Part shown: positions 1-64,000 of the stretch, piece after piece
Numbering within the stretch: the stretch's first letter is position 1
How the letters are laid out: each line of letters begins with the position of its first letter
DNA from: an uncultured Methanomicrobiaceae archaeon
Lineage (GTDB): Archaea > Halobacteriota > Methanomicrobia > Methanomicrobiales > Methanoculleaceae
Direction: 5' to 3'
Assembly (NCBI GenBank): GCA_963826525.1
Contig: CAWGXH010000004.1
Location: 192,001 to 256,000, forward strand
Length of the DNA stretch: 64,000 nucleotides
Notes under the pieces: model-generated
Told to the model about the DNA's origin: nothing
What the model saw: the letters and a program-made list of their open reading frames with translations, nothing else
The model's database searches: none
Position numbers and translations under genes: made by a program

Positions 1-43
1 GCTGAAAGAGGAAGCAGACCGAATATTAGCAAAGGGTGAGTGA
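1..43 (+). CDS. hdrC: 3' end of probable heterodisulfide reductase subunit C (partial)
   Basis: Frame 2 reads LKEEADRILAKGE* and ends just before hdrB; identity is inferred from gene order only. Confidence 0.55.
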   Translation, partial: LKEEADRILAKGE

Positions 44-47
44 AACC

Positions 48-954
48 ATGAGCAGCAACAATATGCATCAGTATGCATTTTTCCTGGGATGTATCGCCCC
101 GAACCGCTACCCCGGTATCGAGGCGGCAGCCATCAAGACCAGCAAGAAGGTCGGCATCGAGCTGCTCCCCCTCAAGGGCGCGAGCTGCTGCCCGGCACCC
201 GGCGCGTTCGGTTCTATCGACCTGAACGTCTGGTATGCGATGGCGGCACGTAACATCGTCCTTGCAGAGCAGATGAATATGGACATCGCCCTGATCTGCA
301 ACGGGTGCTACAAGTCCATCTGGGAAGTCAACCACAAACTGAAACACAACGACGAACTTCGCGACCAGGTCAACGAAGTGCTCAAAGAGATCGACATGGA
401 GTTCAAGGGAACTGTCGATGTCTGGCACCTCGCCGAGCTCTACTACGACCCCGAGATCGTCGGTGTGAAGAAACTCGCCGACAGCGTCACCCGGCCCCTC
501 ACCGGTGCGAAGATCGCCGTCCACTACGGCTGTCACCTGATGAAGCCGAGGAAAGAGCGGCACTTCGGCAACACCGAAGACCCCATGTGGATCGAGGAAC
601 TGGTCGCCGCACTCGGCGCCGAGCCCGTTCAGTACCCGCAACAAGATGCAGTGCTGCGGTGCAGGCGGCGGTGTTCGCGGATTCGACCTCGTTCACGCCC
701 TCGATATCACGAACGAGAAGCTGATCAACCTGCAGGAAGTCGGTGTGGATGCAGTCACCGAGGTCTGTCCGTTCTGTCAGCTCCAGTTCGACAGAGGTCA
801 GATCGAGATCGAGGAGAAGTTCGGCAGCACGTACGGCCTCCCCGTGCTGCACTTCAACGAGCTCCTCGGACTGGCACAGGGCATGAACCCGGACGAGCTT
901 GCTCTCGACCTCCACGCAATCAGTGTTGAGCCGTTCCTGAAGAAGATCCTTTGA
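48..954 (+). CDS. hdrB: CoB-CoM heterodisulfide reductase subunit B (1-nt frameshift ~637, likely sequencing error)
   Basis: YAFFLGCIAPNRYPGIE, SCCPAPG, CNGC, HYGCH; the second CCG domain (MQCCGAGGG...CPFC) continues in ORF 646-954. Confidence 0.95.
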
Positions 955-964
955 GGTGCAAAAT

Positions 965-2990
965 ATGGCAGAAGTAAAAAAGAACGAAGAGCAGCCTAAG
1001 ATTGGCGTTTTTGTGTGCCACTGCGGTACCAATATTGCGGGCTCCGTCAACATTCAGGAAGTCAAGGATTACGCCATGACGCTCCCGAACGTTGTCGTCG
1101 CCGACGAATACCAGTACATGTGCTCGACACCAGGCCAGGGAAAGATCGCCGACGCCATCAAGGAGCACGACCTGACCGGCATCGTCGTTGCGGCGTGTTC
1201 CCCGCGTCTCCACGAACCCACCTTCAGAAACGCAACGAAGGCAGGCGGGTTAAACCCCTTCCGGTTCGAGATGGCGAACATCCGTGAGCAGAACTCCTGG
1301 GTGCACATGCACCAGCCTGAGGAAGCAACAGCAAAAGCAAAGGACGCAGTCAGGATTGCCGTCGCAAAGGCATCCAAACTCGAGGACCTCTTCCCGAAGA
1401 GCGTTCCCGTTGAGAAGTCCGCGATGGTGGTCGGCGGTGGTGTCGGCGGTATGCAGGCAGCACTCGACCTTGCCGACGCAGGCATCAAGACCTACCTCGT
1501 CGAGAAGACCCCGACGATCGGCGGGCGTATGTCCCAACTCGACAAGACGTTCCCGACACTCGACTGCTCGCAGTGCATCCTGACCCCGAAGATGGTGGAC
1601 GTATACAGGAACGAGAATATCGAGCTCCTCACCTACACCGAAGTCGAGGAAGTGCAGGGATACATCGGCAACTTCGACGTCACGCTCAGAAAGAAGGCCC
1701 GCGGTGTCATCACCCCCGCCGAGGCCGAGGCACGAGGCATCGTCGGCGGCGGCTGTACCGGCTGCGGCGACTGTGTCACGGTCTGCCCCGTCATCAAGCC
1801 GAACGTCTTCGAGCTCGGCATGGCTCCACGAAAAGCCATCTATGTCTATCACCCACAGGTCGTTCCGCTCATCTACACCGTCGACTTCGACTCCTGTGTC
1901 AAGTGCGGTCTCTGTGTCGAGGCATGCGGCACGAAGAAGGCAATCGACCTCGAGATGGAAGACGAGCTCGTCACCGTCAAGGTGGGAACCGTCGTCCTGG
2001 CACTCGGGTACGAGATCTTCCCCATCGAGAAGAAGTTCGAGTGGGGCTACAAGAACTTCGACAACGTCATCACCTCGCTCGAGTTCGAGCGCCTGATTCT
2101 GTGCTTCCGGCCCGACCGGCGGCAAGCTGATCCGCCCGAGCGACGGCGAAAAGCCGAAGAAGATCGCCTTCGTGCTCTGTGCGGGTTCCCGTGACAACAC
2201 CGGCGTCGGCAAGCCCTACTGTTCACGGTTCTGTTGCATGTACTCGCTGAAGCACGCCCACCAGATCATCGAGAAGATGCCCGGAGCAATCCCGTATATC
2301 TTCTACATGGACATCCGTTCCTTCGGTAAGATGTACGAGGAGTTCTACTACCGTATTCAGGACGAGGGCGCGAAGTTCATCCGCGGCAGGGTTGCAAACA
2401 TCACCGAGGACCCCGAGAGCAAGAACCTCTTCGTCCACGCAGAGGATACGCTCCTCGGCCGGCCGGTCGATCTCGAAGTCGACATGGTCGTTCTCGCCGC
2501 CGCCATTCAGCCCACCACCGAGACCGAGAAGACCCGAAGACTCTTCGGTGTCTCGTGCTCGCAGGACGGCTGGCTGCTTGAAGCACACCCGAAGTTGAAC
2601 CCGTGCGGCACCACCACTGCCGGCGTCTACCTCGCCGGTGCCTGCCAGGGACCAAAGGATATCCCCGACACGGTCGCCCAGGCAGAGGGTGCGGCATCCG
2701 CAGCATCGATCCCGATCCACAAGGGAGAGGTCGAGCTCGAGCCCTACTTCGCCCAGTGTATGGAAGACAAGTGTGCGGGCTGCGGTCTCTGTGTGCCCCA
2801 GTGCCCCTACTCTGCGCTTGCGCTCGTCGAGAAGGACGGCAGGACGGTCATGCAGGTCACCGAGGCAAAGTGTAAGGGCTGCGGTACCTGCGGCGGATTC
2901 TGCCCCGGCGGCGCTATCTGGATGCAGCACTTCGCAACCCCGCAGATCATTGCACAGATTGACGCATTCCTCCTTGGAGGTGAGCAGTAA
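965..2990 (+). CDS. hdrA: Heterodisulfide reductase subunit A (frameshift ~2097, likely error)
   Basis: IGVFVCHCGTNIAG, ACSPRLHE, GGGVGG FAD motif, LDKTFPTLDC, ferredoxin motifs; C-terminal half (YCSRFCCMY, GACQGPKDIP) in ORF 2172-2990. Confidence 0.96.
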
Positions 2991-3415
2991 TGGCTGAAGA
3001 GAACTGGAAACCGAAGATCATCGCAATCATCTGCAACTGGTGCTCCTATGCAGGTGCCGACCTTGCCGGCGGCGCCCGTATTCAGTACCCGCCTGACGTC
3101 CGTGCCATCCGTGTAATGTGCACCGGACGTATTGACCCCCTCTTCATCCTGAAGGCATTCCAGGATGGAGCCGACGGTGTTCTCGTTTCCGGCTGCCACT
3201 TCGGTGACTGCCACTACCTCGAGGGCAACTACAAGTGCGCGAAGAGGATGTTCCTCTTAAAGAGCGTGCTCAAGAACATCGGCCTTGAAGACAACCGTCT
3301 CCGCATGACTTTCGTCTCGGCTTCCGAGGGTGCAAAGTGGGGAGCGGTCATGACAGACGTCATCAAGACGGTGAAGGATCTCGGCCCGAGCCCGATCAAA
3401 GAGTTTGCCAAGTAA
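2990..3415 (+). CDS. mvhD: MvhD [2Fe-2S] subunit (Hdr-associated)
   Basis: CNWCSYAGADLAG, RVMCTGR, SGCHFGDCHY. Confidence 0.96.
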   Translation: MAEENWKPKIIAIICNWCSYAGADLAGGARIQYPPDVRAIRVMCTGRIDPLFILKAFQDGADGVLVSGCHFGDCHYLEGNYKCAKRMFLLKSVLKNIGLEDNRLRMTFVSASEGAKWGAVMTDVIKTVKDLGPSPIKEFAK

Positions 3416-3460
3416 TTACCAAATATAACAACTCTGATATATTAAACAGGGGATGATAAA

Positions 3461-3862
3461 TTGGCAATCACAGTAAATCTGATCACGGGTCGGACGATCC
3501 AGCAGGGCGTCTCAATGGAGGGCGGGAAAGAAAAACCCGCCTACACCACCGCCTGCGGGATCATCGAGATTGACCCGTCCGACTTTGCGAAACTCGGTGC
3601 CTATCGCAACACGACCGTTCGCGTCACAAGCGCGTATGGCAGCGTTGCCGTCAAGGCAATCGAGGCAACGCAGGGACCTCACCCCGGAGTCGCGTATATA
3701 CCCATGGGCCCATGGGCGAACCAGGTGATCAACCCGAACACCTACTCAACCGGAATGCCCACGTTCAAGGGTACACCCATCGAGATCACCGAGGCAAAGA
3801 ACGAGACTGTTCTGGACTCACTCGAACTCGTGCGGAAAGCATGCCGGGGTGAAACCGTATGA
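3461..3862 (+). CDS. fwdD: Formylmethanofuran dehydrogenase subunit D
   Basis: LITGRTIQQG...IPMGPWAN...TGMPTFKG; TTG start. Confidence 0.93.
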   Translation: MAITVNLITGRTIQQGVSMEGGKEKPAYTTACGIIEIDPSDFAKLGAYRNTTVRVTSAYGSVAVKAIEATQGPHPGVAYIPMGPWANQVINPNTYSTGMPTFKGTPIEITEAKNETVLDSLELVRKACRGETV

Positions 3863-5172
3863 CAAAGACAATACCTGATGTAGTCTGCCCATTCTGCGGT
3901 ACGCTCTGCGACGACCTTGAGGTCGTCGTCAGCGATGACGGCAAGCAGCTCCTCGAGGTCTACAACGCCTGCGCCATCGGCGCCGAGAAGTTCCTCCACT
4001 CCCAGGCAGAAGACCGCCTTACCCGGCCGCGACTGGCACAGGAAGACGGCAGCTGGAAGGATGTCAGCTACGAGGAGGCTATCGAGTACACCGCACAGAT
4101 GCTCGCAAACTCCACAAAGCCGCTCATGTACGGCTGGAGTTCCACGAACTGCGAGGCACAGGGCGTCGGTTCCGAGATCGGTGAGCTCACCGGAGCGGTC
4201 ATGGATAACACCGCGACCGTCTGCCACGGAACCAGTCTAATCGCCGTACAGGATATCGGGATTCCCTCCTGCACACTCGGTGAGGTCAAGAACCGTGCCG
4301 ACCGTGTCGTCTTCTGGGGATGCAACCCCGCTCACGCCCACCCGCGGCACATGTCCCGCTACTCGATCTTCCCCCGTGGATTCTTCACCGGGAAAGGTCA
4401 CAAGGGCCGGAAAGTAATCGTCATCGACCCGCGGAAGACCGACACGGCGAACGTCGCCGATGTCCACCTGCAGATCGAGCAGGGACGCGACTACGAACTG
4501 CTTGATGCACTTCGTGTCGCCTTCAAGGGTCTGCCGCTGCCCGATGTCGTGGCAGGTATCCCGAAGAACCAGATCTACGAGGCTGCCGAGGTTCTCAAGA
4601 GCGGCCGTTTTGTGATCATCTTCTTCGGTATGGGTGTCACCCAGTCGCTCGGGAAGAACCACAACATCGACGAAGCCATTGCAGTTACTCGTGACCTGAA
4701 CGAATACACAAAAGCTGCCATCATGCCGATGCGTGGTCACTACAACGTGACGGGCTCCGGGCAGGTCTGGGGCTGGCAGTTCGGCTTCCCCTTCGCGGTC
4801 GATCTCTCCCGCGGGTTTGCACGCTACAACCCCGGCGAGACGACGTCGAACGACCTTCTCCGCAGAGACGAAGTCGACTCCGTCTTCGTCCTCGGCAGTG
4901 ACCCCGGTGCACACTTCCCGTTCAGCTCGGTCAAGAAGATCTCACAGTTGCCGTCCGTCTGCATCGACCCGCACCAGACACCTACCTCGGCAGTCTGCAA
5001 GCTGCACGTCCCGGTCGCATTCGTCGGCGTCGAAGTCGGCGGCTGTGCGTACCGTATGGACAACGTTCCGATCGAGACCAGGAAGGTCGTCGACGCCCCC
5101 GAAGGCATGATGACCGACGAGGAGTTCCTCGAGAAGGTTCTCGGACGGATCAAAGAGATCAAGGGGGAGTGA
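3859..5172 (+). CDS. fwdB: Formylmethanofuran dehydrogenase subunit B (Mo/W; Cys-type)
   Basis: VCPFCGTLCDD, TVCHG, WGCNPAHAHPRH, MRGHYNV. Confidence 0.95.
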   Translation: MTKTIPDVVCPFCGTLCDDLEVVVSDDGKQLLEVYNACAIGAEKFLHSQAEDRLTRPRLAQEDGSWKDVSYEEAIEYTAQMLANSTKPLMYGWSSTNCEAQGVGSEIGELTGAVMDNTATVCHGTSLIAVQDIGIPSCTLGEVKNRADRVVFWGCNPAHAHPRHMSRYSIFPRGFFTGKGHKGRKVIVIDPRKTDTANVADVHLQIEQGRDYELLDALRVAFKGLPLPDVVAGIPKNQIYEAAEVLKSGRFVIIFFGMGVTQSLGKNHNIDEAIAVTRDLNEYTKAAIMPMRGHYNVTGSGQVWGWQFGFPFAVDLSRGFARYNPGETTSNDLLRRDEVDSVFVLGSDPGAHFPFSSVKKISQLPSVCIDPHQTPTSAVCKLHVPVAFVGVEVGGCAYRMDNVPIETRKVVDAPEGMMTDEEFLEKVLGRIKEIKGE

Positions 5173-5175
5173 ACG

Positions 5176-6882
5176 ATGGCAGAGTATATCATCAAGAACG
5201 GATTCGTCTTCGATCCGGTCCTCGGCATCAAGGGTGACAAGGCGGACGTTGCCATCAAGAACGGCAAGTTCGTCGAGACGACGGAGTCTTCGAACCCGAA
5301 GACGATCGACGCAACCGGCATGACCGTCATGGCCGGCGGCGTCGATATCCACGCCCACGTAGCCGGCCCGAAGGTGAACATCGGCAGAAACTACCGGCCC
5401 GAAGACAAGCTCTTCAACTGCACCCCAGGGCGGGGTGTCGAGCGGATGCAGGGCGGGTTCTCGGTTCCGACCGTATTCCGGACGGGGTACGACTACGCCC
5501 ACATGGGCTACACCACCGTCATGGAAGCGGCAATGCCGCCGCTCTACGCACGCCACACCCACGAGGAGATCCGGGATACCCCGATCATCGATCAGGGTGC
5601 CTTCCCGGTCTTCGGAAACAACTGGTTCGTGCTCGAGTACCTGAAGAACCACGAGATCGAGAACACGGCATCGTACATCGCCTGGCTGCTTCGGGCAACC
5701 AAGGGGTACGCCGTCAAGGTCGTCAACCCCGGCGGCACGGAGGCATGGGGATGGGGTCTGAACTGCGATAACATTCACGACCCGGTGCCGTTCTTCGACA
5801 TCACCCCGGCGCAGATCGTGAAAGGCCTGATCGAGGCGAACGAGTACCTCGGCCTGCCGCACTCGATGCACGTCCACGCCAACAACCTTGGCAACCCCGG
5901 CAACTACCAGACCACGCTGGATACCTTCAAACTCTCCGAGGGCATCCGCCCGAACAGCAAGTTCGGCCGTGACCAGGTGATGCACCACACGCACGTTCAG
6001 TTCCATTCCTACGGCGGCGAAGGATTCAACTTCGAGTCCAAGGCTCCCGAGATCATGAACTACGTGAACAGCCACGACAACATCACCATCGATATCGGCC
6101 AGGTTACTCTGGACGAGACGACCACGATGACCGCCGACGGGCCTTTCGAGCACCACCTCACCGAGCTCAACCACTTGAAGTGGGCGAACTCCGATGTGGA
6201 GCTCGAGACCGCGGCCGGTGTCGTGCCCTTCGTCTACAGCCCAAACAACAAGGCGAACGCTGTCCAGTGGGCAATCGGCCTTGAACTCGGACTCCTCGCC
6301 AAGGATCTGATGCGGGTCTTCCTCACCACCGACCATCCGAACGCCGGTCCGTTCATCCGGTACCCGCGTGTCATGAAGTGGCTGATGAGCCAGAAGTCAC
6401 GTGAGGAGCAACTCGACGCCTTCAAGCACCGCGACAAGGTCATCGACGTGACCAATATCGCAGGTATCGACCGCGAACTCTCGCTCTACGAGATCGCCCA
6501 GATGACCCGTGCAGGAACCGCAAAGGCACTCGGCCTCTCCCACATGTACGGCAGCGTCAAGCCCGGACTTGAGGCCGACGTCGCCGTCTACAACTTCAAC
6601 CCCGAGGTAGAGAACGCACCGAACGAGATCGAGAAGGCCTTCGGCAACGCGAAGTACCTCTTCAAGGCGGGTGTCCAGATCATCGACGAGCACCAGATCG
6701 TCAGCAACGGCAACAAGCGTACCCTCTGGGTGAACGCCAAGGTCAATGAGAACCCGCAGGTGATGCGCGACGTGAAGGAGAAGTTCCTCCGCTACTACAC
6801 CGTCACGCAGGGCAACTACGAGGTCGCCGGCCACCACTACGTGCCGAACCCCTACGTCATCGAGGTCGATGCAACACAGTGA
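5176..6882 (+). CDS. fwdA: Formylmethanofuran dehydrogenase subunit A
   Basis: GGVDIHAH amidohydrolase motif, KVVNPGG, TTDHPNAGPF. Confidence 0.96.
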   Translation: MAEYIIKNGFVFDPVLGIKGDKADVAIKNGKFVETTESSNPKTIDATGMTVMAGGVDIHAHVAGPKVNIGRNYRPEDKLFNCTPGRGVERMQGGFSVPTVFRTGYDYAHMGYTTVMEAAMPPLYARHTHEEIRDTPIIDQGAFPVFGNNWFVLEYLKNHEIENTASYIAWLLRATKGYAVKVVNPGGTEAWGWGLNCDNIHDPVPFFDITPAQIVKGLIEANEYLGLPHSMHVHANNLGNPGNYQTTLDTFKLSEGIRPNSKFGRDQVMHHTHVQFHSYGGEGFNFESKAPEIMNYVNSHDNITIDIGQVTLDETTTMTADGPFEHHLTELNHLKWANSDVELETAAGVVPFVYSPNNKANAVQWAIGLELGLLAKDLMRVFLTTDHPNAGPFIRYPRVMKWLMSQKSREEQLDAFKHRDKVIDVTNIAGIDRELSLYEIAQMTRAGTAKALGLSHMYGSVKPGLEADVAVYNFNPEVENAPNEIEKAFGNAKYLFKAGVQIIDEHQIVSNGNKRTLWVNAKVNENPQVMRDVKEKFLRYYTVTQGNYEVAGHHYVPNPYVIEVDATQ

Positions 6883-6895
6883 GAGGTGAATCAGA

Positions 6896-7696
6896 ATGGA
6901 GACAGTAACACTCACCATGAAGAACCAGCCCTCACTCTGCCTCGAGGCTGACAACATCACGCCCGATTCCTTTGCCGGAAAGAAGGCAGCGGAGATCGCA
7001 GGCCTGAGCGCATACATAGGGAACACCAAGGTCACCCTCGGCGACTTCTTCGAGGTCGCCGGTAAGGGTGGAGCGACCGCAGCCGAGACCAAGATCGTCG
7101 TCAACGGGGCTCTCTCCCGCGTGAAGTACATCGGCATGAAGATGACCGGCGGCGAGATCGTCGTCAACGGCAGCCCCGACATGTACGTCGGCGCCTGGAT
7201 GCAGGGCGGCAAGATCCACGTGAAAGGAAACGTGGACGCCTTTGCAGGAACCGGGATGAAGGCCGGCGAGATCGTCATCGACGGCAACGCCGGCAACTAC
7301 CTCGGTGCCGCATACCGCGGCGACTGGCGTGGCATGCAGGGCGGCAAGATCACCGTGAAGGGCAACGCAGGCAGCGACCTCGGCACCTTCATGAACGGCG
7401 GCGAGATCGTCGTCGGCGGTGACGTTGACGTTCATGTGGGCACCCACGCCGAGGGCGGCAAGATCGTCGTCAAGGGCAACGCGAAGAGCCGCCTCGGCGG
7501 CCAGATGGTCGAAGGCGAGATCTATGTCTTCGGCACCATCGATGTCATGATGCCCGGCTTCCTCTACCGCGAGGACGTCGACCTCGAGGTCGACGGCACC
7601 AAGGCCAAATTCGCCCTCTACGAAGGCGATGTCGGCGAGCGCCACCGCAAGCGGAAGGGCGCAGTCATCTACGGCAAGCTCTACCAGAAATACTAA
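6896..7696 (+). CDS. fwdC: Formylmethanofuran dehydrogenase subunit C
   Basis: Repeated GxxMxGGxIxVxG beta-helix; AYRGDWRGM. Confidence 0.95.
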   Translation: METVTLTMKNQPSLCLEADNITPDSFAGKKAAEIAGLSAYIGNTKVTLGDFFEVAGKGGATAAETKIVVNGALSRVKYIGMKMTGGEIVVNGSPDMYVGAWMQGGKIHVKGNVDAFAGTGMKAGEIVIDGNAGNYLGAAYRGDWRGMQGGKITVKGNAGSDLGTFMNGGEIVVGGDVDVHVGTHAEGGKIVVKGNAKSRLGGQMVEGEIYVFGTIDVMMPGFLYREDVDLEVDGTKAKFALYEGDVGERHRKRKGAVIYGKLYQKY

Positions 7697-7712
7697 CCCC
7701 TCTTTTTTCCCG
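7697..7712 (+). terminator. Oligo-T terminator after fwdC
   Basis: cccctcttttttcc directly after the stop codon. Confidence 0.55.
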
Positions 7713-7739
7713 CCTCTCCAGGAGGTTTATAAAAGGTAT

Positions 7740-8040
7740 CCATTTAGAGTGTAACATAGTGTTACCTTTTTTTAGATATATCACACTGCACAAAGAGTAT
7801 AAAAAAAATAATATATTGAGCATTTCATCCGAGGATACCGGATATTTATTATCTTTGAGTTAGTATATAATTCCCCATAGATATAAACAGTAATGCTTAT
7901 ATGCGCAGAGATAGTTATTATCTTTTTGTCCCCATGAGGACGTGCAGTAGTGACTTACAGCCATCATCAGCGTGACTTTTAGTATTCAGCATTCAGTTCC
8001 AGATCGTATCCACAAATCGAGGGTTAAATGGAGGAAAAAT
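7740..8040 (+). promoter_or_regulatory. mcr operon promoter and 5' leader
   Basis: AT-rich; TATA-like ttagtatataa (~7860) and cttatatg (~7897); palindrome GTAACAtagTGTTAC at 7751-7765; GGAGG SD before ATG 8041. Confidence 0.65.
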
Positions 8041-9345
8041 ATGGCAAAATATTCAGAAACAATTGACCTGTACGACGATGCAGGCAAGCTGCTGAAGAGT
8101 GGCGTAGCACTCGACAAGATCAGCCCGCTGATCAACCCGGCAACCAGAACGCTCATCGACCTTACCAAGAGGACTATCGCAGTCAACCTCGGCGGAATCG
8201 AGAATGGACTCAAGTCCGGTAAGATCGCCAAGGGCCACATCCTCGGCCGTGAGCTGAACCTTGACATCGCCGGCAACAAGGACGCTATCGTTGCCAAGAT
8301 CAAGGAAATGGTGCAGGTCGAAGAAGGCGACGACACGATCATCCACGAGTTCGGCGGCGGCAAGCTGCTCCTCGTCGAGGTGCCGAGCAGGCGTGTCGAG
8401 GCTGCATCCACTTACGATGCCGCAGTCACCTCGGTCGCAGCCGCGACCACCTACGCACTCGTCGACCAGTTCAACATCAGCATGTTCGACGCATCGACGG
8501 TCAAGGCGGCAATCTGGGGCAGCTACCCGCACACCATGGACATGGTCGGCGCTAACGTCAGCTCCGTCCTGTCGAACCCCCAGAACAACGAAGGTCTCGG
8601 GTACGCACTCCGTAACATTCCCGTCAACCACGTTGTCATGATGACCAACCGGAATGCAATGCAGGGTGCGGCACTCTCGTCCACGCTCGAGCAGGCAGGA
8701 ATGTTCGAGATGGGCAATGCAATCGGCCCGTTCGAGCGCGCCCAGCTGCTCTCCTACGCATACCAGGGCTTAAACGCCAACAACCTGGTCTACGACCTCG
8801 TTAAGGAAAATGGCCAGACCGGAACCATCGGCAGCGTCGTCCAGAGCATGGTCGAGCGCGCCCTTGAAGACAAGGTCATCGCACCCGGCAAGAAGGGCGG
8901 CTACTTCCAGTTCTACGACACCAAGGACCCGATGCTCTGGAACGCCTACGCAGCTGCAGGAACCATGGCAGCAACCATGGTGAACTGTGGTGCCGGCCGG
9001 TTCGCCCAGGCCGTCTCCTCGACGCTGCTGTACTTCAACGACCTGCTTGAGCACGAGACCGGCCTGCCCGGCTGTGACTACGGCCGTGTCATGGGTACTG
9101 CCGTCGGATTCTCGTTCTTCAGCCACTCCATCTACGGTGGCGGTGGCCCCGGTATCTTCAACGGAAACCACGTCGTCACCCGGCACGCAGCAGGTGTCGC
9201 AATTCCGTGTGTGGTCGCTGCAGCAGCGCTTGACGCAGGAACACAGATGTTCTCGGCAGAGAGCACCTCCAAGATCTACGCCGACACCTACGGTAAGATC
9301 GATGTGTTCAACAAGCCCATCCAGCAGATCGCAAACGGTGTATAA
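8041..9345 (+). CDS. mcrB: Methyl-coenzyme M reductase beta subunit
   Basis: MAKYSETIDLYDD..., GFSFFSHSIYGGGGPGIFNGNHVVTRH. Confidence 0.98.
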   Translation: MAKYSETIDLYDDAGKLLKSGVALDKISPLINPATRTLIDLTKRTIAVNLGGIENGLKSGKIAKGHILGRELNLDIAGNKDAIVAKIKEMVQVEEGDDTIIHEFGGGKLLLVEVPSRRVEAASTYDAAVTSVAAATTYALVDQFNISMFDASTVKAAIWGSYPHTMDMVGANVSSVLSNPQNNEGLGYALRNIPVNHVVMMTNRNAMQGAALSSTLEQAGMFEMGNAIGPFERAQLLSYAYQGLNANNLVYDLVKENGQTGTIGSVVQSMVERALEDKVIAPGKKGGYFQFYDTKDPMLWNAYAAAGTMAATMVNCGAGRFAQAVSSTLLYFNDLLEHETGLPGCDYGRVMGTAVGFSFFSHSIYGGGGPGIFNGNHVVTRHAAGVAIPCVVAAAALDAGTQMFSAESTSKIYADTYGKIDVFNKPIQQIANGV

Positions 9346-9360
9346 ATACCATAGATTAGA

Positions 9361-9834
9361 ATGACTGACGCCATATACCCTCAGTGCAGAATTGTCTCTG
9401 CACGGTTCCTCAAGCCCAATACTGCGGAACGGCTCCTGAACCGGATCGTAGAGGTCGGTGGGATCCGGAGGATGTCCATCAACGGACCATCCATCCCCGC
9501 CACCGTCCCCTACGGCCCCGCACGGGGGAAACCAAACCCCCACCCGGACAGGAAAGCGATCCATGTCGGCGATCAGGAGATCCAGCTCAGAGTGCAGGTA
9601 GGCACCATTGTCCTGGAACTCTGTGACGAGAGTCTCATTCCGGCAATGAGAGAGGCATGCGACGAGATATTCGCAGACCTCGGGTTTTCGTATACACTCC
9701 AGCAGGGGCGGTTCATGAAGACGCAGCCGAGCCTCTCTGACTATGTCAAATACGGTCCCGACGCCGAAGATCAGATACTTGGGCTTGTCGATCCGAAACG
9801 GAAAGACGGATTCACCATCGTTCAGGGAAGATAA
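9361..9834 (+). CDS. mcrD: MCR operon protein D
   Basis: INGPSIPATVPYGPARG motif; position in operon. Confidence 0.95.
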   Translation: MTDAIYPQCRIVSARFLKPNTAERLLNRIVEVGGIRRMSINGPSIPATVPYGPARGKPNPHPDRKAIHVGDQEIQLRVQVGTIVLELCDESLIPAMREACDEIFADLGFSYTLQQGRFMKTQPSLSDYVKYGPDAEDQILGLVDPKRKDGFTIVQGR

Positions 9835-10457
9835 TGCCAATCGGAAGAGTAACCCAGGTCGTCGACTGCCGCGAGAGCATGGGAATGGGAAAAGGAGGCG
9901 GTCTCGCCCAGCGGGGCACCATCTCAGAATCCCGGAGTCCCGATGTGATCGTCATCGGCATGTCACCCGGGCGCCGGCACGTAACAAAACCGGTCTGCGA
10001 TATCACCTCCGGCCTCCGCCGCGAGGGAGCAGAGTTCTCGGTCACCACACTGGTACTGAATGCGGGAAGTGGTGTTCCCGCCGATTCGCCGGTTGCGGGC
10101 CACGTGCTCGGAGCGTACTTCGGGCTTACTCCGAAAGAGATCGCACAGATCGAGCAGCATAAGGTTGCGATCCTGCATCATGGGAACGTACGCTCTCACG
10201 TGGTGCAAAAGGTTCGCTTCATCCTCGAACATGCAGATATAAAGGCAATCGTCGTCTCCCAGGCACCCATCGATTACGAGGACCTGGCACGCGAAGGCGT
10301 CAAGACCGCGTACGTCATGCCACCACCCGATAAGATCAAAACGAAGGGAACGGTGATGGAGATCATCAGTGGTGTGACACGGGGGCAGACCCCGTCACGT
10401 GAAAGACTGGCAGAGGTCATTCGTGCCGTTATGAAGGTTATTAAAAGTTCAACATGA
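9834..10457 (+). CDS. mcrC: MCR operon protein C
   Basis: VDCRESMGMGKGGGLAQRGT, SPGRRHVTKPVCDIT. Confidence 0.96.
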   Translation: MPIGRVTQVVDCRESMGMGKGGGLAQRGTISESRSPDVIVIGMSPGRRHVTKPVCDITSGLRREGAEFSVTTLVLNAGSGVPADSPVAGHVLGAYFGLTPKEIAQIEQHKVAILHHGNVRSHVVQKVRFILEHADIKAIVVSQAPIDYEDLAREGVKTAYVMPPPDKIKTKGTVMEIISGVTRGQTPSRERLAEVIRAVMKVIKSST

Positions 10458-10470
10458 GGTGAAAAGCAAC

Positions 10471-11232
10471 ATGGCATACAAACCCCAATATGGACCGGGT
10501 ACCACGCAGGTCGCCGAGAACAGGCGCAAGCAGATGAACCCGCAGTACAAGCTTGAAAAGATGCGCGACATTACCGATGAGGACGTCGTGATGATCCTCG
10601 GGCACCGTGCCCCGGGATCAGCATACCCAACCGCTCACCCGCCGCTCGCCGAGCAGCAGGAGCCCGACTGCCCCATCCGTAAGATTGTGGCCGCTACCGA
10701 GGGTGCAAAGGCAGGAGACCGTGTCCGTTACATCCAGTTCGCTGACTCGATGTTCAACGCCCCGTCCCAGCCCTACCAGAGAACCTACACCTACTGCTAC
10801 CGGTTCCGCGGTATCGACCCCGGTACACTCTCCGGACGTCAGATCGTCGAGTGCCGTGAGCGTGACCTCGAGAAATACTCGAAGGAACTCCTCAACACCG
10901 AACTCTTCGACCCCGCACGCTGCAGCGTCCGTGGTGCAACTGTGCACGGACACTCCCTCCGTCTCGCAGAGGACGGCATGATGTTCGATATGCTCCAGCG
11001 CTGTGTTCTCGGCGAAGACGGCATCGTCCGCTACATCAAGGACCAGATCGGCGAGCCGCTCGACCGTGCCGTTGAGGTTGGAAAGCCCCTCGACGAGAAC
11101 TGGCTCAAAGCACACACGACGATCTACCACTCGCTCGTAGGCACTCCCTACCGCGACGACAAAGAGTACGTCGAATATGTCCAGCGTATCCACTCGCTGA
11201 GGACCAAATACGGGTTCATGCCCAAGGAGTGA
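10471..11232 (+). CDS. mcrG: Methyl-coenzyme M reductase gamma subunit
   Basis: RGIDPGTLSGRQIVE, RGATVHGHSLRL. Confidence 0.98.
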   Translation: MAYKPQYGPGTTQVAENRRKQMNPQYKLEKMRDITDEDVVMILGHRAPGSAYPTAHPPLAEQQEPDCPIRKIVAATEGAKAGDRVRYIQFADSMFNAPSQPYQRTYTYCYRFRGIDPGTLSGRQIVECRERDLEKYSKELLNTELFDPARCSVRGATVHGHSLRLAEDGMMFDMLQRCVLGEDGIVRYIKDQIGEPLDRAVEVGKPLDENWLKAHTTIYHSLVGTPYRDDKEYVEYVQRIHSLRTKYGFMPKE

Positions 11233-11237
11233 TATAA

Positions 11238-12944
11238 ATGGCAAAGATTGAGAGATCCCAGAAGATGTTCCTGAAGGCACTCAAGGAGAAGTTCCAGGGC
11301 CAGGACGTCGAATCCGAGACCGCAGAGTACTACAAGTTCGGCGGCCTGAAGCAGTCTCCCCGTAAGATGGAGTTCATGAAGGCAAGCCGCGCCATCGAGA
11401 TGGACCGTGGCATCTCCATGTACGAGCCCGAGCGCTGCCACCTTGGCGGTATCCCCATGGGTCAGCGCCAGCTGATGACCTACGAGGTATCCGGCACCGG
11501 TGTCTTCGTCGAGGGTGACGACCTGCACTTCGTCAACAACGCCGCTATGCAGCAGATGTGGGACGACATCCGCCGGACGGTTATCGTCGGCATGGACATG
11601 GCCCACCAGACCCTGCAGAAGCGTCTCGGCAAGGAAGTTACCCCTGAGACGATCAACGAGTACCTGCACATCCTGAACCACGCGATGCCCGGTGCGGCAG
11701 TCGTCCAGGAACACATGGTCGAGACCCACCCCGGCCTCGTCGACGACTGTTACGTCAAGGTCTTCACCGGCGACGACGAGATGGCCGACGACATCGAGCC
11801 CCAGTTCCTGCTCAACATCGAGAAACTCTTCCCTGCAAAGCAGGCAGAGGCACTCAAGGCAGCAGTCGGCAAGTCGATGTACCAGGCAATCCACATCCCG
11901 ACCTCGGTCTCCCGCACCTGCGACGGTGGAACGACCTCCCGTTGGTCCGCCATGCAGATCGGTATGTCCTTCATCGCCGCGTACCGCATGTGCGCCGGTG
12001 AGGCAGCCGTCGCCGACCTGTCGTACGCTGCAAAGCACGCCGGCGTCATCCAGATGGGATCCCACCTGCCCGCCCGCCGTGCCCGTGGCCCGAACGAGCC
12101 CGGTGGTATCATGTTCGGTATCTTCTCCGATATCGTCCAGGCCAACCGCAAGTACCCGAACGACCCCGCAAAGGCATCCCTCGAGGTTGTCGGCGCCGGA
12201 ACCATGCTCTTCGACCAGATCTGGCTCGGCTCCTACATGTCCGGTGGTGTCGGATTCACCCAGTATGCAACCGCCGCATACACCGACAACATCCTCGACG
12301 AGTTCACCTACTACGGTATGGACTACATCAAGGACAAGTACAACGTCGACTGGAAGAACCCGAGCCCGAGCGACAAGGTCAAGCCGACTCAGGAAGTCGT
12401 CAACGACATCGCAACCGAGGTCAACCTCAACGGTATGGAGCAGTACGAGCAGTTCCCGACCATGATGGAGGACCACTTCGGCGGTTCCCAGCGTGCCGGT
12501 GTGCTCGCAGCAGCATCCGGTCTCTCCGCCGCTATCGCAACCGGAAACTCCAACGCCGGTCTGAACGGCTGGTACCTCTCCATGCTCCTGCACAAGGACG
12601 GATGGTCGCGTCTCGGCTTCTTCGGCTACGATCTGCAGGACCAGTGCGGTTCCGCAAACTCGCTCTCCATGAGACCCGACGAGGGTGCAATGGGAGAAGT
12701 CCGTGGCCCGAACTACCCGAACTACGCAATGAACGTCGGACACCAGGGCGAATACGCCGCTATCACCGGAAGTGCCCACTACACCCGCGGCGACGCATGG
12801 TGTTTCAGCCCCCTCGTGAAGATCTGCTTCGCGGACCCGTCCCTGAAGTTCGACTTCGCAGAGCCCCGCCGCGAGTTCGCCAAGGGTGCAATCCGCGAGT
12901 TCATGCCCGCCGGCGAGCGCTCGCTCATCATCCCGGCCCGGTAA
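11238..12944 (+). CDS. mcrA: Methyl-coenzyme M reductase alpha subunit
   Basis: [42 protein letters not shown]. Confidence 0.99.
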
Positions 12945-12949
12945 TACCA

Positions 12950-12970
12950 ACTCAATTTTTTTTTCTTTAG
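12950..12970 (+). terminator. Oligo-T terminator after mcrA
   Basis: Long T run (aattttttttttcttt) shortly after the stop. Confidence 0.7.
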
Positions 12971-13140
12971 CGTAACCCCACATTACCAAAACGAAGTTTC
13001 CGGGCGAATTTTTTAATTCTGCTGGTATATTGACGAAACTTTTCGAAACCTTTAATTAAGTCATAAACAACTGTTAGATGAACCACAAAGGTTTTGTATT
13101 GAACTCTGGTGCGACAGAAAGCACGCAGGGAGGATGCTAA

Positions 13141-14041
13141 ATGGAACAGATATTGTTTGGCATCGGAATTACCGCAATGGCAGGTGCTCTTGCAACCGTT
13201 GCCGGCGCTGCGGAAGACACTGAATCCGATATCGGTTCACAGGGTGACCCGAACTCGCAGGTTCAGCTTGCTCCGCAGATGGGATACATTCACCGCATAT
13301 TCAACAAGGCTATTGCCGGTGAACCCCCCGCCTACGGTCTCTGGGTTGCATTGGGTGCTGGTATTGCTTGGGCATTCATGGCGATGCAGATAAACGCGAT
13401 TCTTGCAATCGTAATAGGAAGCGCTCTCGCAGTGTTCGTACAGGGTGTGTACGCAACTACTGCCTATCTCGGGCGTACCGCAAGTCTCGCGAAGTTTGGA
13501 CAGCCGGTGTACATCGACATCATCAAGTCGGTTACCACCGTGACCATGGCGCACGCTTTCGTCGCTATATTTACCACCGTGGCAATGTGCCACCTGATGA
13601 ACGCCGCACTCGGGCACCCCTTCCCGCTGCCGCTGCTCGGCCTCGTCTGGGGTATTGCGCTCGGTGCAGCCGGGTCTGCAACCGGTAACCCGTTCTACGG
13701 AAAGGAGCGGCAGTACCAGGAGCAGAAGTTCGGTGCAGGCGTTCCGATCTCCGCATCCGGCAACATCGTCCGCTACGCGGAAGCCGGTCAGCGCAGCTCG
13801 ATCGACAACGGCTGGTTCAGCGCCAAGCCTCGGCGGCCCGGCATCGGGTGTCTGCTTCGGCCTGATCGTATTCCTCGAACTCTGGCGTACTATCGTCTTT
13901 GAGGAAGTCAACGTCTGGGCACCGATCATCGTCGGTGTCGTCCTGGTTCTCGTCTTCATGGTCATCGACCGTTACATCGAGGTCTGGGCAAGAAAGAACT
14001 TCGGCCCCTACACGACCGAAACTGAGGAGGCATCAGCATGA
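13141..14041 (+). CDS. mtrE: Methyl-H4MPT:CoM methyltransferase subunit E (frameshift ~13828, likely error)
   Basis: AEDTESDIGSQGDPNSQVQLAPQ; C-terminus continues in ORF 13655-14041. Confidence 0.95.
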
Positions 14042-14880
14042 GCGCGCTCGGTGGACCTAAACAGACCGGCGGCATTCAGCCCCCCACGGGAATGGGTCTC
14101 GTCGGAGGAATTGTACTCATTATTATCGCTCTTGCTATCGCGTTCTTCGCCGTCCAGACAGCAGGGCTTCTCGCACTCATCGGCATCATCATCGGCGGTG
14201 TCCTGGTCGCCTTCGGCGTTCACTTCGTCCCGGTCGGCGGTGCGCCTGCCGCAATGGGTCAGGCTCCCGGTATCGCTACCGGTGTGGCGATGCTCGCGGC
14301 CGGTGCCGGTCTTGCCGGACTCTTCGGCGGCGCATGGGCAGCTCCGTACGGCCTCGCCGTCGCACTCGCCGGCGGTGCAGTCGGTGGCGGTCTGATGATG
14401 GCGATCACCTGCCTCATGGTCAACGTCACCTACATCTTCGGCATGGGTATCCCTGCCGCATCCGGTAAGGTCGACAAGGACCCGATCACCGGCGACACGT
14501 TCCCGGCATACAAGAGCCAGGGTACCGAAGGACACGGACTTCCGTTCATTTCCTACGTCGGCGGTGTCATCGGCGGTACGCTCGGTGGTCTTGGCGGTAC
14601 GCTCATCTACCTCATGCTCCTCGGCGTCTATGAAGAGGTTCTCCCCGTTGCAATGAACGCATCGGTCGAGGAGATCGCACCCGTTGCAATCTCGCTCGCC
14701 GGTATCTTCGCAGTCGGCATGTTCCTCATCAACGCTGTGCTTGCAGCATACAACATCACCGGTACCATCGAAGGACCGCACGACCCCAAGTTCAAGCGGT
14801 TCCCGCGCGCCGTCATCGCAGCAGGTGTCGCGTCCGCAGTGACCGGAGTCTTTGCAATCATGCTGGTAGGGGTGCTCTAA
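14038..14880 (+). CDS. mtrD: Mtr subunit D
   Basis: VHFVPVGGAPAAM, GTEGHGLP, GTIEGPHDPKFK. Confidence 0.96.
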   Translation: MSALGGPKQTGGIQPPTGMGLVGGIVLIIIALAIAFFAVQTAGLLALIGIIIGGVLVAFGVHFVPVGGAPAAMGQAPGIATGVAMLAAGAGLAGLFGGAWAAPYGLAVALAGGAVGGGLMMAITCLMVNVTYIFGMGIPAASGKVDKDPITGDTFPAYKSQGTEGHGLPFISYVGGVIGGTLGGLGGTLIYLMLLGVYEEVLPVAMNASVEEIAPVAISLAGIFAVGMFLINAVLAAYNITGTIEGPHDPKFKRFPRAVIAAGVASAVTGVFAIMLVGVL

Positions 14881-15733
14881 ATGTCAGTGAAAATTGAAGC
14901 CAGTACAGGTGGAGTTCCGCATAACCAGATCATGATCTACGGTCTTATCGGATCCGTCGTACTCATCTACCTGACCTACCTGAACGTACTCTTTGACACC
15001 ACAGTCTTCTCGTTCCTCGGAGGACTCGGCGCTGTCGCAGCCCTCGTCTGGGGTACCGACACAATCAAGCACCTCTGCAGTTACGGTCTTGGTACCGGTG
15101 TGCCGTCCGCAGGTATGATCGCCTTCGGCTCCGGTGTCGTAGCCATGCTGTTTGCCACCACGACCGGTATCTTCGCACCGATTACCGCCCTTATCGTGGG
15201 AGCGATCGTCGGTGCCGTCGCCGGATTCCTGGCGAACAAGATCGTCCGGATGGACATCCCGGTCATGATCATGTCGCTGACCGAGCTCGCCATCGTCGGT
15301 GCGCTGACGCTCCTCGGACTTGCTGTAATGGTCGGTGGAACGTTCGACTTCTTCGGCCTTGCCGTCGGTTCGACGTCCTTCCTCGGGTTCGTCATTGCGT
15401 CGTACGGCGCCTCGGTCATCGGAGGCAGCATTGTCGCCGTTCTCTTCATGCTCGGTGCAATCGCCATCCAGCACTCGTTCAACGCCTGTCTCGGGCCCGG
15501 CGAGCAGCAGGACCGCACGCTCACGCTCGCCGCGGAGTGCGGATTCCTCTCGATGATCGTGGTCTCGGTCATGTCCTTTGCATTCATCGGCTTCATTCCG
15601 GCAATCATCTCGCTCGTGGTCTCTGTCGCAGGCTGGTTCTACACCTATGCAAACTACATCAAGCCTCTCGAAGCGCGATGCATATGCATGGCTCGATGCA
15701 AAGCCGATTCTGGAGCCAAAGGGAGGTGCCTAA
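14881..15733 (+). CDS. mtrC: Mtr subunit C (frameshift ~15662, likely error)
   Basis: SYGLGTGVPSAG, HSFNACLGP; corrected end ...KRDAYAWLDAKPILEPKGGA*. Confidence 0.94.
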
Positions 15734-16018
15734 ATGGGATACATTCTCGTACTCCCTGAGTTCGGTCTCGTCGCAGATCCGATCGTCGGTCTTGTGACCA
15801 CCGCTGGTGAGTCGTATGCACCGGTTCTCAACCAGGTGGCCGAGCTCGAGAAGATCTCCGAGGACCTGATCGGCATGCTCTCCGGTGAAGGGAACTTCCT
15901 TGCTTCGTTCCCGAACAGGGAAGGCGTCCTCAAGATTGCCGGCAGTGTGACCGCATTCTGGTATGGAATGGCAGTCGGCCTGCTGATTGCAGGTGTCGTC
16001 GTGTTCGGACTTGTGTGA
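15734..16018 (+). CDS. mtrB: Mtr subunit B
   Basis: LVLPEFGLVADP, SFPNREG, C-terminal TM helix. Confidence 0.93.
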   Translation: MGYILVLPEFGLVADPIVGLVTTAGESYAPVLNQVAELEKISEDLIGMLSGEGNFLASFPNREGVLKIAGSVTAFWYGMAVGLLIAGVVVFGLV

Positions 16019-16029
16019 GGTGAAGTAAC

Positions 16030-16753
16030 ATGGCAGATAAGAAATCTCCGGCCAGTGGATGGCCAGTCGTGCAGGGTGACTTCCACACGGGAGACGCACA
16101 GAGACTGTGTCGCCGTCGTCACCATGGGTTCCCACCTTGACGAGCAGGGCATCTGCAATGCAGGAGCGGCAATCGCCGGTTCCTGTAAGACCGAGAATCT
16201 CGGTATTGAGAAGATCATCGCAAATATAATCTCCAACCCCAACATCAGATTCGTCCTGAACTGCGGAACGGAGGTCAAGGGACACCTGTCCGGGCAGAGT
16301 TTCATGGCTCTCCACAAGGACGGTATCTCCGGCGGTAAGATCGTCGGCGCACAGGGCGCCATCCCCTTCATCGAGAACCTCGATGATGCGGCCATCACCC
16401 GGTTCCAGGAACAGGTCGAGATGGTCGATATCATGGAGTCCGAGGACATGGGAGCGATCGCCGCGAAGATCAAGGAGCTCACCGCCAGAGACCCCGGCGC
16501 GTTCGCTGCCGAACCCATGATCATCCAGGTCAAGGAAGCAGGCGGCGCAGAGGAGGAAGTCGGCGGCGAGGTTCGCCCGCTCTCCGGTGAGCCTGCCCTG
16601 ATCCACGCTCGCATGAAGATCATCGAACAGATGGTCACCGATATCGGATACCGCGACAGGTTTGCAGCCGGTGTGTATGCAGGAAAAGTCGAGGGTCTCA
16701 TGATCGGTCTGATCGTGTCGTTCGCCATTCTGGGGTTCATCTTGCTGGGGTGA
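16030..16753 (+). CDS. mtrA: Mtr subunit A, copy 1 (extra A at 16104 relative to copy 2, likely error)
   Basis: [17 protein letters not shown] corrinoid-ligand His, C-terminal TM anchor GVYAGKVEG. Confidence 0.94.
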
Positions 16754-16758
16754 TATAA

Positions 16759-16971
16759 GTGGCAGAAGAAGGTAACAAAGCAGCAGGCCCTATCCGGATG
16801 GCAGCCATCGACAGATCGATGAACAACATCCGCTACAAGGCCCAGATCATGGCCCGCACGAACAAGCTCGAGTCAGGTATCCAGAGCGGCGGTCTCGTCG
16901 GCTTCGCAGTCGGCATCCTCGCCGCCATGGTGCTCATCCTGGTCCCGGCAGTCTTCCTGGGGGCGATCTAA
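16759..16971 (+). CDS. mtrF: Mtr subunit F
   Basis: [18 protein letters not shown] plus TM helix. Confidence 0.92.
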
Positions 16972-16972
16972 C

Positions 16973-17713
16973 ATGGCAGATAAGAAGTCTCCGGCCAGCG
17001 GATGGCCGGTCGTGCAGGGTGACTTCCACACGGGAGACGCACAGAGCTGTGTCGCCGTCGTCACCATGGGTTCCCACCTTGACGAGCAGGGCATCTGCAA
17101 TGCAGGAGCGGCAATCGCCGGTTCCTGTAAGACCGAGAATCTCGGTATTGAGAAGATCATCGCAAATATAATCTCCAACCCCAACATCAGATTCGTCCTG
17201 AACTGCGGAACGGAGGTCAAGGGACACCTGTCCGGGCAGAGTTTCATGGCTCTCCACAAGGACGGTATCTCCGGCGGTAAGATCGTCGGCGCACAGGGCG
17301 CCATCCCCTTCATCGAGAACCTCGATGATGCGGCCATCACCCGGTTCCAGGAACAGGTCGAGATGGTCGATATCATGGAGTCCGAGGACATGGGAGCGAT
17401 CGCCGCGAAGATCAAGGAGCTCACCGCCAGAGACCCCGGCGCGTTCGCTGCCGAACCCATGATCATCCAGGTCAAGGAAGCAGGCGGCGCCGAGATGGGT
17501 GGCGCTGTTGCAGGTGCAAACCCGCAGTACCTTGAGATCGAATCGAGGCTCGACGCTATCGAAGGACAGATCGAGTTCGTCGATGCAGAAATTGCACAGC
17601 GTGTCGGAAGGAAAGTCGGACGCGATATCGGCATCCTGTATGGACTGGTTGCCGGTTTGATCGTATTCATGATGTTGTTGGTGTTGCTGCCGAAACTGGG
17701 CGGCCTTGTGTAA
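16973..17713 (+). CDS. mtrA: MtrA-MtrG fusion (second mtrA copy with MtrG C-terminal domain)
   Basis: MtrA domain followed by the MtrG motif [33 protein letters not shown]. Confidence 0.93.
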
Positions 17714-17728
17714 GGAGGTTTGACAAAT

Positions 17729-18767
17729 ATGTTCAAGTTTGAGAAAGAACAGACGGTACACGATTTCAACGGTACCAAGATAGGCGGGCAGCCCGGCGAA
17801 TACCCGACGGTGCTGGGTGCTTCCATCTTCTATAACAAGCACGAAGTTGTGAAAAACGATGAGACAGGAGAGATCGACAAGGCGACGGCCGAAGCACTCT
17901 GGAACCGTTGCCAGGAACTCTCCGACACCACTGGCGTTCAGCACTTCATCCAGATCATCGCCGAGTATGGTGAAGCATTCGAGAGCTATATCGACTGGTT
18001 CTGCAGCATCGATGACAAGACAGCATTCCTGATGGACTCCTCGGTGCCTGCGGCACTTGCACATGCCTGCAAGTACGCTGACTGAGGCGGGCGTGGCTGA
18101 CCGTGCGATCTACAACTCGATCAACGGGTCGATCGTCCCGGAGAGCATCCAGGCGCTCAAGGAGAGCGACGTCAACGCCGCCATCGTCCTTGCATTCAAC
18201 CCCGGCGATCCGTCCGTCCGCGGCCGTGAGCAGGTGCTCACCGAGGGCGGCGTCGCCGGACAGGAGAAGAGCATGCTGGCCATCGCAGAAGAGTGCGGAA
18301 TCACCCGCCCGATCCTCGACACCGCAGCAACCCCGCTCGGTATCGGATCCGGCGGTTCATACCGTGAAATCCTCGCCTGCAAGGCCATACACGGCCTGCC
18401 GACCGGCGGTGCCTACCACAACATGACCGTCTCCTGGACGTGGCTCAAGCGCTGGAAGGGAACGAAGAAGACCCCCTCGCAGCAGCTGGCCGGCCTGGAG
18501 GGCAAAGATGCCCTTGTCAAGCAGCTCACGCACCACTATCTTGGTGGCACCGATGGAATGCGCCAGGCAGCCTGGTCTGCACCCGATATCGGATGCAACA
18601 TGGTTGCAAGCACGCTCGGCGCCGACCTGATTATGTACGGCCCGATCGAGAATGTCGAGGCAATGATCACCGCCCAGGCATACATCGACATTGTTGTGCT
18701 GGAAGCAGCGCGCGATCTCGGCACTGAGGTTCAGACCGAGAATCACCCGCTCTTCAAGCTGGTCTAA
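17729..18767 (+). CDS. mtrH: Mtr subunit H (frameshift ~18082, likely error)
   Basis: MFKFEKEQ..., GGQPGEYPTVL, AIYNSIN, LGADLIMYGPIEN. Confidence 0.95.
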
Positions 18768-19148
18768 ACTCTCCTTTTTTTCAGGTACAGACATACCGCT
18801 CCGGCGACGGGGCGCTTCAGAACAGCAGTGTCATGCCCTCCGGAAGGCAACATCCTCACCGGCAGGCAGAGAAATCGCCCCTACACCAACCTGGGTGAAC
18901 AGATCCCGAAAAATGTCGAAAGACGCTACGATCCGCTCGGATCAAAGCAACATTCAGTCATCGTATCGACGAATAAGGGCAATACCGGATCTCTGACAAC
19001 GAGCAAGGCTTCCTGTCGGACTATCGCAAGGGGGAGTTCAGGATTGGCTTCACGTACTGACGAGGTAACCTCCCGCTCACCGAGATTGGTAGTGACCCTG
19101 GAAGAAAAGCCACGCAGCAAAAGAAGATGATCGAAAGGCTCCCTGCCG

Positions 19149-20120
19149 TCAGGGAAGCTCGATCGTTCCGACAATACGAAGTTTCCCGCCGTCAAGGTAG
19201 TGGAGAACCGCCTTTCCGCCCGGAAGGTGCACGAGTTCTTTCTCGAGCGTCAGGGTCAGCCGGGGTTTCCTAAAATTTCCATCGTCAGCCACAGCGTCGA
19301 GACGCGCCGGGACGAACTGCATCCAGTGCCCCAGGTGGAGCACCATTCCCTCCTTAAGAGGTGCAGGCCAGTAGGCGACGAGCGTTGCCGGTGCCTCGAG
19401 CGTCTTCCTGACCCGTAGTGAATCGTCGTTCGAGAGGACATACCCCCGGTCGAGATCCTCTGCTTCGATATTTTTGAGTGCAAGTCCGACCCGGTCTCCG
19501 ACACCTGCCCAGTCGGCGTCGTCGTCGTGTTTCTGAATAGAGCGAAGGAGAACCGACTTCTCTCCGGGATAGAGTTTCAGGGTGTCGTGCTTGCGAATGT
19601 ACCCGTCCTCCACACCGCCGAGGACGACCGTGCCGATCCCGCGCACGTTGAAGTGGTGGTCTATAGAGACCGTTCCGAAGGCAGGCGATTTCGCATCCGG
19701 AGGCATCGGCGTCCTCGCTGCCGCAGCAGAGAGAAGCCGCTCACGCATGGCAATCATATCCTCGCTGACGAACTCGTACTCCGCAAGCACGGTTCCCCGG
19801 AAGAGGGGCGCCACCGCCTCGGGAGTCAGGTAATTCTTCAGGATGACGGCACCTTCTTTCACGCCGACGGACTCGAGCATCAGCACCCACTCACCGAGCA
19901 TCGGGGTGATCTCGGAGAGCACGATGATGACATAGTCCGCCATCGACGCCGCAAAAAAGAGCGGGGCAAGCCGTTCAGGATAGCGCGTCGGTTCGATGAG
20001 AGTGACCGTATCCTTTCCTTTCTTGAGGTTGTAGAAGGTGATATCGGATGCGGTGCCCTTTTTGCCGAGATCCTTTGCGTAGCCTTCCGGTGCCAGCACA
20101 GCTACATTCAGATTTCCCAT
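19149..20120 (-). CDS. SelB/EF-Tu-like protein with degenerate G domain (EF-Tu domain 2 protein)
   Basis: IDHHFNVRGIGTVVLG, RSIQKHD, GDRVGLALK match EF-Tu/SelB domain II; no recognisable P-loop. Confidence 0.8.
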   Translation of the reverse strand: MGNLNVAVLAPEGYAKDLGKKGTASDITFYNLKKGKDTVTLIEPTRYPERLAPLFFAASMADYVIIVLSEITPMLGEWVLMLESVGVKEGAVILKNYLTPEAVAPLFRGTVLAEYEFVSEDMIAMRERLLSAAAARTPMPPDAKSPAFGTVSIDHHFNVRGIGTVVLGGVEDGYIRKHDTLKLYPGEKSVLLRSIQKHDDDADWAGVGDRVGLALKNIEAEDLDRGYVLSNDDSLRVRKTLEAPATLVAYWPAPLKEGMVLHLGHWMQFVPARLDAVADDGNFRKPRLTLTLEKELVHLPGGKAVLHYLDGGKLRIVGTIELP

Positions 20121-20278
20121 GATGCATAGAGCTTCGATGGCTCATCGTATGAGGTTTGCTCCACCGTTTTACGATAACTCCTATCGATTACACCCAGGCC
20201 GCACTTCTACACATACGAGGCACGCGCATAAAAACAAAATATTTTTAGTAAAGTCAACAATACTTTACTTAATGGAGT

Positions 20279-21229
20279 ATGCCCGGAAAGACGCTGATAG
20301 CTATCCCTATCCTTATTTGCACACTTCTCGCCAGCATGGTGTTCGCAGTTGCGGTAGGACCGACCACTATTCCACTCGAAACCCTCTTCACCTCGCCGAC
20401 CTCGCAGATGATCGTCTGGGACGTCAGGGTTCCGCGGGTGATCACCACAGTGCTGGTCGGATGCGCTCTTGCCATGGCGGGTACGGCTATGCAAGGTCTG
20501 TTCAAAAACTCGATGGCCGATCCGTATATCATCGGCACGTCGTCGGGTGCCGGGCTCGGAGCCGCACTTGCAATCGTTTTCTTCGCCGGTGCCGGGCTTC
20601 CCATCCTGGCGTTCGCCGGAGCGACGATCGCCACCTTTACCGTCTATACCATCGCACGCAAAGGCGGGAAAGTGCCGGTTGAGACGCTCCTCCTTGCCGG
20701 TGTTGCCCTTTCGATGCTCTTTTCAGCGTTCCTCTCGTTTCTCATGTATACTGCAGGAAAGAGCCTGCACCAGATCATGTTCTGGCTGATGGAGGGTTCT
20801 GGAACGTCTAGTGGAACGACGATGTACATAGGCATCCTGATCCCGATCGGCTGCGCGGTCATGTACATCTATGCACGCGACGTGAATATCGTCTCGCTCG
20901 GCGAAGAGGATGCAATCCATCTCGGCGTGAACGTGGAGTCTTTAAAGCAGATACTCCTCTTCATCAGCGCATTCTTAACCGGAATAGCGGTTTCAATTGC
21001 AGGGGCGATCGGGTTTATAGGCCTGATCACCCCCCACGTGATGCGCCTGATCGTCGGACCCGACCATCGTATTCTCTTTCCAGCGGTGGTCCTCGCGGGA
21101 GGTATTCTCCTCCTCTGGTCCGATACCCTGGCAAGAACCCTCGCAAACGAGATGCCGGTCGGGATCATCACTGCCTGTTTCGGCGCACCGTTCTTCATTT
21201 ACCTGCTCAGGAGCCGGATGAAAGCATGA
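20279..21229 (+). CDS. btuC: FecCD/BtuC-family ABC permease (probably cobalamin/corrinoid)
   Basis: [46 protein letters not shown]; apparent compensating indels near 20790-20822. Confidence 0.85.
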
Positions 21230-22469
21230 GACCAGTCGACGTTATCGATCTCGATGTCTCCTACGGAGCACACAAGATCTTCGAAGCAGTCTCGTTCCAT
21301 GCAGATGCGGGCGAGATTCTTGGGATCATCGGACCGAACGGCTCCGGCAAGACGACGCTGCTCAAAGCGATGAGCAGGATTGTCGCGCCGGACAGCGGAG
21401 AGATCACTCTCAACGATCGCAATCTGAATGCACTCGATTTCCGGGAGCTGGCGCAGCAGATTGCCGTCGTGCCGCAGGATATCTCGATCAATTTCGAGTA
21501 TACCGTCCGCGACATCGTCATGATGGGGCGGCATCCCTACATCGGCAGGTTCTCATCCGAGACGGCTGCGGACTTTGAGATCTGCAACCGCGCCATGCAG
21601 CTCGCGAAGGTCGCACACCTCGCTGACACATCCGTTCATGAGATCAGCGGCGGCGAACGCCAGCGGGTGTTGATCGCCCGGGCGCTTGCGCAGGAGCCGA
21701 AGATCCTGCTGCTTGACGAGGCGACCTCAAACCTCGATATCAGCCACCAGATCGAGATCCTGAATATCATCAGGGATCTTACCGGGAAGGTCACCGTCAT
21801 CAGTGTCTTCCACGATCTGAACCTAGCGCATACTATTGCGACAGGCTGATCATGCTGAAAGAGAAGAGGATCTTTGCTATCGGTGCGCCCGGAGATGTGC
21901 TGACCCGGGAGGCACTCGATGCGGTATACGGGATCGACACGCTGGTAAAAATCCATCCACTGACAGGAAAACCCTATATTCTCCCGGTATACGACAATAC
22001 TACAAAAAATAAACCAGAGCGCAGTGTGCACGTCATATGCGGCGGCGGCACAGGGTCCGATCTCCTCTATGCCCTGCAAAAGGAAGGGTTCCGGATGAGC
22101 ACCGGTGTGCTCACTATTTTTGATACCGACTATGCGACCGCAACGGCACTGCACATCCCCTGCGTTACTGAGGCCCCGTTCAGCGCGATCTCATCCGAAG
22201 CACGCGAGGAACTCGGGCGGTGCATCGATGCCGCGGATGCGGTCGTCGTCACGGCAATGCCCATAGGAAAGGGAAACCTCGACAATATCAGGATACTGAA
22301 GCATTACCGGACAAAGTCAATCATACTTCTGGACGGCGACGGACTCGGGTCTTTCCGGGACTACACCGGAGGGGAGGCCGAAACGATAATTCACGGGCTG
22401 CTCGAGCAGGGAGCGGTTTGGACAGATCGAATCGAGCAGGTCGCGCATCTCCTGAAGGAAACGGCATGA
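21226..22469 (+). CDS. btuD: BtuD-like ABC ATPase with archaeal C-terminal extension (frameshift ~21825)
   Basis: GPNGSGKT, ISGGERQR, LLLDE; C-terminal VHVICGGGTG...EAPFS domain in ORF 21852-22469. Confidence 0.82.
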
Positions 22470-22574
22470 TCCCCTCCTTGCAAAACCACAGATACCGGTC
22501 GGATCCGACCCGACAGGACGGAGAGTGACGAGGATGCGAGCATGACGGCAATCGCCTTTCTTCACGATCAAACT

Positions 22575-22611
22575 GGCAGGAAGTCCACGACCAAAGTCGT
22601 GGGTAGTTGAC
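22575..22611 (+). mobile_element. IS200/IS605-family end-like hairpin (solo remnant)
   Basis: gaagtCCACGACcaaaGTCGTGGgtagttgac: a 7-bp stem followed by GTAGTTGAC, as in IS605/IS1341-type ends; no tnpA/tnpB ORF adjacent. Confidence 0.6.
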
Positions 22612-22949
22612 ATGCTATCAACTCCAGGGAACCAATCCACGGTAATATCAAGCGCACGGTTACCATACCCAGCTCTCCCTGACGGCAAAATGCCACCCAA
22701 TATAGGGTTAAATTCTAATTAACCACAAAGTATTCCACCAATTAAAAAATGAAGACAGAATTTTAAAAAACAAGTGATTTGATATTAATACAATAGTACT
22801 TTGTAAAGTTTTATTAATATAAAACAATTTTAATAGTACAAATGAAACAGACGACATATTTGCTCGTATGCACATTGCTCATCTCTCTATTCCTGGTGGG
22901 ATGCGCAAGCGCCGATTATCCGTGTTTTCACTACGACGCTCAGAGAACA

Positions 22950-25749
<2,800 letters not shown>

Positions 25750-25750
<1 letters not shown>

Positions 25751-26800
25751 AAGGATGCAGCGGCAATATCCTGTACCTCGCGACGGAGAGTCTGCGTAAC
25801 CGGTCCGTTCAGGGGCAGGCTTTTACGGAGAAGAGATTGGCAGTCCGGTCCGGGAAACAGGGTATGGAGGTTGCGGAATCGGAGGACGGCCTGTACGGCG
25901 CTGTGAGCACGGAGAGAGGGTATACCTCTTTAATCAGAACGGAACGATGCTCTGGAGCCGTCCTGTTTCCTCCGGCAGGAGCGTTGCTATCTCGCCCGAA
26001 GGCACGTACATCGTAAGCGGAGGTGACCGTCTCCTGCTATTGACCGGAGTGGTGAGGTGCGCTGGAGTTACACCCGGAGTCCCGAGTACGGAGTGTAGCC
26101 GCCGGTGCGGACGCACATACCATCTGTGCAGGCACCGATACCACTCTCTTGGCATTTTCGCTAGACGATGGGCGCAGGAATGCCATATCTCGTGGTCGGT
26201 CGACGTTCAGGACAGAATAGAGAGTATATCGAGGAGAGAGGGATCAGGGATCGTCGCCGGCACCGAATCGGGCAACGTCTGCTTCTTCATGCGATGGCCA
26301 GCTCTCTGGACATATCGGACAGGCAGTGGCCTATCCGGGCTGGTATCTCCCATGACGGTCCACCGTCGCCGTGGCTCGACTCGGATGTCCGTACTCTTTT
26401 AACAGGATGGACGCCTTCTCTGGAAGCTCGGCGAGTGAGAGAGTTACGGACATATCAATCTCCGCAGACGGTTCAACCATCGGCTTGCAAAGGAGGCATC
26501 TCCGCCCGCACAGGGACGGAGATGTCCTGTGGACGTAATGACGAAGCGGATACCAGATGTGTCTCCGTCTCCCGACGCTGCGCATCTCATCGCCGGTGCG
26601 GTTGACGGCACGGCGCGCAGTTCAAACTGCAACCGGGGACATCATCTGTCGGACAGTCCGCACACCCGCACCTGACACCCTCCGACCGAAGAAACCCTGC
26701 AGAACACCACTGCCTTCCCAACTGACTGGATACCCCAAAAGCAAGAGGCGGCACCCGCCCGACTGCACCGCTCGCCGTGAGTGCATGCCTGGCCATGCTG
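25750..26800 (+). CDS. WD40/PQQ-like beta-propeller protein (fragmented by errors)
   Basis: Fragments LWSRPVSSGRSVAISPEGTYIVSGGDRLLLL, GIVAGTESGNVCFF, LWTYRTG; boundaries approximate. Confidence 0.45.
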
Positions 26801-26832
26801 ACATACAGAAGAAGAAAAGGAATGGCCTGACC

Positions 26833-27560
26833 ATGCCCGACGGAGAAGAGATGGATGCTCCACCTGCTGCCTGATGAACCAGACGCTCGAAGAAGCTGAG
26901 TCGTTCTGCCCCCATACAAATCTGGTGGAGATCTCCGACGGCATTCATTCTCTCTTTTTATCCGAAGAGATCTGCGATCGTTCGACCTCCGGTATACGGT
27001 GCATGCACCCTGCGCCGATATCAATATCGCATCGGAGAATGAACGATTGCGGAAGGCAGCCATCACAGTAATCGCCGATCTGGCCACAATTTGCGACAGG
27101 ATAGGAGCAGAACGGATGGTTATTCTCGGGACGCATATGGGGAGAGGAGATGCGGAGCGTCTCCCAGAAAGCCCTTGAAAACTCGCTGATAGACCTGAAA
27201 AGACTACAGGAAGACCGGAACGTCCGACTCACCATCGAGAATATGGGATCGTGGGACTCCTACTTATTCAGGGAGCCGGCGTTTCTGGACCGGCTGGCCG
27301 ATCTCAACCTCGGCTTTACCCTTGATGTGGGGCATGCTCATGTGAACGGCCTCCTTGAAACGTTTCTGGAACGCGGGGGGGCAGTTCTGCTCATCTGCAC
27401 GACAACAGGGGATACAGCGACGACCATCTGGCATGCGGGGAAGGGAGTATCGATTTCGAGCCGGTCATGCGGTCGCTCCCCGCAAATGCCACGAAGATAG
27501 TAGAACCCATGGAACTGCAACACTATTTCAGTGAGTCTCGAACACCTGACGTCACTCTCG
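26833..27560 (+). CDS. Sugar-phosphate isomerase/epimerase (xylose isomerase-like TIM barrel), frameshifted
   Basis: LTIENMG, GFTLDVGHAHVNG, HLHDN.G..DDHL..G.G.IDF motifs spread across frames; boundaries approximate. Confidence 0.7.
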
Positions 27561-27745
27561 GGTGATCTTGCTCGATCGATCCGGCGCCCCCGGCCGATCA
27601 ACTGTTCCACGGCTTTTTGAAACTCAAGGAAAGACAGTGAGATTTCCTGGCTCTCCAAACCCCGGATACGCGTTCGCGCCGCGCGACGAGACGGTGCGCC
27701 CTCCCGCATCCAGGCGAAGGTGCCAGTAGGTCACGTCCGCGGCGT
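27560..27745 (-). pseudogene. Truncated paralog of the adjacent hypothetical gene
   Basis: 27661-27738 closely repeats 27854-27930 (DVTYWHLRLDAGGRTVSSRGANAYPG), then diverges; the 5' part is missing. Confidence 0.6.
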
Positions 27746-27756
27746 GAAATATGAGG

Positions 27757-28191
27757 TTATGGCAGGGAGTGCCTGTGGCTGCACGTATCGATCAGGGAGG
27801 AGAGAGCGGTGAGGAGCGCTGTAAACGATTCCGACGGTTCGTCGGAACCGGTGCCGGGGTACGCATTCGCACCGCGCGACGAGACGGTGCGCCCTCCCGC
27901 ATCCAGGCGGAGGTGCCAGTAGGTTACGTCGCAGCAGGCGTGAACACCGTCGTACTCGCTCTCCCAGTCCCAGACACCAATCCGCTCAAGCGCTGCGAAG
28001 AATGTCTCCCAGGCATCTCGATCGGGGTCGAGCTCGAGGACGTCTCCCGAGTACCTCCCTCCCGGTGTCCGTTCACAGATGAGCGTATCCCCCTCCAGGC
28101 GGAGATACAGCGACGGCCCCCCGCTGCCGCCAAGATAGAAGACAAAAAAGGACGGGGGCGGATGCCCGGTATTCCGGCCGGATGGTTCCAT
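27757..28191 (-). CDS. Hypothetical protein
   Basis: 144-aa ORF with protein-like composition (LERIGVWDWESEY...SSRGANAYP). Confidence 0.7.
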   Translation of the reverse strand: MEPSGRNTGHPPPSFFVFYLGGSGGPSLYLRLEGDTLICERTPGGRYSGDVLELDPDRDAWETFFAALERIGVWDWESEYDGVHACCDVTYWHLRLDAGGRTVSSRGANAYPGTGSDEPSESFTALLTALSSLIDTCSHRHSLP

Positions 28192-28206
28192 ACGGATATG
28201 TTCCGC

Positions 28207-28981
28207 CTACAGCAGTATAAGGGCGACGAAACCTGCGGCAGAGAGTGCCATCAGGACGAACCCGACCCCGTCAACGGCACCGAAACCGACCTCACGCAGA
28301 GGCGTCCGGGTTCCGTTCCGGTACCCCCGCAGGTCGATCGTCAGGCCAAGGACGTTCGCTTTCCCGAGAGAGTTTGAGACCAGCGGGATGATCACCGGGA
28401 AGAGACTCCTGATCTTTCCTGCGAGCCCCTTCCCCGGCGCATATGCCCGGGCAAGCTGTGCTTCGTGAATCCGCTTTCCCTCGAGCCTGAAGGCTCGGGA
28501 TAAACCGCAGCGCGATCAGGAACATGAGGGTATAGTCGATCGGCATGTGAAGTTTGTCCATCACCTGCACGAGGTCGCGGGGCTGCGTGGAGACGATGAA
28601 GAGCTGGAAGGCAAAGATCATCGCAACGAACCGCAGGGTCATCGAGGCCGCAAGGTCGACGGCTCCCATAGTGATCGGGATATACCCGCCGAAGATCGGG
28701 ATCAGGTACCCGAGCACCTCGCCGCTCTGCAGGGTCAGTACCGTCAGGATGAGCAGGCTGACGGCGAGGGATATGAGGAGGGGCACCTGCCGCAGGAGCT
28801 CGCGGGCAAGGCCGCTCACCGCTGCTGCGATCAGGATCAGGCCGACGAGCAGCGTGAGTGCCGGAACCTCGGTCAGGATGACGGCGAGGACGACCACAAG
28901 CCCGGTGAAGACGACCTTGGTCATGGGGTTTAAACGGTGGAAGTAGCTGTCCCTGTTGATATACTGCATAATTTCTGGCAT
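28207..28981 (-). CDS. ecfT: ECF transporter transmembrane T component (frameshift ~28485)
   Basis: FHRLNPMTK, IALRFIP, EAQLARA, DLRGY coupling motifs. Confidence 0.9.
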
Positions 28982-31032
28982 GCAATCTCCTCAAAGTTCC
29001 GGACGTCCCGGAGAATGATTCCGTCTTCCATTGCAATGATACGGTCGGCATACTCACGCACGAGCCGCATGTTGTGAGTGACCATCAGGATGGTGCACCC
29101 CTCCCTCTGGAGCCGCTGGACGATCTCCATCACGCGCTGCGTCTCCCGGGCATCGAGTCCGGTCGTCGGCTCGTCGAGAACGATCACCTTCGGGCGCATG
29201 GCGATGACGCAGGCGAGGGCAAGGCTTTGGCGTTCTCCACGGCTGAGCGAGCGGGGATACTGGTTCCGGTGATCGGCGAGGCCGACCTCTGCGAGGACGG
29301 CATCGATCAGTTCCCGGTGATCGGCAAGCCCGATGTTCGAAAGGCCGAACGCGATCTCCTCCTCCACTGTCTCGGCAAAGAGCATGGTATCGGGGTTCTG
29401 GAAGACGAGGCCGACGTGCCGGGCGAGCTCCGTCACCGGTGTCGTGGCCGCATCGAGCCCGTCGACAAGAACGGTGCCCTCGGTCGGCCTGAGCAGCCCG
29501 TTGAGATGCTTGACAAGAGTCGTCTTCCCGGAGCCGTTTTCACCGACGATGGCAACGATATCGCCGGGAAGTATCTCGAGGTCCACGCCTGCAAGAGCAG
29601 TCGCCTCTCCATACCGGTGGACAAGCCCGCGGATGGTTATAATCGGACTGATGCCCGCGGATGGCTGCGCAGGGGCGGACATCGGAGCAGCAGGGAGAAT
29701 TTCGGGCTCGGGTGCATCGTCGACCTCGATGAGGCTTCTGACACGCTCGCTCTTCAGCAGGACGTCCGGGGCTCCCTCGGCCGCGATTTTTCCGTCCTCT
29801 ATCAGGATCATGCGGTCGGCCAGCCGGGAGAGTTCATCGACTTTGTGCTCGACGATCACGATCGTCTTTCCTTCCTCCTTCAGGCGCTGCAGGATCCCGA
29901 GGATGGCCTCGGTGGCGATTGTATCGAGTTCCGCCGTGGGTTCGTCGAGGATGAGGAGATCCGTTCCGAGCGCCAGCGTGGCTGCGATCGTAACCCGCTG
30001 CTTCTGGCCGCCCGAGAGGGTGTGCGGTGCACGTTCCAGCAGGTGGGCGATACCGGTGACATCGGTGACGTAGTCCATCCGTCTCTGCATCTCGGCACGG
30101 TCGAGCCCCTGATTCTCAAGACCCGAGACCACTTCTTCCTCGACCGTGGTGAAGATGAGCTGGGCGTCGGCATCGTCGAAGACGACCCCGACCTTTTTCC
30201 CGATCTCACCCATATCCCGGTAGGCCGCGACGTCCTTTCCGGCGATGCTGAGATTGCCGGCAAACGCGCCGCCGTATTCGTGGTAGAGAATGCCGGACGC
30301 GGCAAGGCAGAGCGTTGTCTTCCCGGCACCGGTCGGGCCGGTGACGAGAAGGCACTCCCCCCGCGCGACGTCGAGGTCGATGCCGGCAAGGGCGGGACGC
30401 GTCCCCTGCGGGTAGGTGTAGGATACGTTGCTCATGCTGATCGGCGCATCGGCCTTCGGATTCCTGACGGCCGGGCTGGAGTTCCCCTCGCCGCCGCCCG
30501 GCGCAAGGCGGTACTGTGTCCGCATCAGGACGCGGGATGCAGGCATGTAGAGGGCCTGTGCGACCACCCCGTTGGCACCTGCAGCCAGCAGGACGATCGG
30601 CACCGTGACGATCAGGAACGCATCGATTGTGCCGTACTTCCCGACGATGACCGGGTACTGGGCCATAATGGCAATGGCAACGAACGTGAGGCCGCTTGCC
30701 AGCGTGGCGATGAAAGTCGTTATCGCAGGCGCCACGACGATACGGTCGCGGAGCAGGAGAATGACACCAAGGCAGACGATTGCCCCGATAGGTTCGCTGA
30801 TCAGGTTTCCGGGCGGGAAGACCGAGTGGCTGATCAGGGCACAGACGACTCCCGAGACGATACCGATGCCGACTGCTTCCTTCACCGTCGGTATGATGAG
30901 GATGATGGCAAGGCAGTAGAAGGCAATAACCAGGTTCGAGACGATGGGTCCCGGCACCAGGAGGGAGAGGTATCTCACGATCGCCCCGATGGCGAGGAGG
31001 ATACCGACGATTGCTATATCTCGTGATTTCAT
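28930..31032 (-). CDS. ECF S component (TrpP-like) fused to two ABC ATPase domains
   Basis: Hydrophobic N-terminal ~170 aa, then GPTGAGKT/LSGGQKQR/DEP and GENGSGKT/LSRGERQ/DEP; the TrpP assignment is from recalled family resemblance. Confidence 0.85.
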   Translation of the reverse strand: MKSRDIAIVGILLAIGAIVRYLSLLVPGPIVSNLVIAFYCLAIILIIPTVKEAVGIGIVSGVVCALISHSVFPPGNLISEPIGAIVCLGVILLLRDRIVVAPAITTFIATLASGLTFVAIAIMAQYPVIVGKYGTIDAFLIVTVPIVLLAAGANGVVAQALYMPASRVLMRTQYRLAPGGGEGNSSPAVRNPKADAPISMSNVSYTYPQGTRPALAGIDLDVARGECLLVTGPTGAGKTTLCLAASGILYHEYGGAFAGNLSIAGKDVAAYRDMGEIGKKVGVVFDDADAQLIFTTVEEEVVSGLENQGLDRAEMQRRMDYVTDVTGIAHLLERAPHTLSGGQKQRVTIAATLALGTDLLILDEPTAELDTIATEAILGILQRLKEEGKTIVIVEHKVDELSRLADRMILIEDGKIAAEGAPDVLLKSERVRSLIEVDDAPEPEILPAAPMSAPAQPSAGISPIITIRGLVHRYGEATALAGVDLEILPGDIVAIVGENGSGKTTLVKHLNGLLRPTEGTVLVDGLDAATTPVTELARHVGLVFQNPDTMLFAETVEEEIAFGLSNIGLADHRELIDAVLAEVGLADHRNQYPRSLSRGERQSLALACVIAMRPKVIVLDEPTTGLDARETQRVMEIVQRLQREGCTILMVTHNMRLVREYADRIIAMEDGIILRDVRNFEEIACQKLCSISTGTATSTV

Positions 31033-31096
31033 ATTCGATCGTTAGGTTGGGATATTCGGATAGCGATGCGGGCTATGGAGTGAACGGTAAGAAAAA

Positions 31097-31189
31097 TCAC
31101 CAGGGACGCCAGCGAGGCTGTGAGACCGGCCGTTTGACAGGGGAGGCCATCCGGCACACTGCATGGGAGCCGGAAGATATCGGGCACAT
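31097..31189 (-). CDS. Putative Trp-containing leader peptide MCPISSGSHAVCRMASPVKRPVSQPRWRPW
   Basis: ATG at the predicted TSS; two TGG codons in the last four; stop followed immediately by TTTTTCTT. Confidence 0.6.
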   Translation of the reverse strand: MCPISSGSHAVCRMASPVKRPVSQPRWRPW

Positions 31190-31204
31190 TACATTATGAA
31201 ACAT

Positions 31205-31222
31205 CTATGTATAAACTTGTAC
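31205..31222 (-). promoter_or_regulatory. TATA box for the uORF/ECF operon
   Basis: TTTATACA at 31215-31208 (minus strand); its 5' end is 26 nt upstream of ATG 31189. Confidence 0.65.
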
Positions 31223-31310
31223 ATTTGAGTATATATAATCACCTCTTTGCTGTCGCACTATCGTGGCGATCTGTGGGGCTGCCGCAAAAATAGATTGACC
31301 TGATGAAGCG

Positions 31311-31940
31311 TTACCGGTGACGCATCGCCAGCAGTGCGCCCGCAGCAATCAATGCGGCAATGGTGCCGGCAAGCGGGGCAGGAACCGGTGTCGGCTCAGG
31401 AGTCGCCACCGTCGTCTCCGGCGTGGCGGTCGGTGACGGTGTTGGTGCAGGAGTGAGCTCCGCCGGAGGTTCGGTAGCCGGCGTCTCGACGGCACCGACC
31501 GACCCGGGCCCAATCAGGATGACCGGAGTAACGACGTACGAGTGGCCGGCAAGATCCCTGCGATCGACAGGTGCATCGACAACGTACACCGAGTAGGTTC
31601 CACCGTCAAGACCGGTGCCGACCGTATCCCACTTCACGGACCAGGTGTTGTCCGCCAGAACCGGGGCCGTGGTAAAGGTGCCGGGCTCTCCGGTAATGAC
31701 GGGGTCAAAGGGCTTCTCCAGGCTTCCTCCGCCCGCCGGGAGATTCGGACCGGTCACGAAGAGATAGACCGTATCGCTTCCGGTGCTCGTCCCCGACAAG
31801 GGAATCTCTTCACCGAGGTACGCAGTAACACTCTGCTCTGCGCTTACGGGCAGCACCACCCCGGCGGCGAGGATGAGGAGCAGGACGCAGGCAGATGCCC
31901 ACGGCACACCGCTCCCGACAGGTCTCAACAGAAGGCGCAT
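31311..31940 (-). CDS. Secreted/surface protein with Pro/Thr linker and C-terminal membrane anchor
   Basis: Signal peptide ...VVLPVSA, YLFVTGPNLP, GTYSVYVV, PT-rich stalk, TM helix plus RHR tail. Confidence 0.8.
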   Translation of the reverse strand: MRLLLRPVGSGVPWASACVLLLILAAGVVLPVSAEQSVTAYLGEEIPLSGTSTGSDTVYLFVTGPNLPAGGGSLEKPFDPVITGEPGTFTTAPVLADNTWSVKWDTVGTGLDGGTYSVYVVDAPVDRRDLAGHSYVVTPVILIGPGSVGAVETPATEPPAELTPAPTPSPTATPETTVATPEPTPVPAPLAGTIAALIAAGALLAMRHR

Positions 31941-31980
31941 AACAACTACACGGGTGCCGCCACCCAGATGAAGATTTCCA

Positions 31981-33189
31981 TCACCGCAGACCGACCCGGT
32001 ATCCTGCCTCTGATAGCACCGTTTCAATCTCGCGGATATGCTCATATCCCCGGGTCTCCATCTCGATATCCACACGGGACGCGAAGAGGGAAAGTTCCCT
32101 GCCGTGCCTGGCGTGTTGAATCGTGAGGATATTTGCACGAAGACGGGTCAGGAGGGAGAGCAGTCCGACAAGCGCCCCGGGTTCGTCCTGCAGGCAGACC
32201 GAAAACCGCATGATTCTTCCCGTCTCGAGGAGCTGCCGACGGAGAACCCGGTCGAGGATCAGCGGGTCGATGTTGCCGCCGCTGATGACGGGAACTACCC
32301 GGCTTCCTTGCGGAACCCGGATACTGCCGTTCAGCAGAGCCGCGAGCGAAACGGCACCGGCACCTTCGGCAAGCACCTTCTTCCGCTCGAGGAGGTGGAT
32401 GACGGCAGTAGCGATCTCCTCCTCGGTGACGAGAACTATCTCGTCGACCAGGTGCCGGATCACGGGGAACGTCTCCTTCCCTACCTGCCTGACCGTGATC
32501 CCGTCCGCAATGGAGTACTCGGGATCGATGCTGACCCGCTCACCGGCCCGGCACGCTTCGCAGGCGGAGGGGCATGCCGCAGTCTCGACACCGATGATCC
32601 GGACGGCCGGGTTGATCCCCTTGACGGCGGTGGCAAGACCGGCGGCGAGGCCGCCTCCGCCGATGGGGACGATGACGACGTCGGGTTCGGACAGATCCGA
32701 AAGGATCTCAAGGCCGACGGTTCCCTGACCGGCAATAACGAGAGGGTCATCGTAGGGGTGGATATAAAAAAGACCTTCCCGGTCGGCCATCTCCTCTGCT
32801 ATCGCCAGGCTCTCGGCCAGCCGCTCTCCCCGCAGAAGCACCCGGGCGCCGTAACTCCGGGTCGCCTCCTGCTTTGCGAGCGATGCGCTCTCCGGCATGA
32901 CGATCGTTGCCGGAATACCGATCTCCCTGGCGGCAAGGGCAACTCCCTGCGCATGATTTCCCGCCGAGGCCGTGATGACACCGCCCGGCCCGATCGCATC
33001 ACGGCGGGCGAGGATGGCATTGGTTGCTCCGCGGATCTTAAACGACCCGGTCTTCTGCAGATTTTCGAGTTTGAGATAGACCTCTGCGCCGGTCATCCGG
33101 GAAAAACTCGGGGAGTGGATGAGCGGGGTAGCAATGACCCTTCCCCGCAGCCGCTCTGCAGCAAGGCGGACGTCATCCAGGGAGACCAT
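31981..33189 (-). CDS. ilvA: Threonine/serine ammonia-lyase with C-terminal ACT domain
   Basis: KLENLQKTGSFKIRGA, SAGNHAQG, PIGGGGL, ISGGNID. Confidence 0.9.
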   Translation of the reverse strand: MVSLDDVRLAAERLRGRVIATPLIHSPSFSRMTGAEVYLKLENLQKTGSFKIRGATNAILARRDAIGPGGVITASAGNHAQGVALAAREIGIPATIVMPESASLAKQEATRSYGARVLLRGERLAESLAIAEEMADREGLFYIHPYDDPLVIAGQGTVGLEILSDLSEPDVVIVPIGGGGLAAGLATAVKGINPAVRIIGVETAACPSACEACRAGERVSIDPEYSIADGITVRQVGKETFPVIRHLVDEIVLVTEEEIATAVIHLLERKKVLAEGAGAVSLAALLNGSIRVPQGSRVVPVISGGNIDPLILDRVLRRQLLETGRIMRFSVCLQDEPGALVGLLSLLTRLRANILTIQHARHGRELSLFASRVDIEMETRGYEHIREIETVLSEAGYRVGLR

Positions 33190-33216
33190 ACAGGGAAGAT
33201 GGCACGCTTCGCTCTA

Positions 33217-34235
33217 TTACTCTTTCGCCATGCTCACGGCACCGTGCGGGAGCTCATCCCCGATGCCGGAGAACTGCCGGGTCAGAGCACGGGTGCTCCT
33301 GGCGGGGATGCCGGCAGCAGGATCGAACCGGCGGCCGGCGAGCGCTGCAAAGACCTCTGCGACCGCCTCTCCGCACAACAGGCCGTACCCCCCTCAAGGA
33401 TGAAGGCAATGCCGCCGTCGTAGACGTCCATGATATCCTGGGTCATCCGCCCGTAATCTGCCGGCAGAAGACGCATCGAACCGAGAGGGTCGTCGGCGGA
33501 CGCATCAAACCCCGCCGATACCGCCACGATATCGGGTTTGAATCCCTCCAGAGCCGGACAGACAACCCGCTCGAAGACCAGGTCGTAGTCGGCACCACTG
33601 CAGCCCCACTCGAGGGGGAGATTGACCGTATACCCGGTGCCGGCGCCCGTCCCCCGCTCCTGCGGCCATCCGGTGCCGGGAAAGATCCCGGCCTGGTGCA
33701 CCGAGAGGTAGAGCACCCGATCGGTTGCAAAGAAGGCCTGCGCCGTGCCGTTGCCGTGGTGGACGTCCCAGTCGACGATGGCGACCCTCGGTGTCCCGCG
33801 AAGAGCCCCCGATACGGCGACGGCAATATTGTTGAAGAGGCAGAACCCCATCGCCCGCGTCCGGGTCGCATGATGTCCCGGCGGCCGCACGAACGCGAAT
33901 GCGTGGTCACCCTCCCGTGCCCGTTCGACCGCGAGACCGGCTGCTCCGGCGGCGGCGAGCGCGACCTCGAACGACCGCGACGTGACGTAGGTGTCGACGT
34001 CGAGGTAACAGACCTCTCCGGGGGGACAGCGGGCGGAATAATTCCGTACAGCGGCAACATGCTCTCCCGTATGCACGCGGAGGAGGTCATCCGGCGTCAC
34101 CGGATCGGCTTTGATCCGCTGCACATCTCCGGGCACGCCGCCGAGTGCACGCTCGAGACGTGCTTGCGACTCGGGATGGCAGGGGTCGTTATGGAGAGCG
34201 AAGATCGCATCCGTGATCGCATAGCAGGCAGGCAT
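33217..34235 (-). CDS. Histone deacetylase-family (AcuC/AphA-like) amidohydrolase (frameshift ~33390)
   Basis: HPE, RPPGHHA, GFCLFNN, DWDVHHGNG, SAGFDA, LEGG(Y). Confidence 0.9.
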
Positions 34236-34294
34236 GACCGGAGGTACCCGGACGACTACTTGAACCTATGCCGGAGAGGAAAAAGGCGGGGAAA

Positions 34295-34822
34295 TTAGTT
34301 TTTAAGGCAGGCAATCGCCGTATCGACGATTGAACCGAGTTCTTCGACCGTGAACCTCTCCGAAGAGAGCACGAGGTCATAGGGCGAGCAGTCGTTGATG
34401 TCGATATCGTAGTATCCAAGATAGCGTTCAGCCTCGCACCGCTGCCGCTCGAGGGTCTTTTCCCGGGCAGCCTCTTCACCGAGCTGGTCCCGGCCGGAGA
34501 TCCGTTCTGCCCGGCAGTGGAGCGAAGCGTTCAGCCAGATCTTCAGGTCGGCGTTCTCCACCATCCACCCCGAGAGTCTGCCTTCCACCACAATATCGTG
34601 GGAGCTCTCGCCAATCTCCTTCTGGCGGGCATCGATCATCCTATCGACCGACGGATCACGTTTCGCATACTCACCGAACGCGGAGAGATCCATCTCATGC
34701 TCGCGTGCGAGCTGGCGGAATACCTCACCGGCGGATATGAATGCGAGACCGTACTTCTCTGCAAGATACTTTGCAAGCGATGTCGTCCCGCTGCCGGGCG
34801 GCCCGCTCACGGTGATACGCAT
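34295..34822 (-). CDS. cmk: Cytidylate kinase
   Basis: MRITVSGPPGSGTTS, EGRLSGW; canonical position in the spc operon tail. Confidence 0.93.
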   Translation of the reverse strand: MRITVSGPPGSGTTSLAKYLAEKYGLAFISAGEVFRQLAREHEMDLSAFGEYAKRDPSVDRMIDARQKEIGESSHDIVVEGRLSGWMVENADLKIWLNASLHCRAERISGRDQLGEEAAREKTLERQRCEAERYLGYYDIDINDCSPYDLVLSSERFTVEELGSIVDTAIACLKN

Positions 34823-35449
34823 CAGAGGCCTCCGATGTTGAGCGCCTTTCTGATCACCTGACTGATGGTGAGCGAGCAGATCATGTACCAGAGGATCCAT
34901 GCCGGAACAACCCAGAACGCGTTCGCCGCAAGGGCGACCTTCCCGAGGAAGGGGAGCACGATGGCGTTCGTAAGATTGAGGACATCAGACGCTCCGGTAT
35001 GGGGTAGCCTGAAGATGAGCCAGAAGAAGATAGGAACCGACAGCAGGAGAATGATCGCCATCGGCTGAAACTGCTGCTTGGACATCTCCATTTGATCCTG
35101 CATCATCCGGTCGCGCTTTCCTTCGAGTTTCTTGATCTTCTTCTCATCGCCGGAGAGACTGCGCCTCGCGGAAGTCCTTCTGGAAATCCTTCATCTTCGC
35201 CTGCACATCCTGCATCCGCTCGTAGTTAATGGTATACTTCTGGACGAGCGACGAGTAGACACCGGTCATGCCGGAGAGAATCATGATAACCACGAAGAAA
35301 GGCACCCCGTAGACATCGAGCAGCGGTCCGAGCAACGTATTCATCGCTGAGCCGACTCCCTGCCGTATCGGTTCGACACTGTAGGAGAGCATCACGAGGA
35401 GGGTAAAGAGGAGGGCAATCGTTGCACTATGTTTCTTCAGGTCTACCAT
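34822..35449 (-). CDS. DUF106 (EMC3/TMCO1/Oxa1-superfamily) membrane protein (frameshift ~35155)
   Basis: TM - coiled coil (MQDVQAKMKDFQK) - QFQPM - WILWYMICS...IRKALNIG; lies between adk and cmk. Confidence 0.88.
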
Positions 35450-35455
35450 AACGTG

Positions 35456-36031
35456 TTACCTCAGCACCTCGACCATCTCGGCGACGGCCCTGTCGAGGAG
35501 GTAATTTTCATTTCGGATAATCTTGATCGTGCAGCCGGTATACATCGCATACGCCGCAGATACCGAACGGTTGAACTGCTGGTGCTCCGCTATGGAGCGG
35601 CTGCCCTCCATATCGCGGACACGCGACTCGTCACCGAGGCGCCGGAGCAGAATCTGATCCTCATCGGTCTCGACGAGCACAATCACGTCGGGCATCAGTT
35701 CGCGCAGCACCCACTCGGGGAGCCCTGCAAGATACCCCTTCGGGGTCTTCACGCTGCTATGCGTATCGATGATCACGTTTGCGGTGCCGCTGATCGTTGC
35801 AATACCGGAAGCTGCCCCGCTCTGCAGGCGCTTCTGCACGTCCCGGTCGAGTCTGCGCATCTCGTCGCGGTTGCTGGCAAGTTTCTCTTTCTCAGCAAGC
35901 TCGAACATGAACGTGCCAAAATTGATCGATTCGTAGGTGATTCCCTCGCTTGAGAGTTTCTCCATCGCACCGGTGATAACGGTGGTCTTCCCGACACCGG
36001 GAACCCCCGTAACGACGACTTTCTTTCCCAA
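35456..36031 (-). CDS. adkA: Archaeal adenylate kinase
   Basis: VTGVPGVGKTT, DTH, GYLAGLP; TTG start. Confidence 0.95.
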   Translation of the reverse strand: MGKKVVVTGVPGVGKTTVITGAMEKLSSEGITYESINFGTFMFELAEKEKLASNRDEMRRLDRDVQKRLQSGAASGIATISGTANVIIDTHSSVKTPKGYLAGLPEWVLRELMPDVIVLVETDEDQILLRRLGDESRVRDMEGSRSIAEHQQFNRSVSAAYAMYTGCTIKIIRNENYLLDRAVAEMVEVLR

Positions 36032-36158
36032 CTTCTCTCACTCCTATGGGTAACTCATGCGGACACACACTTCATCAAGGGAGATCCGAAACGATCTCGC
36101 TCGATGACGTGCGGCCCCCTGCGGCCTCACTCATTCCGGAGTAGATCCTGCGAGGGTC

Positions 36159-37592
36159 CTACTCCTTCCCAAAGAACTGCCGCATGAACGGGTACATCTC
36201 CATGATCTGCTGGCTCGCGATCTCTTCGTAGAGACGATAGGTGATACTCACCGCAAGCAGCAGACCGGTACCACCGACTGCGCCGATAATGCCGAAGAGG
36301 TTTGCAACCACACTCAGCACACCGATGAACGCGCCACCGATGACAGTGACCCTCGGGATATACCGATCCAGGTACTTCTCGAGCACCTGGGCATTGCGCC
36401 GGTACCCGGGGATGTGCATCCCGCTCATCTGGATCTGGCGGGCAACGTCCTTGGAATCAAGGCCGGCCGTCTTAATCCAGAAGAGGGCGAATACCGCACC
36501 CCCGACCACCATGAATGTGATATCAACGCCCATACGTATGAGGATTTCCCACGGGGCGTGCCCGAGGTCGCTGAGCCACCACATCCAGTCCTGCGGGGAG
36601 TTGATAGGGGCGAGGTAGTACATGAGACCGTTAACCGGCGTCTGCCCCTGATACTCACCGAAGATGGTAATGCCCACGTTCGAGAGGAACAGTCCTATCA
36701 TCTGGATGTTCGCCTGCAGCACACGGACGAGGATCATCGGCAGCACGCTGGCGTAGATGAGCTTTACCGGGAACCGTGCACGGGCTCCGCGGACGGCCGT
36801 ATGGGCAAGCGGGATCTCAATCCGGGTCGACTCGACGTAGACGACGACCAGGAAGATCGCGAGAGTCGTGATGAGGGCGAGGACATCCGTTCCGAAGTAC
36901 TCGAGGAAATTTCCACCCTCCATAGCGATGGAAAAGAGTCTCGGGAAGAATCCGACCGGGAACTGATCACTCACTGCCTCCCAGTTCAGGAACCCGTTCA
37001 CGAGACCCTCCGAGACACCGGCGACGATGAAGAGCCCCACACCGGAGCCGACACCCCACTTGGTGACCACCTCATCCATGAACATCACCAGCACTCCGCC
37101 GATGCAGATCTGGATAAAGATCAGGAGCGAGACGATCGCCATATTACCGCCGAAGAGATCCATGGCGACTGCAGGGTCGGGGAGCATGGACCCACCCACG
37201 ATCATCGGGAGAGCCTCGACGACGATCATCACGAAGATGAGCATCTTCTGCAGGCCCATGTACATGACCTGTCCACGCGCCTCGCTGGTATCTATCTGCA
37301 GGATATCGGCACCCTTGAGCAGCTGCAGCACGATCGATGCGGTGACGATCGGCCCAATACCGAGATGCAGGATCGAACCGCTCGCACCGGCAAGCAGGGC
37401 TCGGTAAAATGAGAAGAAATCTTGCGACTCAGGAGAGAGTCCGAAGACAGTAATATTTGTCAGCACGAAGTACAGGAGCAGAATCCCGAGCGTCCACAAC
37501 AGTTTATTTTTGAAGTGAACGTGGCCCTCCGGACTTTTGACCGCAGGCATTGCTGCAAGCAAGGGTTCAAGTCTATCCAGCAGACTCGCCAT
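36159..37592 (-). CDS. secY: Preprotein translocase SecY
   Basis: LGIGPIVTASI, KWGVGSGVGLFI, GGTGLLLAVSI. Confidence 0.98.
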   Translation of the reverse strand: MASLLDRLEPLLAAMPAVKSPEGHVHFKNKLLWTLGILLLYFVLTNITVFGLSPESQDFFSFYRALLAGASGSILHLGIGPIVTASIVLQLLKGADILQIDTSEARGQVMYMGLQKMLIFVMIVVEALPMIVGGSMLPDPAVAMDLFGGNMAIVSLLIFIQICIGGVLVMFMDEVVTKWGVGSGVGLFIVAGVSEGLVNGFLNWEAVSDQFPVGFFPRLFSIAMEGGNFLEYFGTDVLALITTLAIFLVVVYVESTRIEIPLAHTAVRGARARFPVKLIYASVLPMILVRVLQANIQMIGLFLSNVGITIFGEYQGQTPVNGLMYYLAPINSPQDWMWWLSDLGHAPWEILIRMGVDITFMVVGGAVFALFWIKTAGLDSKDVARQIQMSGMHIPGYRRNAQVLEKYLDRYIPRVTVIGGAFIGVLSVVANLFGIIGAVGGTGLLLAVSITYRLYEEIASQQIMEMYPFMRQFFGKE

Positions 37593-37614
37593 AGTTTCAC
37601 CTGGAAAAATTTAG

Positions 37615-38040
37615 TTAAGCGGTGGTTGCCTGACCGCCCATCTCTTCAATCTTTGCCTTGGCACGTTCTGAGAACGCTCCGGCAGAAATATTCAGTTTTC
37701 GGGTGACTTTTCCGCCACCGAGAACTTTCTCGACACCGATGTCAGAGGCCTCGATGGTTATCAGGTCGCCCTCCGCCGTCGCAAGACCGTTCTGGAGGAG
37801 TGCGTCCACCATCTGGTCGATATCCCCGATATCGAGAACGTTCACGGATACGCCCGTCTTCGAGACGAACCCGTGCTTTCCGTTGTGTACCTCACCGTAG
37901 AGCAGGAAGTGGGTGAAGCGGTGGTCACGGTGACCTGCCCGTCCTCGTCCTCCCCTGTTTCCGGCACCGCGCCTGTTCTTGTGCGTTCCGCCTCCGCAGG
38001 TCCGCGAGCCTCTGTATTTGGATCTCTTATTTACCGGCAC
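37615..38040 (-). CDS. rpl15: 50S ribosomal protein uL15
   Basis: RGSRTCGGGTHKNRRGAGNRGGRG; GTG start after GAGGTGA. Confidence 0.95.
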   Translation of the reverse strand: MPVNKRSKYRGSRTCGGGTHKNRRGAGNRGGRGRAGHRDHRFTHFLLYGEVHNGKHGFVSKTGVSVNVLDIGDIDQMVDALLQNGLATAEGDLITIEASDIGVEKVLGGGKVTRKLNISAGAFSERAKAKIEEMGGQATTA

Positions 38041-38045
38041 CCATC

Positions 38046-38507
38046 TCACCTCATTTTGTGGAGGAGATCATTGATCTCACAGCCATAGTAGCCGAGAGCC
38101 CCACCCTGCTGAAAGGTTCGCTTGATAGTTTTATAGCCCTTTCGAGGTGGATGCAGTCTCAGCACCGGCTTCATCTCAGCCACGTCCTTGATATCGGCAT
38201 CGCCGTTCACGAGTGCCTGCGCATACTCCTCGATGCTGCCGAACCGGGTCGTCTCCCGGATATACTCGTCGGTCAGCTTCTGGTCACCGGTGAGTCTTCC
38301 ACGGGTGCGCAGAACGGTAGCGAGCGTATCAGCGTCGACTTCGCCATACGCGACGAAGTCCTTTACCTTCCGGATCATACCGAGGTATGCCGGGGTATCG
38401 GGAACGATGACACAGTGGTTGATGTGGTGCAGACGGAGCATCTTCAGAGTATCCTTGATCTCGCGTCCGGTATTGACAACGCCACGTACCTGAACAACTG
38501 CGTACAT
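38046..38507 (-). CDS. rpl30: 50S ribosomal protein uL30
   Basis: [17 protein letters not shown]. Confidence 0.95.
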
Positions 38508-39124
38508 TATTCCAAACCTCCGATCCGCACCATATTCGTCTGCTTCAGCGCCTCGAAAGTCGCTTTTGCAAAGTTAATAGTCGTCCTGGTCTGTCCCCGG
38601 GTAAATGCCCAGACATCCTTGACGCCTGCCAGCTGCAGTACCTTCTTTGAGATGTCTCCGGTCACAAGACCGAGTCCCTGCGGTGCCGGCTTGAGCGTCA
38701 CCTTGACACTGCCTGCCTTGCCCGTCACTTCGACCGGGATAGAGTGAGACAGGTCGCAGCCGCACTCCCAGCTTCCACAGCCTCTCCTGACCTTCAGGAC
38801 ATTGAGTTTTGCGTCTGCAATTGCTTTCTGGATTGCATTGCCGACCTGCGCATCCTTGCCCTGACCGAAACCGACATACCCGTTACGGTTGCCGACAACC
38901 ACCACAGCACGGAACTTTACACGGCGACCCGAATCGGTCATCCGCTGCACCATGTTAATGTCGAGCACTTCATCCTCAAGGTCGGACAGCAGCGCATCGA
39001 CGATCTGAGGTTCTTTGATCGGATGGCCGCTCGCGAGCACCTCGTCGATGCTCGTGATCTCGCCTGCGGCAACAGCCCGGCCAAGACCAGTGAGCGGAAC
39101 CCATTCAACATGTTCGTACGCCAT
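38507..39124 (-). CDS. rps5: 30S ribosomal protein uS5
   Basis: [39 protein letters not shown]. Confidence 0.95.
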
Positions 39125-39654
39125 ATCACGCCACTCCTTCATAATGGCATCTGCCACTTTCTCTACGTTCTCAACCAAATTCCCGGCCCTTTCGGGAGCA
39201 TACTCTGCGATATGGGTACCTTTGAGACGGCTCTCGTCAGGAAGAATGGACTCCCCGTAAGGCACCTCAAGTCCGGCATCGACCGCACCTTTCAGTGCAG
39301 CAAAGACCCGTGCGCCGGGTTTTGCCCTGTTCAGGCCAATATCCAGAATTGCCTCATCATATCCTGCATTCAGTGCCTTTGCGGCAAAGAGCATCCCGGT
39401 GAGGTATGCTGCAGGCGTGTTCGAGGTCGAGCCCTCGTAGCCGTATGCTGCAAGCTCGCTCGAGTACGCCGCGATCAGCGTCTTATCGCCGATCATCTCG
39501 GGAACGACCAGCCTGCACGATGATCTGGCGGTTCGTCTTCCGAACGACCATGCGGGGCGCATCGGCGACCAGAAGGTTCATGCGTTTGTAGTAGTCGGTC
39601 TTCCCTTCTTTTCTCCTGCGGAAGGGAACAAAGTATCTCAGGTCCGGTTGCCAT
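39125..39654 (-). CDS. rpl18: 50S ribosomal protein uL18 (several indels; appears fused to S5 in the ORF track by error)
   Basis: [37 protein letters not shown]. Confidence 0.9.
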
Positions 39655-40106
39655 TATTTCATCCTCCCAGCCTGGAGTTCCACCTGTGCTTTCAGGTGTG
39701 CAACACTGCGGAACTGACCGCCCGAAGATCGCCGGTACATCAGACGATACAGGGGGCGCTCGATAGTTCCATCGTCCCGCATCTCGCGGAGCACCCGGCG
39801 CTGTGCACGGACCTTGCGGATCCAGACGCGCTTGCTCGGGTTGCGTGCACCTGCGGCACCTTTCCTCGAACCGGGGCCTTTACGGTGACCGTACGCCCTC
39901 TTGGCAATCGTCTCCCGTGCCCTGCCACGGCTGTTTCCTTTCACACGCCGTGCCTTGACTGCTCCCTCGTCAATGAGACCACGCAGGTCTTCACGGGAAA
40001 TAGCAGCCTCGATATCAGCCATTCGCTCGGGGTCGAGCCATATGCGGTTCAGACCGCACTTCAGGATCGAGGCGGAGATACGCCTCTGGTTAACGAGATC
40101 ACTCAT
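39654..40106 (-). CDS. rpl19e: 50S ribosomal protein eL19
   Basis: RIWLDP, SRGRAR, GPGSRKG. Confidence 0.96.
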   Translation of the reverse strand: MSDLVNQRRISASILKCGLNRIWLDPERMADIEAAISREDLRGLIDEGAVKARRVKGNSRGRARETIAKRAYGHRKGPGSRKGAAGARNPSKRVWIRKVRAQRRVLREMRDDGTIERPLYRLMYRRSSGGQFRSVAHLKAQVELQAGRMK

Positions 40107-40527
40107 TCTCGCTCACCTCCGGTGCAGACTCTGTTTCCGGGGCGGTTACTGCCTTTGCGTTCAGGACTTTCAGACCGAGTCTGAGTGCCTGCTCCTGGAT
40201 GATCGCCCGCTTTCTGCCGCCGACCGTTCCGCCGATCCTGACGGCCTGGGTCTTCGGGTCCACTCCGGCAAGCTCGCTCGGAGCAAAAACCAGTACATCC
40301 TCAAATCCGCTCGGGTGCAGTCCGCGTACGGCAGCGGGGCTTCCGTATCCCGGCTGAGGGATTGCTCCCTTGGCCTTGAATTGTCTCCGCTGCTTGTTGT
40401 GCAGACCGCGCGGGCGTCTCCACGTGTCCTCCAGCTGCTTCTTCTGCGCAAGGCCTCTGCGCTTGAAGCTCGGCTTGTTGTGCTGTGAACGGACACGGAT
40501 TAATCTCTTTCTCTCTTCCATCTCCAT
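40099..40527 (-). CDS. rpl32e: 50S ribosomal protein eL32
   Basis: WRRPRG, GYGSP, RGLHPSG. Confidence 0.95.
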   Translation of the reverse strand: MEMEERKRLIRVRSQHNKPSFKRRGLAQKKQLEDTWRRPRGLHNKQRRQFKAKGAIPQPGYGSPAAVRGLHPSGFEDVLVFAPSELAGVDPKTQAVRIGGTVGGRKRAIIQEQALRLGLKVLNAKAVTAPETESAPEVSENE

Positions 40528-41051
40528 CACGCCTTCTCGATGATATAGATACCATCCTGGAACACACGGGGATCGCGCTTGGTGATCTTGGTGGCATGCT
40601 CGATATTCGCTGCGGTGTTCCCTACCTTCTCCTTGTCGATGCCGCTCACGGTGACCTCGTCGTTGCCGATCTTCACGGTCACGCCCGGCACGATCTTTGC
40701 GATACGGGCCTGCTTCTCGCCAAGGAAGTTGTTGATCTCGAGGCGATCGCTCTGCAGCTTCATCTGGATCGGGAAATGACTGTACACCACTTTCATGTTG
40801 TACTCAAACCCGTTCCGGACACCCCGGATCAAGTTCTTCGAATGCGCTTCAATCGTTCCGCACATTGCGAGGATCTGCTTCTTGTCGGAGCGGGTGGAGA
40901 TGACGAGTTCGCCGTTCTCGATCGCGATTCTGATCTGCGGGAACCGCATATCGCGCTCGTTGCTGCCTTTCGCACCGGAGACCTTCAGAATCGTCCCTTC
41001 GAGGGTGACCGTCACGTCGCCCGGGATCTCAACAGTTCTTGTGATTCCCAT
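40527..41051 (-). CDS. rpl6: 50S ribosomal protein uL6
   Basis: YSHFP, NFLGEK, DPRVFQDGIYI. Confidence 0.96.
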   Translation of the reverse strand: MGITRTVEIPGDVTVTLEGTILKVSGAKGSNERDMRFPQIRIAIENGELVISTRSDKKQILAMCGTIEAHSKNLIRGVRNGFEYNMKVVYSHFPIQMKLQSDRLEINNFLGEKQARIAKIVPGVTVKIGNDEVTVSGIDKEKVGNTAANIEHATKITKRDPRVFQDGIYIIEKA

Positions 41052-41065
41052 CTCTGCAACTCCCT

Positions 41066-41458
41066 CTAGTAGACGTATCCCAGCAGCTGACCGCCGATAC
41101 CCTCGGCCCGTGCCTGTTCGTGAGACATGACGCCGCGTGAGGTGGAGACGATGAGAATGCCGAAGTTCTTGGCCGGGAGAAACTGTGACTCCCAGTATTC
41201 CATCTCATCGAGACCCACTGCAAACCGCTGCGAGACTGCACCGCATTTATTGATGGTACCGCGAAGCTGGACGCGGAACTGACCGCCACGTCCGTCTTCG
41301 ATGAACTCGAAGCCGGCGATATAGTTCTTCTCCTCCATGATGCGCAGCATTGCGCCGAGGAGTTTGCTAGCCGGTTCGATGTACACTTCGCTCTTGCCTA
41401 CATCACCGGCGTTCTTGATAGTGCACATCGCGTCGGCAATTGGATTTAATCGTGCCAT
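41066..41458 (-). CDS. rps8: 30S ribosomal protein uS8
   Basis: [28 protein letters not shown]. Confidence 0.96.
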
Positions 41459-41469
41459 ATTCGAATCCC

Positions 41470-41649
41470 TCAGTTCATCTTCTTAAAGCCCATCTTCGAT
41501 GCCCACTCGCGGAAGCACTGGCGGCAGAAGTAGATATTGTACCGGCGTACCAGACCCTGCTTGCGTGCGCAGATGCGGCACTCGTTCGCACCGCGGCCGA
41601 ACTTCTTTGCAGAACTTCCTTCGGGGGTGTTTTTCTTCTGTTCTGCCAT
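41470..41649 (-). CDS. rps14: 30S ribosomal protein uS14 (Zn-binding)
   Basis: CRIC...CRQCFRE...GFKK. Confidence 0.95.
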
Positions 41650-41653
41650 TGTA

Positions 41654-42157
41654 TTACACCTCCACCTGGTAGCGCTCACGCATGAACGCTATCGCTTCGT
41701 CCTTGCTCACTTTCTGCTTGGCAGGGATCTTCCGCCGCTCGGCGAGTCTTCGTGCAATCCGAACGCCCTTGCGCTCCAGGACGACGTTGACATCCATGCC
41801 GTAGATACCGATCGTCGGATCGTAGCTCATGCCGGGGAAGTCGGTGTGTTCTTCGATACCGAAGGAGACGTTCCCTGTCCGGTCGAACTGCGATATGGCA
41901 AGGTCCCGCTCGATGATTGCGAGAGCGGTCTGTACGAACGACTCCGCAGTCTTTCTCCGGAGCGTGACCTTGCACCCGATCGGGGCGCCCTTCCTGATAC
42001 CGAACGCCGGCTGCGTCCTCTTCGCGATAGTGCGAACGGGTTTCTGGCCGGTGATAGCTTTTACGATCTCCTCGGCCTTTACCAGTCGTTCGCCGCTCTC
42101 GCCGACGCCCATGTGAACAATGACCTTATCGATATAGATATCCTGCATTGCGGTCAT
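41654..42157 (-). CDS. rpl5: 50S ribosomal protein uL5
   Basis: [32 protein letters not shown]. Confidence 0.96.
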
Positions 42158-42885
42158 TCTTCAGCCTCCAGCTGCAGTTCGCCGGGAACATACCCGGAGC
42201 GGCCGACCATGAAGATGTACTCGTCGATGGTGTCGAACCGGGTGTTTGAACCCATATCCTCAAGTGTTACGCGGTTTGGAACGCTGCTCGGGGTCTTCGT
42301 GATCTCGACGATGGTGCCGATCATACCGGAGTGGCGTCCACCGATGATCATGGCCGTATTGCCGACCGCGAAGGGGAAATGATCCGTGATGGTGAAGCGG
42401 TTCTCGCCTTCGAGCGTGAGGACGATCGAGTCCTTCGGCTTGTAGGTGTTGTCGGCGAGGACGTTGGCACCGTAGTTGAGGTTGAGCTGCACCCTGCCGC
42501 CACTGACGATCGTCTTGTTGCGGATTCTGCAGAGACGGGACTGTGCCGCCGCCTCGGGGATCTCGACGGAGACCAGCCTGCCACGCACGTCCAGCTGAAC
42601 CCGGTAGTACCGTCCGATCTTCGGGATCGCGATGATATCGAAGACTCCGATACCGATCTTCGGGTCACGGGCGGGCTTGCCGTTCAGGATGACTGCGTGC
42701 TGCGAGAGGATCTGCTTGACCTCTTTCATATTGTTGGCAAGGCCTGCATGTTCCCGGAGCCAGACGCCGATCGGCATTGCCTGTCCGCTGTGCGGGCCCG
42801 GGGCCGTCTTCGATACGAATTTCTTTACTTTCTTTGGAATGTGCCACGAGTCGGGTGCCACCAGACGCTTCAGATGCTTCGACAT
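42154..42885 (-). CDS. rps4e: 30S ribosomal protein eS4
   Basis: [20 protein letters not shown]. Confidence 0.96.
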
Positions 42886-43250
42886 TATTGACCCTCCCCA
42901 AGTCTCGTCTCACGCAGTTTGTCCTTGAGGTTGAGCTTCGTGATCTGCACGTTCGAGGGATCGACCGGACGCGGAACCTCGGTTCCGTCGGCCTTGGTCA
43001 CCATCACGCCGTGCACGAGCAGTTTGCACTTGTTCATATCGACTCCGTCGACAATGCCTTCCTCACCGGCGAAGTCGCCGCGGAAGACCTTGACGGTGTC
43101 TCCCGTGATGACCCGCGTCCGGCGGGTGCTGTACTTCTCCCGGAGCGCCGGAGCAAGCGGAGCGGAAAGGAACCGTCCCTTCTGATGAATGGGTGCGGTA
43201 TAGCGTGCTTTGCGCTGTTTTCTTGGTTGTTTACTGATTACGCGAACCAT
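42885..43250 (-). CDS. rpl24: 50S ribosomal protein uL24
   Basis: SKQPRKQRK, GDTVKVFRG. Confidence 0.95.
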   Translation of the reverse strand: MVRVISKQPRKQRKARYTAPIHQKGRFLSAPLAPALREKYSTRRTRVITGDTVKVFRGDFAGEEGIVDGVDMNKCKLLVHGVMVTKADGTEVPRPVDPSNVQITKLNLKDKLRETRLGEGQ

Positions 43251-43260
43251 TAGCCGCACC

Positions 43261-43659
43261 TCATACAATGATCGTCGCCATGGAGGCGATCTTCGGGAAG
43301 CGTTCCGCTACTTCACGGGGAACAGGACCTTTGATCTCGGTTCCTTTGGGCTCGCCACGCTCGTTCACAAGAACCATGGCGTTATCCTCGAACGAGACAC
43401 GAAGACCGTTCGGGCGGCGCATCTCCTTCTTCTGCCTGATGACAACCGCTTTTTCAAGTTTCCGGCGCATCTCGGGGGTACCCTTCTTGACGCTCACGGT
43501 CGCGAGATCGCCGATACCGAGGCATGGCTGTCTCCGCCGGACGCCGTGGAACCGGTCGACCGAGAGAACCTGCACCATGCGGGCTCCGGTGTTGTCTGCA
43601 CAGACCATCCTCGAACCGGTGTTCAGTGATCTCGGGATAGTCGACTGCTTCGCCTTCAT
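43261..43659 (-). CDS. rpl14: 50S ribosomal protein uL14
   Basis: [21 protein letters not shown]. Confidence 0.96.
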
Positions 43660-43982
43660 TCCTTCAACACCTCCACCACAACGAACGTCTTCGTCTTGGA
43701 AAGCGGTCTGCATTCGGCGACCTTCACCATATCACCGATAGCCGCATCGATACACGGCGTGCTGTGAGCGTGAAGTTTCGAACTGCGCTTTTCATATCGT
43801 TTGTATTTCTTGACGTAGTGCAGGAAGTCACGCTCCACTACGACCGTGCCGTTCATACGATCGCTCACGACTTTGCCGGTAATCACCTGGCCGCGTACCG
43901 GCAAACTGCCGTGAAACGGACAATTCACGTCGCTGCACTCCTTCTCCGGAGCCGGGACGTTCAATCCAATATCTTTTGCCAT
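43656..43982 (-). CDS. rps17: 30S ribosomal protein uS17
   Basis: [22 protein letters not shown]. Confidence 0.96.
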
Positions 43983-43993
43983 CGTTCACCCTC

Positions 43994-44269
43994 TTATTGT
44001 TTCATGCGCATTGTAATGCGTTTATCAGGCTGCGACACCAGTGTCGAGCCGTCGACTTCTACGAGATCTCCCCCGGGAAGACGGATACGAAGGATACTGT
44101 ATCGCTTCTGGATCCGCTTCAGACCACGCTCGGTCGCGACGACCAGCGTGTTCCGGGTTTCATCAATGATCCTGCCGCAGATGCCGACGTGGCTCGGGTT
44201 ACTGGCACCGGCTACCAGAACGTTCATGCCGATGAGCTCGTGCCGAAGAACGTTCTGGGGAGAGATCAT
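43994..44269 (-). CDS. rnp1: RNase P protein component 1 (Rpp29)
   Basis: HELIG, GRIIDETRNTL; canonical position. Confidence 0.93.
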   Translation of the reverse strand: MISPQNVLRHELIGMNVLVAGASNPSHVGICGRIIDETRNTLVVATERGLKRIQKRYSILRIRLPGGDLVEVDGSTLVSQPDKRITMRMKQ

Positions 44270-44469
44270 GCCCTTCTCCTGCTGTTCTGCTCGGTCTTGA
44301 TACGTGCAATCGTTCTCCTGATCTCACGTATCCGTCCGGGATTCTCCGTGGCACCGCCAGCGCTGACCTTGCCGCGCGCCTGTATGAGCTCGAGCTGCAG
44401 TTTCTGCCCCTGCTCCTGGAGTTCGACATCGGAGAGCTGACGCACTTCCTCTGCTCGAAAGATTGCCAT
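44266..44469 (-). CDS. rpl29: 50S ribosomal protein uL29
   Basis: ENPGRIREIRRTIARIKT. Confidence 0.95.
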   Translation of the reverse strand: MAIFRAEEVRQLSDVELQEQGQKLQLELIQARGKVSAGGATENPGRIREIRRTIARIKTEQNSRRRA

Positions 44470-45171
44470 TTATCTCTCCTCCACGTACACGTCCTCGACA
44501 GACTCTACAAGCTCTTCCTCGAACTCATCGCCGACTTCTTCGACCTCGACGACCGGCTCCAGGGCCTTCTTCCGGGTAGGAGGAAGAACCTCGAAGGTGT
44601 CGGGCAGACGTGCATCCGGAGGTACAATCTTGACCTGGACGCCGATAAGACCGAGTTTCTTGATAGCGATCGCGTAACCCTTCTCGACGATGGTCTCGCT
44701 CGGCTCACCGCAGTGCTTGACGTAGCCCTCGACGAACTTCTGCGTCCGGGCACGGGCACCGGTCAGCTTGCCGGCGACGATGACCTCGCAGCCGAGCGCT
44801 CCGGCATCCATGACGCGCCGAATCGTGCTCTGACCGGCCTTTCTGAAGTACCAGCCACGTTCGAGAGCGTTTGCGAGGCGTTCAGCCATAATTTGTGCGT
44901 TGAAGTTCGGGTTCTGCACCTGTTGAACCTCCACCTGCGGCGATTCGATGCCGTACTCGGTGGCGAGATCCTGTGTGATCTGGCGCACCTGCTTTCCACC
45001 CTTGCCGATCACGATACCGGGCTTCTCAGCCCAGATGGTCACCTGGGTGCCGAGAGGAGTCCGGGTAATATCCATACCACCGTAGCCGGCACGTTTCAGC
45101 TCGCGCGAGAGGTACTTCTCCACACAGACCTTACGAACGCCGTCACTGATGAATCTCTTCTCTACTGCCAT
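44470..45171 (-). CDS. rps3: 30S ribosomal protein uS3
   Basis: AGYGG, PGIVIGKGG, GCEVIVAGKL. Confidence 0.96.
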   Translation of the reverse strand: MAVEKRFISDGVRKVCVEKYLSRELKRAGYGGMDITRTPLGTQVTIWAEKPGIVIGKGGKQVRQITQDLATEYGIESPQVEVQQVQNPNFNAQIMAERLANALERGWYFRKAGQSTIRRVMDAGALGCEVIVAGKLTGARARTQKFVEGYVKHCGEPSETIVEKGYAIAIKKLGLIGVQVKIVPPDARLPDTFEVLPPTRKKALEPVVEVEEVGDEFEEELVESVEDVYVEER

Positions 45172-45632
45172 CACTCCACCTCGGTGACGATGATCTCGAT
45201 GTTCACGGTCTCCCGCCGCTTCGGGGTCGCACGACCCATTGCACGGGCGAAGAAGGCCTTAAACCCACGACCACGGTTTGCAGCGACATGGGTGATGACC
45301 AGCTTGGTTGCATCAAGACCGATGTACTCGGCGTTCTTCTCGACCGACTCGAGCAGTCTGATGTATGCCGTTGCCGCCTTCACAGGGTAGCGGCCGCCGT
45401 CCCACTTGTCAAGACCGCGCTTGTGGGCGACGTTCCGGTTGAACCGCTTGAAGGGGATAGCCTTCTTCAGCGCCACAACCTCAGCGAGATACGCCCTCGC
45501 TTCGACCGTGTTCTTGTTCCTGATGAACCTGGCAATCTCAATAGAGTGCTTGGGCGATACGGGCAGCTCGTTTGCTTTTGCCCGTGCATTGGTCTCGCCC
45601 TTTTCCTGAACCGAATAGTCCGTCCTTGCCAT
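45171..45632 (-). CDS. rpl22: 50S ribosomal protein uL22
   Basis: [21 protein letters not shown]. Confidence 0.96.
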
Positions 45633-45637
45633 AGCCA

Positions 45638-46051
45638 TCACTTCAGCGGTACATACTTACTCGACCGGGTCGCACCGATACCGGCACTACCGTGCGCGAC
45701 TCTTCTGCGGGTCAGCGCAAATTCACCGAGATAGTGGAAGACAGCCTCGGGCTGGATCTCCACTTTCATGAAATCCTTCCCGTTGTAGACTTCAATCGTC
45801 TTTCCAATCATCTCAGGGATGATCACCAGGTCCCGAAGGTGCGTTCGGATGTTCTCGTCGCCGCCCCGGATCTCGGAGAGAAGCTTCTCATGTCCCTGCG
45901 AGAGGCCACGCTCGAATTTCCGGCGAGCACGGGCGGGCATGATGGGAATCAGTTCCGAGATGCCCATACCCTTCAGATCCTCGATCGAAAAGCCACGGTA
46001 GGTGAACTCCTCTCGCCGTCTCGGTAATCTCTTCTGTGTCTTCTTTGCCAT
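45638..46051 (-). CDS. rps19: 30S ribosomal protein uS19
   Basis: [21 protein letters not shown]. Confidence 0.96.
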
Positions 46052-46063
46052 ACTCTACACCCC

Positions 46064-46784
46064 TCACTTCTTCCACTTGCCGGTTCTCCGGGCAGCGATC
46101 GATCCGACCTTTCTTCCCGGGGATGTCCCGCGCGCGACGGTCTTCGGCCGACCGCAGTGCTGGTGACCACCGCCACCGAACGGGTGGTCGATGACGTTCA
46201 TGCAGACACCCTTCACGCGCGGCCACTTCTCTGCAGAGGACTTGACGTGGTGGTACTTCTTACCTGCCTTTACGAACGGTTTCTCACTTCGTCCGCCACC
46301 GGCAACGATACCGACCGTCGCCATGCAGACCCCGTTGAACCACTTGTTCTTCCCGCTCGGCATCCTGACGCCGACTTTACCGTCGTCGGATTTGCCGATG
46401 ATGAGTGCCTGAACACCGCTCGCACGAACGAATTTGCCGCCGTCGTTCGGCCGTGCCTCGATGTTGCAGACATATGCTCCAACCGGGATCGACCGAAGCG
46501 GCAGCGTGTTTCCGTTCTTCATCTCAACATCAGCACCCCAGGCGACCTCATCGCCGACACCGAGGCCCTCGGTGACGAGCATGTACTCCTTGCTCCCGTC
46601 TTCGAGTTTCACCAGGGCAATCGGCGTGTGGCGTGCTGGGTCGTGCTCGATGTCGATGATACGCCCTTTTACGGTTGTGATGTTGGATCCCATGTGCCGC
46701 AGGGCAGTCTTTATACCGGTGCGAAGGCGCCCGGTACGTCGGACCGCCCTTACCACGGCTCTGTGCAATAATTCGATGTGCCAT
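46064..46784 (-). CDS. rpl2: 50S ribosomal protein uL2 (frameshift ~46710)
   Basis: MAHRIIAQSRGKGGPTYRAPSHR, HDPAR, DHPFGGG. Confidence 0.95.
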
Positions 46785-46796
46785 TGCCACTCACCT

Positions 46797-47045
46797 TTAC
46801 ATTATGCCAAGCCGGCTGAGGATCTCTTCAGCGGCCTTTCCATCAGCAAAGCTCACGATGGCCTTCTTCCGGCCCTTCATGGTCATCAGCGTTCTGACCT
46901 GGGTGACTTCCTTTCCAAACGACTTCTCAAACTCGCGCTTGATGTCCTGCTTTGATGCGTCGTTGTCGACCAGAAACTGAAGTTTGCTCTCGTTCTCAAG
47001 CATCATCGTCGCTTTTTCAGTGACAAACGGATGTTTCAGTACCAT
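46797..47045 (-). CDS. rpl23: 50S ribosomal protein uL23
   Basis: HPFVTEKA, GRKKAIV. Confidence 0.95.
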   Translation of the reverse strand: MVLKHPFVTEKATMMLENESKLQFLVDNDASKQDIKREFEKSFGKEVTQVRTLMTMKGRKKAIVSFADGKAAEEILSRLGIM

Positions 47046-47792
47046 TCAGTATCCCTCCAGTTTCCGCAGGGCGGAGGCTGTCCAGAGTGTCAGACGTCCT
47101 GCCTGCGTGCCGGGTGCCAGTAGTTCCGTGTTCAGCTGGTTCACCATGACGGAGTCAACACCGGCAAGGTTCCGGGCTGCGCGGAGCGGTTCGTCTCCCG
47201 TGACGATCAGAACGCTCTTTCGCTGCTTGTAGCGGCGGCCACGCATGGTACCCCGACCTGCCCTGACCTTCTTGCTGCCCTTTGCACGCTCAACATCGGC
47301 ATAGATACCAACGGCGGTGAGGGCGGCGATAACATCGCTCGTGCGCGTGAGTCCTTCGAACTGGTCTTCGAGAACCAGCGGGAGGTCTCCCTCGAACAGG
47401 TGTCCGCGCTCGCGAACGAGGTCGGTACAGACGGTAGCTGCTATCGCAGAGCGGAGAGCTTTCTGTTTCTCTTTCTGGTTGATCTGCTTGACGAGGATCT
47501 TTTCGACCTTCGGGGGGTGAGCTGCGCGCCCTCCCACTGCCTGGGGAATCCGGGCAACTCTGCTGCCGTTCTTCAGCCTCGGGACCTGTGCGACACCGCG
47601 GCCGCTACCCCAGGATGTTGCAGACGTCCGGAGGCCTGCAAACGGATGTGTTCCGTGCGGCTGGAACCGGGTGCTCTGAAGTGCCAGAACTGCCCGCTTA
47701 ATCAGGTCCGGTCTGTACTCTTCCGCGAAGACTGCAGGAAGATCAATCTCCTCTGCACGCTCTCCCTTCAGTGTTCTAATGTATGCCTTCAT
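47046..47792 (-). CDS. rpl4: 50S ribosomal protein uL4
   Basis: RPDLIKRAV, SWGSGRG, GGRAAHPP, LAPG. Confidence 0.96.
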   Translation of the reverse strand: MKAYIRTLKGERAEEIDLPAVFAEEYRPDLIKRAVLALQSTRFQPHGTHPFAGLRTSATSWGSGRGVAQVPRLKNGSRVARIPQAVGGRAAHPPKVEKILVKQINQKEKQKALRSAIAATVCTDLVRERGHLFEGDLPLVLEDQFEGLTRTSDVIAALTAVGIYADVERAKGSKKVRAGRGTMRGRRYKQRKSVLIVTGDEPLRAARNLAGVDSVMVNQLNTELLAPGTQAGRLTLWTASALRKLEGY

Positions 47793-47799
47793 TGACACG

Positions 47800-48814
47800 T
47801 CACCCCTGCTTGCTCTGGACACTGACAAAGTTGATAGCCGGTGTCTTTACAGCCTGTTCGCCCTGCCTGATTGCAGTTCTCAGCCGTACAAGCCGCTTCG
47901 TCGGCCCGGGAACCGATCCCTTGATAAGGACATACGGACCGCGAATCATACCGTAGTGGAGGAAACCTCCTGCAGGCGTGATATCGTCGCCGTTGTTTCC
48001 GACCTTGAGAATGCGCTTGTTGAACTCGGTTCGCTGGTGGTAACCGCACTGACCCATCTGGGGAACCTGCCAGCGGACGTGGTGCGGAGTCCACGGTCCG
48101 AGAGTTCCGATGTGGCGCTTCTTGCCGCCGCGGGAGTGTTTGCGCTTGCGCACCTGGACACCCCAGCGCTTGACCGGACCCTGGGTACCCTTACCGGTAG
48201 TGATGGCGGTGACATCAACGAAGGCACCGGTCTCGATGACCCCGGAGATACCGACCTCTTTACCGAGGATGTCGGTTGCGTAGACGAGCTGATCCGCAAT
48301 GCTGCCTCCGGAGATCCGCATCTCCATGAGGTCGGGCACCTTCTTCGGAACACCGGTGAGTCCGGAGGGCTGCGTATAGGCCAGAGCATAGATCTCGACG
48401 ACCTTGCCCGCCTCAACCGCAGCCTTCATGGCGTCGAGAGCGGCGGCGCGGTCGTGGTTCTTCGGCATGGTGATCCGGCGGCCGAGCTCCTCGTTGAGAG
48501 AGTCTGACCAGGCCTCGGTCAGCGCATGCTTACCGTACGTATCGTTCGTGTAAGCACGCACACCCGCCACTTTCATGGGGGGTACTTCAATGACCGTCAC
48601 CGGTACCATCACATCTTTGCCTTCGGTGGGACTGGTCTTATGGTCGTCCACCATGACAAGGTGAGTCATACCAACCTTGTACCCTGCAAATCCCTGCACC
48701 ATCGGAGTCCCATCGGTACTCGGGCCAGGCACCGTACTTCGGAACCGGGCTCTTTGCACGCTTTCGGGGACTGTATGCGAGGGATCCTCTGCGTGGCCTG
48801 TTTATCTTCGGCAT
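47800..48814 (-). CDS. rpl3: 50S ribosomal protein uL3 (frameshift ~48715)
   Basis: [44 protein letters not shown]. Confidence 0.96.
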
Positions 48815-49535
48815 GTTTCTATCAACCCTTCGTGCGTTGTATTGTGATGCACCGACCGGGGACTTTGGAGATGCGTATCTCCGCACCCCGGCTCGGTCCG
48901 AGCAACTCCGGAAGGTTTTCGAAAAACCTTCCGAGAAGGTGCATCAATGCTACCGAACTGGTCGGCAATTCGTCTTTTGAATGTCGGCGAACCCGCTAGG
49001 GGCATGACATCGATGCTGCACAGGGGACGTGTTGTGAGGCAGGCAGCGCAAGCCTTGCTGCCCCCGGTGCAAGCATGACGTGGAAGGGGACGGTATCCGA
49101 CTGTAGCGTCTGCTCTCATCCCGAGGCATACTCCGCCGATGGAGATCTCCACCGGAAAGCGGCTGTAGCCCATAGGGTAGAGGCAGACTCCTCTTCCTGG
49201 CGTGCACCAGATAATCCAGTCTTCTCGAATAGATCCTGACCATCCGGCGTTTCCGGAGAGCCTCCGAAAGTGGGCTCGCTGCACTGAGCGTTCGCCCGTC
49301 GCCTCGGTCAGATCCAGCTTCTGTCAACCCGTTGTGCCGGAGCACAACTCCTTCTCGACATCGCCCTCCGCAAGGAGGGTTCGACCATGTGGTTTTGTCA
49401 CCCGCGTTGTCTGCGATACGCCGCCGCACCTCCAGCTTCAGCCAATAATGGTGGAGCCGGGATTTCGTGATAATTCAAGGCTAATTTAGCCTTATTTTAT
49501 CAACGATAAAGAGCGGCTTATCGCAGAGCGGTTTC
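48815..49535 (-). ncRNA. Candidate large structured RNA / 5' leader of the S10-spc operon
   Basis: About ten hairpins and several long-range helices, G-U pairs favouring the minus strand, no convincing ORF; TATA-like TTTATAT at 49563-49557. Confidence 0.6.
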
Positions 49536-49746
49536 TTAAATTTAGCCGCAAATCAGATATAAACCTTCTCATCGGATCGTACACGAATTCTGCAGAAAGA
49601 GGAAGTTCCCGGGCAATCGTCCCCGGGATGCAGGAAAGGGCAGTATCCCATATCGGCCTGACACCAGGTCTTTCCGAAATGGGATACTCTCCCATCGCCG
49701 TTCACCCCGGTGCGCTCTTTCACCCGTCACGGATGAAACAGCAGGA

Positions 49747-50151
49747 TCATCCGAAATAGAGTTCGCCGTCTTCGTTGATATAGACTTCAACATCCTCACG
49801 GATGTACCTGGCTCTGAACCGCTCGGGATTTGAATCACGGAGCCTGTTGATGAGTGAGATGGTATCGTACTTGACTTTGATGCCCACTTTTTCGGCTTCG
49901 TCGTAGATGATCTCCGGAGTTTTCAAGAGGTCCGTGCCTGCCTTGAGAGTACAGAGATGCGCTGCGTCGAGCGTATAGAGAAACTCTATCGTCTCCCGTG
50001 CACGAGAGATATTCTCAAGAGCAGCCTTTTCGATGGTACACACGTTTGCCTTGGAAGTCCGGATAATCTCGGCAATCTGCTGCTGGGTGAGACCCTTCCT
50101 GCGGTATCGCAAAATTTCTTTCTGACGGTCGGTGAGGAGCCCCTGTTTCAT
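49747..50151 (-). CDS. tfx: Tfx-family DNA-binding protein
   Basis: LTDRQKEILRYRRKGLTQQQIA..TSKANVCTIEK.A.ENI.RARET HTH. Confidence 0.9.
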   Translation of the reverse strand: MKQGLLTDRQKEILRYRRKGLTQQQIAEIIRTSKANVCTIEKAALENISRARETIEFLYTLDAAHLCTLKAGTDLLKTPEIIYDEAEKVGIKVKYDTISLINRLRDSNPERFRARYIREDVEVYINEDGELYFG

Positions 50152-50293
50152 TGTCATAGTATGTAGCACCATACAACTTAAACACTTTTCCTTAACATCC
50201 CTGCATGGGGAGAGACCGGGAGAGGAGATTTCAAAATGTTTATATGAGAAATCGGTGATATTATCGTGTTCTCAAATTTGAGAGGTGTAAAAA

Positions 50294-51136
50294 GTGGTAG
50301 TTAAAGTAGGAATTGCAAAACTAGGCAACATCGCCAGCGGCGTTATGGCGGAGTTGCTCCTCGATGAGCGTGCGGACCGGGAAGACATGATCACCTTCAT
50401 GGCAACCTCCGGTACGAAGCTCCAGCCCGAGGATATCGACCGTGTCGTCAACAATATGAAGGCCTGGGGCCCCGACTTCTGCATCGTCGTTTCCCCGAAC
50501 GGCGTCCTTCCAGGACCCGTAGGTGCCCGTGAGGCACTCGGAGCCGCAGGAATCCCCTGCGTCGTCATCACCGACGACATCACCACCAAGAAGGAGCAGT
50601 TCGAGGCCCTCAAGGCCAGCAACTTCGGCTACATCATCATGAAGGCAGACGCCATGATCGGTGCACGCCGCGAGTTCCTCGACCCCATCGAGATGGCAGA
50701 CTACAACGGCAACCTCGTGAAGGTTCTCTCCATCACCGGCGCGTTCCGGAAGATGCAGTTCGAGCTCGACAAGGTCATCGACCAGGTCAAGGCCGGCAAG
50801 AAGGGTGCAGACCTTGCACTGCCGAAGGTCGTCATGACCTCCGACAAGGCCGTCGACGGCGAGTTCTCAAACCCCTACGCACTTGCAAAGGCACGTGCCG
50901 CCTACGAGATTGCACAGTCCGTTGCCGGCGTCAACGTCAAGGGCTGCTTCATGACCAAGGAATGGGAGAAGTACATCCCGATCGTCGCAAGCGCTCACGA
51001 GATGATGCGCCAGGCCATGCTCCTCTGCGATGAAGCCCGCGAGCTTGAGAAGGGCACCGACGCGGTCATCAGAAAGCCCCACAAGAAGACCGGTGAGATC
51101 GTCGCAAAGACGGCACTCATCAGCAAGCCTGAGTAA
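50294..51136 (+). CDS. mtd: F420-dependent methylene-H4MPT dehydrogenase
   Basis: [33 protein letters not shown]. Confidence 0.97.
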
Positions 51137-51160
51137 ACCAATAATACCCTTTTTTTCCCG
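51137..51160 (+). terminator. Oligo-T terminator after mtd
   Basis: ccctttttttccc after the stop. Confidence 0.6.
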
Positions 51161-51203
51161 GTGCGGGGAACGTATCTCTGAAAAGTAGAGGTTTTCGCTA
51201 CGG

Positions 51204-52637
51204 TCAGGGGTTCTGCCCGCCCGTGTTGACGACCATCATCCGCATCTCGGTCATCTCCTCGATGGCATACCGGGGCCCTTCACGCCCGAGACCCGACGCC
51301 TTCACGCCGCCGTACGGCATATGATCCATCCTGAACGTGGGGATGTCGTTGATCAAAAGGCCGCCGACGGAGAGCTCGCCAAACGCCTGCATGATACGCC
51401 GGATGTCCCGGGTAAATACACCGGCCTGAAGGCCGAAGGGTGAGGCGTTGGCATAGGCGAGCGCTTCTTCAAAGGTATCGTACGGCGTGACGGTGATCAC
51501 CGGTGCAAAGATCTCGGTGCTGTTCACCCGCATCGCGGGCGTCGTATCGACAAGAATCGTTGGGGAGAAGAGTGCCCCGGCAACGCTGCCCCCATGCAGA
51601 ACTCGTGCGCCGCCTCTGACCGCTTCAGCGACTTTCTCCGCAGCCTCGGCAGCGGCCGCCTCCGAGATCATGGGCCCGACGTCGGTATCGCTCTCCCGGG
51701 GATCGCCGACCTTCAGGAGGCGGACTTTTCCAAGGAGTGCCTCGATCACCGCCGGAACTATCCGACGGTGGACGAAGACCCTCTGGACGGAGATGCAGAC
51801 CTGCCCGGCGTTGGAGAACCCGCCTGATGCGATACGTGATGCTGCATACCCGATATCGGCGTCCTCGTGGACGATTGCCGCTGCATTCCCACCAAGCTCG
51901 AGCCCGACCCGCTTCCTGGCAACCGAGCGGAGGTGCCACCCGACCGCCGGACTGCCGGTGAAACTGACGCATGCAATCCGCTCATCGACGGCAAGCCGCT
52001 CGGCGCGAACGGTAGTGCAGGGAAGAACGCTGATTGCCTCCGGCGGGAACCCGGCGGCAAGGAGCATCTCGCCGAGCAGCAGCCCGGAGAGCGGCGTCTT
52101 TGTCGCCGGTTTGAGGATCACGGAGTTTCCTGCGGCAACGGCAGGCCCCACCTTATGGCAGGCAAGGTTCAGCGGAAAATTAAACGGCGTGATGCAGAGG
52201 ACCGGCCCGAGCGGAAACCGGCGGATGTACCCGGTATAGCCTTCGCCTGCGGCGTTCCAGTCGAGCGGGAGAATTTCACCGCCGATGCGGCGCGCCTCTT
52301 CTGCCGCCACCCGGATAGTCTCCCCTGCCCGAAAGACCTCTCCCCGGGCGAGAGTCCGGGTCTTTCCCGCCTCGAGAATAAGTGTCTCGGCGAGCTCGTC
52401 GCTTCGCTCCTCGATCTGATCGGCGAGCGAGTAGAGAATCCGTGAGCGGGTGTGCGCGGGGAGCCTGCGCGTTGTGGCAAAACCCGAACCCGCCGCACGG
52501 ACGGCATCATCGATATCGGCATCCCCGGCCAGGCAGACCCGCCCAACCGGATCGCCTGTAAAGGGGAAACATACCTCGGCAGTCTCACTGCTGCGCCGCC
52601 AAACACCACCCACCAGAAAGGGAGAGGGATCGCTCAT
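51204..52637 (-). CDS. NAD(P)-dependent aldehyde dehydrogenase
   Basis: ITPFNFP, FTGS, LELGGN, GQVCIS, EIFAPV, PYGGVKASG. Confidence 0.93.
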   Translation of the reverse strand: MSDPSPFLVGGVWRRSSETAEVCFPFTGDPVGRVCLAGDADIDDAVRAAGSGFATTRRLPAHTRSRILYSLADQIEERSDELAETLILEAGKTRTLARGEVFRAGETIRVAAEEARRIGGEILPLDWNAAGEGYTGYIRRFPLGPVLCITPFNFPLNLACHKVGPAVAAGNSVILKPATKTPLSGLLLGEMLLAAGFPPEAISVLPCTTVRAERLAVDERIACVSFTGSPAVGWHLRSVARKRVGLELGGNAAAIVHEDADIGYAASRIASGGFSNAGQVCISVQRVFVHRRIVPAVIEALLGKVRLLKVGDPRESDTDVGPMISEAAAAEAAEKVAEAVRGGARVLHGGSVAGALFSPTILVDTTPAMRVNSTEIFAPVITVTPYDTFEEALAYANASPFGLQAGVFTRDIRRIMQAFGELSVGGLLINDIPTFRMDHMPYGGVKASGLGREGPRYAIEEMTEMRMMVVNTGGQNP

Positions 52638-52692
52638 GAGCAGGTAGTATAGGAGAACTCAGCATTTCAGCTTCCGGAACATCCCCTCCGGA

Positions 52693-53628
52693 TCAGATCT
52701 CCCCGGCATTCCGGTGGAAGAACTCGCCGAGCGCTTCGGGGAGCGTGAGGATGATCGGTTCCAGGTGCAGCCGCTCCATGAATGCCGAGTCGCAGATGCA
52801 GAGACCGTTCGGGTTCATCCTGGAGATGACAGAACAGAATGCTCGGTATCCCCGGTCACGGCCGGCTCTGTCGAAGAAGATGGCGACGTTGAAGGCGCGC
52901 GTCCCGAGGCTCCGGTAGAGGTCGAGGATCGTCAGCAGCCCCGAGACCAGGGGATCGATATACGACTCCAGTTCCTCAAGTGTCGAGATAGGCAGCAGGC
53001 CTCTCACCTCGCGCTCGCCGAGGGGGACGGGGCTTGCCGACCAGAATATCTCGTTCTCGAAGAGAAACCGCCCGGAGCTGCACTCCTGCTCGCGGAGGTC
53101 GTCCCAGTAGAGCCGGTTATGCTTCTCCAGGTAGCGATGGCTGCCGGAGAGGTAGCGCTCCGCGAGGCACGACGGCATCGAATCTGCTATCCCCTGCAGA
53201 TGCGGGTGGGCGATGCTCGCTCCTGCCGAGGGCAGGTAGTTCCAGTTGATGCTGGGGTAGCCGTCAAACCGCCGGAGCGACTCGGCCATCCCGGAGAACG
53301 CATCCGTAAGTTGTCGCGCCCCGAAGTGATTCACCGCATGATCGCGTGATATTACCGTCACCGTATGCCAGGCCGAATAAGGATAGAGGTTCGGAAATGT
53401 GACACTCTCACCACGCCGGATCCGAAGGCCGTCGCTGAACGTCGGCGTCTCGGTGTCGATCGCCTCCGGACAGAACGGGCACCCGTCGCCGGTGTAGCGT
53501 ATCGCGGCATCCGTATCGAGATGCCTCTGTAGCCGTGCGGGACTGATGCGGCACCTGATACCGGTAAGGGATTCCCGTCTATACTGAACAGTACCCCGTG
53601 CGGTATGAATCTCCACGACCGTGAACAT
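52693..53628 (-). CDS. Galactose-1-phosphate uridylyltransferase-like (HIT/GalT) protein
   Basis: CPFCP, FPNLYP, AGASIAHPHLQ. Confidence 0.85.
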   Translation of the reverse strand: MFTVVEIHTARGTVQYRRESLTGIRCRISPARLQRHLDTDAAIRYTGDGCPFCPEAIDTETPTFSDGLRIRRGESVTFPNLYPYSAWHTVTVISRDHAVNHFGARQLTDAFSGMAESLRRFDGYPSINWNYLPSAGASIAHPHLQGIADSMPSCLAERYLSGSHRYLEKHNRLYWDDLREQECSSGRFLFENEIFWSASPVPLGEREVRGLLPISTLEELESYIDPLVSGLLTILDLYRSLGTRAFNVAIFFDRAGRDRGYRAFCSVISRMNPNGLCICDSAFMERLHLEPIILTLPEALGEFFHRNAGEI

Positions 53629-53718
53629 TGTCCCTCAGATCAAGCGTGGAGGCCGGAGAATAATAATATGCCGGTAGAGAAGTGAGCGGAAAAAGAAAAT
53701 AGGAGTTTTTCCCCCGAT

Positions 53719-54711
53719 TTACACGACGTACTTGCCGAGCAGACGGATGGATTTGGTCATGTCGGGGCCGAGAGGAGAGCCGAAGATGATCTGGGTGACA
53801 CCGGCTGCTGCCAGGTCCTCGCACTTCTGCTTGACCATGTCAGGGGTTCCTGCAATGGTGAAGGCGTCGATCTCGGCGTCGCCGACGAGGCCGCCGACCG
53901 TCTTGAAGTCGAACTTGGCAAGGGCGTCCTTGATCTTGGCGACGTTGCTCTGGTCGAGGTTGTGGCGCTCGAGGATCGCGGGCGGGGAGCCTGCAGCGAT
54001 GAATGCTGCAACGATCTTGGCTGCGTTGCGGGCCTTCTTCTCGCTCTCGTCGATGGACATAGCGGTGTAGGCACCGACGTCGAAGGTCTTCTTGCCTTCC
54101 TTCTCCATAGCGGCCTTGATGATCGGGATGGCGATCGCAAAGTCCTTGGGGTTCGATGCGTTGATCAGTGCACCGTCACCGATGGTTCCGGCGAGCTCGA
54201 GGACCTTCGGCCCCTGGGCGCCGATGTAGACCGGGATACCCTTCTTGCCGGGGAGGTTGACACCGGTGAGCTTGGCGCCGTCATAGTCGAAGAATTCCAT
54301 GTCGCCGCTCTTCTTGATCTCTTCTCCGGCGAGGAGTCTCCGGATCTGGACGACCGCCTCTTTCAGGCGTGCCACGGGCTTCTCGGGGGAGATGGCGAGC
54401 TTCGGGAGCGTGGAGAGGTCGCCGGGGCCGATACCGAGGACTGCACGGCCGTCGGAGATCTCGTTTAAGGTTGCCATGAAGGATGCCATGGCCGCCGGGG
54501 TGTCGGTGAAGGCGTTCATGATACCCGGGCCCATCTTGATGCTGTCGGTCGCGGCTGCGATCATGGCAAGGGTCGGGTAGCAGTGGCGGTTGTTGTAGTG
54601 GTTGGTAATCCATGCATAGTCGATATCCTTCGACTCTGCGAGTTTCGTGTAATTGACTACCTGCTTGACGTTGATATTTCCTGGCACAAATTCAATTCCA
54701 TATGTGGTCAA
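53719..54711 (-). CDS. mer: F420-dependent methylene-H4MPT reductase
   Basis: YGIEFVP, WITNHYNNR, GIGPGD, GAQGP, GSPLGP; TTG start. Confidence 0.97.
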   Translation of the reverse strand: MTTYGIEFVPGNINVKQVVNYTKLAESKDIDYAWITNHYNNRHCYPTLAMIAAATDSIKMGPGIMNAFTDTPAAMASFMATLNEISDGRAVLGIGPGDLSTLPKLAISPEKPVARLKEAVVQIRRLLAGEEIKKSGDMEFFDYDGAKLTGVNLPGKKGIPVYIGAQGPKVLELAGTIGDGALINASNPKDFAIAIPIIKAAMEKEGKKTFDVGAYTAMSIDESEKKARNAAKIVAAFIAAGSPPAILERHNLDQSNVAKIKDALAKFDFKTVGGLVGDAEIDAFTIAGTPDMVKQKCEDLAAAGVTQIIFGSPLGPDMTKSIRLLGKYVV

Positions 54712-55053
54712 GGCTAATTCACCTCATTGTGTAGTTACTCAGCAGAGATTTAAATATATTATCATTTTAAGCTCGCTTAAACCGGATATACGAGGGTGTG
54801 GGGTAAAACAGGGGATTATTATCCCTTCATCCACAAATCAGGCCGATTCTATCCATTTTTCCAGACAAGGCACAGCAGCGTCGAATGCAGAACCGCAACA
54901 GCCATATAGAAGATAGCGAATCTGCATGCCGAATTGACGAGCGGCAGAAACGTATATCCCTATTCTCCGCTAAACACATCAATGGTTTACAGGTATAGCC
55001 GGGGAAGCTCTCTTCCGGCTGTACCGCTCCAGAAGAGAAACAGGGATTTTCAT

Positions 55054-56946
55054 ATGCGGGTGCTGGCGATTGGCCTTGGCGGTGCCGGAGCACGGGTCGT
55101 GGATAAGCTCTACGATCACGACCGGCGAAGTAAAGTATGCTGCATGAGCGCAGTTGCCATCGATATTGAGGCAAACAGTCTTCTGCAACTGCGGCACCTG
55201 CCCGAGACGGCACGGATATTCTTCCCGCCAATCGACCCTGAGCACCCCTACGACATCACCCACATCATCGATATCGAAGAGGTGATGACACGAGTCCAGC
55301 GGCTCGACACCCTTGAGATCGATGCAATTCTGCTCTGCTGTGGTCTTGGGGGAGGCATGGTCGATTTCGTCCCCATCATCGCAAAAGAGCTCAGAAACTC
55401 ATATGTCGAGCCGATCTTCGCAATTGCCGTCCTCCCCCGCCTGGCGGAAGGGAAGAAGGTCTCGGCAAAAGCCGCTGCCGATCTCGAGATGCTCCGGGAG
55501 AACACCGATGGAACCATACTCTTCGATAACGAGACCTGGTATGATAAACTGAAGAGTTCGCTCACCGCCACTGCAAAAGAGAATGCAGGGATCAAAAACC
55601 AGGCTGCGCGAAGACTGCCATCGTTTCCGCAAAATCCCCGGGATATGCACGATCTTCTGAACGACCGGATCGCACGACAGGTCGGCCTGCTCCTCCGGGC
55701 CGGAGAATTCAATGAATCCGGACTTGAAGTGGCGGAGATCGTCCTCGATGCGGGTGAGGTTCTCAATACGCTGCAGGGCAGCGGGTATGTCTCGGTCGGC
55801 TACGCCGCCGAACCACTTCCGGTGAGCTGGTCCGACTTCTTCAACCGATGGCGCTCGTCGAAGTATTTCATCGAGGGGTCGCATGAGAAAGCGGCACGCA
55901 TTGTGGCGCTGGCAAAGAAAGCGGTCTATGAAGAGACCTCGATACCCTGCGATCTGACGAGTGCCGACAAAGCGCTGGTACTTATCGCAGGGCCTTCTGC
56001 CGAGCTCTCGATGAAGGGCTTCCAGACCGTCCGGAAGTGGATCGACCGGAGTATTGCAGGTCTTGAGATGCGGTCGGGGGACTATCCCGTAAAGAACACA
56101 TCATACGTCGGCATCATCGTCATGCTCTCCGGCCTCCACAATATTCCGCGGGTCGAGGAGATCAACCAGATCAGGATAGAGTATCTCCTCGAACGTGAAG
56201 AGGAAGAGAGAAAGCATCAGCAAAAAGCGTATCCGAGCCCGTCGCCCGGGCTTGAAGAAGAGAATGCATGGGCAGACGAGCCGGAGGAGGAGTCACTCCT
56301 GACCGGCGCATACTACGAAGAGGATAACGACGAGGAAACGGCAGGAGAGGACGCAGAAGTGAAGGATGAGATGATCTCCCTCCCCGGGTCAAAGGGGGAG
56401 AAGAAATCTAGAGACGATACTATCGAGACGATTCCCCGGGCACCCGTGCGTGGAGACGGTGGAGCCATCGTTCTCCCCGGGAAGGAAGGGAAAGAGAATA
56501 TCGATATCACGCGAAAAACCGTTGTTTCATCCGCTCCCGCACCGAAGAATTCCGTCTTCGGTCCAAAGGAGATTCAGGCGAACAACGCACCGAAAGAGCT
56601 CGATGCCTCGTCGGGCTTCACCACATCCGTCAAGCCAGTGCAGCGGCCGAAGGAGGGCACCATGACCGGCGAAGCCGTTTCGCTGAAGCAGGGGGGCCAG
56701 CGGCCACGGGACGGGGTATTTTCCGGCGACACGGTTCGCATCGGCGACCGCCCTCAACGCCCGTCGGACGATCTGCTGGGCAGGTCGGGACGGGGGTTTG
56801 ACAGGGGCGGCGGGAGGCCCCGCGAGGTGGTGCCGTCGCGGGACAGACTCAACGTCATCGACCCTACCACCCGGACGGAAGCCGGAAAGAAGCAACGAAA
56901 AGATGATGATACCGACCCGGACGACGACTTTGTCTGGATCACCTAG
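55054..56946 (+). CDS. CetZ-like tubulin/FtsZ-family protein with long acidic disordered C-terminal tail
   Basis: MRVLAIGLGGAGARVVD, FDNETW, VLDAGEVLNTL..GYVSVGYA, MRSGDYP; the signature loop is altered. Confidence 0.85.
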   Translation: MRVLAIGLGGAGARVVDKLYDHDRRSKVCCMSAVAIDIEANSLLQLRHLPETARIFFPPIDPEHPYDITHIIDIEEVMTRVQRLDTLEIDAILLCCGLGGGMVDFVPIIAKELRNSYVEPIFAIAVLPRLAEGKKVSAKAAADLEMLRENTDGTILFDNETWYDKLKSSLTATAKENAGIKNQAARRLPSFPQNPRDMHDLLNDRIARQVGLLLRAGEFNESGLEVAEIVLDAGEVLNTLQGSGYVSVGYAAEPLPVSWSDFFNRWRSSKYFIEGSHEKAARIVALAKKAVYEETSIPCDLTSADKALVLIAGPSAELSMKGFQTVRKWIDRSIAGLEMRSGDYPVKNTSYVGIIVMLSGLHNIPRVEEINQIRIEYLLEREEEERKHQQKAYPSPSPGLEEENAWADEPEEESLLTGAYYEEDNDEETAGEDAEVKDEMISLPGSKGEKKSRDDTIETIPRAPVRGDGGAIVLPGKEGKENIDITRKTVVSSAPAPKNSVFGPKEIQANNAPKELDASSGFTTSVKPVQRPKEGTMTGEAVSLKQGGQRPRDGVFSGDTVRIGDRPQRPSDDLLGRSGRGFDRGGGRPREVVPSRDRLNVIDPTTRTEAGKKQRKDDDTDPDDDFVWIT

Positions 56947-57898
56947 CGTCTGATATTTTTGAGAACGGAATGCTCCCGGCACCGATCTCCGTTCGAAGCT
57001 GATGCCCCTTCTCGATGGCGTTTCCAATAAGGTTCATCCCGCTGAAGGCGACAATGGGGAGCCGGTACGGGTGTTCCCGCAGGTTGAATGCTCCAATCCC
57101 GATGCCGGCGGGGAAGACAAAACCGCACACCTTCATCTGGTCGATGATCTGCTCCACCTGGCCCCTCGCGGCGACGGGAACGTCACGGATATTTGCAAGG
57201 GCAACGCCGCATTTCGCATTGACCAGGCGGTTAATCGACGTAAGACCCGCAGATATGAAGAGCTGTAGTGGGTCGATGCTGGTTCCCCGGTAGCCAATCA
57301 GGTCGATGAACTCGGCGGTCGATCCCTCTTTGACGGCAAGCCGTCCGGCATATTCAAGACGGGTGGGAATTCCCCCCTTCTGCATCACTCCGTCAAGGGT
57401 CACGCTGCAGACGGTGATGATGCCGATGTCCCCGTCCGGTACCCGCGGGTCGGTATCGACGATTCGGTACGAATCAAAAAAACCGCATTCAGCCCGGATA
57501 ACCTCGTCGAATGCTCCGGTCACACCCTCGAGTTGCTCCTCAGGTACGATGGTGAGGTTGTAGGCGACATTTCCGGTGCAGGTCAGCGGATCGAAGTTAC
57601 TCCTGAATGCGAGCCGTTCCAGCTTCGAGATAATAAAACCGATACGCTCGTCAACGAGTGCGCTCTCGGTCTCCGCCGTTCCCTGTTCGGTGAGGACGCG
57701 GCCGCGGTTTCCCACCTTAAGGGTGAACCCCATCTCGTCCAGGTAGCGGAGGTAGTACTGGACGGCCCTGTCGCTCAGGATGAAGCCCCGTTCGGCCATC
57801 AGCTCGCTGAGCCGTTTTGCACCCATCGGTTCGTGGGATTCTTTGAGGATCCGGAGAATCTCGAGATATTTCCGTTCGGATCGAAGGGACATGCTCAT
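56939..57898 (-). CDS. NrpR-family regulator (wHTH + single DUF128/NRD domain)
   Basis: EILRIL..PMGAKRLS, RAVQYYL, TVCSVTLDG, FSGMN. Confidence 0.85.
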   Translation of the reverse strand: MSMSLRSERKYLEILRILKESHEPMGAKRLSELMAERGFILSDRAVQYYLRYLDEMGFTLKVGNRGRVLTEQGTAETESALVDERIGFIISKLERLAFRSNFDPLTCTGNVAYNLTIVPEEQLEGVTGAFDEVIRAECGFFDSYRIVDTDPRVPDGDIGIITVCSVTLDGVMQKGGIPTRLEYAGRLAVKEGSTAEFIDLIGYRGTSIDPLQLFISAGLTSINRLVNAKCGVALANIRDVPVAARGQVEQIIDQMKVCGFVFPAGIGIGAFNLREHPYRLPIVAFSGMNLIGNAIEKGHQLRTEIGAGSIPFSKISDAR

Positions 57899-58320
57899 CG
57901 TGTCTGCACCGTACCCTTGCTGTCCTGATACCTTCCCTCGTAGAGCAGGGCGCCGTTTAACACAGTCTGCAGTATCATCTGCACCACCCGGTCTTCCCGC
58001 TTGAGGGGGATGTCGTCGTCGCCCGCATTAACGAGGCAGAGCGTCAGCTCTCCGCGGAAACCAGGATCTACGAATCCACCGCCGAGGAGAGCGCCCCTCC
58101 TTGCAAACGACGATCTGCACCGCAGTGTCGCCGCGATATCAGCCGGAAGCTCCACCCGTTCAATGCTGTGCACCAGCGTGCACGCACCCTTCCGGAGCAC
58201 CGTATCCTCGGCAGCGCGGAGGTCGTATGATGCCGGTTGCTGCGATGCCGGGTTGTACGGCTGGATGACGAGGTCTCCGCCCTGAAGGCGGCGGAGGGTC
58301 TCTTGTGCTGAAAGGATCAT
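57895..58320 (-). CDS. dcd: dCTP deaminase / dUTPase family
   Basis: QPASYDLR, RSSFARRG, VDPGFRGELT, YEGRYQ. Confidence 0.9.
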   Translation of the reverse strand: MILSAQETLRRLQGGDLVIQPYNPASQQPASYDLRAAEDTVLRKGACTLVHSIERVELPADIAATLRCRSSFARRGALLGGGFVDPGFRGELTLCLVNAGDDDIPLKREDRVVQMILQTVLNGALLYEGRYQDSKGTVQTR

Positions 58321-58375
58321 CTTATATTGTAATCGCAAGAAAACGCTTAATATCTTCTGATAGAAATCTATGTGG

Positions 58376-58447
58376 GGATCCATAGGGTAGAGGATATCCT
58401 CTTGGGCTTCGAACCCAAGGACGCGGGTTCGATTCCCGCTGGGTCCG
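58376..58447 (+). tRNA. tRNA-Arg(TCG), intronless, CCA not encoded
   Basis: Acceptor GGATCCA/TGGGTCC, anticodon arm TTGGG-CTTCGAA-CCCAA, T arm GCGGG-TTCGATT-CCCGC. Confidence 0.95.
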
Positions 58448-58600
58448 TTATCTTTTGAAGAGCCGTTCGCTGAGAACCGGCTTGTTTTCCAAAAAATTAC
58501 TCCATTCTGTCCGTTCGACCCACACCCGGTTTCCGCCTCCCGCTGCAGGACGGACGGGCAGATCCGATCTAAAAAGAGAGATTTACCTATCTCCCATCCG

Positions 58601-61600
58601 TCACTGGATCTGGATATAAGCGCGGGAGAGATCCTTCACCCTCACCGGGCCATTCGTGACCCACGAGTCCGGGGCATCGGGAGCAGTGGCATACACTTTA
58701 AACGAGTAATTGCCGGCGGGCATGTCGCGAACGTCGGCCTGGAAGGTATCTTTGTCCTGCGTCGAACCGAGGTATACCCATTTGACGCAGTCAGTCTGCT
58801 GATAGTAGATGTCCTCGGTAACGGTTGCCGCCCCGTTGTAGGCGAGATCCCACGCAAGGGGCAGGAAGTCGTAGACCGGTTCCGTGCCGGTGAACTGCAG
58901 GTTCGAGACATTCAGGGCAGCCAAACCAATGGGCGGCGCATCTCCGTCGGGGAGCGCCGTCACGTAGACCGCCGGCAGGTTCAGCAGTTCGGTGCCGTTA
59001 TCAAAGCCTATGGTGGATCCGGATCCGAAGAGATCGATGTTCCCAGCCATCAGTACCTTCAGCCGGAAGGCCGCCTCCCAGACCTGACCGACTTTTATCG
59101 TGCCGGCATCAAAGTGCAGCTGCCGATCGGTGTTCCAGCTCTCCGTGTCGTCCCGGGTGGAAATATTGGTATCGCCCTTGTAGTAGTTCGTTATCCGGGT
59201 TGAGTCTGGAGGGGCGTAGACGTACTCAAGCACCTTGTCACCGGACCATTGGATGCTGTTCACCCTGACATTCTCAAAGGTGAGATTCATCGTGGTATTC
59301 ACGCTTGCTTCCTCTTTCAGGAGCAAGAGAATATTGTTGAGCGCCTCTTCAAGCTCCGAAGCGCTTTCGGCCATGAAGTACTGGCCACCGGTCTGGTCGG
59401 CAAGACCCTTGGGAACGGCTTCTGATCTTGGGAATTGCCCCACCCGTAGTAGATAGGGTAGATTATGATACCATTATCACTCGCGTACTTTGCCATATTT
59501 TCGCTGTTGGTGTCGTTGAATGCGAAATAATCGCTACCACCCGGGCGGAGCGTACCCGCGTCGGGCTGGACGATCATCTCACTTCCCCTGTCCGAACGGG
59601 TCGCCGAAGTAGCAGTATTTGTTCTGCATCAGGACGACGACTGCTTTGACGGTATCCGGCCTTTCTTCCTCGACGAGGTGCGTGATCGCGGTGTGGAGCC
59701 CCTTCCGGAGCGGTGTTGCAACCGTCCCCTGATCCATCCGTTTGGCCGGAACGATATCCCAGAGTTCGGTTTTGATATCCATCCAGGTTCCGCTGTCAAG
59801 CGGCTTTTTCACTTCGGCAAAATCCAGATACTGAATGTTGTTATTGCCGGGATAGTACTGGGCAATCGCTATATCGTCATCGTGCCCGTTGCCGTCCTTG
59901 GCAAGGTCTTTCTTCCAGTTGTAATTGCTTAAGAGGTTCAGCAGCTCGACATCGCCGTTCACGAACGGGGTGGTATGCTCCGGCGTGTCTACCGATACAT
60001 CCCCGAAGGTCACCAGGGCGGCACGATTGTCGCCGAGCGAGAGAGCCTCGGTGAAGTTCCACGCCGCTTCCCGGGCACAGATCATACGATCGCGTTCCAT
60101 CTCCGGGTCGTCCCGGAGCATATCTTCTCCCCGGTCGATGCAGAACACGACATCGATCGGCAGCATCTGCTGCACCACCCACCCGTCCCCCCGGAGGCGA
60201 ATGGTCACGTCGATGGTATCGTTCACCTCGACCGTTTCAGGAGAGACGGACGTCTCGACGGAGAGGTAGGGATAGTTCTTCCAGGTAAGGGTGACGTTCC
60301 TCGTGAGAGAGCCCCAGGTAGCGACGACATCGCAGGTGCCGCTTGCGGTCCCACTGTAGTCTGCAGCCGTGGGAACAGTGGTGAATGCACCGGGCCGGAA
60401 TGTGACGAATGCATAGCCATTCTCATCGGTGACACCACTTGTGGAAGAGATCTCAGGGTCTGCCGTCACGTTGTATCCTCCGTCGTCGCTAGCAGGGATA
60501 GCAAAGCCAATGATCTCGCCCTTGACCGGATTTCCCCTGACGTCGACGACTTTCGCCCTGACGGTTGCGGCGATTGAGTCGTTCACATCACGGCTCGCCA
60601 TGACGCTAGGGTTCGCGGAGAGCATCATATCCACCGGATCGGAGCTCACAAACTCGATATTTGCAGAACCGGAGACAACAGTATCGGTTACCTCCCCGGC
60701 GGTTGCCGTTATCGTGACCGGGCCAATCTTCAGCGTGGGGCCATAACTGACGATTACCTGGCCGTAGGAGTTCGTGCGGGTCGTGGTCGTGGTAGTTTCA
60801 CGCGATTCCGTGATGGTGAGCGGGCAGTCCGAGACGGCATTACCGAACTGATCGTGCACGACAAATGCCATGAAGAATTTGCTCGTCCCGTCGGCAGGCA
60901 GGACCGCCGGGTTTACTTCGACGTATGCCGTAATACTCGCGGGGTTCCCGTGTGAGACACCCAGAACGGTCAGCGATGTACCTCTTGAGATTCTCAGGAG
61001 GATAGATCATCACGTAATTCTCGCCCGACACCTGATCGACCCTGAGCGTGACGGTGGCGTTTCCTTCCGCGTCCACCTCCTGAGTAAGGGTATCAACATA
61101 CGTCAGCCCGTTCCAGAAACCTGCGGTGTCGCCGACCGATCCGACGGTGAAGAGCACCGTCTCGGCACCATTTTGGTCGTCGACGGAGTTGCCGTAGCAG
61201 TCGACCAGCCGGACCGTCACGGTCGTCGTCTCCCCGATCGCCACTTCCGGCGTATACGCCGTCATGGCTATCTGATAGGGTGCGGCGTGGTCGATAGATA
61301 CGGTGCATGTCCCCCGCGGCACCTCGAATCCCCCACCGACCCGCGCCGTAATCACTGCGGTGCCGCTCACGGTTCCCGGCGTGAACACTGCGGCGGCGTG
61401 ACCCTCTGCATCGGTGACCCCGGTCACCACCGTGATGCTGCCAAGCCCCGTATCGCTCTCGAAGGTCACCGGGAGTCCCGGCACCGGGGTGCTGCCGTTC
61501 AGCACCGTGGCGGTGACGACGGCACCCTCGCTCCCGCCGGCAACCACCCAGTCCGGACTTCCGGTCACGGTGACCTGATCCGGGATCAGCGCTGCCGCGG

Positions 61601-61655
61601 GCGGCACCAGCAGCATGGCACCGAGCAGAAGATACCCCACTATCCAATACCTCAT
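58601..61655 (-). CDS. Large secreted Big-1/invasin Ig-like + VWA-like surface protein, copy 1 (several indels)
   Basis: Signal peptide MRYWIVGYLLLGAMLLVPPAAA; VTDAEGHA/TDENGYA Ig repeats; PIDVVFCIDRG, AITHL, LADQTGGQYF; pieced from ORFs 60840-61724, 59579-60871, 59317-59577 and 58601-59443. Confidence 0.8.
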
Positions 61656-61919
61656 AGAATTCAATCCCCCAGAAGTCTCTACAACTATAAATATATTTCC
61701 CAGAAAGGGGAGCGAGCATGGCAATTCGTTACCGGATTATGATGCTCTAAACTCATTGTCAGACAAAACGGAGGAACTGCGTCACCGGAGTAATTATTCT
61801 TTCGGAACTGAACGCCGGAGCACCTGAACTCGTGCCGAGAGGAAAAGGATATCTCTAAAGGACTGCGATTGAGCACCCGGTGCGGCCGGGAAGTGTTGCT
61901 AAAAAAAGAGGAGGAGGAT

Positions 61920-64000
61920 TCAGCGGATCCGGATCTTCGCCTGGTCCTGCAAACCCACCTGTACCGGCGACGTGAGCTGTGCCCAGGCATCCGGGGCATC
62001 AGGAGCCGTGGCATACACTTTAAACGAGTAATTGCCGGCGGGCATGTCGCGGACGTCGGCCTGGTAGGTATCGTCCGGTGTCGAGTTGTCGGCAGCCTTC
62101 GAACCGAGGTATACCCATTTGACGCCGTCATTCTGATAGTAGATGTCCTCGGTAACAGATGCCGTCCCGTTGTAGGCGAGATCCCACGCAAGAGGCAGGA
62201 AGTCGTAGATCGGTTCCATCCCGGTGAACTGCAGGTTCGAAACCTTCAGGGCAGCCAAACCAACCGGCGTGGCGTCTCCGCCGGGGAGCGCCGTCACGTA
62301 GATCGCCGGCAGGTTCAGCGATTCGGTGCCGTTGTTGAAGTGTATGGCGGATCCGGATCCGAAGAGATCGATGTTCCCGTCCGTCAGCACCTTCAGCCGG
62401 AAGGTCGTCTCCCAGACCTGGCCTACCTTTATCGTGCCGGCATCAAAGTGCAGCTGTCTGGTCACTGTTCCAGCTCTCCGTGTCGTCCCGTGCGTACGCC
62501 GGGATGATATCGCCAGCTGCTGTTGTAACTCCATATCCGGGTCGAGTCCGGAGGGGCGTAGACGTACTCAAGCACCTCGTCACCAGGTCTCGGCTCGCTG
62601 TTCACGCTGACATTCTCAAAGGTGATATCCATCGCGGTATTCACGCTTGCTTCATCTCTCAGGATCGAAAGAATATCGCTGAGTGCCTCTTCAAGCTCCG
62701 AAGATCTGTCGGCCATGAAGTACTGGCCACCGGTCTGACCAGCAAGGTTCCGGGGAACGTCTTCTTCAGCTGTGGAGCTGCTACTCGAGTAGTAGATAGG
62801 AAAGATCAGGATACCATTGTCGCTCGCGTACCGGGCCATATTTTCACTGTTGTTGTCGTCGAATGCGAAATAATCGCTACCACCCGCGGGGAGATTCTTA
62901 TCGTCGGGGTCGCAGGTCATCGCACTCCCCCCGGTATCCGGGCCGAACGGATCGCCGAAGTAACAGTGCTTGTTCTGCATCAGGACGACGACCGCTTTGA
63001 CGGCATCCGGCCTTCCTTCCTCGACCAGGTGCGTGATCGCGGTGTGCAGCCCCTTCCGGAGCGGTGCGGTGGCCTCTCCGGTCTTTTCCCTGTTGATCGG
63101 AACGATATCCCCAAGTTCGGTTTTGATATCCATCCAGGTTCCGCTGTCAAGCGGCTTTTTCACTTCGGCAAAATCCAGGTATTGGATCCTGCTATTACCG
63201 GGATAGTATGATGCGACCGCTATCTCGTCATCTTGCGCGTTACCGTCCTTGGCAAGGTTTTTCTTCCAGTTGTAGTTCGTTTGAAAGGGTCAGCAGGTCG
63301 ACATAGCCATTCACGAAACGGGGTGGCATGCTGCGGCGTAGCTACCGACGTGTCCCCGAACGTCACCAGAGCGGCACGATTGTTGCCGAGCGAGAGAAAG
63401 TCGGTGAAGTTCCACGCCGCGTCCCGGGCATAGATCATACGATCGCATCCCGCCTTCTCGTCGGCCGTATCGTTCAGGAGCATATCTTCTCCCCGGTCGA
63501 TACAGAGCACGACATCGATCGGCAGCATCTGCTGCACCACCCACCCGTCTCCCCGGAGGCGGATGGTCACGTCGATGGTATCGTTCACCTCCACCGTCTC
63601 AGGGGAGACCGACGTCTCGACGGAGAGGTACGGGTAGTTCTTCCAGGTAAGGGCGACATTCCGGGTGATAGAGCCCCAGGTGGCGACGACGTCACAGGTG
63701 CCGGTGGCGGCCCCGCTGTAGCCATCATCCAGGATATTAGTAGTGAATGCACCGGGCCTGAACGTGACGAACGCATAGCCGTTCTCGTCGGTGACACTGC
63801 TCGTCGAAGAGAGAACAGGGCTTGCCGTTGCGTTGTACTCCCCGGTCTCGAGATCTGCGGTGGCAAAGTGAACGGTCTCGTTTCGGACAGGATTCCCCCT
63901 GGCGTCGACGACTTTCGCCCTGACGGTTGCGGTGATCGAGTCGTTCACATCACGGCTCGCCATGACCCCGGGGTTGGCCGAGAGCACCATATCCACCGGA
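61920..64000 (-). CDS. Ig-like + VWA-like surface protein, copy 2 (5' end outside window; indels)
   Basis: Colinear paralog of 58601-61655 (ORFs 63220-63996, 62462-63163, 61920-62534). Confidence 0.8.

Follow-up and report, generated by a model that had tools for sequence, protein, structure and literature searches.

Does an archaeal importer operon sense tryptophan supply through the translation of a short leader ORF? Leader-peptide sensing of amino-acid supply is a classic form of gene control in bacteria, and our full-text literature searches found no report of it in Archaea. The question arose from a preliminary description of the window (the whole stretch of 64,000 nucleotides analysed here), which proposed a short upstream ORF (uORF) with terminal Trp codons as a Trp-dependent attenuator of a Trp-free ECF importer. 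The sequence facts given there for the minus strand, namely the frame of the uORF, its two terminal Trp codons, the T-tract, the spacer and the main ATG, were all confirmed. The features of the locus, several of them newly placed, are listed in Table 1.

Table 1. Position of the promoter, leader and importer features in the window.
Feature	Position	Strand	Basis
Conserved TATA element TTATATATA; predicted transcription start near 31208	31230..31238	minus	orthologue comparison
Palindromic candidate operator AATGTACAAGTTTATACAT, core 31223-31208	31207..31225	minus	orthologue motif, PWM
Leader ORF, 35 codons plus TGA, MFHNVMCPISSGSHAVCRMASPVKRPVSQPRWRPW then stop	31097..31204	minus	frame conservation, pN/pS
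Trp codon 1 (TGG), then Arg (CGT)	31109..31111	minus	invariant T96 G97 G98 C99 G100 in the 24-leader alignment
Trp codon 2 (TGG), last sense codon; TGA at 31099-31097	31100..31102	minus	leader sequence
T-tract TTTTTCTT directly past the stop; with 31115-31097 a weak terminator-like hairpin plus T-run	31089..31096	minus	folding, T-run count
C-rich, G-poor, unstructured spacer of 64 nt; contains conserved block CATCGCTATCCGAATA (31068-31053)	31033..31096	minus	composition, folding, alignment
Fused ECF S (TrpP-like, about 1-180), EcfA and EcfA', 700 aa, no Trp	28930..31032	minus	Pfam/NCBIfam matches, Trp count
EcfT (CbiQ family), frameshift near 28,47x-28,48x	28207..28981	minus	Pfam CbiQ match, tblastn

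The protein read from the main transporter ATG at 31032 carries two ECF-type ABC ATPase domains. Pfam ABC_tran matched it twice, and TIGR04520 (411.7 bits, cut-off 315) and TIGR04521 (390.5 bits, cut-off 330) matched two stretches each. The T component was found beside the ATPases as a PF02361 match of 57.8 bits at 28292-28981. According to tblastn with two orthologous EcfT proteins, its frame switches from -3 to -1, and the operon may be inactive in the genome of this assembly because EcfT is frameshifted. The sole W of EcfT lies in the out-of-frame tail, and the 700-residue S-A-A' protein contains none, as had been claimed for this protein and the corrected EcfT. Of the genome's 2264 ORFs with 150 aa or more, the one for the 700-residue protein is the longest without Trp; Trp accounts for 0.92% of residues in the genome overall and for 0.41% in paralogous ABC ATPases. 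The avoidance of Trp is real and family-wide: orthologous S and A-A' proteins together hold 4 W in 24,251 aa, and 120 S homologues hold 2 W in 21,748 aa.

The S domain had been assigned to TrpP, with an HMM search proposed as the check. The profile matched most of its relatives and not the window copy itself, which matched no Pfam or NCBIfam family at E up to 10: PF17099 (Pfam TrpP) was matched by 20 of 28 aligned S-domain homologues, 58-73% identical to the window copy (best E 1.2e-12), and many cluster representatives of the S homologues have a precomputed match to the same family. These matches support placing the S domain in the TrpP neighbourhood. Homologues are labelled 'tryptophan transporter' in some public sources. 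Tryptophan is the putative substrate from context (the operator common to the trp operon, the clustering with trpB2 and the Trp avoidance), and a Trp precursor is a possible one, given the ligase in the same cluster. Bacterial TrpP (YhaG) is an ECF S component controlled by TRAP or T-box elements. The archaeal branch belongs to the same protein family by transitive homology and appears likewise to be regulated together with Trp genes. Unlike bacterial TrpP, it is fused to both ATPase domains in three genera, and its control would rest on an operator and a leader ORF.

The promoter of the importer operon was relocated. The element TTTATACA at 31215-31208, first taken for the TATA box, was rejected as such: it is the 3' half-site of a palindrome (TTTGTACA in most orthologues), and the conserved TATA lies further upstream. 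In the orthologues, an AT-rich box of the ATATATAT type is found at a fixed 26 nt upstream of the conserved ATG. From the TATA at 31238-31230 and the usual archaeal TATA-to-TSS spacing, we predict a transcription start some 4 nt upstream of ATG 31204. The earlier positions of the TATA box, transcription start and start codon were off by 15-23 nt.

Between the TATA and the leader ATG lies the core of the candidate operator, TGTACAAGTTTATACA, a 16-bp palindrome (TGTACA-N4-TATACA; consensus TGTAYA-N4-TRTACA). With at least 11 of 12 consensus positions, it was found within 300 nt upstream of 79 of the 101 orthologues, and its conservation extends over Methanomicrobiales and into two other families of the phylum. 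We searched the 3.06-Mb genome with a PWM trained on the operators of ECF genes in other genera. Its top match genome-wide was the ECF promoter (31.4 bits), followed by the promoter of an acyl-CoA ligase gene (23.9 bits) and, third among distinct sites, by the trp operon promoter (18.2 bits), where the copy TGTATATTACTGTACA overlies the TATA box of trpB2-trpEGDCFBA. At 29 of 30 loci of relatives, the best match of the ~4.3-kb locus falls in the trpB2 promoter, nearly always at -36/-37 from the ATG. Moreover, trpB2, the ligase and the ECF genes are adjacent in one family; the gene order in genus g11 is trpB2, NADK-like, ligase, S, A-A', T.

Both placements of the motif are usual for the target of an archaeal repressor. 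The motif is well supported, would function as a repressor operator, and its regulator is likely a Trp-responsive protein of the TrpY kind. TrpY recognises TRP boxes of sequence TGTACA and also regulates trpB2. Boxes of this type are present at the ECF and trp promoters. PMC6737238 describes TrpY of Methanothermobacter thermautotrophicus as binding TRP boxes and repressing trpEGCFBAD. The two systems share TGTACA-type half-sites in trp promoters, including that of trpB2, and the repressor positions. In contrast to the TrpY regulon, the candidate regulon here extends to the ECF importer and the acyl-CoA ligase, and in contrast to the TRP boxes of M. thermautotrophicus, the operator is a conserved 16-bp palindrome, with a candidate regulator of the TrpY kind.

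The uORF, which ends W-R-P-W-TGA and has no other Trp codons, had been described as a 30-codon ORF. Its frame, stop and Trp codons stand, but not its start: ATG 31189, which opens MCPISSGSHAVCRMASPVKRPVSQPRWRPW, is the sixth codon of a 35-codon frame, and the ATG conserved among orthologues is 31204. This ATG lies 0-3 nt past the operator in most uORF loci and, by the anchor used in the computation, up to 13 nt past it in a few. The leader ORF is probably leaderless: the fixed TATA-to-ATG distance predicts that the mRNA opens at its start codon.

Short ORFs with terminal Trp codons had been expected at orthologous ECF genes, and such a leader, judged by frame conservation, is kept at 33 of the 101 loci, in six genera of four families (g1 3/3, g4 22/37, g8 5/6, g20 1/2, g18 1/2 and g37 1/1). 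It is dispensable, because the remaining 68 loci, including 15 of 37 in g4 and all 13 outside the order, have no uORF. The companion suggestion of similar uORFs at trp biosynthesis operons failed, since the trpB2 ATG directly follows the promoter and leaves the trp operon without a leader uORF. Short ORFs with at least two Trp among the last six codons occur in 4 of 1542 upstream regions of this genome.

The frame of the leader is maintained over different lengths. The distance from ATG to TGG ranges from 54 to 189 nt and takes 12 values, each divisible by 3 and free of an in-frame stop, with one true exception to the frame rule (locus L025). Within the conserved end block, too, indels span 3 nt, the Pro and Arg codons flanking TGG vary at their third positions, and column entropy at codon positions 1, 2 and 3 is 0.96, 0.82 and 1.13, respectively. 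The pN/pS ratio is 0.65 in frame versus 0.90 and 1.10 in the shifted frames, a modest coding signal since the peptide-guided alignment favours the tested frame. These observations support a conserved, frame-maintained coding feature with a terminal Trp codon. TGG-CG is the sole invariant block in an alignment of 24 leaders from three families; the end, the only part of the leader to be conserved, consists of Trp-Arg, 0-5 more codons and a stop, mostly TGA, with Trp 1-7 codons ahead of the stop. The second Trp is present in g1, g8 and g20; most of g4 has Y, H or C in its place, and many leaders of that genus are left with a single Trp codon. Classical starvation sensors usually have tandem cognate codons, which speaks against a sensing role.

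The spacer that follows is poor in G and in structure. The count of 22 C versus 7 G over 64 nt in the window was reproduced, and the pooled composition is A 27, C 33, G 15 and T 25% for 34 loci, including L084, which was later dropped as a false positive. The 3' part of the leader folds less stably than shuffled sequences (mean z +0.74, 33 loci). No conserved RNA structure was found by RNAalifold (just 4 pairs, -1.36 kcal/mol), no helix with covariation was seen among the aligned leaders, and Rfam, searched over 27500-32500 at E up to 1, yielded no relevant family, neither a riboswitch nor a T-box. One candidate pairing, UGGCG:CGCC, has 4-6 pairs and no covariation; it is pairable in 83% of cells, versus 31-55% with the partner slid by 1-3 columns. 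The main AUG has no GGAGG, as stated in the preliminary description. This is true but not distinctive, as SD-like words occur at 327 of the 2264 crude gene starts and SD-less starts are the rule in this genome.

On balance, we think it somewhat probable that operator repression of this TrpP-type importer operon is supplemented by ribosome-mediated control through a leaderless leader ORF that senses Trp. In the first layer, a TrpY-like repressor would act on the palindromic operator between the TATA and the transcription start. In the second, the mRNA would begin just upstream of ATG 31204 and open with the leader ORF. When charged tRNA-Trp is scarce, a ribosome would pause at the leader UGG codons, where it would cover the last leader codons and the first nucleotides of the C-rich spacer, and this pause would raise expression of the transporter. 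We infer the direction of the effect from the transporter itself: a Trp-free protein seems built for production during Trp shortage, and a stall should help, or at least not block, its expression, because an obligatory complete reading of the leader would defeat such a transporter.

The pause could act by any of three routes, none of which gains support from the structure search (no conserved helix with covariation) or from the T-run count. In the likeliest, it would keep transcripts from ending early in the spacer or suffering polarity there; in the second, it would open the short UGGCG:CGCC helix, whose partner is the conserved block ahead of the main AUG; and in the third, it would shield the mRNA from decay at its 5' end. 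Hairpins are not needed for termination by archaeal RNA polymerase. Rather doubtful to us is the narrower proposal of a hairpin-free, ribosome-mediated archaeal attenuator, in which the paused ribosome at the start of the spacer prevents FttA/aCPSF1 from terminating transcription ahead of the importer gene, whether or not a U-tract is involved, and works alongside the TrpY-type operator. Competition of the archaeal ribosome and FttA on nascent RNA, with termination on ribosome uncoupling, is a hypothesis under discussion in PMC11616081; taken simply, in the form given there, it predicts less expression on stalling, not more, and counts against our preferred reading.

The mechanism first suggested for this locus was that a stalled ribosome shields a U-tract terminator directly after the stop and lets RNA polymerase read through. 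Both the window and its sister genome have T5 immediately behind the stop, after a weak hairpin from the Trp codons (in the window 7 pairs, 3 of them G-C, formed by the W-R-P-W codons), and T-runs of 4-6 are found within 30 nt at three g8 loci and the third g1 locus. In the window's genus, the weak hairpin and U5 tract are located exactly where the first route would place termination. Cooperation of aCPSF1 with U-tracts, as reported in PMC8716108, also speaks for the suggestion. As a general mechanism, however, we hold it to be unlikely. Within 30 nt of the stop, 6 of the 33 uORF loci have a T-run of at least 4, none of them in g4, and because a run of at least 5 occurs at 3 of 33, U-tract shielding cannot be general. 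At best it would be a lineage-specific elaboration, which may apply in the window's genus.

The end of the peptide, rather than the codons, could be what matters. TnaC of the E. coli tna operon senses free Trp, induces a catabolic operon through Rho, and has the arrest pattern W-x3-D-x7-P-stop. In a TnaC-like arrest here, the conserved tail (…FWPLPQPRWRP-x-stop) and abundant free Trp would together halt the ribosome at the UGA or close to it and lower transporter synthesis, for example by blocked ribosome traffic or reinitiation. Such feedback by free Trp makes physiological sense for an importer. Within g4, the last ~13 residues (LFWPLPQPRWRPY) are conserved, with Pro and Arg around the Trp, which is more than codon sensing alone would require and hints at an effect of the nascent peptide, and the stop is TGA at 31 of the 33 uORF loci versus 60% genome-wide. 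However, the TGA enrichment may reflect common descent, Trp repression would already be provided by the operator, and the families have no tunnel-length motif in common: only W with a neighbouring R or P is kept across them, as in the ends HWRW, SWRW, CWQWRLH, EPW and PRW. Neither the Asp nor the spacing of TnaC (W12-D16-P24, as generally given) was found in the leader peptides, which end, for example, …QPRWRPW, …HWRW or …CWQWRLH before the stop. The likeness to TnaC lies in a Trp-related leader, a proposed stall next to a UGA stop and a C-rich unstructured spacer where a termination factor could load. The differences are the lack of evident sequence similarity, the logic of a Trp-avoiding importer, which points to starvation sensing, and FttA/aCPSF1 in place of Rho in Archaea. 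We consider an arrest peptide improbable.

No more probable, in our view, is a constitutive role, in which the leader ORF loads ribosomes onto the SD-less main ORF, or allows reinitiation there, and its Trp codons sense nothing. Leader variants of g4 that are short and lack the Trp block also keep the ATG right after the operator, and their ORFs terminate between 36 nt ahead of the main ORF and 4 nt inside it, which would lend itself to coupling. The missing GGAGG fits as well, as does the unstructured, G-poor spacer, which therefore has few start-like triplets. Against this, SD-less starts are common to the genome, reinitiation would have to bridge a long gap of 48-82 nt, the advantage of having no Trp in the transporter would be lost if Trp codons had to be read through first, and TGG-CGN as the single invariant block across three families is left unexplained. 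Finally, it is very improbable that the CGCUGGCG block acts as nucleic acid in an incidental open frame, either as the site of an RNA- or DNA-binding protein or as an arm of the UGGCG:CGCC helix: the pairing (up to 6 pairs) is possible more often in register than with the partner slid, and the downstream GAUCGCCCGUCGAA is conserved also in leaders without a uORF, yet a frame kept over 12 lengths with 3-nt indels is unexpected for a non-coding element, variation sits at third codon positions, and covariation, an Rfam family (E up to 1) and excess folding energy are all lacking.

The Trp-sensing leader ORF that we favour looks like an archaeal counterpart of the bacterial amino-acid-sensing leader peptides. 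In bacterial trpL, Trp codons near the end of the leader gauge charged tRNA-Trp, and attenuation acts atop a Trp-responsive repressor. The locus described here shares the short leader ORF before Trp-related genes, the Trp codons near its end and, putatively, the repressor and operator layer. Unlike trpL, it has no alternative terminator and antiterminator hairpins, as the RNAalifold and folding results indicate; its host is an archaeon, its leader ORF is probably leaderless, and the importer is controlled in place of the biosynthetic operon. A second comparison is offered by the polycysteine leaderless short ORFs of mycobacteria (bioRxiv 10.1101/834739), which are first cistrons whose cognate codons sense supply via ribosome pausing and control downstream genes. 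The logic of a leaderless (here predicted) first-cistron sensor, shared by several loci, is the same. The mycobacterial type hides the downstream start in an RNA duplex that the stalled ribosome blocks, whereas here no stable duplex is predicted or conserved beyond the 4-6-pair UGGCG:CGCC candidate, and instead of Cys tracts there are one or two Trp codons, in the domain Archaea.

If real, the attenuator would be the first described case in Archaea of transcription-translation coupling put to natural regulatory use, and together with the TrpY-type operator it would parallel the pairing of repressor and attenuator in E. coli. A short, conserved and mutable leader before a reporter-friendly gene would make the question of the ribosome and FttA directly testable. 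The operator, for its part, outlines a candidate Trp regulon that spans Methanomicrobiales plus two more families; it connects the tryptophan supply of methanogens with a TrpP-type importer and with a so far uncharacterised acyl-CoA ligase.

The importer operon begins with a 700-aa protein whose ATPases match TIGR04520 and TIGR04521, both above cut-off. The frame switch in the EcfT gene that follows may be an error in the assembly; otherwise it marks real decay of this genome's transporter. For the proposal in the preliminary description that the S domain is TrpP, the window copy gave no match in Pfam or NCBIfam even at E up to 10, and its relatives gave support: of 28 aligned S homologues (58-73% identical to the window S), 20 are hit by the Pfam TrpP profile (PF17099), the lowest E being 1.2e-12. 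Some homologues are named 'tryptophan transporter' in some public sources. The S-domain profile gave nothing meaningful against solved structures (best E 0.49). Of the 251 genomes sampled in the order, 192 have a transporter orthologue; beyond the order, orthologues were found in three other families of the phylum (8/37, 10/15 and 1/8 genomes).

The Trp avoidance of the transporter, already remarked on from the sequence, was borne out and is striking. Having no Trp, the 700-aa protein is the longest Trp-free ORF of the 2264 with at least 150 aa in the genome (Trp 0.92%). The S and A-A' proteins of 41 orthologous loci contain 4 Trp among 24,251 residues, and 120 S homologues contain 2 among 21,748; for comparison, Trp makes up 0.41% of paralogous ABC ATPases from this genome. 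Just downstream of EcfT (window 27560-28191, minus strand) lies a duplicated segment in which …YWHLRLDAGGRTVSSRGANAYPG… is encoded twice.

A TATA-like ATATATAT box, then a 16-bp palindrome (TGTAYA-N4-TRTACA, the operator), is common to all aligned orthologue upstream regions. The operator was found at no fewer than 11 of 12 consensus positions and at most 300 nt upstream in 79 of 101 orthologous loci, among them loci of two families outside the order (7/8 and 5/5). In most loci of genus g4 its 3' half is TTTGTACA, unlike TATA; TTTATACA of the window, initially taken for the TATA box, is therefore an operator half-site, and the TATA element is located further upstream. The distance from the TATA box to the first ATG after the operator is 26 nt in the window and the orthologues alike. 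This spacing predicts a transcription start about 4 nt before that ATG, and hence we infer that the leader ORF is leaderless. In family f4 (L054-L059, L084, L085), two paralogous S genes are arranged in tandem. The second is the fused S-A-A' gene; the short gap in front of it holds the operator and then a purine-rich stretch, with the uORF absent.

Features of the importer locus, typical leader peptide ends by genus, and top-ranking operator sites in the genome
Feature	Position	Strand	Remarks
TATA element TTATATATA	31238-31230	minus	AT-rich
Palindrome AATGTACAAGTTTATACAT	31225-31207	minus	operator
Leader ORF MFHNVMCPISSGSHAVCRMASPVKRPVSQPRWRPW	ATG 31204, TGA 31099-31097	minus	35 codons
TTTTTCTT	directly 3' of leader stop	minus	
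700-aa protein	start ATG 31032	minus	N-terminal membrane domain of ~180 aa, two ECF-type ABC ATPase domains
EcfT (CbiQ/EcfT T component), next gene	28207-28981	minus	frame switch near 28,47x-28,48x
Duplicated-segment ORF	27757-28191	minus	no Pfam match
Duplicated-segment ORF	27624-27734	minus	no Pfam match
Leader peptide end, g1			…QPRWRPW*
Leader peptide end, g4			…QPRWRP[YHC]* and variants
Leader peptide end, g8			…[HSP]WRW*
Leader peptide end, g20			…CWQWRLH*
PWM rank 1 (distinct sites)	ECF promoter		31.4 bits
PWM rank 2 (distinct sites)	before 511-aa AMP-binding acyl-CoA ligase, G000 C4:305048-306657 (L119:1548-3158)		23.9 bits; outside window
PWM rank 3 (distinct sites)	trpB2-trpEGDCFBA operon promoter		18.2 / 17.4 bits

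The sequence statements first made about the short Trp-ending ORF were all correct; the start assigned to it, ATG 31189, is only the sixth codon of the ORF that opens at 31204. The uORF with its terminal Trp codons was found in orthologues: in 33 of 101 loci from six genera (g1 3/3, g4 22/37, g8 5/6, g20 1/2, g18 1/2, g37 1/1), the ATG after the operator opens a frame of 24-67 codons that has Trp among the final 7 and stops 48-82 nt short of the main ATG. The uORF is absent from 68 loci. The raw match L084 was left out as the C-terminus of an upstream paralogue, and the two cases from family f5 (L070 and L071, ATG 13 and 32 nt after the operator) are considered tentative. The f5 feature was not seen in the other g18 genome examined. 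Many g4 leaders have one Trp codon only. Short ORFs with at least two Trp in the last 6 codons occur in 4 of 1542 upstream regions of this genome. Other upstream ORFs rich in cognate codons (H, C, M, Y, F, W) gave 46 raw matches with no obvious link, the downstream genes being unannotated.

Four lines of evidence point to the upstream ORF as a conserved coding feature. Across the loci, its ATG and the invariant TGG are separated by 12 different distances (54-189 nt), each a multiple of 3 and free of in-frame stops, with one true exception (L025); a regex count gave 28/31 in-frame distances, the misses L002 and L051 being anchor errors. Indels in the end block are likewise of 3 nt. TGG-CG is the sole invariant block in A1, a nucleotide alignment of 24 long leaders, and the adjoining Pro and Arg codons vary at third positions. 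Finally, on a peptide-guided alignment that favours the tested frame, the columns have entropies of 0.96/0.82/1.13 at codon positions 1/2/3, and pN/pS is 0.65 in frame versus 0.90 and 1.10 in the shifted frames.

Two leader variants were observed in g4. Five leaders (L022, L033, L037, L041, L046) carry a repeat-rich insert with internal inverted repeats inside the leader ORF, between the …CTCTTC(C/T)GGCC and CACGCTGGCG blocks. The L033 leader exceeds the usual length by about 100 nt; its frame of 67 codons nevertheless runs uninterrupted through the insert to the ending QPRWRPH*. In the short-leader variant (L004-L009, L011, L012, L016, L040, L044), operator and gene are 80-105 nt apart. It keeps the operator in 11/11 and, in most, an ATG just after it; the Trp block is lost, and the leader ORFs, whose frame is not conserved, stop anywhere from 36 nt upstream of the main ORF to 4 nt inside it.

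The C-rich, G-poor spacer after the leader stop (64 nt, 22 C and 7 G in the window) proved to be general, with C 33% and G 15% pooled over 34 loci, including L084, later dropped. The 30 nt after the stop hold a T-run of at least 5 in just 3 of 33 loci, a number that rises to 6 when runs of 4 are admitted, so the T-tract mechanism suggested earlier does not stand as a general one. In the window, the Trp codons are found in a weak 7-pair hairpin, then T5. Scanning 27500-32500 against Rfam with E up to 1 detected no relevant family, with a single chance lncRNA match elsewhere, and RNAalifold on A1 gave four pairs (-1.36 kcal/mol) with no compensatory change. The 3' part of the leader is less stable than dinucleotide shuffles (mean z +0.74, 33 loci). 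A riboswitch, considered from the hairpin CUCCGGGA…UCCCGGAG that is found in g4 alone and within the leader ORF, was rejected (4 pairs by RNAalifold, folding no better than shuffles). A candidate helix would join UGGCG(UC) of the Trp-Arg codons with (GA)uCGCC, within a conserved block lying 22-27 nt upstream of the main AUG, and is pairable in 83% of cells versus 31-55% in slid controls; covariation is absent, since the codons keep one arm constant.

A PWM built from operator sites of other genera was used to scan both strands of the 3.06-Mb genome, and the best distinct sites are listed in the table. The trp operon operator is 16 nt before the trpB2 ATG. Among relatives, the best match of the ~4.3-kb locus falls in the promoter for 29/30 trpB2 loci, beginning at -36/-37 from the ATG in nearly all. 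At the ECF gene the operator lies between the TATA box and the predicted start site; the trp operon has it on the TATA box. Both positions are typical for a repressor. The trpB2 ATG is directly abutted by GGTGATCC (G000 C4:801434-801446), which is fully complementary to GGAUCACC at the 3' end of the 16S rRNA (GGAUCACCUCCU); a related conserved TGATAYC precedes the importer main ATG in many orthologues (GATCGAAT in the window).

An independent line of support for a link between the genes sharing the operator comes from their arrangement. The order in g11 is trpB2, NADK-like, ligase, S, A-A', T, all co-directional at 2935-9720 of L120 (G104:C22:21000-34000), and that in g19 is ligase, S-A-A', T. 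The ligases directly upstream of the ECF genes in both genera are clear orthologues of the operator-bearing ligase of G000, the genome of the window (58-62% identity versus at most 31% for the next best). For ligase specificity, NCBIfam gave generic acyl-CoA ligase models only, every one below cut-off. This enzyme may activate an imported carboxylic acid, for example an aryl acid as Trp precursor, an idea that leans on work on aryl-acid use by methanogens. The NADK-like gene is also the last one in the G000 trp operon (C4:809264-810367); the protein has no NCBIfam match.

We take the TRP box to read TGTACA, and no description of this sequence together with TrpY was found in the full-text literature searched. 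TrpY of Methanothermobacter is described as binding 'TRP boxes' and repressing trp genes (PMC6737238). A cluster of at least six (G/A)TGTACA repeats, iteron-like and beside large ORFs, at G000 C11:10400-10760 was rejected as Trp-related, the region being mobile-element-like by ORF translations alone.

A transporter purged of Trp is built for synthesis when Trp is short, and Trp codons at the very end of a leader ORF on the same transcript are, by analogy, the arrangement of a charged-tRNA gauge. On these two grounds, the leader ORF is most likely starvation-sensing, a stalled ribosome raising downstream expression atop operator repression. The stall could act in the spacer by relieving premature termination or polarity, an effect most plausible in g1 and part of g8, where a T-tract occurs; it could melt the UGGCG:CGCC pairing; or it could stabilise the mRNA 5' end. 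FttA has been proposed to terminate when the ribosome uncouples (PMC11616081); alone, this idea does not predict induction on stalling, which is a caveat to the starvation reading. The absence of the uORF from two-thirds of the loci (68/101), the single Trp of many g4 leaders and the frameshifted EcfT in this genome were counted against a strong claim.

The leader could also encode an arrest peptide responding to free Trp; TnaC, which senses free Trp, resembles the archaeal leader in its UGA-proximal stall (proposed here) and C-rich spacer. It could otherwise be a constitutive ribosome-loading ORF. A nucleic-acid element beneath an incidental frame is the rival against which the frame-dependent evidence weighs.

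Functionally, a starvation-sensing leader would come closest to the trp leader peptide of bacteria and to the mycobacterial polycysteine short ORFs, which are leaderless. The trp leader peptide relies on RNA duplexes. So do the mycobacterial ORFs (10.1101/834739), whereas such duplexes were not found at the archaeal leader. Neither an archaeal amino-acid-sensing leader ORF nor regulation of archaeal trpP is described in the full-text literature searched, most subscription journals and supplements being outside it. [quoted passage not shown]

Follow-up and report, generated by a model that had tools for sequence, protein, structure and literature searches.

A candidate RNA operator that may have arisen within, and outlived, an rRNA methyltransferase gene at the head of the rpl3 operon in methanogens

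Introduction

What occupies the 933 nt that separate the stop codon of tfx from the ATG of rpl3 in an uncultured archaeon of the Methanomicrobiaceae? The window analysed here is a stretch of 64,000 nt of genomic DNA (assembly GCA_963826525.1, contig CAWGXH010000004.1, positions 192,001 to 256,000), in which the genes that border this gap are arranged as follows:

49747-50172, minus strand: tfx, the upstream neighbour
47800-48814, minus strand: rpl3 (uL3), ORF with its ATG at 48814-48812, the first downstream gene, whose N-terminus agrees with that of 19 relatives
47046-47828, minus strand: rpl4, ORF following rpl3
46797-47045, minus strand: rpl23, ORF following rpl4

Of the 30 Methanomicrobiales loci with a visible upstream flank, 29 likewise have tfx as the upstream neighbour; in the exception (L052), whose flank is short, tfx was not matched.

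To our knowledge, hardly anything is known about the feedback control of ribosomal protein operons in archaea. In Escherichia coli the leader of the S10 operon is bound by L4, and in Methanococcus the L1 site on the mRNA of the L1 operon mimics rRNA. A second group of proteins relevant to this locus is the PF02598/COG2106 family of SPOUT proteins with an inserted OB fold, which includes MT1 of Methanothermobacter (PDB 1k3r) and the yeast proteins Upa1/Upa2; human SPOUT1 and fly Ptch produce m3U in 28S rRNA.

The gap, its promoter and its transcript

The initial annotation of this DNA had seen no credible protein in the gap, and this view held: a Pfam search with the five ORFs located in or overlapping the tfx-rpl3 gap returned no family at E values up to 1, an ORF lying mostly antisense to rpl3 likewise matched no Pfam family up to this E value, and the same search recognized the tfx product through a TFX_C match. 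In a comparison of 20 relatives the gap ORFs varied in frame, strand and length, with no protein frame being conserved.

Conserved segments related to transcription and translation start were located as follows:

49557-49563, minus strand: TATA box TTTATAT, assigned as promoter of the leader and rpl3 operon, within the block AAGGTTTATATC
49524-49540, minus strand: motif TTTAAGAAACCGCTCTG, (nearly) invariant alignment columns
48821-48831, minus strand: Shine-Dalgarno-like site GAAGGGUUGAU of rpl3, nearly invariant throughout the 20 relatives

TATA-like boxes had been annotated only far upstream of rpl3, and the one at 49563-49557, about 750 nt from this gene, was confirmed as conserved, since the block that contains it is (nearly) invariant in all 20 aligned relatives. 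Motif TTTAAGAAACCGCTCTG begins 17 nt past the end of the TATA box and is the putative 5' end of the transcript, so that the leader would measure about 725 nt (minus strand, 48815 to about 49540). In genomes with an intact SPOUT gene (see below) the TATA-like box of this gene lies at the place corresponding to 49557-49563; by eye, it was recognized just 5' of the gene in four of seven loci (L041, L044, L046 and L048).

Contigs of close relatives (90-99% identical) from one metatranscriptome cover 49186-49515, 49093-49215 and 48923-49020, thus reaching 49515 on the upstream side, another contig crosses the rpl3 start (48471-48855) and that of one relative omits 48854-48922, all of these being assembled contigs from one study in which strand, ends and level are indiscernible and DNA may be present, as is possible in such libraries. 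Nothing was found in RNA runs X2 and X3. Run X1 yielded no contig upstream of 49541, which says nothing about the start site because contigs cannot reveal a start.

No conserved pairing of leader segments with the rpl3 ribosome-binding site was detected among 30 ORF-less leaders. Masking of this site by the CCCUCC strand of a leader hairpin or by another leader segment was discarded, as the duplexes were mostly no better than those of shuffled sequences and the best ones fell at inconsistent locations in these 30 leaders, including positions 5' of the promoter.

An RF03135 junction within a structured leader

The region had been described as densely structured in the sense of rpl3, which agrees with the fold of 48812-49540: its sense strand reaches a minimum free energy of -307.3 kcal/mol vs -258.4 +/- 6.9 kcal/mol in 20 dinucleotide shuffles (z -7.06, none of the 20 being as good), and the antisense strand gives a z of -5.29. 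A cmscan of the whole window against Rfam returned one tRNA and RF03135 and nothing else, in line with the annotated lack of RNase P and SRP signatures, and RF03135 was also the sole family in an E-value scan of 48600-49800. The match scores 42.0 bits, above the gathering score of 34.5, and spans model positions 1-85 of 85; its E value is 5.9e-5 when computed over the 64 kb window and 1.1e-6 over a region of 1.2 kb. The structured elements of the leader are the following:

49236-49311 (76 nt), minus strand: three-way junction, RF03135, with P1 CUGAC/GUCAG, P1b GGCG/CGCC, P2 at 49297-49272 and P3 at 49269-49251
49215-49318, minus strand: junction plus flanks (5' GCUGGAU, 3' GAUCUAUUCGAGAAGACUGGA), model R1, 104.4 bits
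49395-49523, minus strand: 5' domain, closed by CCGCUCUGCGAUA (49531-49519) pairing with UAUCGCAGA..GCGG (about 49427-49410)
49364-49379, minus strand: hairpin P-beta, CCCUCC-UUGC-GGAGGG, kept in 20 family members
49331-49348, minus strand: hairpin P-alpha, GUUGUGC-UCCG-GCACAAC, with a stem that is invariant in all 20 family members
49196-49211, minus strand: hairpin P-gamma, UCUGG-UGCACG-CCAGG, conserved in the family, with two pairs changed on both sides
48832-49195, minus strand: variable 3' domain with lineage-specific hairpins, including the stems at 49136-55, 49042-62, 48909-33 and 48856-91

RF03135 was presented as the L4-Archaeoglobi leader by Eckert and Weinberg (2020; PMC7247131), where it appears as one of four archaeal candidates, rated '?' by its authors; L4 was chosen there solely on the 'Prior' principle, as a known ligand of a bacterial leader, with the E. 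coli S10 leader and L4 named as precedent. The junction described here shares with this family P1/P1b, P2 and P3, the strand and the position upstream of rplC-rplD-rplW-rplB. A search of the literature found no binding data for L4 on RF03135. The leader had been annotated as uncharacterized, which does not stand for its central 76 nt, as these pass the gathering threshold of a known family; an Rfam match had been named as removing the novelty of the region.

All junction helices form both in the RF03135 alignment and in the minimum free energy fold of the window. The long-range helix annotated at 49236-41/49306-11 is real and corresponds to P1, the closing stem of the junction. The flanks can lengthen P1 (GGAU/AUCU, with a bulged G), an extension that is compatible with the sequences and covaries weakly (pair 7:152 is UA in 35 sequences, CG in 7, UG in 5 and other in 11). 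Of the local stems annotated, those at 48909-48933, 49042-49062, 49136-49155, 49331-49348 and 49364-49379 and the nested one at 48856-48891 (GGAGAT/ATCTCC within CCGGGG/CCCCGG) are present where they had been placed; those at 49243-57 and 49258-77 can be drawn, but they compete with the covarying P3/P1b, are not retained in relatives and are therefore unsupported.

Around the junction, the RNAalifold consensus of the 5' domain (20 relatives) comprises 16 pairs, five of them changed on both sides, with a mean column identity of only 0.72, and its closing helix also forms in the minimum free energy fold of the window. The P-alpha loop varies from 3 to 8 nt among the 20 family members, and both this hairpin and P-gamma are found inside the intact gene of genome G030; in locus L057 P-alpha reads, by eye, GUUGCAA/UUGCAAC, with three pairs altered on both sides. 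As read by eye, the P-beta site carries a different hairpin in other families (CCUCCUCA/UGAGGAGG in L056 and GUCCCU/AGGGAC in L054). The 3' domain has 34 consensus pairs, 14 of them with both sides changed, and a mean column identity of 0.79; it includes about 130 nt of insertions in common with G001 alone, and the stems within 48856-48933 sit in an insertion otherwise found only in this nearest relative. The 3' flank also carries the palindrome TTCGCGAA, repeated four times in G025. The proposal of a large leader stood in that the region is long, conserved, structured, non-coding and in the rpl3 sense, but strong conservation is limited to a core of about 200 nt and most of the annotated 3' stems are lineage-specific.

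Homology to a SPOUT methyltransferase gene

The earlier remark that in many euryarchaea this position is taken by a SPOUT methyltransferase gene proved decisive for understanding the region. RF03135 is present in 97 of 151 genomes of the phylum, once in each, and PF02598 in 87 of the same 151. In all 30 loci fetched the junction lies within a sense ORF of 271-390 aa, counted from the first in-frame ATG, that ends 0-121 nt before rpl3, and each of the nine such ORFs tested is a full-length PF02598 protein. RF03135 is part of a non-coding leader in the window and in 27 ORF-less loci, and most of the matches obtained here in the phylum lie within PF02598 ORFs. By its position, the junction should fall in the part of the gene that codes for the inserted OB-fold domain. 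COG2106 genes have been noted within archaeal ribosomal protein operons, including that of Archaeoglobus fulgidus, and a position of 23S rRNA carries m3U in Haloarcula and Haloferax (PMC2584109).

The descent of the leader from such a gene is evidenced by nucleotide homology and by shared neighbours. The intact gene of G030, where the order is tfx, SPOUT, rpl3, aligns with leader positions 391-550 at 72% nucleotide identity (E 5e-19) over 174 columns, 17 of which are gaps, and the strongly kept stretches encode conserved residues (GSD, VRI.SR) in intact genes. A PF02598 ORF reaching rpl3 would take about 270-300 codons, and only about 725 nt are available between the putative transcript start and rpl3.

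In the order to which the window belongs, PF02598 was detected in 5 of 121 genomes, but 106 of the 121 have the R1 junction, which is represented in each of the six families and is a single match in all but one genome; with filters off, R1 also recovered the junction in the five of five loci missed by RF03135. Six-frame searches gave no PF02598 match in the genome of the window, in 24 of 24 other genomes of its family or in 116 of the 121 genomes of the order, among them the single-contig genomes G007, G013 and G014. On a quick uL3 tree the presence of PF02598 changes at least five times, four of these changes being forced by well-supported branches, and one change lies outside the order, in G078 and G146, where hairpin P2 has been rebuilt with a new sequence. 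Families f7 and f15 have neither gene nor RNA (0 of 14 each), which indicates that the element is dispensable; Haloferax volcanii, included in control rows, has both. As far as can be read from the sequences, the non-coding state of the junction is derived, and the leader was not built de novo but is the transcript of a decayed PF02598 gene.

Selection on the RNA

In an alignment of 59 junction sequences, fitted to the model's own structure, 94.9% of the pair cells are paired vs 76.3% in shuffles and 33-52% with slid partners, and 18 of the 26 pairs are altered on both sides, a number reached in none of 500 shuffles; since many rows are close relatives, the shuffle figures overstate the significance. 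The compensatory changes, for which the initial annotation had proposed a covariation check, occur in four of the five helices.

Coding potential had been raised as a further question, and no three-base periodicity was found in the core: its conservation by phase is flat (0.922, 0.909 and 0.927), compared with 0.945, 0.966 and 0.809 in rpl3. The core also contrasts with its surroundings: within the family its invariant columns number 115 out of 196, compared with 5 out of 185 on the far side of the TATA box, upstream, and 53 out of 337 at third codon positions of rpl3. Divided by three, the length of the R1 match leaves a remainder of 2 in all 32 coding copies; among 27 ORF-less copies the remainders 2, 0 and 1 were counted 17, 6 and 4 times, and loop lengths shift out of frame beside invariant stems.

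The coding copies were also compared with shuffles of synonymous codons, and the native fold was better than that of 200 shuffles in 28 of 29 genes, with a z below -2 in 18 of the 29 and a mean z of -2.19. Little extra folding was observed in L038, L040, L045, L046 and L047 (z -0.97 to +0.32), and L048 and L049 gave a z near -1. Covariation, selection on top of the protein code in the majority of coding copies and retention after loss of the protein are three results that argue, at the level of sequence, for RF03135 being a real RNA structure.

Interpretation and alternatives

The loss of the protein with retention of the RNA, taken together with selection at the RNA level, suggests that the leader is the relic of a gene whose RNA outlived the protein; and as only the folded RNA element is retained in the decayed gene, this element probably has a role of its own in the control of the operon. 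The reading favoured here, to which a probability of about 0.6 is assigned, is that the leader is a relic of a PF02598/COG2106 gene in which the embedded RF03135 RNA was kept as an operator of the rpl3 operon. The fuller history, in which this operator arose within the rRNA methyltransferase coding sequence at the head of the rpl3 operon and outlived it in more than 100 methanogen genomes, which after at least four to five separate decays retain the RNA alone, by now expanded into a long structured leader, is given about an even chance.

According to this proposal, the junction was housed in a SPOUT rRNA methyltransferase gene located directly 5' of rpl3, a state still kept in most of the phylum; across the order the reading frame was lost several times, strong selection on the RNA maintaining the junction and its flanks along with the conserved hairpins and the closing helix of the 5' end that surround it. 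The sequences themselves show the homology to the intact gene, the loss of its frame, the conserved and covarying RNA, its constant position and strand 5' of rpl3 and its occurrence in an RNA library; the transcript start, the action in cis, the partner and any effect on expression are inferred. The junction could then act in cis, on the operon transcript, as a protein-binding operator through which a surplus of an operon-encoded ribosomal protein may adjust, by feedback, how much full-length or translatable rpl3 mRNA is present. By its Rfam name the candidate partner would be uL4, and uL3 or another protein would fit equally. Of the possible functions, feedback control over this operon is the likeliest; the distance of about 420 nt between the junction and the rpl3 start, which is far for an operator of translation, counts against the proposal.

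Among the alternatives, the one that survives best, although still unlikely, sees the core as a small RNA in its own right, released or separately made, with a function in trans or as a scaffold, for instance in ribosome assembly in replacement of the SPOUT function, its position being merely inherited. Such a role would suit a core of about 200 nt that is far better conserved than both of its flanks, is covered by RNA-library contigs and forms part of a single-copy element retained through at least four to five ORF losses. It would also suit the activity of the eukaryotic homologues on large-subunit rRNA, the yeast pair being located on a snoRNA scaffold (PMC13015370). However, the core lacks its own promoter, the sole conserved TATA box being that at 49563-49557, and its location within a translated ORF in most of the phylum fits better with an element acting in cis on the messenger.

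It is considerably less probable that the leader is a functionless pseudogene, recently lost and slowly decaying, with RF03135 as an artefact of coding conservation. The '?' rating of the family (PMC7247131), the location of most of its matches within PF02598 ORFs and the residues GSD and VRI.SR encoded by the kept stretches where the gene is intact would all be expected in this case. Decay has been uneven, however: the core is near-invariant and the rest is unrecognizable to the PF02598 profile in any frame, and the same segment survives at least four to five separate losses. Stem changes on both sides in ORF-less copies, loops out of frame next to invariant stems and the better folding of most coding copies relative to synonymous-codon shuffles are further arguments against mere decay.

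Somewhat more improbable still is an action of the core as DNA, for example as a regulator site involving the tfx product or the palindrome TTCGCGAA; the nearly constant presence of tfx upstream and the four copies of the palindrome in the 3' flank of G025 are in keeping with it, but four of the five helices carry compensatory changes, which indicate that selection acts on a folded single strand, and the element is always on the sense strand of the operon. Least probable of all, and refuted as far as sequence can tell, is that the region still codes for a shortened OB-fold remnant or a full methyltransferase and that its frame breaks are assembly errors, since, in spite of a one-base frameshift that does exist in rpl3 near 48714-48720 (in the present assembly only) and of a sense ORF of 159 aa (48950-49429) that runs across the core in the ancestral frame, neither a Pfam match nor, in 116 of 121 genomes, a six-frame PF02598 match was obtained, ORF frame and strand vary among relatives, periodicity is absent, lengths fall out of frame and the space of about 600-725 nt between promoter and rpl3 is too short for a gene of 271-390 aa.

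Relation to known systems

RF03135 was described by Eckert and Weinberg (2020; PMC7247131) for Archaeoglobi; here it is found in Methanomicrobiales, at the centre of a leader some 725 nt long that has additional conserved hairpins. Neither the overlap of RF03135 with COG2106 nor the long leader was found described in the literature searched; Additional file 1 of that paper (Figure S2 and text) may already comment on the matter. If the fuller history is true, RF03135 would be a dual-use element, coding and RNA at once, throughout the phylum. Its description needs correction in that most members lie inside a gene and not in a leader. Relative to the PF02598/COG2106 genes themselves, the leader shares descent and the neighbours tfx and rpl3 and differs in that it encodes no protein.

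The E. coli S10 leader is likewise a structured RNA that precedes an operon for L3, L4, L23 and L2 and serves as a model for the proposed feedback; it differs in lacking any sequence or Rfam relation to the present one and in domain of life, transcription machinery and distance to the first gene. With the archaeal L1, S15 and eL15 operators the leader would have in common the idea of a ribosomal protein acting on the messenger of its own operon. These sites, among them the S15 and eL15 leaders (PMC7247131), resemble rRNA, whereas the present core shows no resemblance to 23S rRNA by sequence. The annotated possibility of an rRNA mimic was rejected at the level of sequence: the best local score against 23S rRNA was 20, compared with 21.6 +/- 2.4 in 100 shuffles, and the core (49195-49395) and leader had only chance words of 8-14 nt in common with the organism's own 23S rRNA (L061).

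Under the fuller history, the supply of large-subunit proteins would be linked to an RNA signal formerly located in the messenger of the enzyme that modifies the peptidyl-transferase centre. That some sister lineages keep the reading frame and others lack it constitutes a natural experiment in which the function of the RNA can be separated from that of the protein, and H. volcanii, which has gene and RNA, is genetically manipulable. A more general lesson would be that long, apparently empty leaders before conserved operons can be gene relics that an embedded RNA has kept in place.

As a side observation, a contig scan was performed with a motif of 15 specified bases, which is too short for the collection scanned, and most of the matches listed look like bacterial chance hits; of the 80 matches listed, out of at least 120 stretches found, 8 carry Methanomicrobiales names, namely Methanoculleus (2), Methanoregula/Methanoregulaceae (3) and Methanomicrobiales archaeon (3).

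The gap between tfx and rpl3 and its match to RF03135

On the minus strand, 933 nt separate tfx from rpl3, a gap in which the initial annotation saw no credible protein and many helices, and which it read as a large uncharacterised regulatory leader of the ribosomal protein operon. The presence of a structured region before rpl3 was confirmed. The interpretation held in part; at its centre the region belongs to a known, doubtful RNA family. The features concerned are the following:

50172-49747, minus strand, tfx (Pfam TFX_C, E 2.5e-33)
49563-49557, minus strand, TATA of the TATA block AAGGTTTATATC, invariant or near-invariant among 20 aligned gaps
49540-49524, minus strand, motif TTTAAGAAACCGCTCTG, equally invariant or near-invariant
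49379-49364, minus strand, hairpin P-beta
49348-49331, minus strand, hairpin P-alpha
49311-49236, minus strand, RF03135 match
49211-49196, minus strand, hairpin P-gamma
48814, minus strand, ATG of rpl3, followed by rpl4 and rpl23

Five ORFs that lie in the gap or overlap it had no Pfam match at E values up to 1, and the frame and strand of the gap ORFs vary between relatives. The order tfx-gap-rpl3 was present in all 20 fetched loci. The Rfam scan of the whole window returned two matches, one tRNA and RF03135 (the L4-Archaeoglobi leader), the latter with 42.0 bits vs a gathering score of 34.5 and spanning positions 1-85 of a model that describes a three-way junction (P1/P1b, P2 and P3); the centre of the region is thus not the novel RNA that had been supposed. 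In the passage on this motif in PMC7247131, it is placed upstream of rplC, rplD, rplW and rplB in the lineage Archaeoglobi with the rating "?", and L4 is proposed as ligand solely since a bacterial leader binds L4. RF03135 was found in 97 of 151 genomes sampled across the phylum, with one match per genome, and Haloferax volcanii was also matched among 14 control genomes.

The sense strand of 48812-49540 folds at -307.3 kcal/mol vs -258.4 ± 6.9 in 20 shuffles (z -7.06), and the antisense strand of the region gave z -5.29. Six of the eight local stems originally proposed were recovered in place, as was the long-range helix 49236-41/49306-11, and most of the proposed 3' stems sit in insertions common only to the window and genome G001.

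The reading frame of rpl3 is shifted in this assembly at 48714-48720 (minus strand): in the window ...AWPEY is followed by RWDSDG..., at which point 19/19 relatives stay in frame with ...G(T/A/S/V)P..VQGFAGYK, and one base at 48714 is absent from the RNA-library contig of a close relative. The shift is probably an assembly indel (the genome is 87.6% complete) and further small indels may therefore occur in the window.

The junction lies within the SPOUT methyltransferase gene in most of the phylum

In each of the 30 loci fetched for the best RF03135 matches, the junction was located ~400-530 nt upstream of rpl3 and within a sense ORF of 271-390 aa ending 0-121 nt before the rpl3 start. All nine junction-bearing ORFs tested were full-length PF02598 (Methyltrn_RNA_3, E 7e-42 to 1e-65). 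PF02598 is present in 87/151 genomes of the same sample; outside the order of the window, RF03135 occurs in 86 genomes, of which 84 have PF02598 too by comparison of two result tables, and the RNA match fell inside the protein match by coordinates in the 12 genomes checked. The relevant sections of the literature describe PF02598/COG2106 as a SPOUT methyltransferase whose SPOUT domain contains an inserted OB fold (PMC1829167). It was proposed as the m3U enzyme for haloarchaeal 23S rRNA, and in Pyrococci, Archaeoglobus fulgidus and Halobacterium its gene was noted within ribosomal protein operons (PMC2584109). In animals, its homologues produce m3U at the peptidyl-transferase centre, and a yeast pair of homologues shows genetic interaction with RPL3 (PMC13015370).

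Five families contained neither PF02598 nor RF03135 (f7 0/14, f11 0/3, f12 0/5, f15 0/14, f26 0/1), evidencing that both gene and RNA can disappear. Tfx preceded the leader or the SPOUT gene in 29 of 30 Methanomicrobiales loci with a visible upstream flank, the one locus without a tfx match (L052) having a short flank; in other classes no tfx match was found beside the SPOUT gene (loci L021-L050).

The gene was lost and the RNA retained

As judged from sequence comparison, the leader in the window is a relic of the PF02598 gene. In the order of the window this gene was present in 2/41 genomes, and in 5/121 of a larger sample, its carriers there belonging to three genera in two families; the genome of the window and 24 others of its family gave no PF02598 match. 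In genome G030 an intact PF02598 gene is located between tfx and rpl3, and its alignment with the leader (72% identical nucleotides, E 5e-19) spans positions 391-550 of the latter, a part which takes in P-alpha, P-gamma and the entire junction. Read by eye in the ancestral frame, the window gives EGVVLRHNGLTEAGSD vs EGVVLKHNGLTDAGSD in G030, after which the frames diverge.

A covariance model of the junction and its flanks (R1), trained on 16 sequences from the order and with its structure set by hand, matched 59/59 loci and found the junction in 106/121 genomes of the order (f1 22/22, f2 18/20, f3 12/12, f4 13/22, f5 18/22, f6 22/22), with a single match in all but one genome. With filters off it also recovered the junction in 5/5 loci missed by RF03135, each time between tfx and rpl3. 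Compared with the 5/121 genomes that hold PF02598, ~101 genomes of the sample therefore have the RNA without the protein. On a quick maximum-likelihood tree of uL3 (single gene, 66 rows, excluding L190, which holds no uL3), at least five changes of PF02598 presence are required, four of them forced by strongly supported branches. What is new here is the origin of the element inside a gene, its survival past the decay of that gene and the enlargement of the structure around it.

One of the changes counted on this tree is a second, independent decay of PF02598 upstream of rpl3, outside the order of the window (L058 in G078 and L059 in G146). These relics are readable along the entire former gene; hairpin P3 is missing from them, and P2 is formed anew from different sequence, with a UUCG cap in L058.

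Selection on the RNA

The comparisons of sequence and predicted structure that follow indicate that selection acts on the RNA. Among 59 related sequences, in an alignment leaning towards the model, standard pairs occupied 94.9% of 1451 pair cells vs 76.3% after shuffling, and 33-52% when partners were slid by 1 to 3 columns. Both-side changes occurred in 18 of 26 pairs of these related, model-fitted rows (shuffled mean 12.7; 0/500 shuffles reached 18). Every pair in P1b, in inner P2 and in P3 covaries; P1 and outer P2 were nearly without variation.

Stem variants, compared by eye
P2: GUCGGUAUCGAC; GCCGGUAUCGGC; CGUUUAAAAAACG; GUUUGUACUCAAGCUACAAAC
P3: UCCCUCCAC/GUGGAGGGGGA; CCCUUCUUCGCA/UGCGAAAAGGGG; window, UUUCGGAG/CUCCGGAA(A)

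Based on match coordinates, the length of the R1 match was 2 modulo 3 in 32/32 coding copies; in 27 ORF-less copies the residues 2, 0 and 1 were seen 17, 6 and 4 times, or 2, 5 and 4 when counted by the 11 distinct match lengths. In coding copies, the segment beginning at the P1 UGA and ending with the 3' strand of P1b, which covers the P1 stem incompletely, was folded against 200 synonymous-codon shuffles per gene. The native segment folded better in 28/29 genes (z < -2 in 18/29; mean z -2.19), the effect being weak in family f24 and part of f14.

Conservation and architecture of the leader

By blastn the region was matched in 26 of 41 genomes (40 relatives and the genome of the window), and its core (~49195-49391) in 18/18 genomes of the large sister genus g6 at 77-81% identity; the P-alpha motif, invariant in the family of the window, was matched in at least two rows named Methanoculleus among the matches listed. 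The alignment of 20 gaps contains four invariant or near-invariant blocks, namely the TATA block, the motif at 49540-49524, the ~200-nt core and the ribosome-binding region; outside them it is variable, with extra insertions in the window and G001. Core column identity is alike in the three phases (0.922, 0.909 and 0.927).

Conservation by region in 19 relatives (mean column identity; invariant columns)
Upstream of the TATA box: 0.69; 5/185
5' domain: 0.72; 9/118
Core: 0.93; 115/196
3' domain: 0.79; 25/199
rpl3 codon position 1: 0.945; 216/337
rpl3 codon position 2: 0.966; 259/337
rpl3 codon position 3: 0.809; 53/337

The core comprises P-beta, P-alpha, P-gamma and the junction, in which P1 may be extended in the predicted fold by a weakly covarying GGAU/AUCU with a bulged G. 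The 5' domain is predicted to be closed by a helix that pairs start-proximal CCGCUCUGC... with ...GCAG..GCGG just 5' of the core (RNAalifold, 20 sequences; 16 pairs, 5 with both-side changes), which is also present in the minimum-energy fold of the window. The consensus of the 3' domain is weaker (34 pairs, 14 with both-side changes). Here 69 nt (48854-48922), inside an insertion unique to the window and G001, are skipped by the RNA-library contig of a relative; even close strains therefore differ in this part of the leader.

RNA evidence and possible function

In one metatranscriptome run of one study, contigs of close relatives, 90-99% identical, cover 49186-49515, 49093-49215 and 48923-49020, and one contig also crosses the rpl3 start (48471-48855). 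Such contigs reveal neither ends nor strand. Four features would agree with a cis-acting operator, in line with the proposal of the Rfam authors: the element keeps a constant position and strand in front of the rpl3 operon, is single-copy, has persisted beyond the protein and is followed by a conserved 3' flank that bears a palindrome (GAUCU.UUCGCGA). A stand-alone RNA in place of a cis element is a less probable alternative. The mimicry of rRNA that had been suggested was unsupported at the level of 23S sequence. Masking of the rpl3 ribosome-binding site by the leader was likewise tested and unsupported.

The motif in the 3' flank, CUUCGCGA, bears the palindrome and follows the junction across the phylum. 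In locus L054 (G025) four tandem copies of it are located ~10-70 nt 3' of the junction, an amplification which suggests that the motif itself is a binding site.
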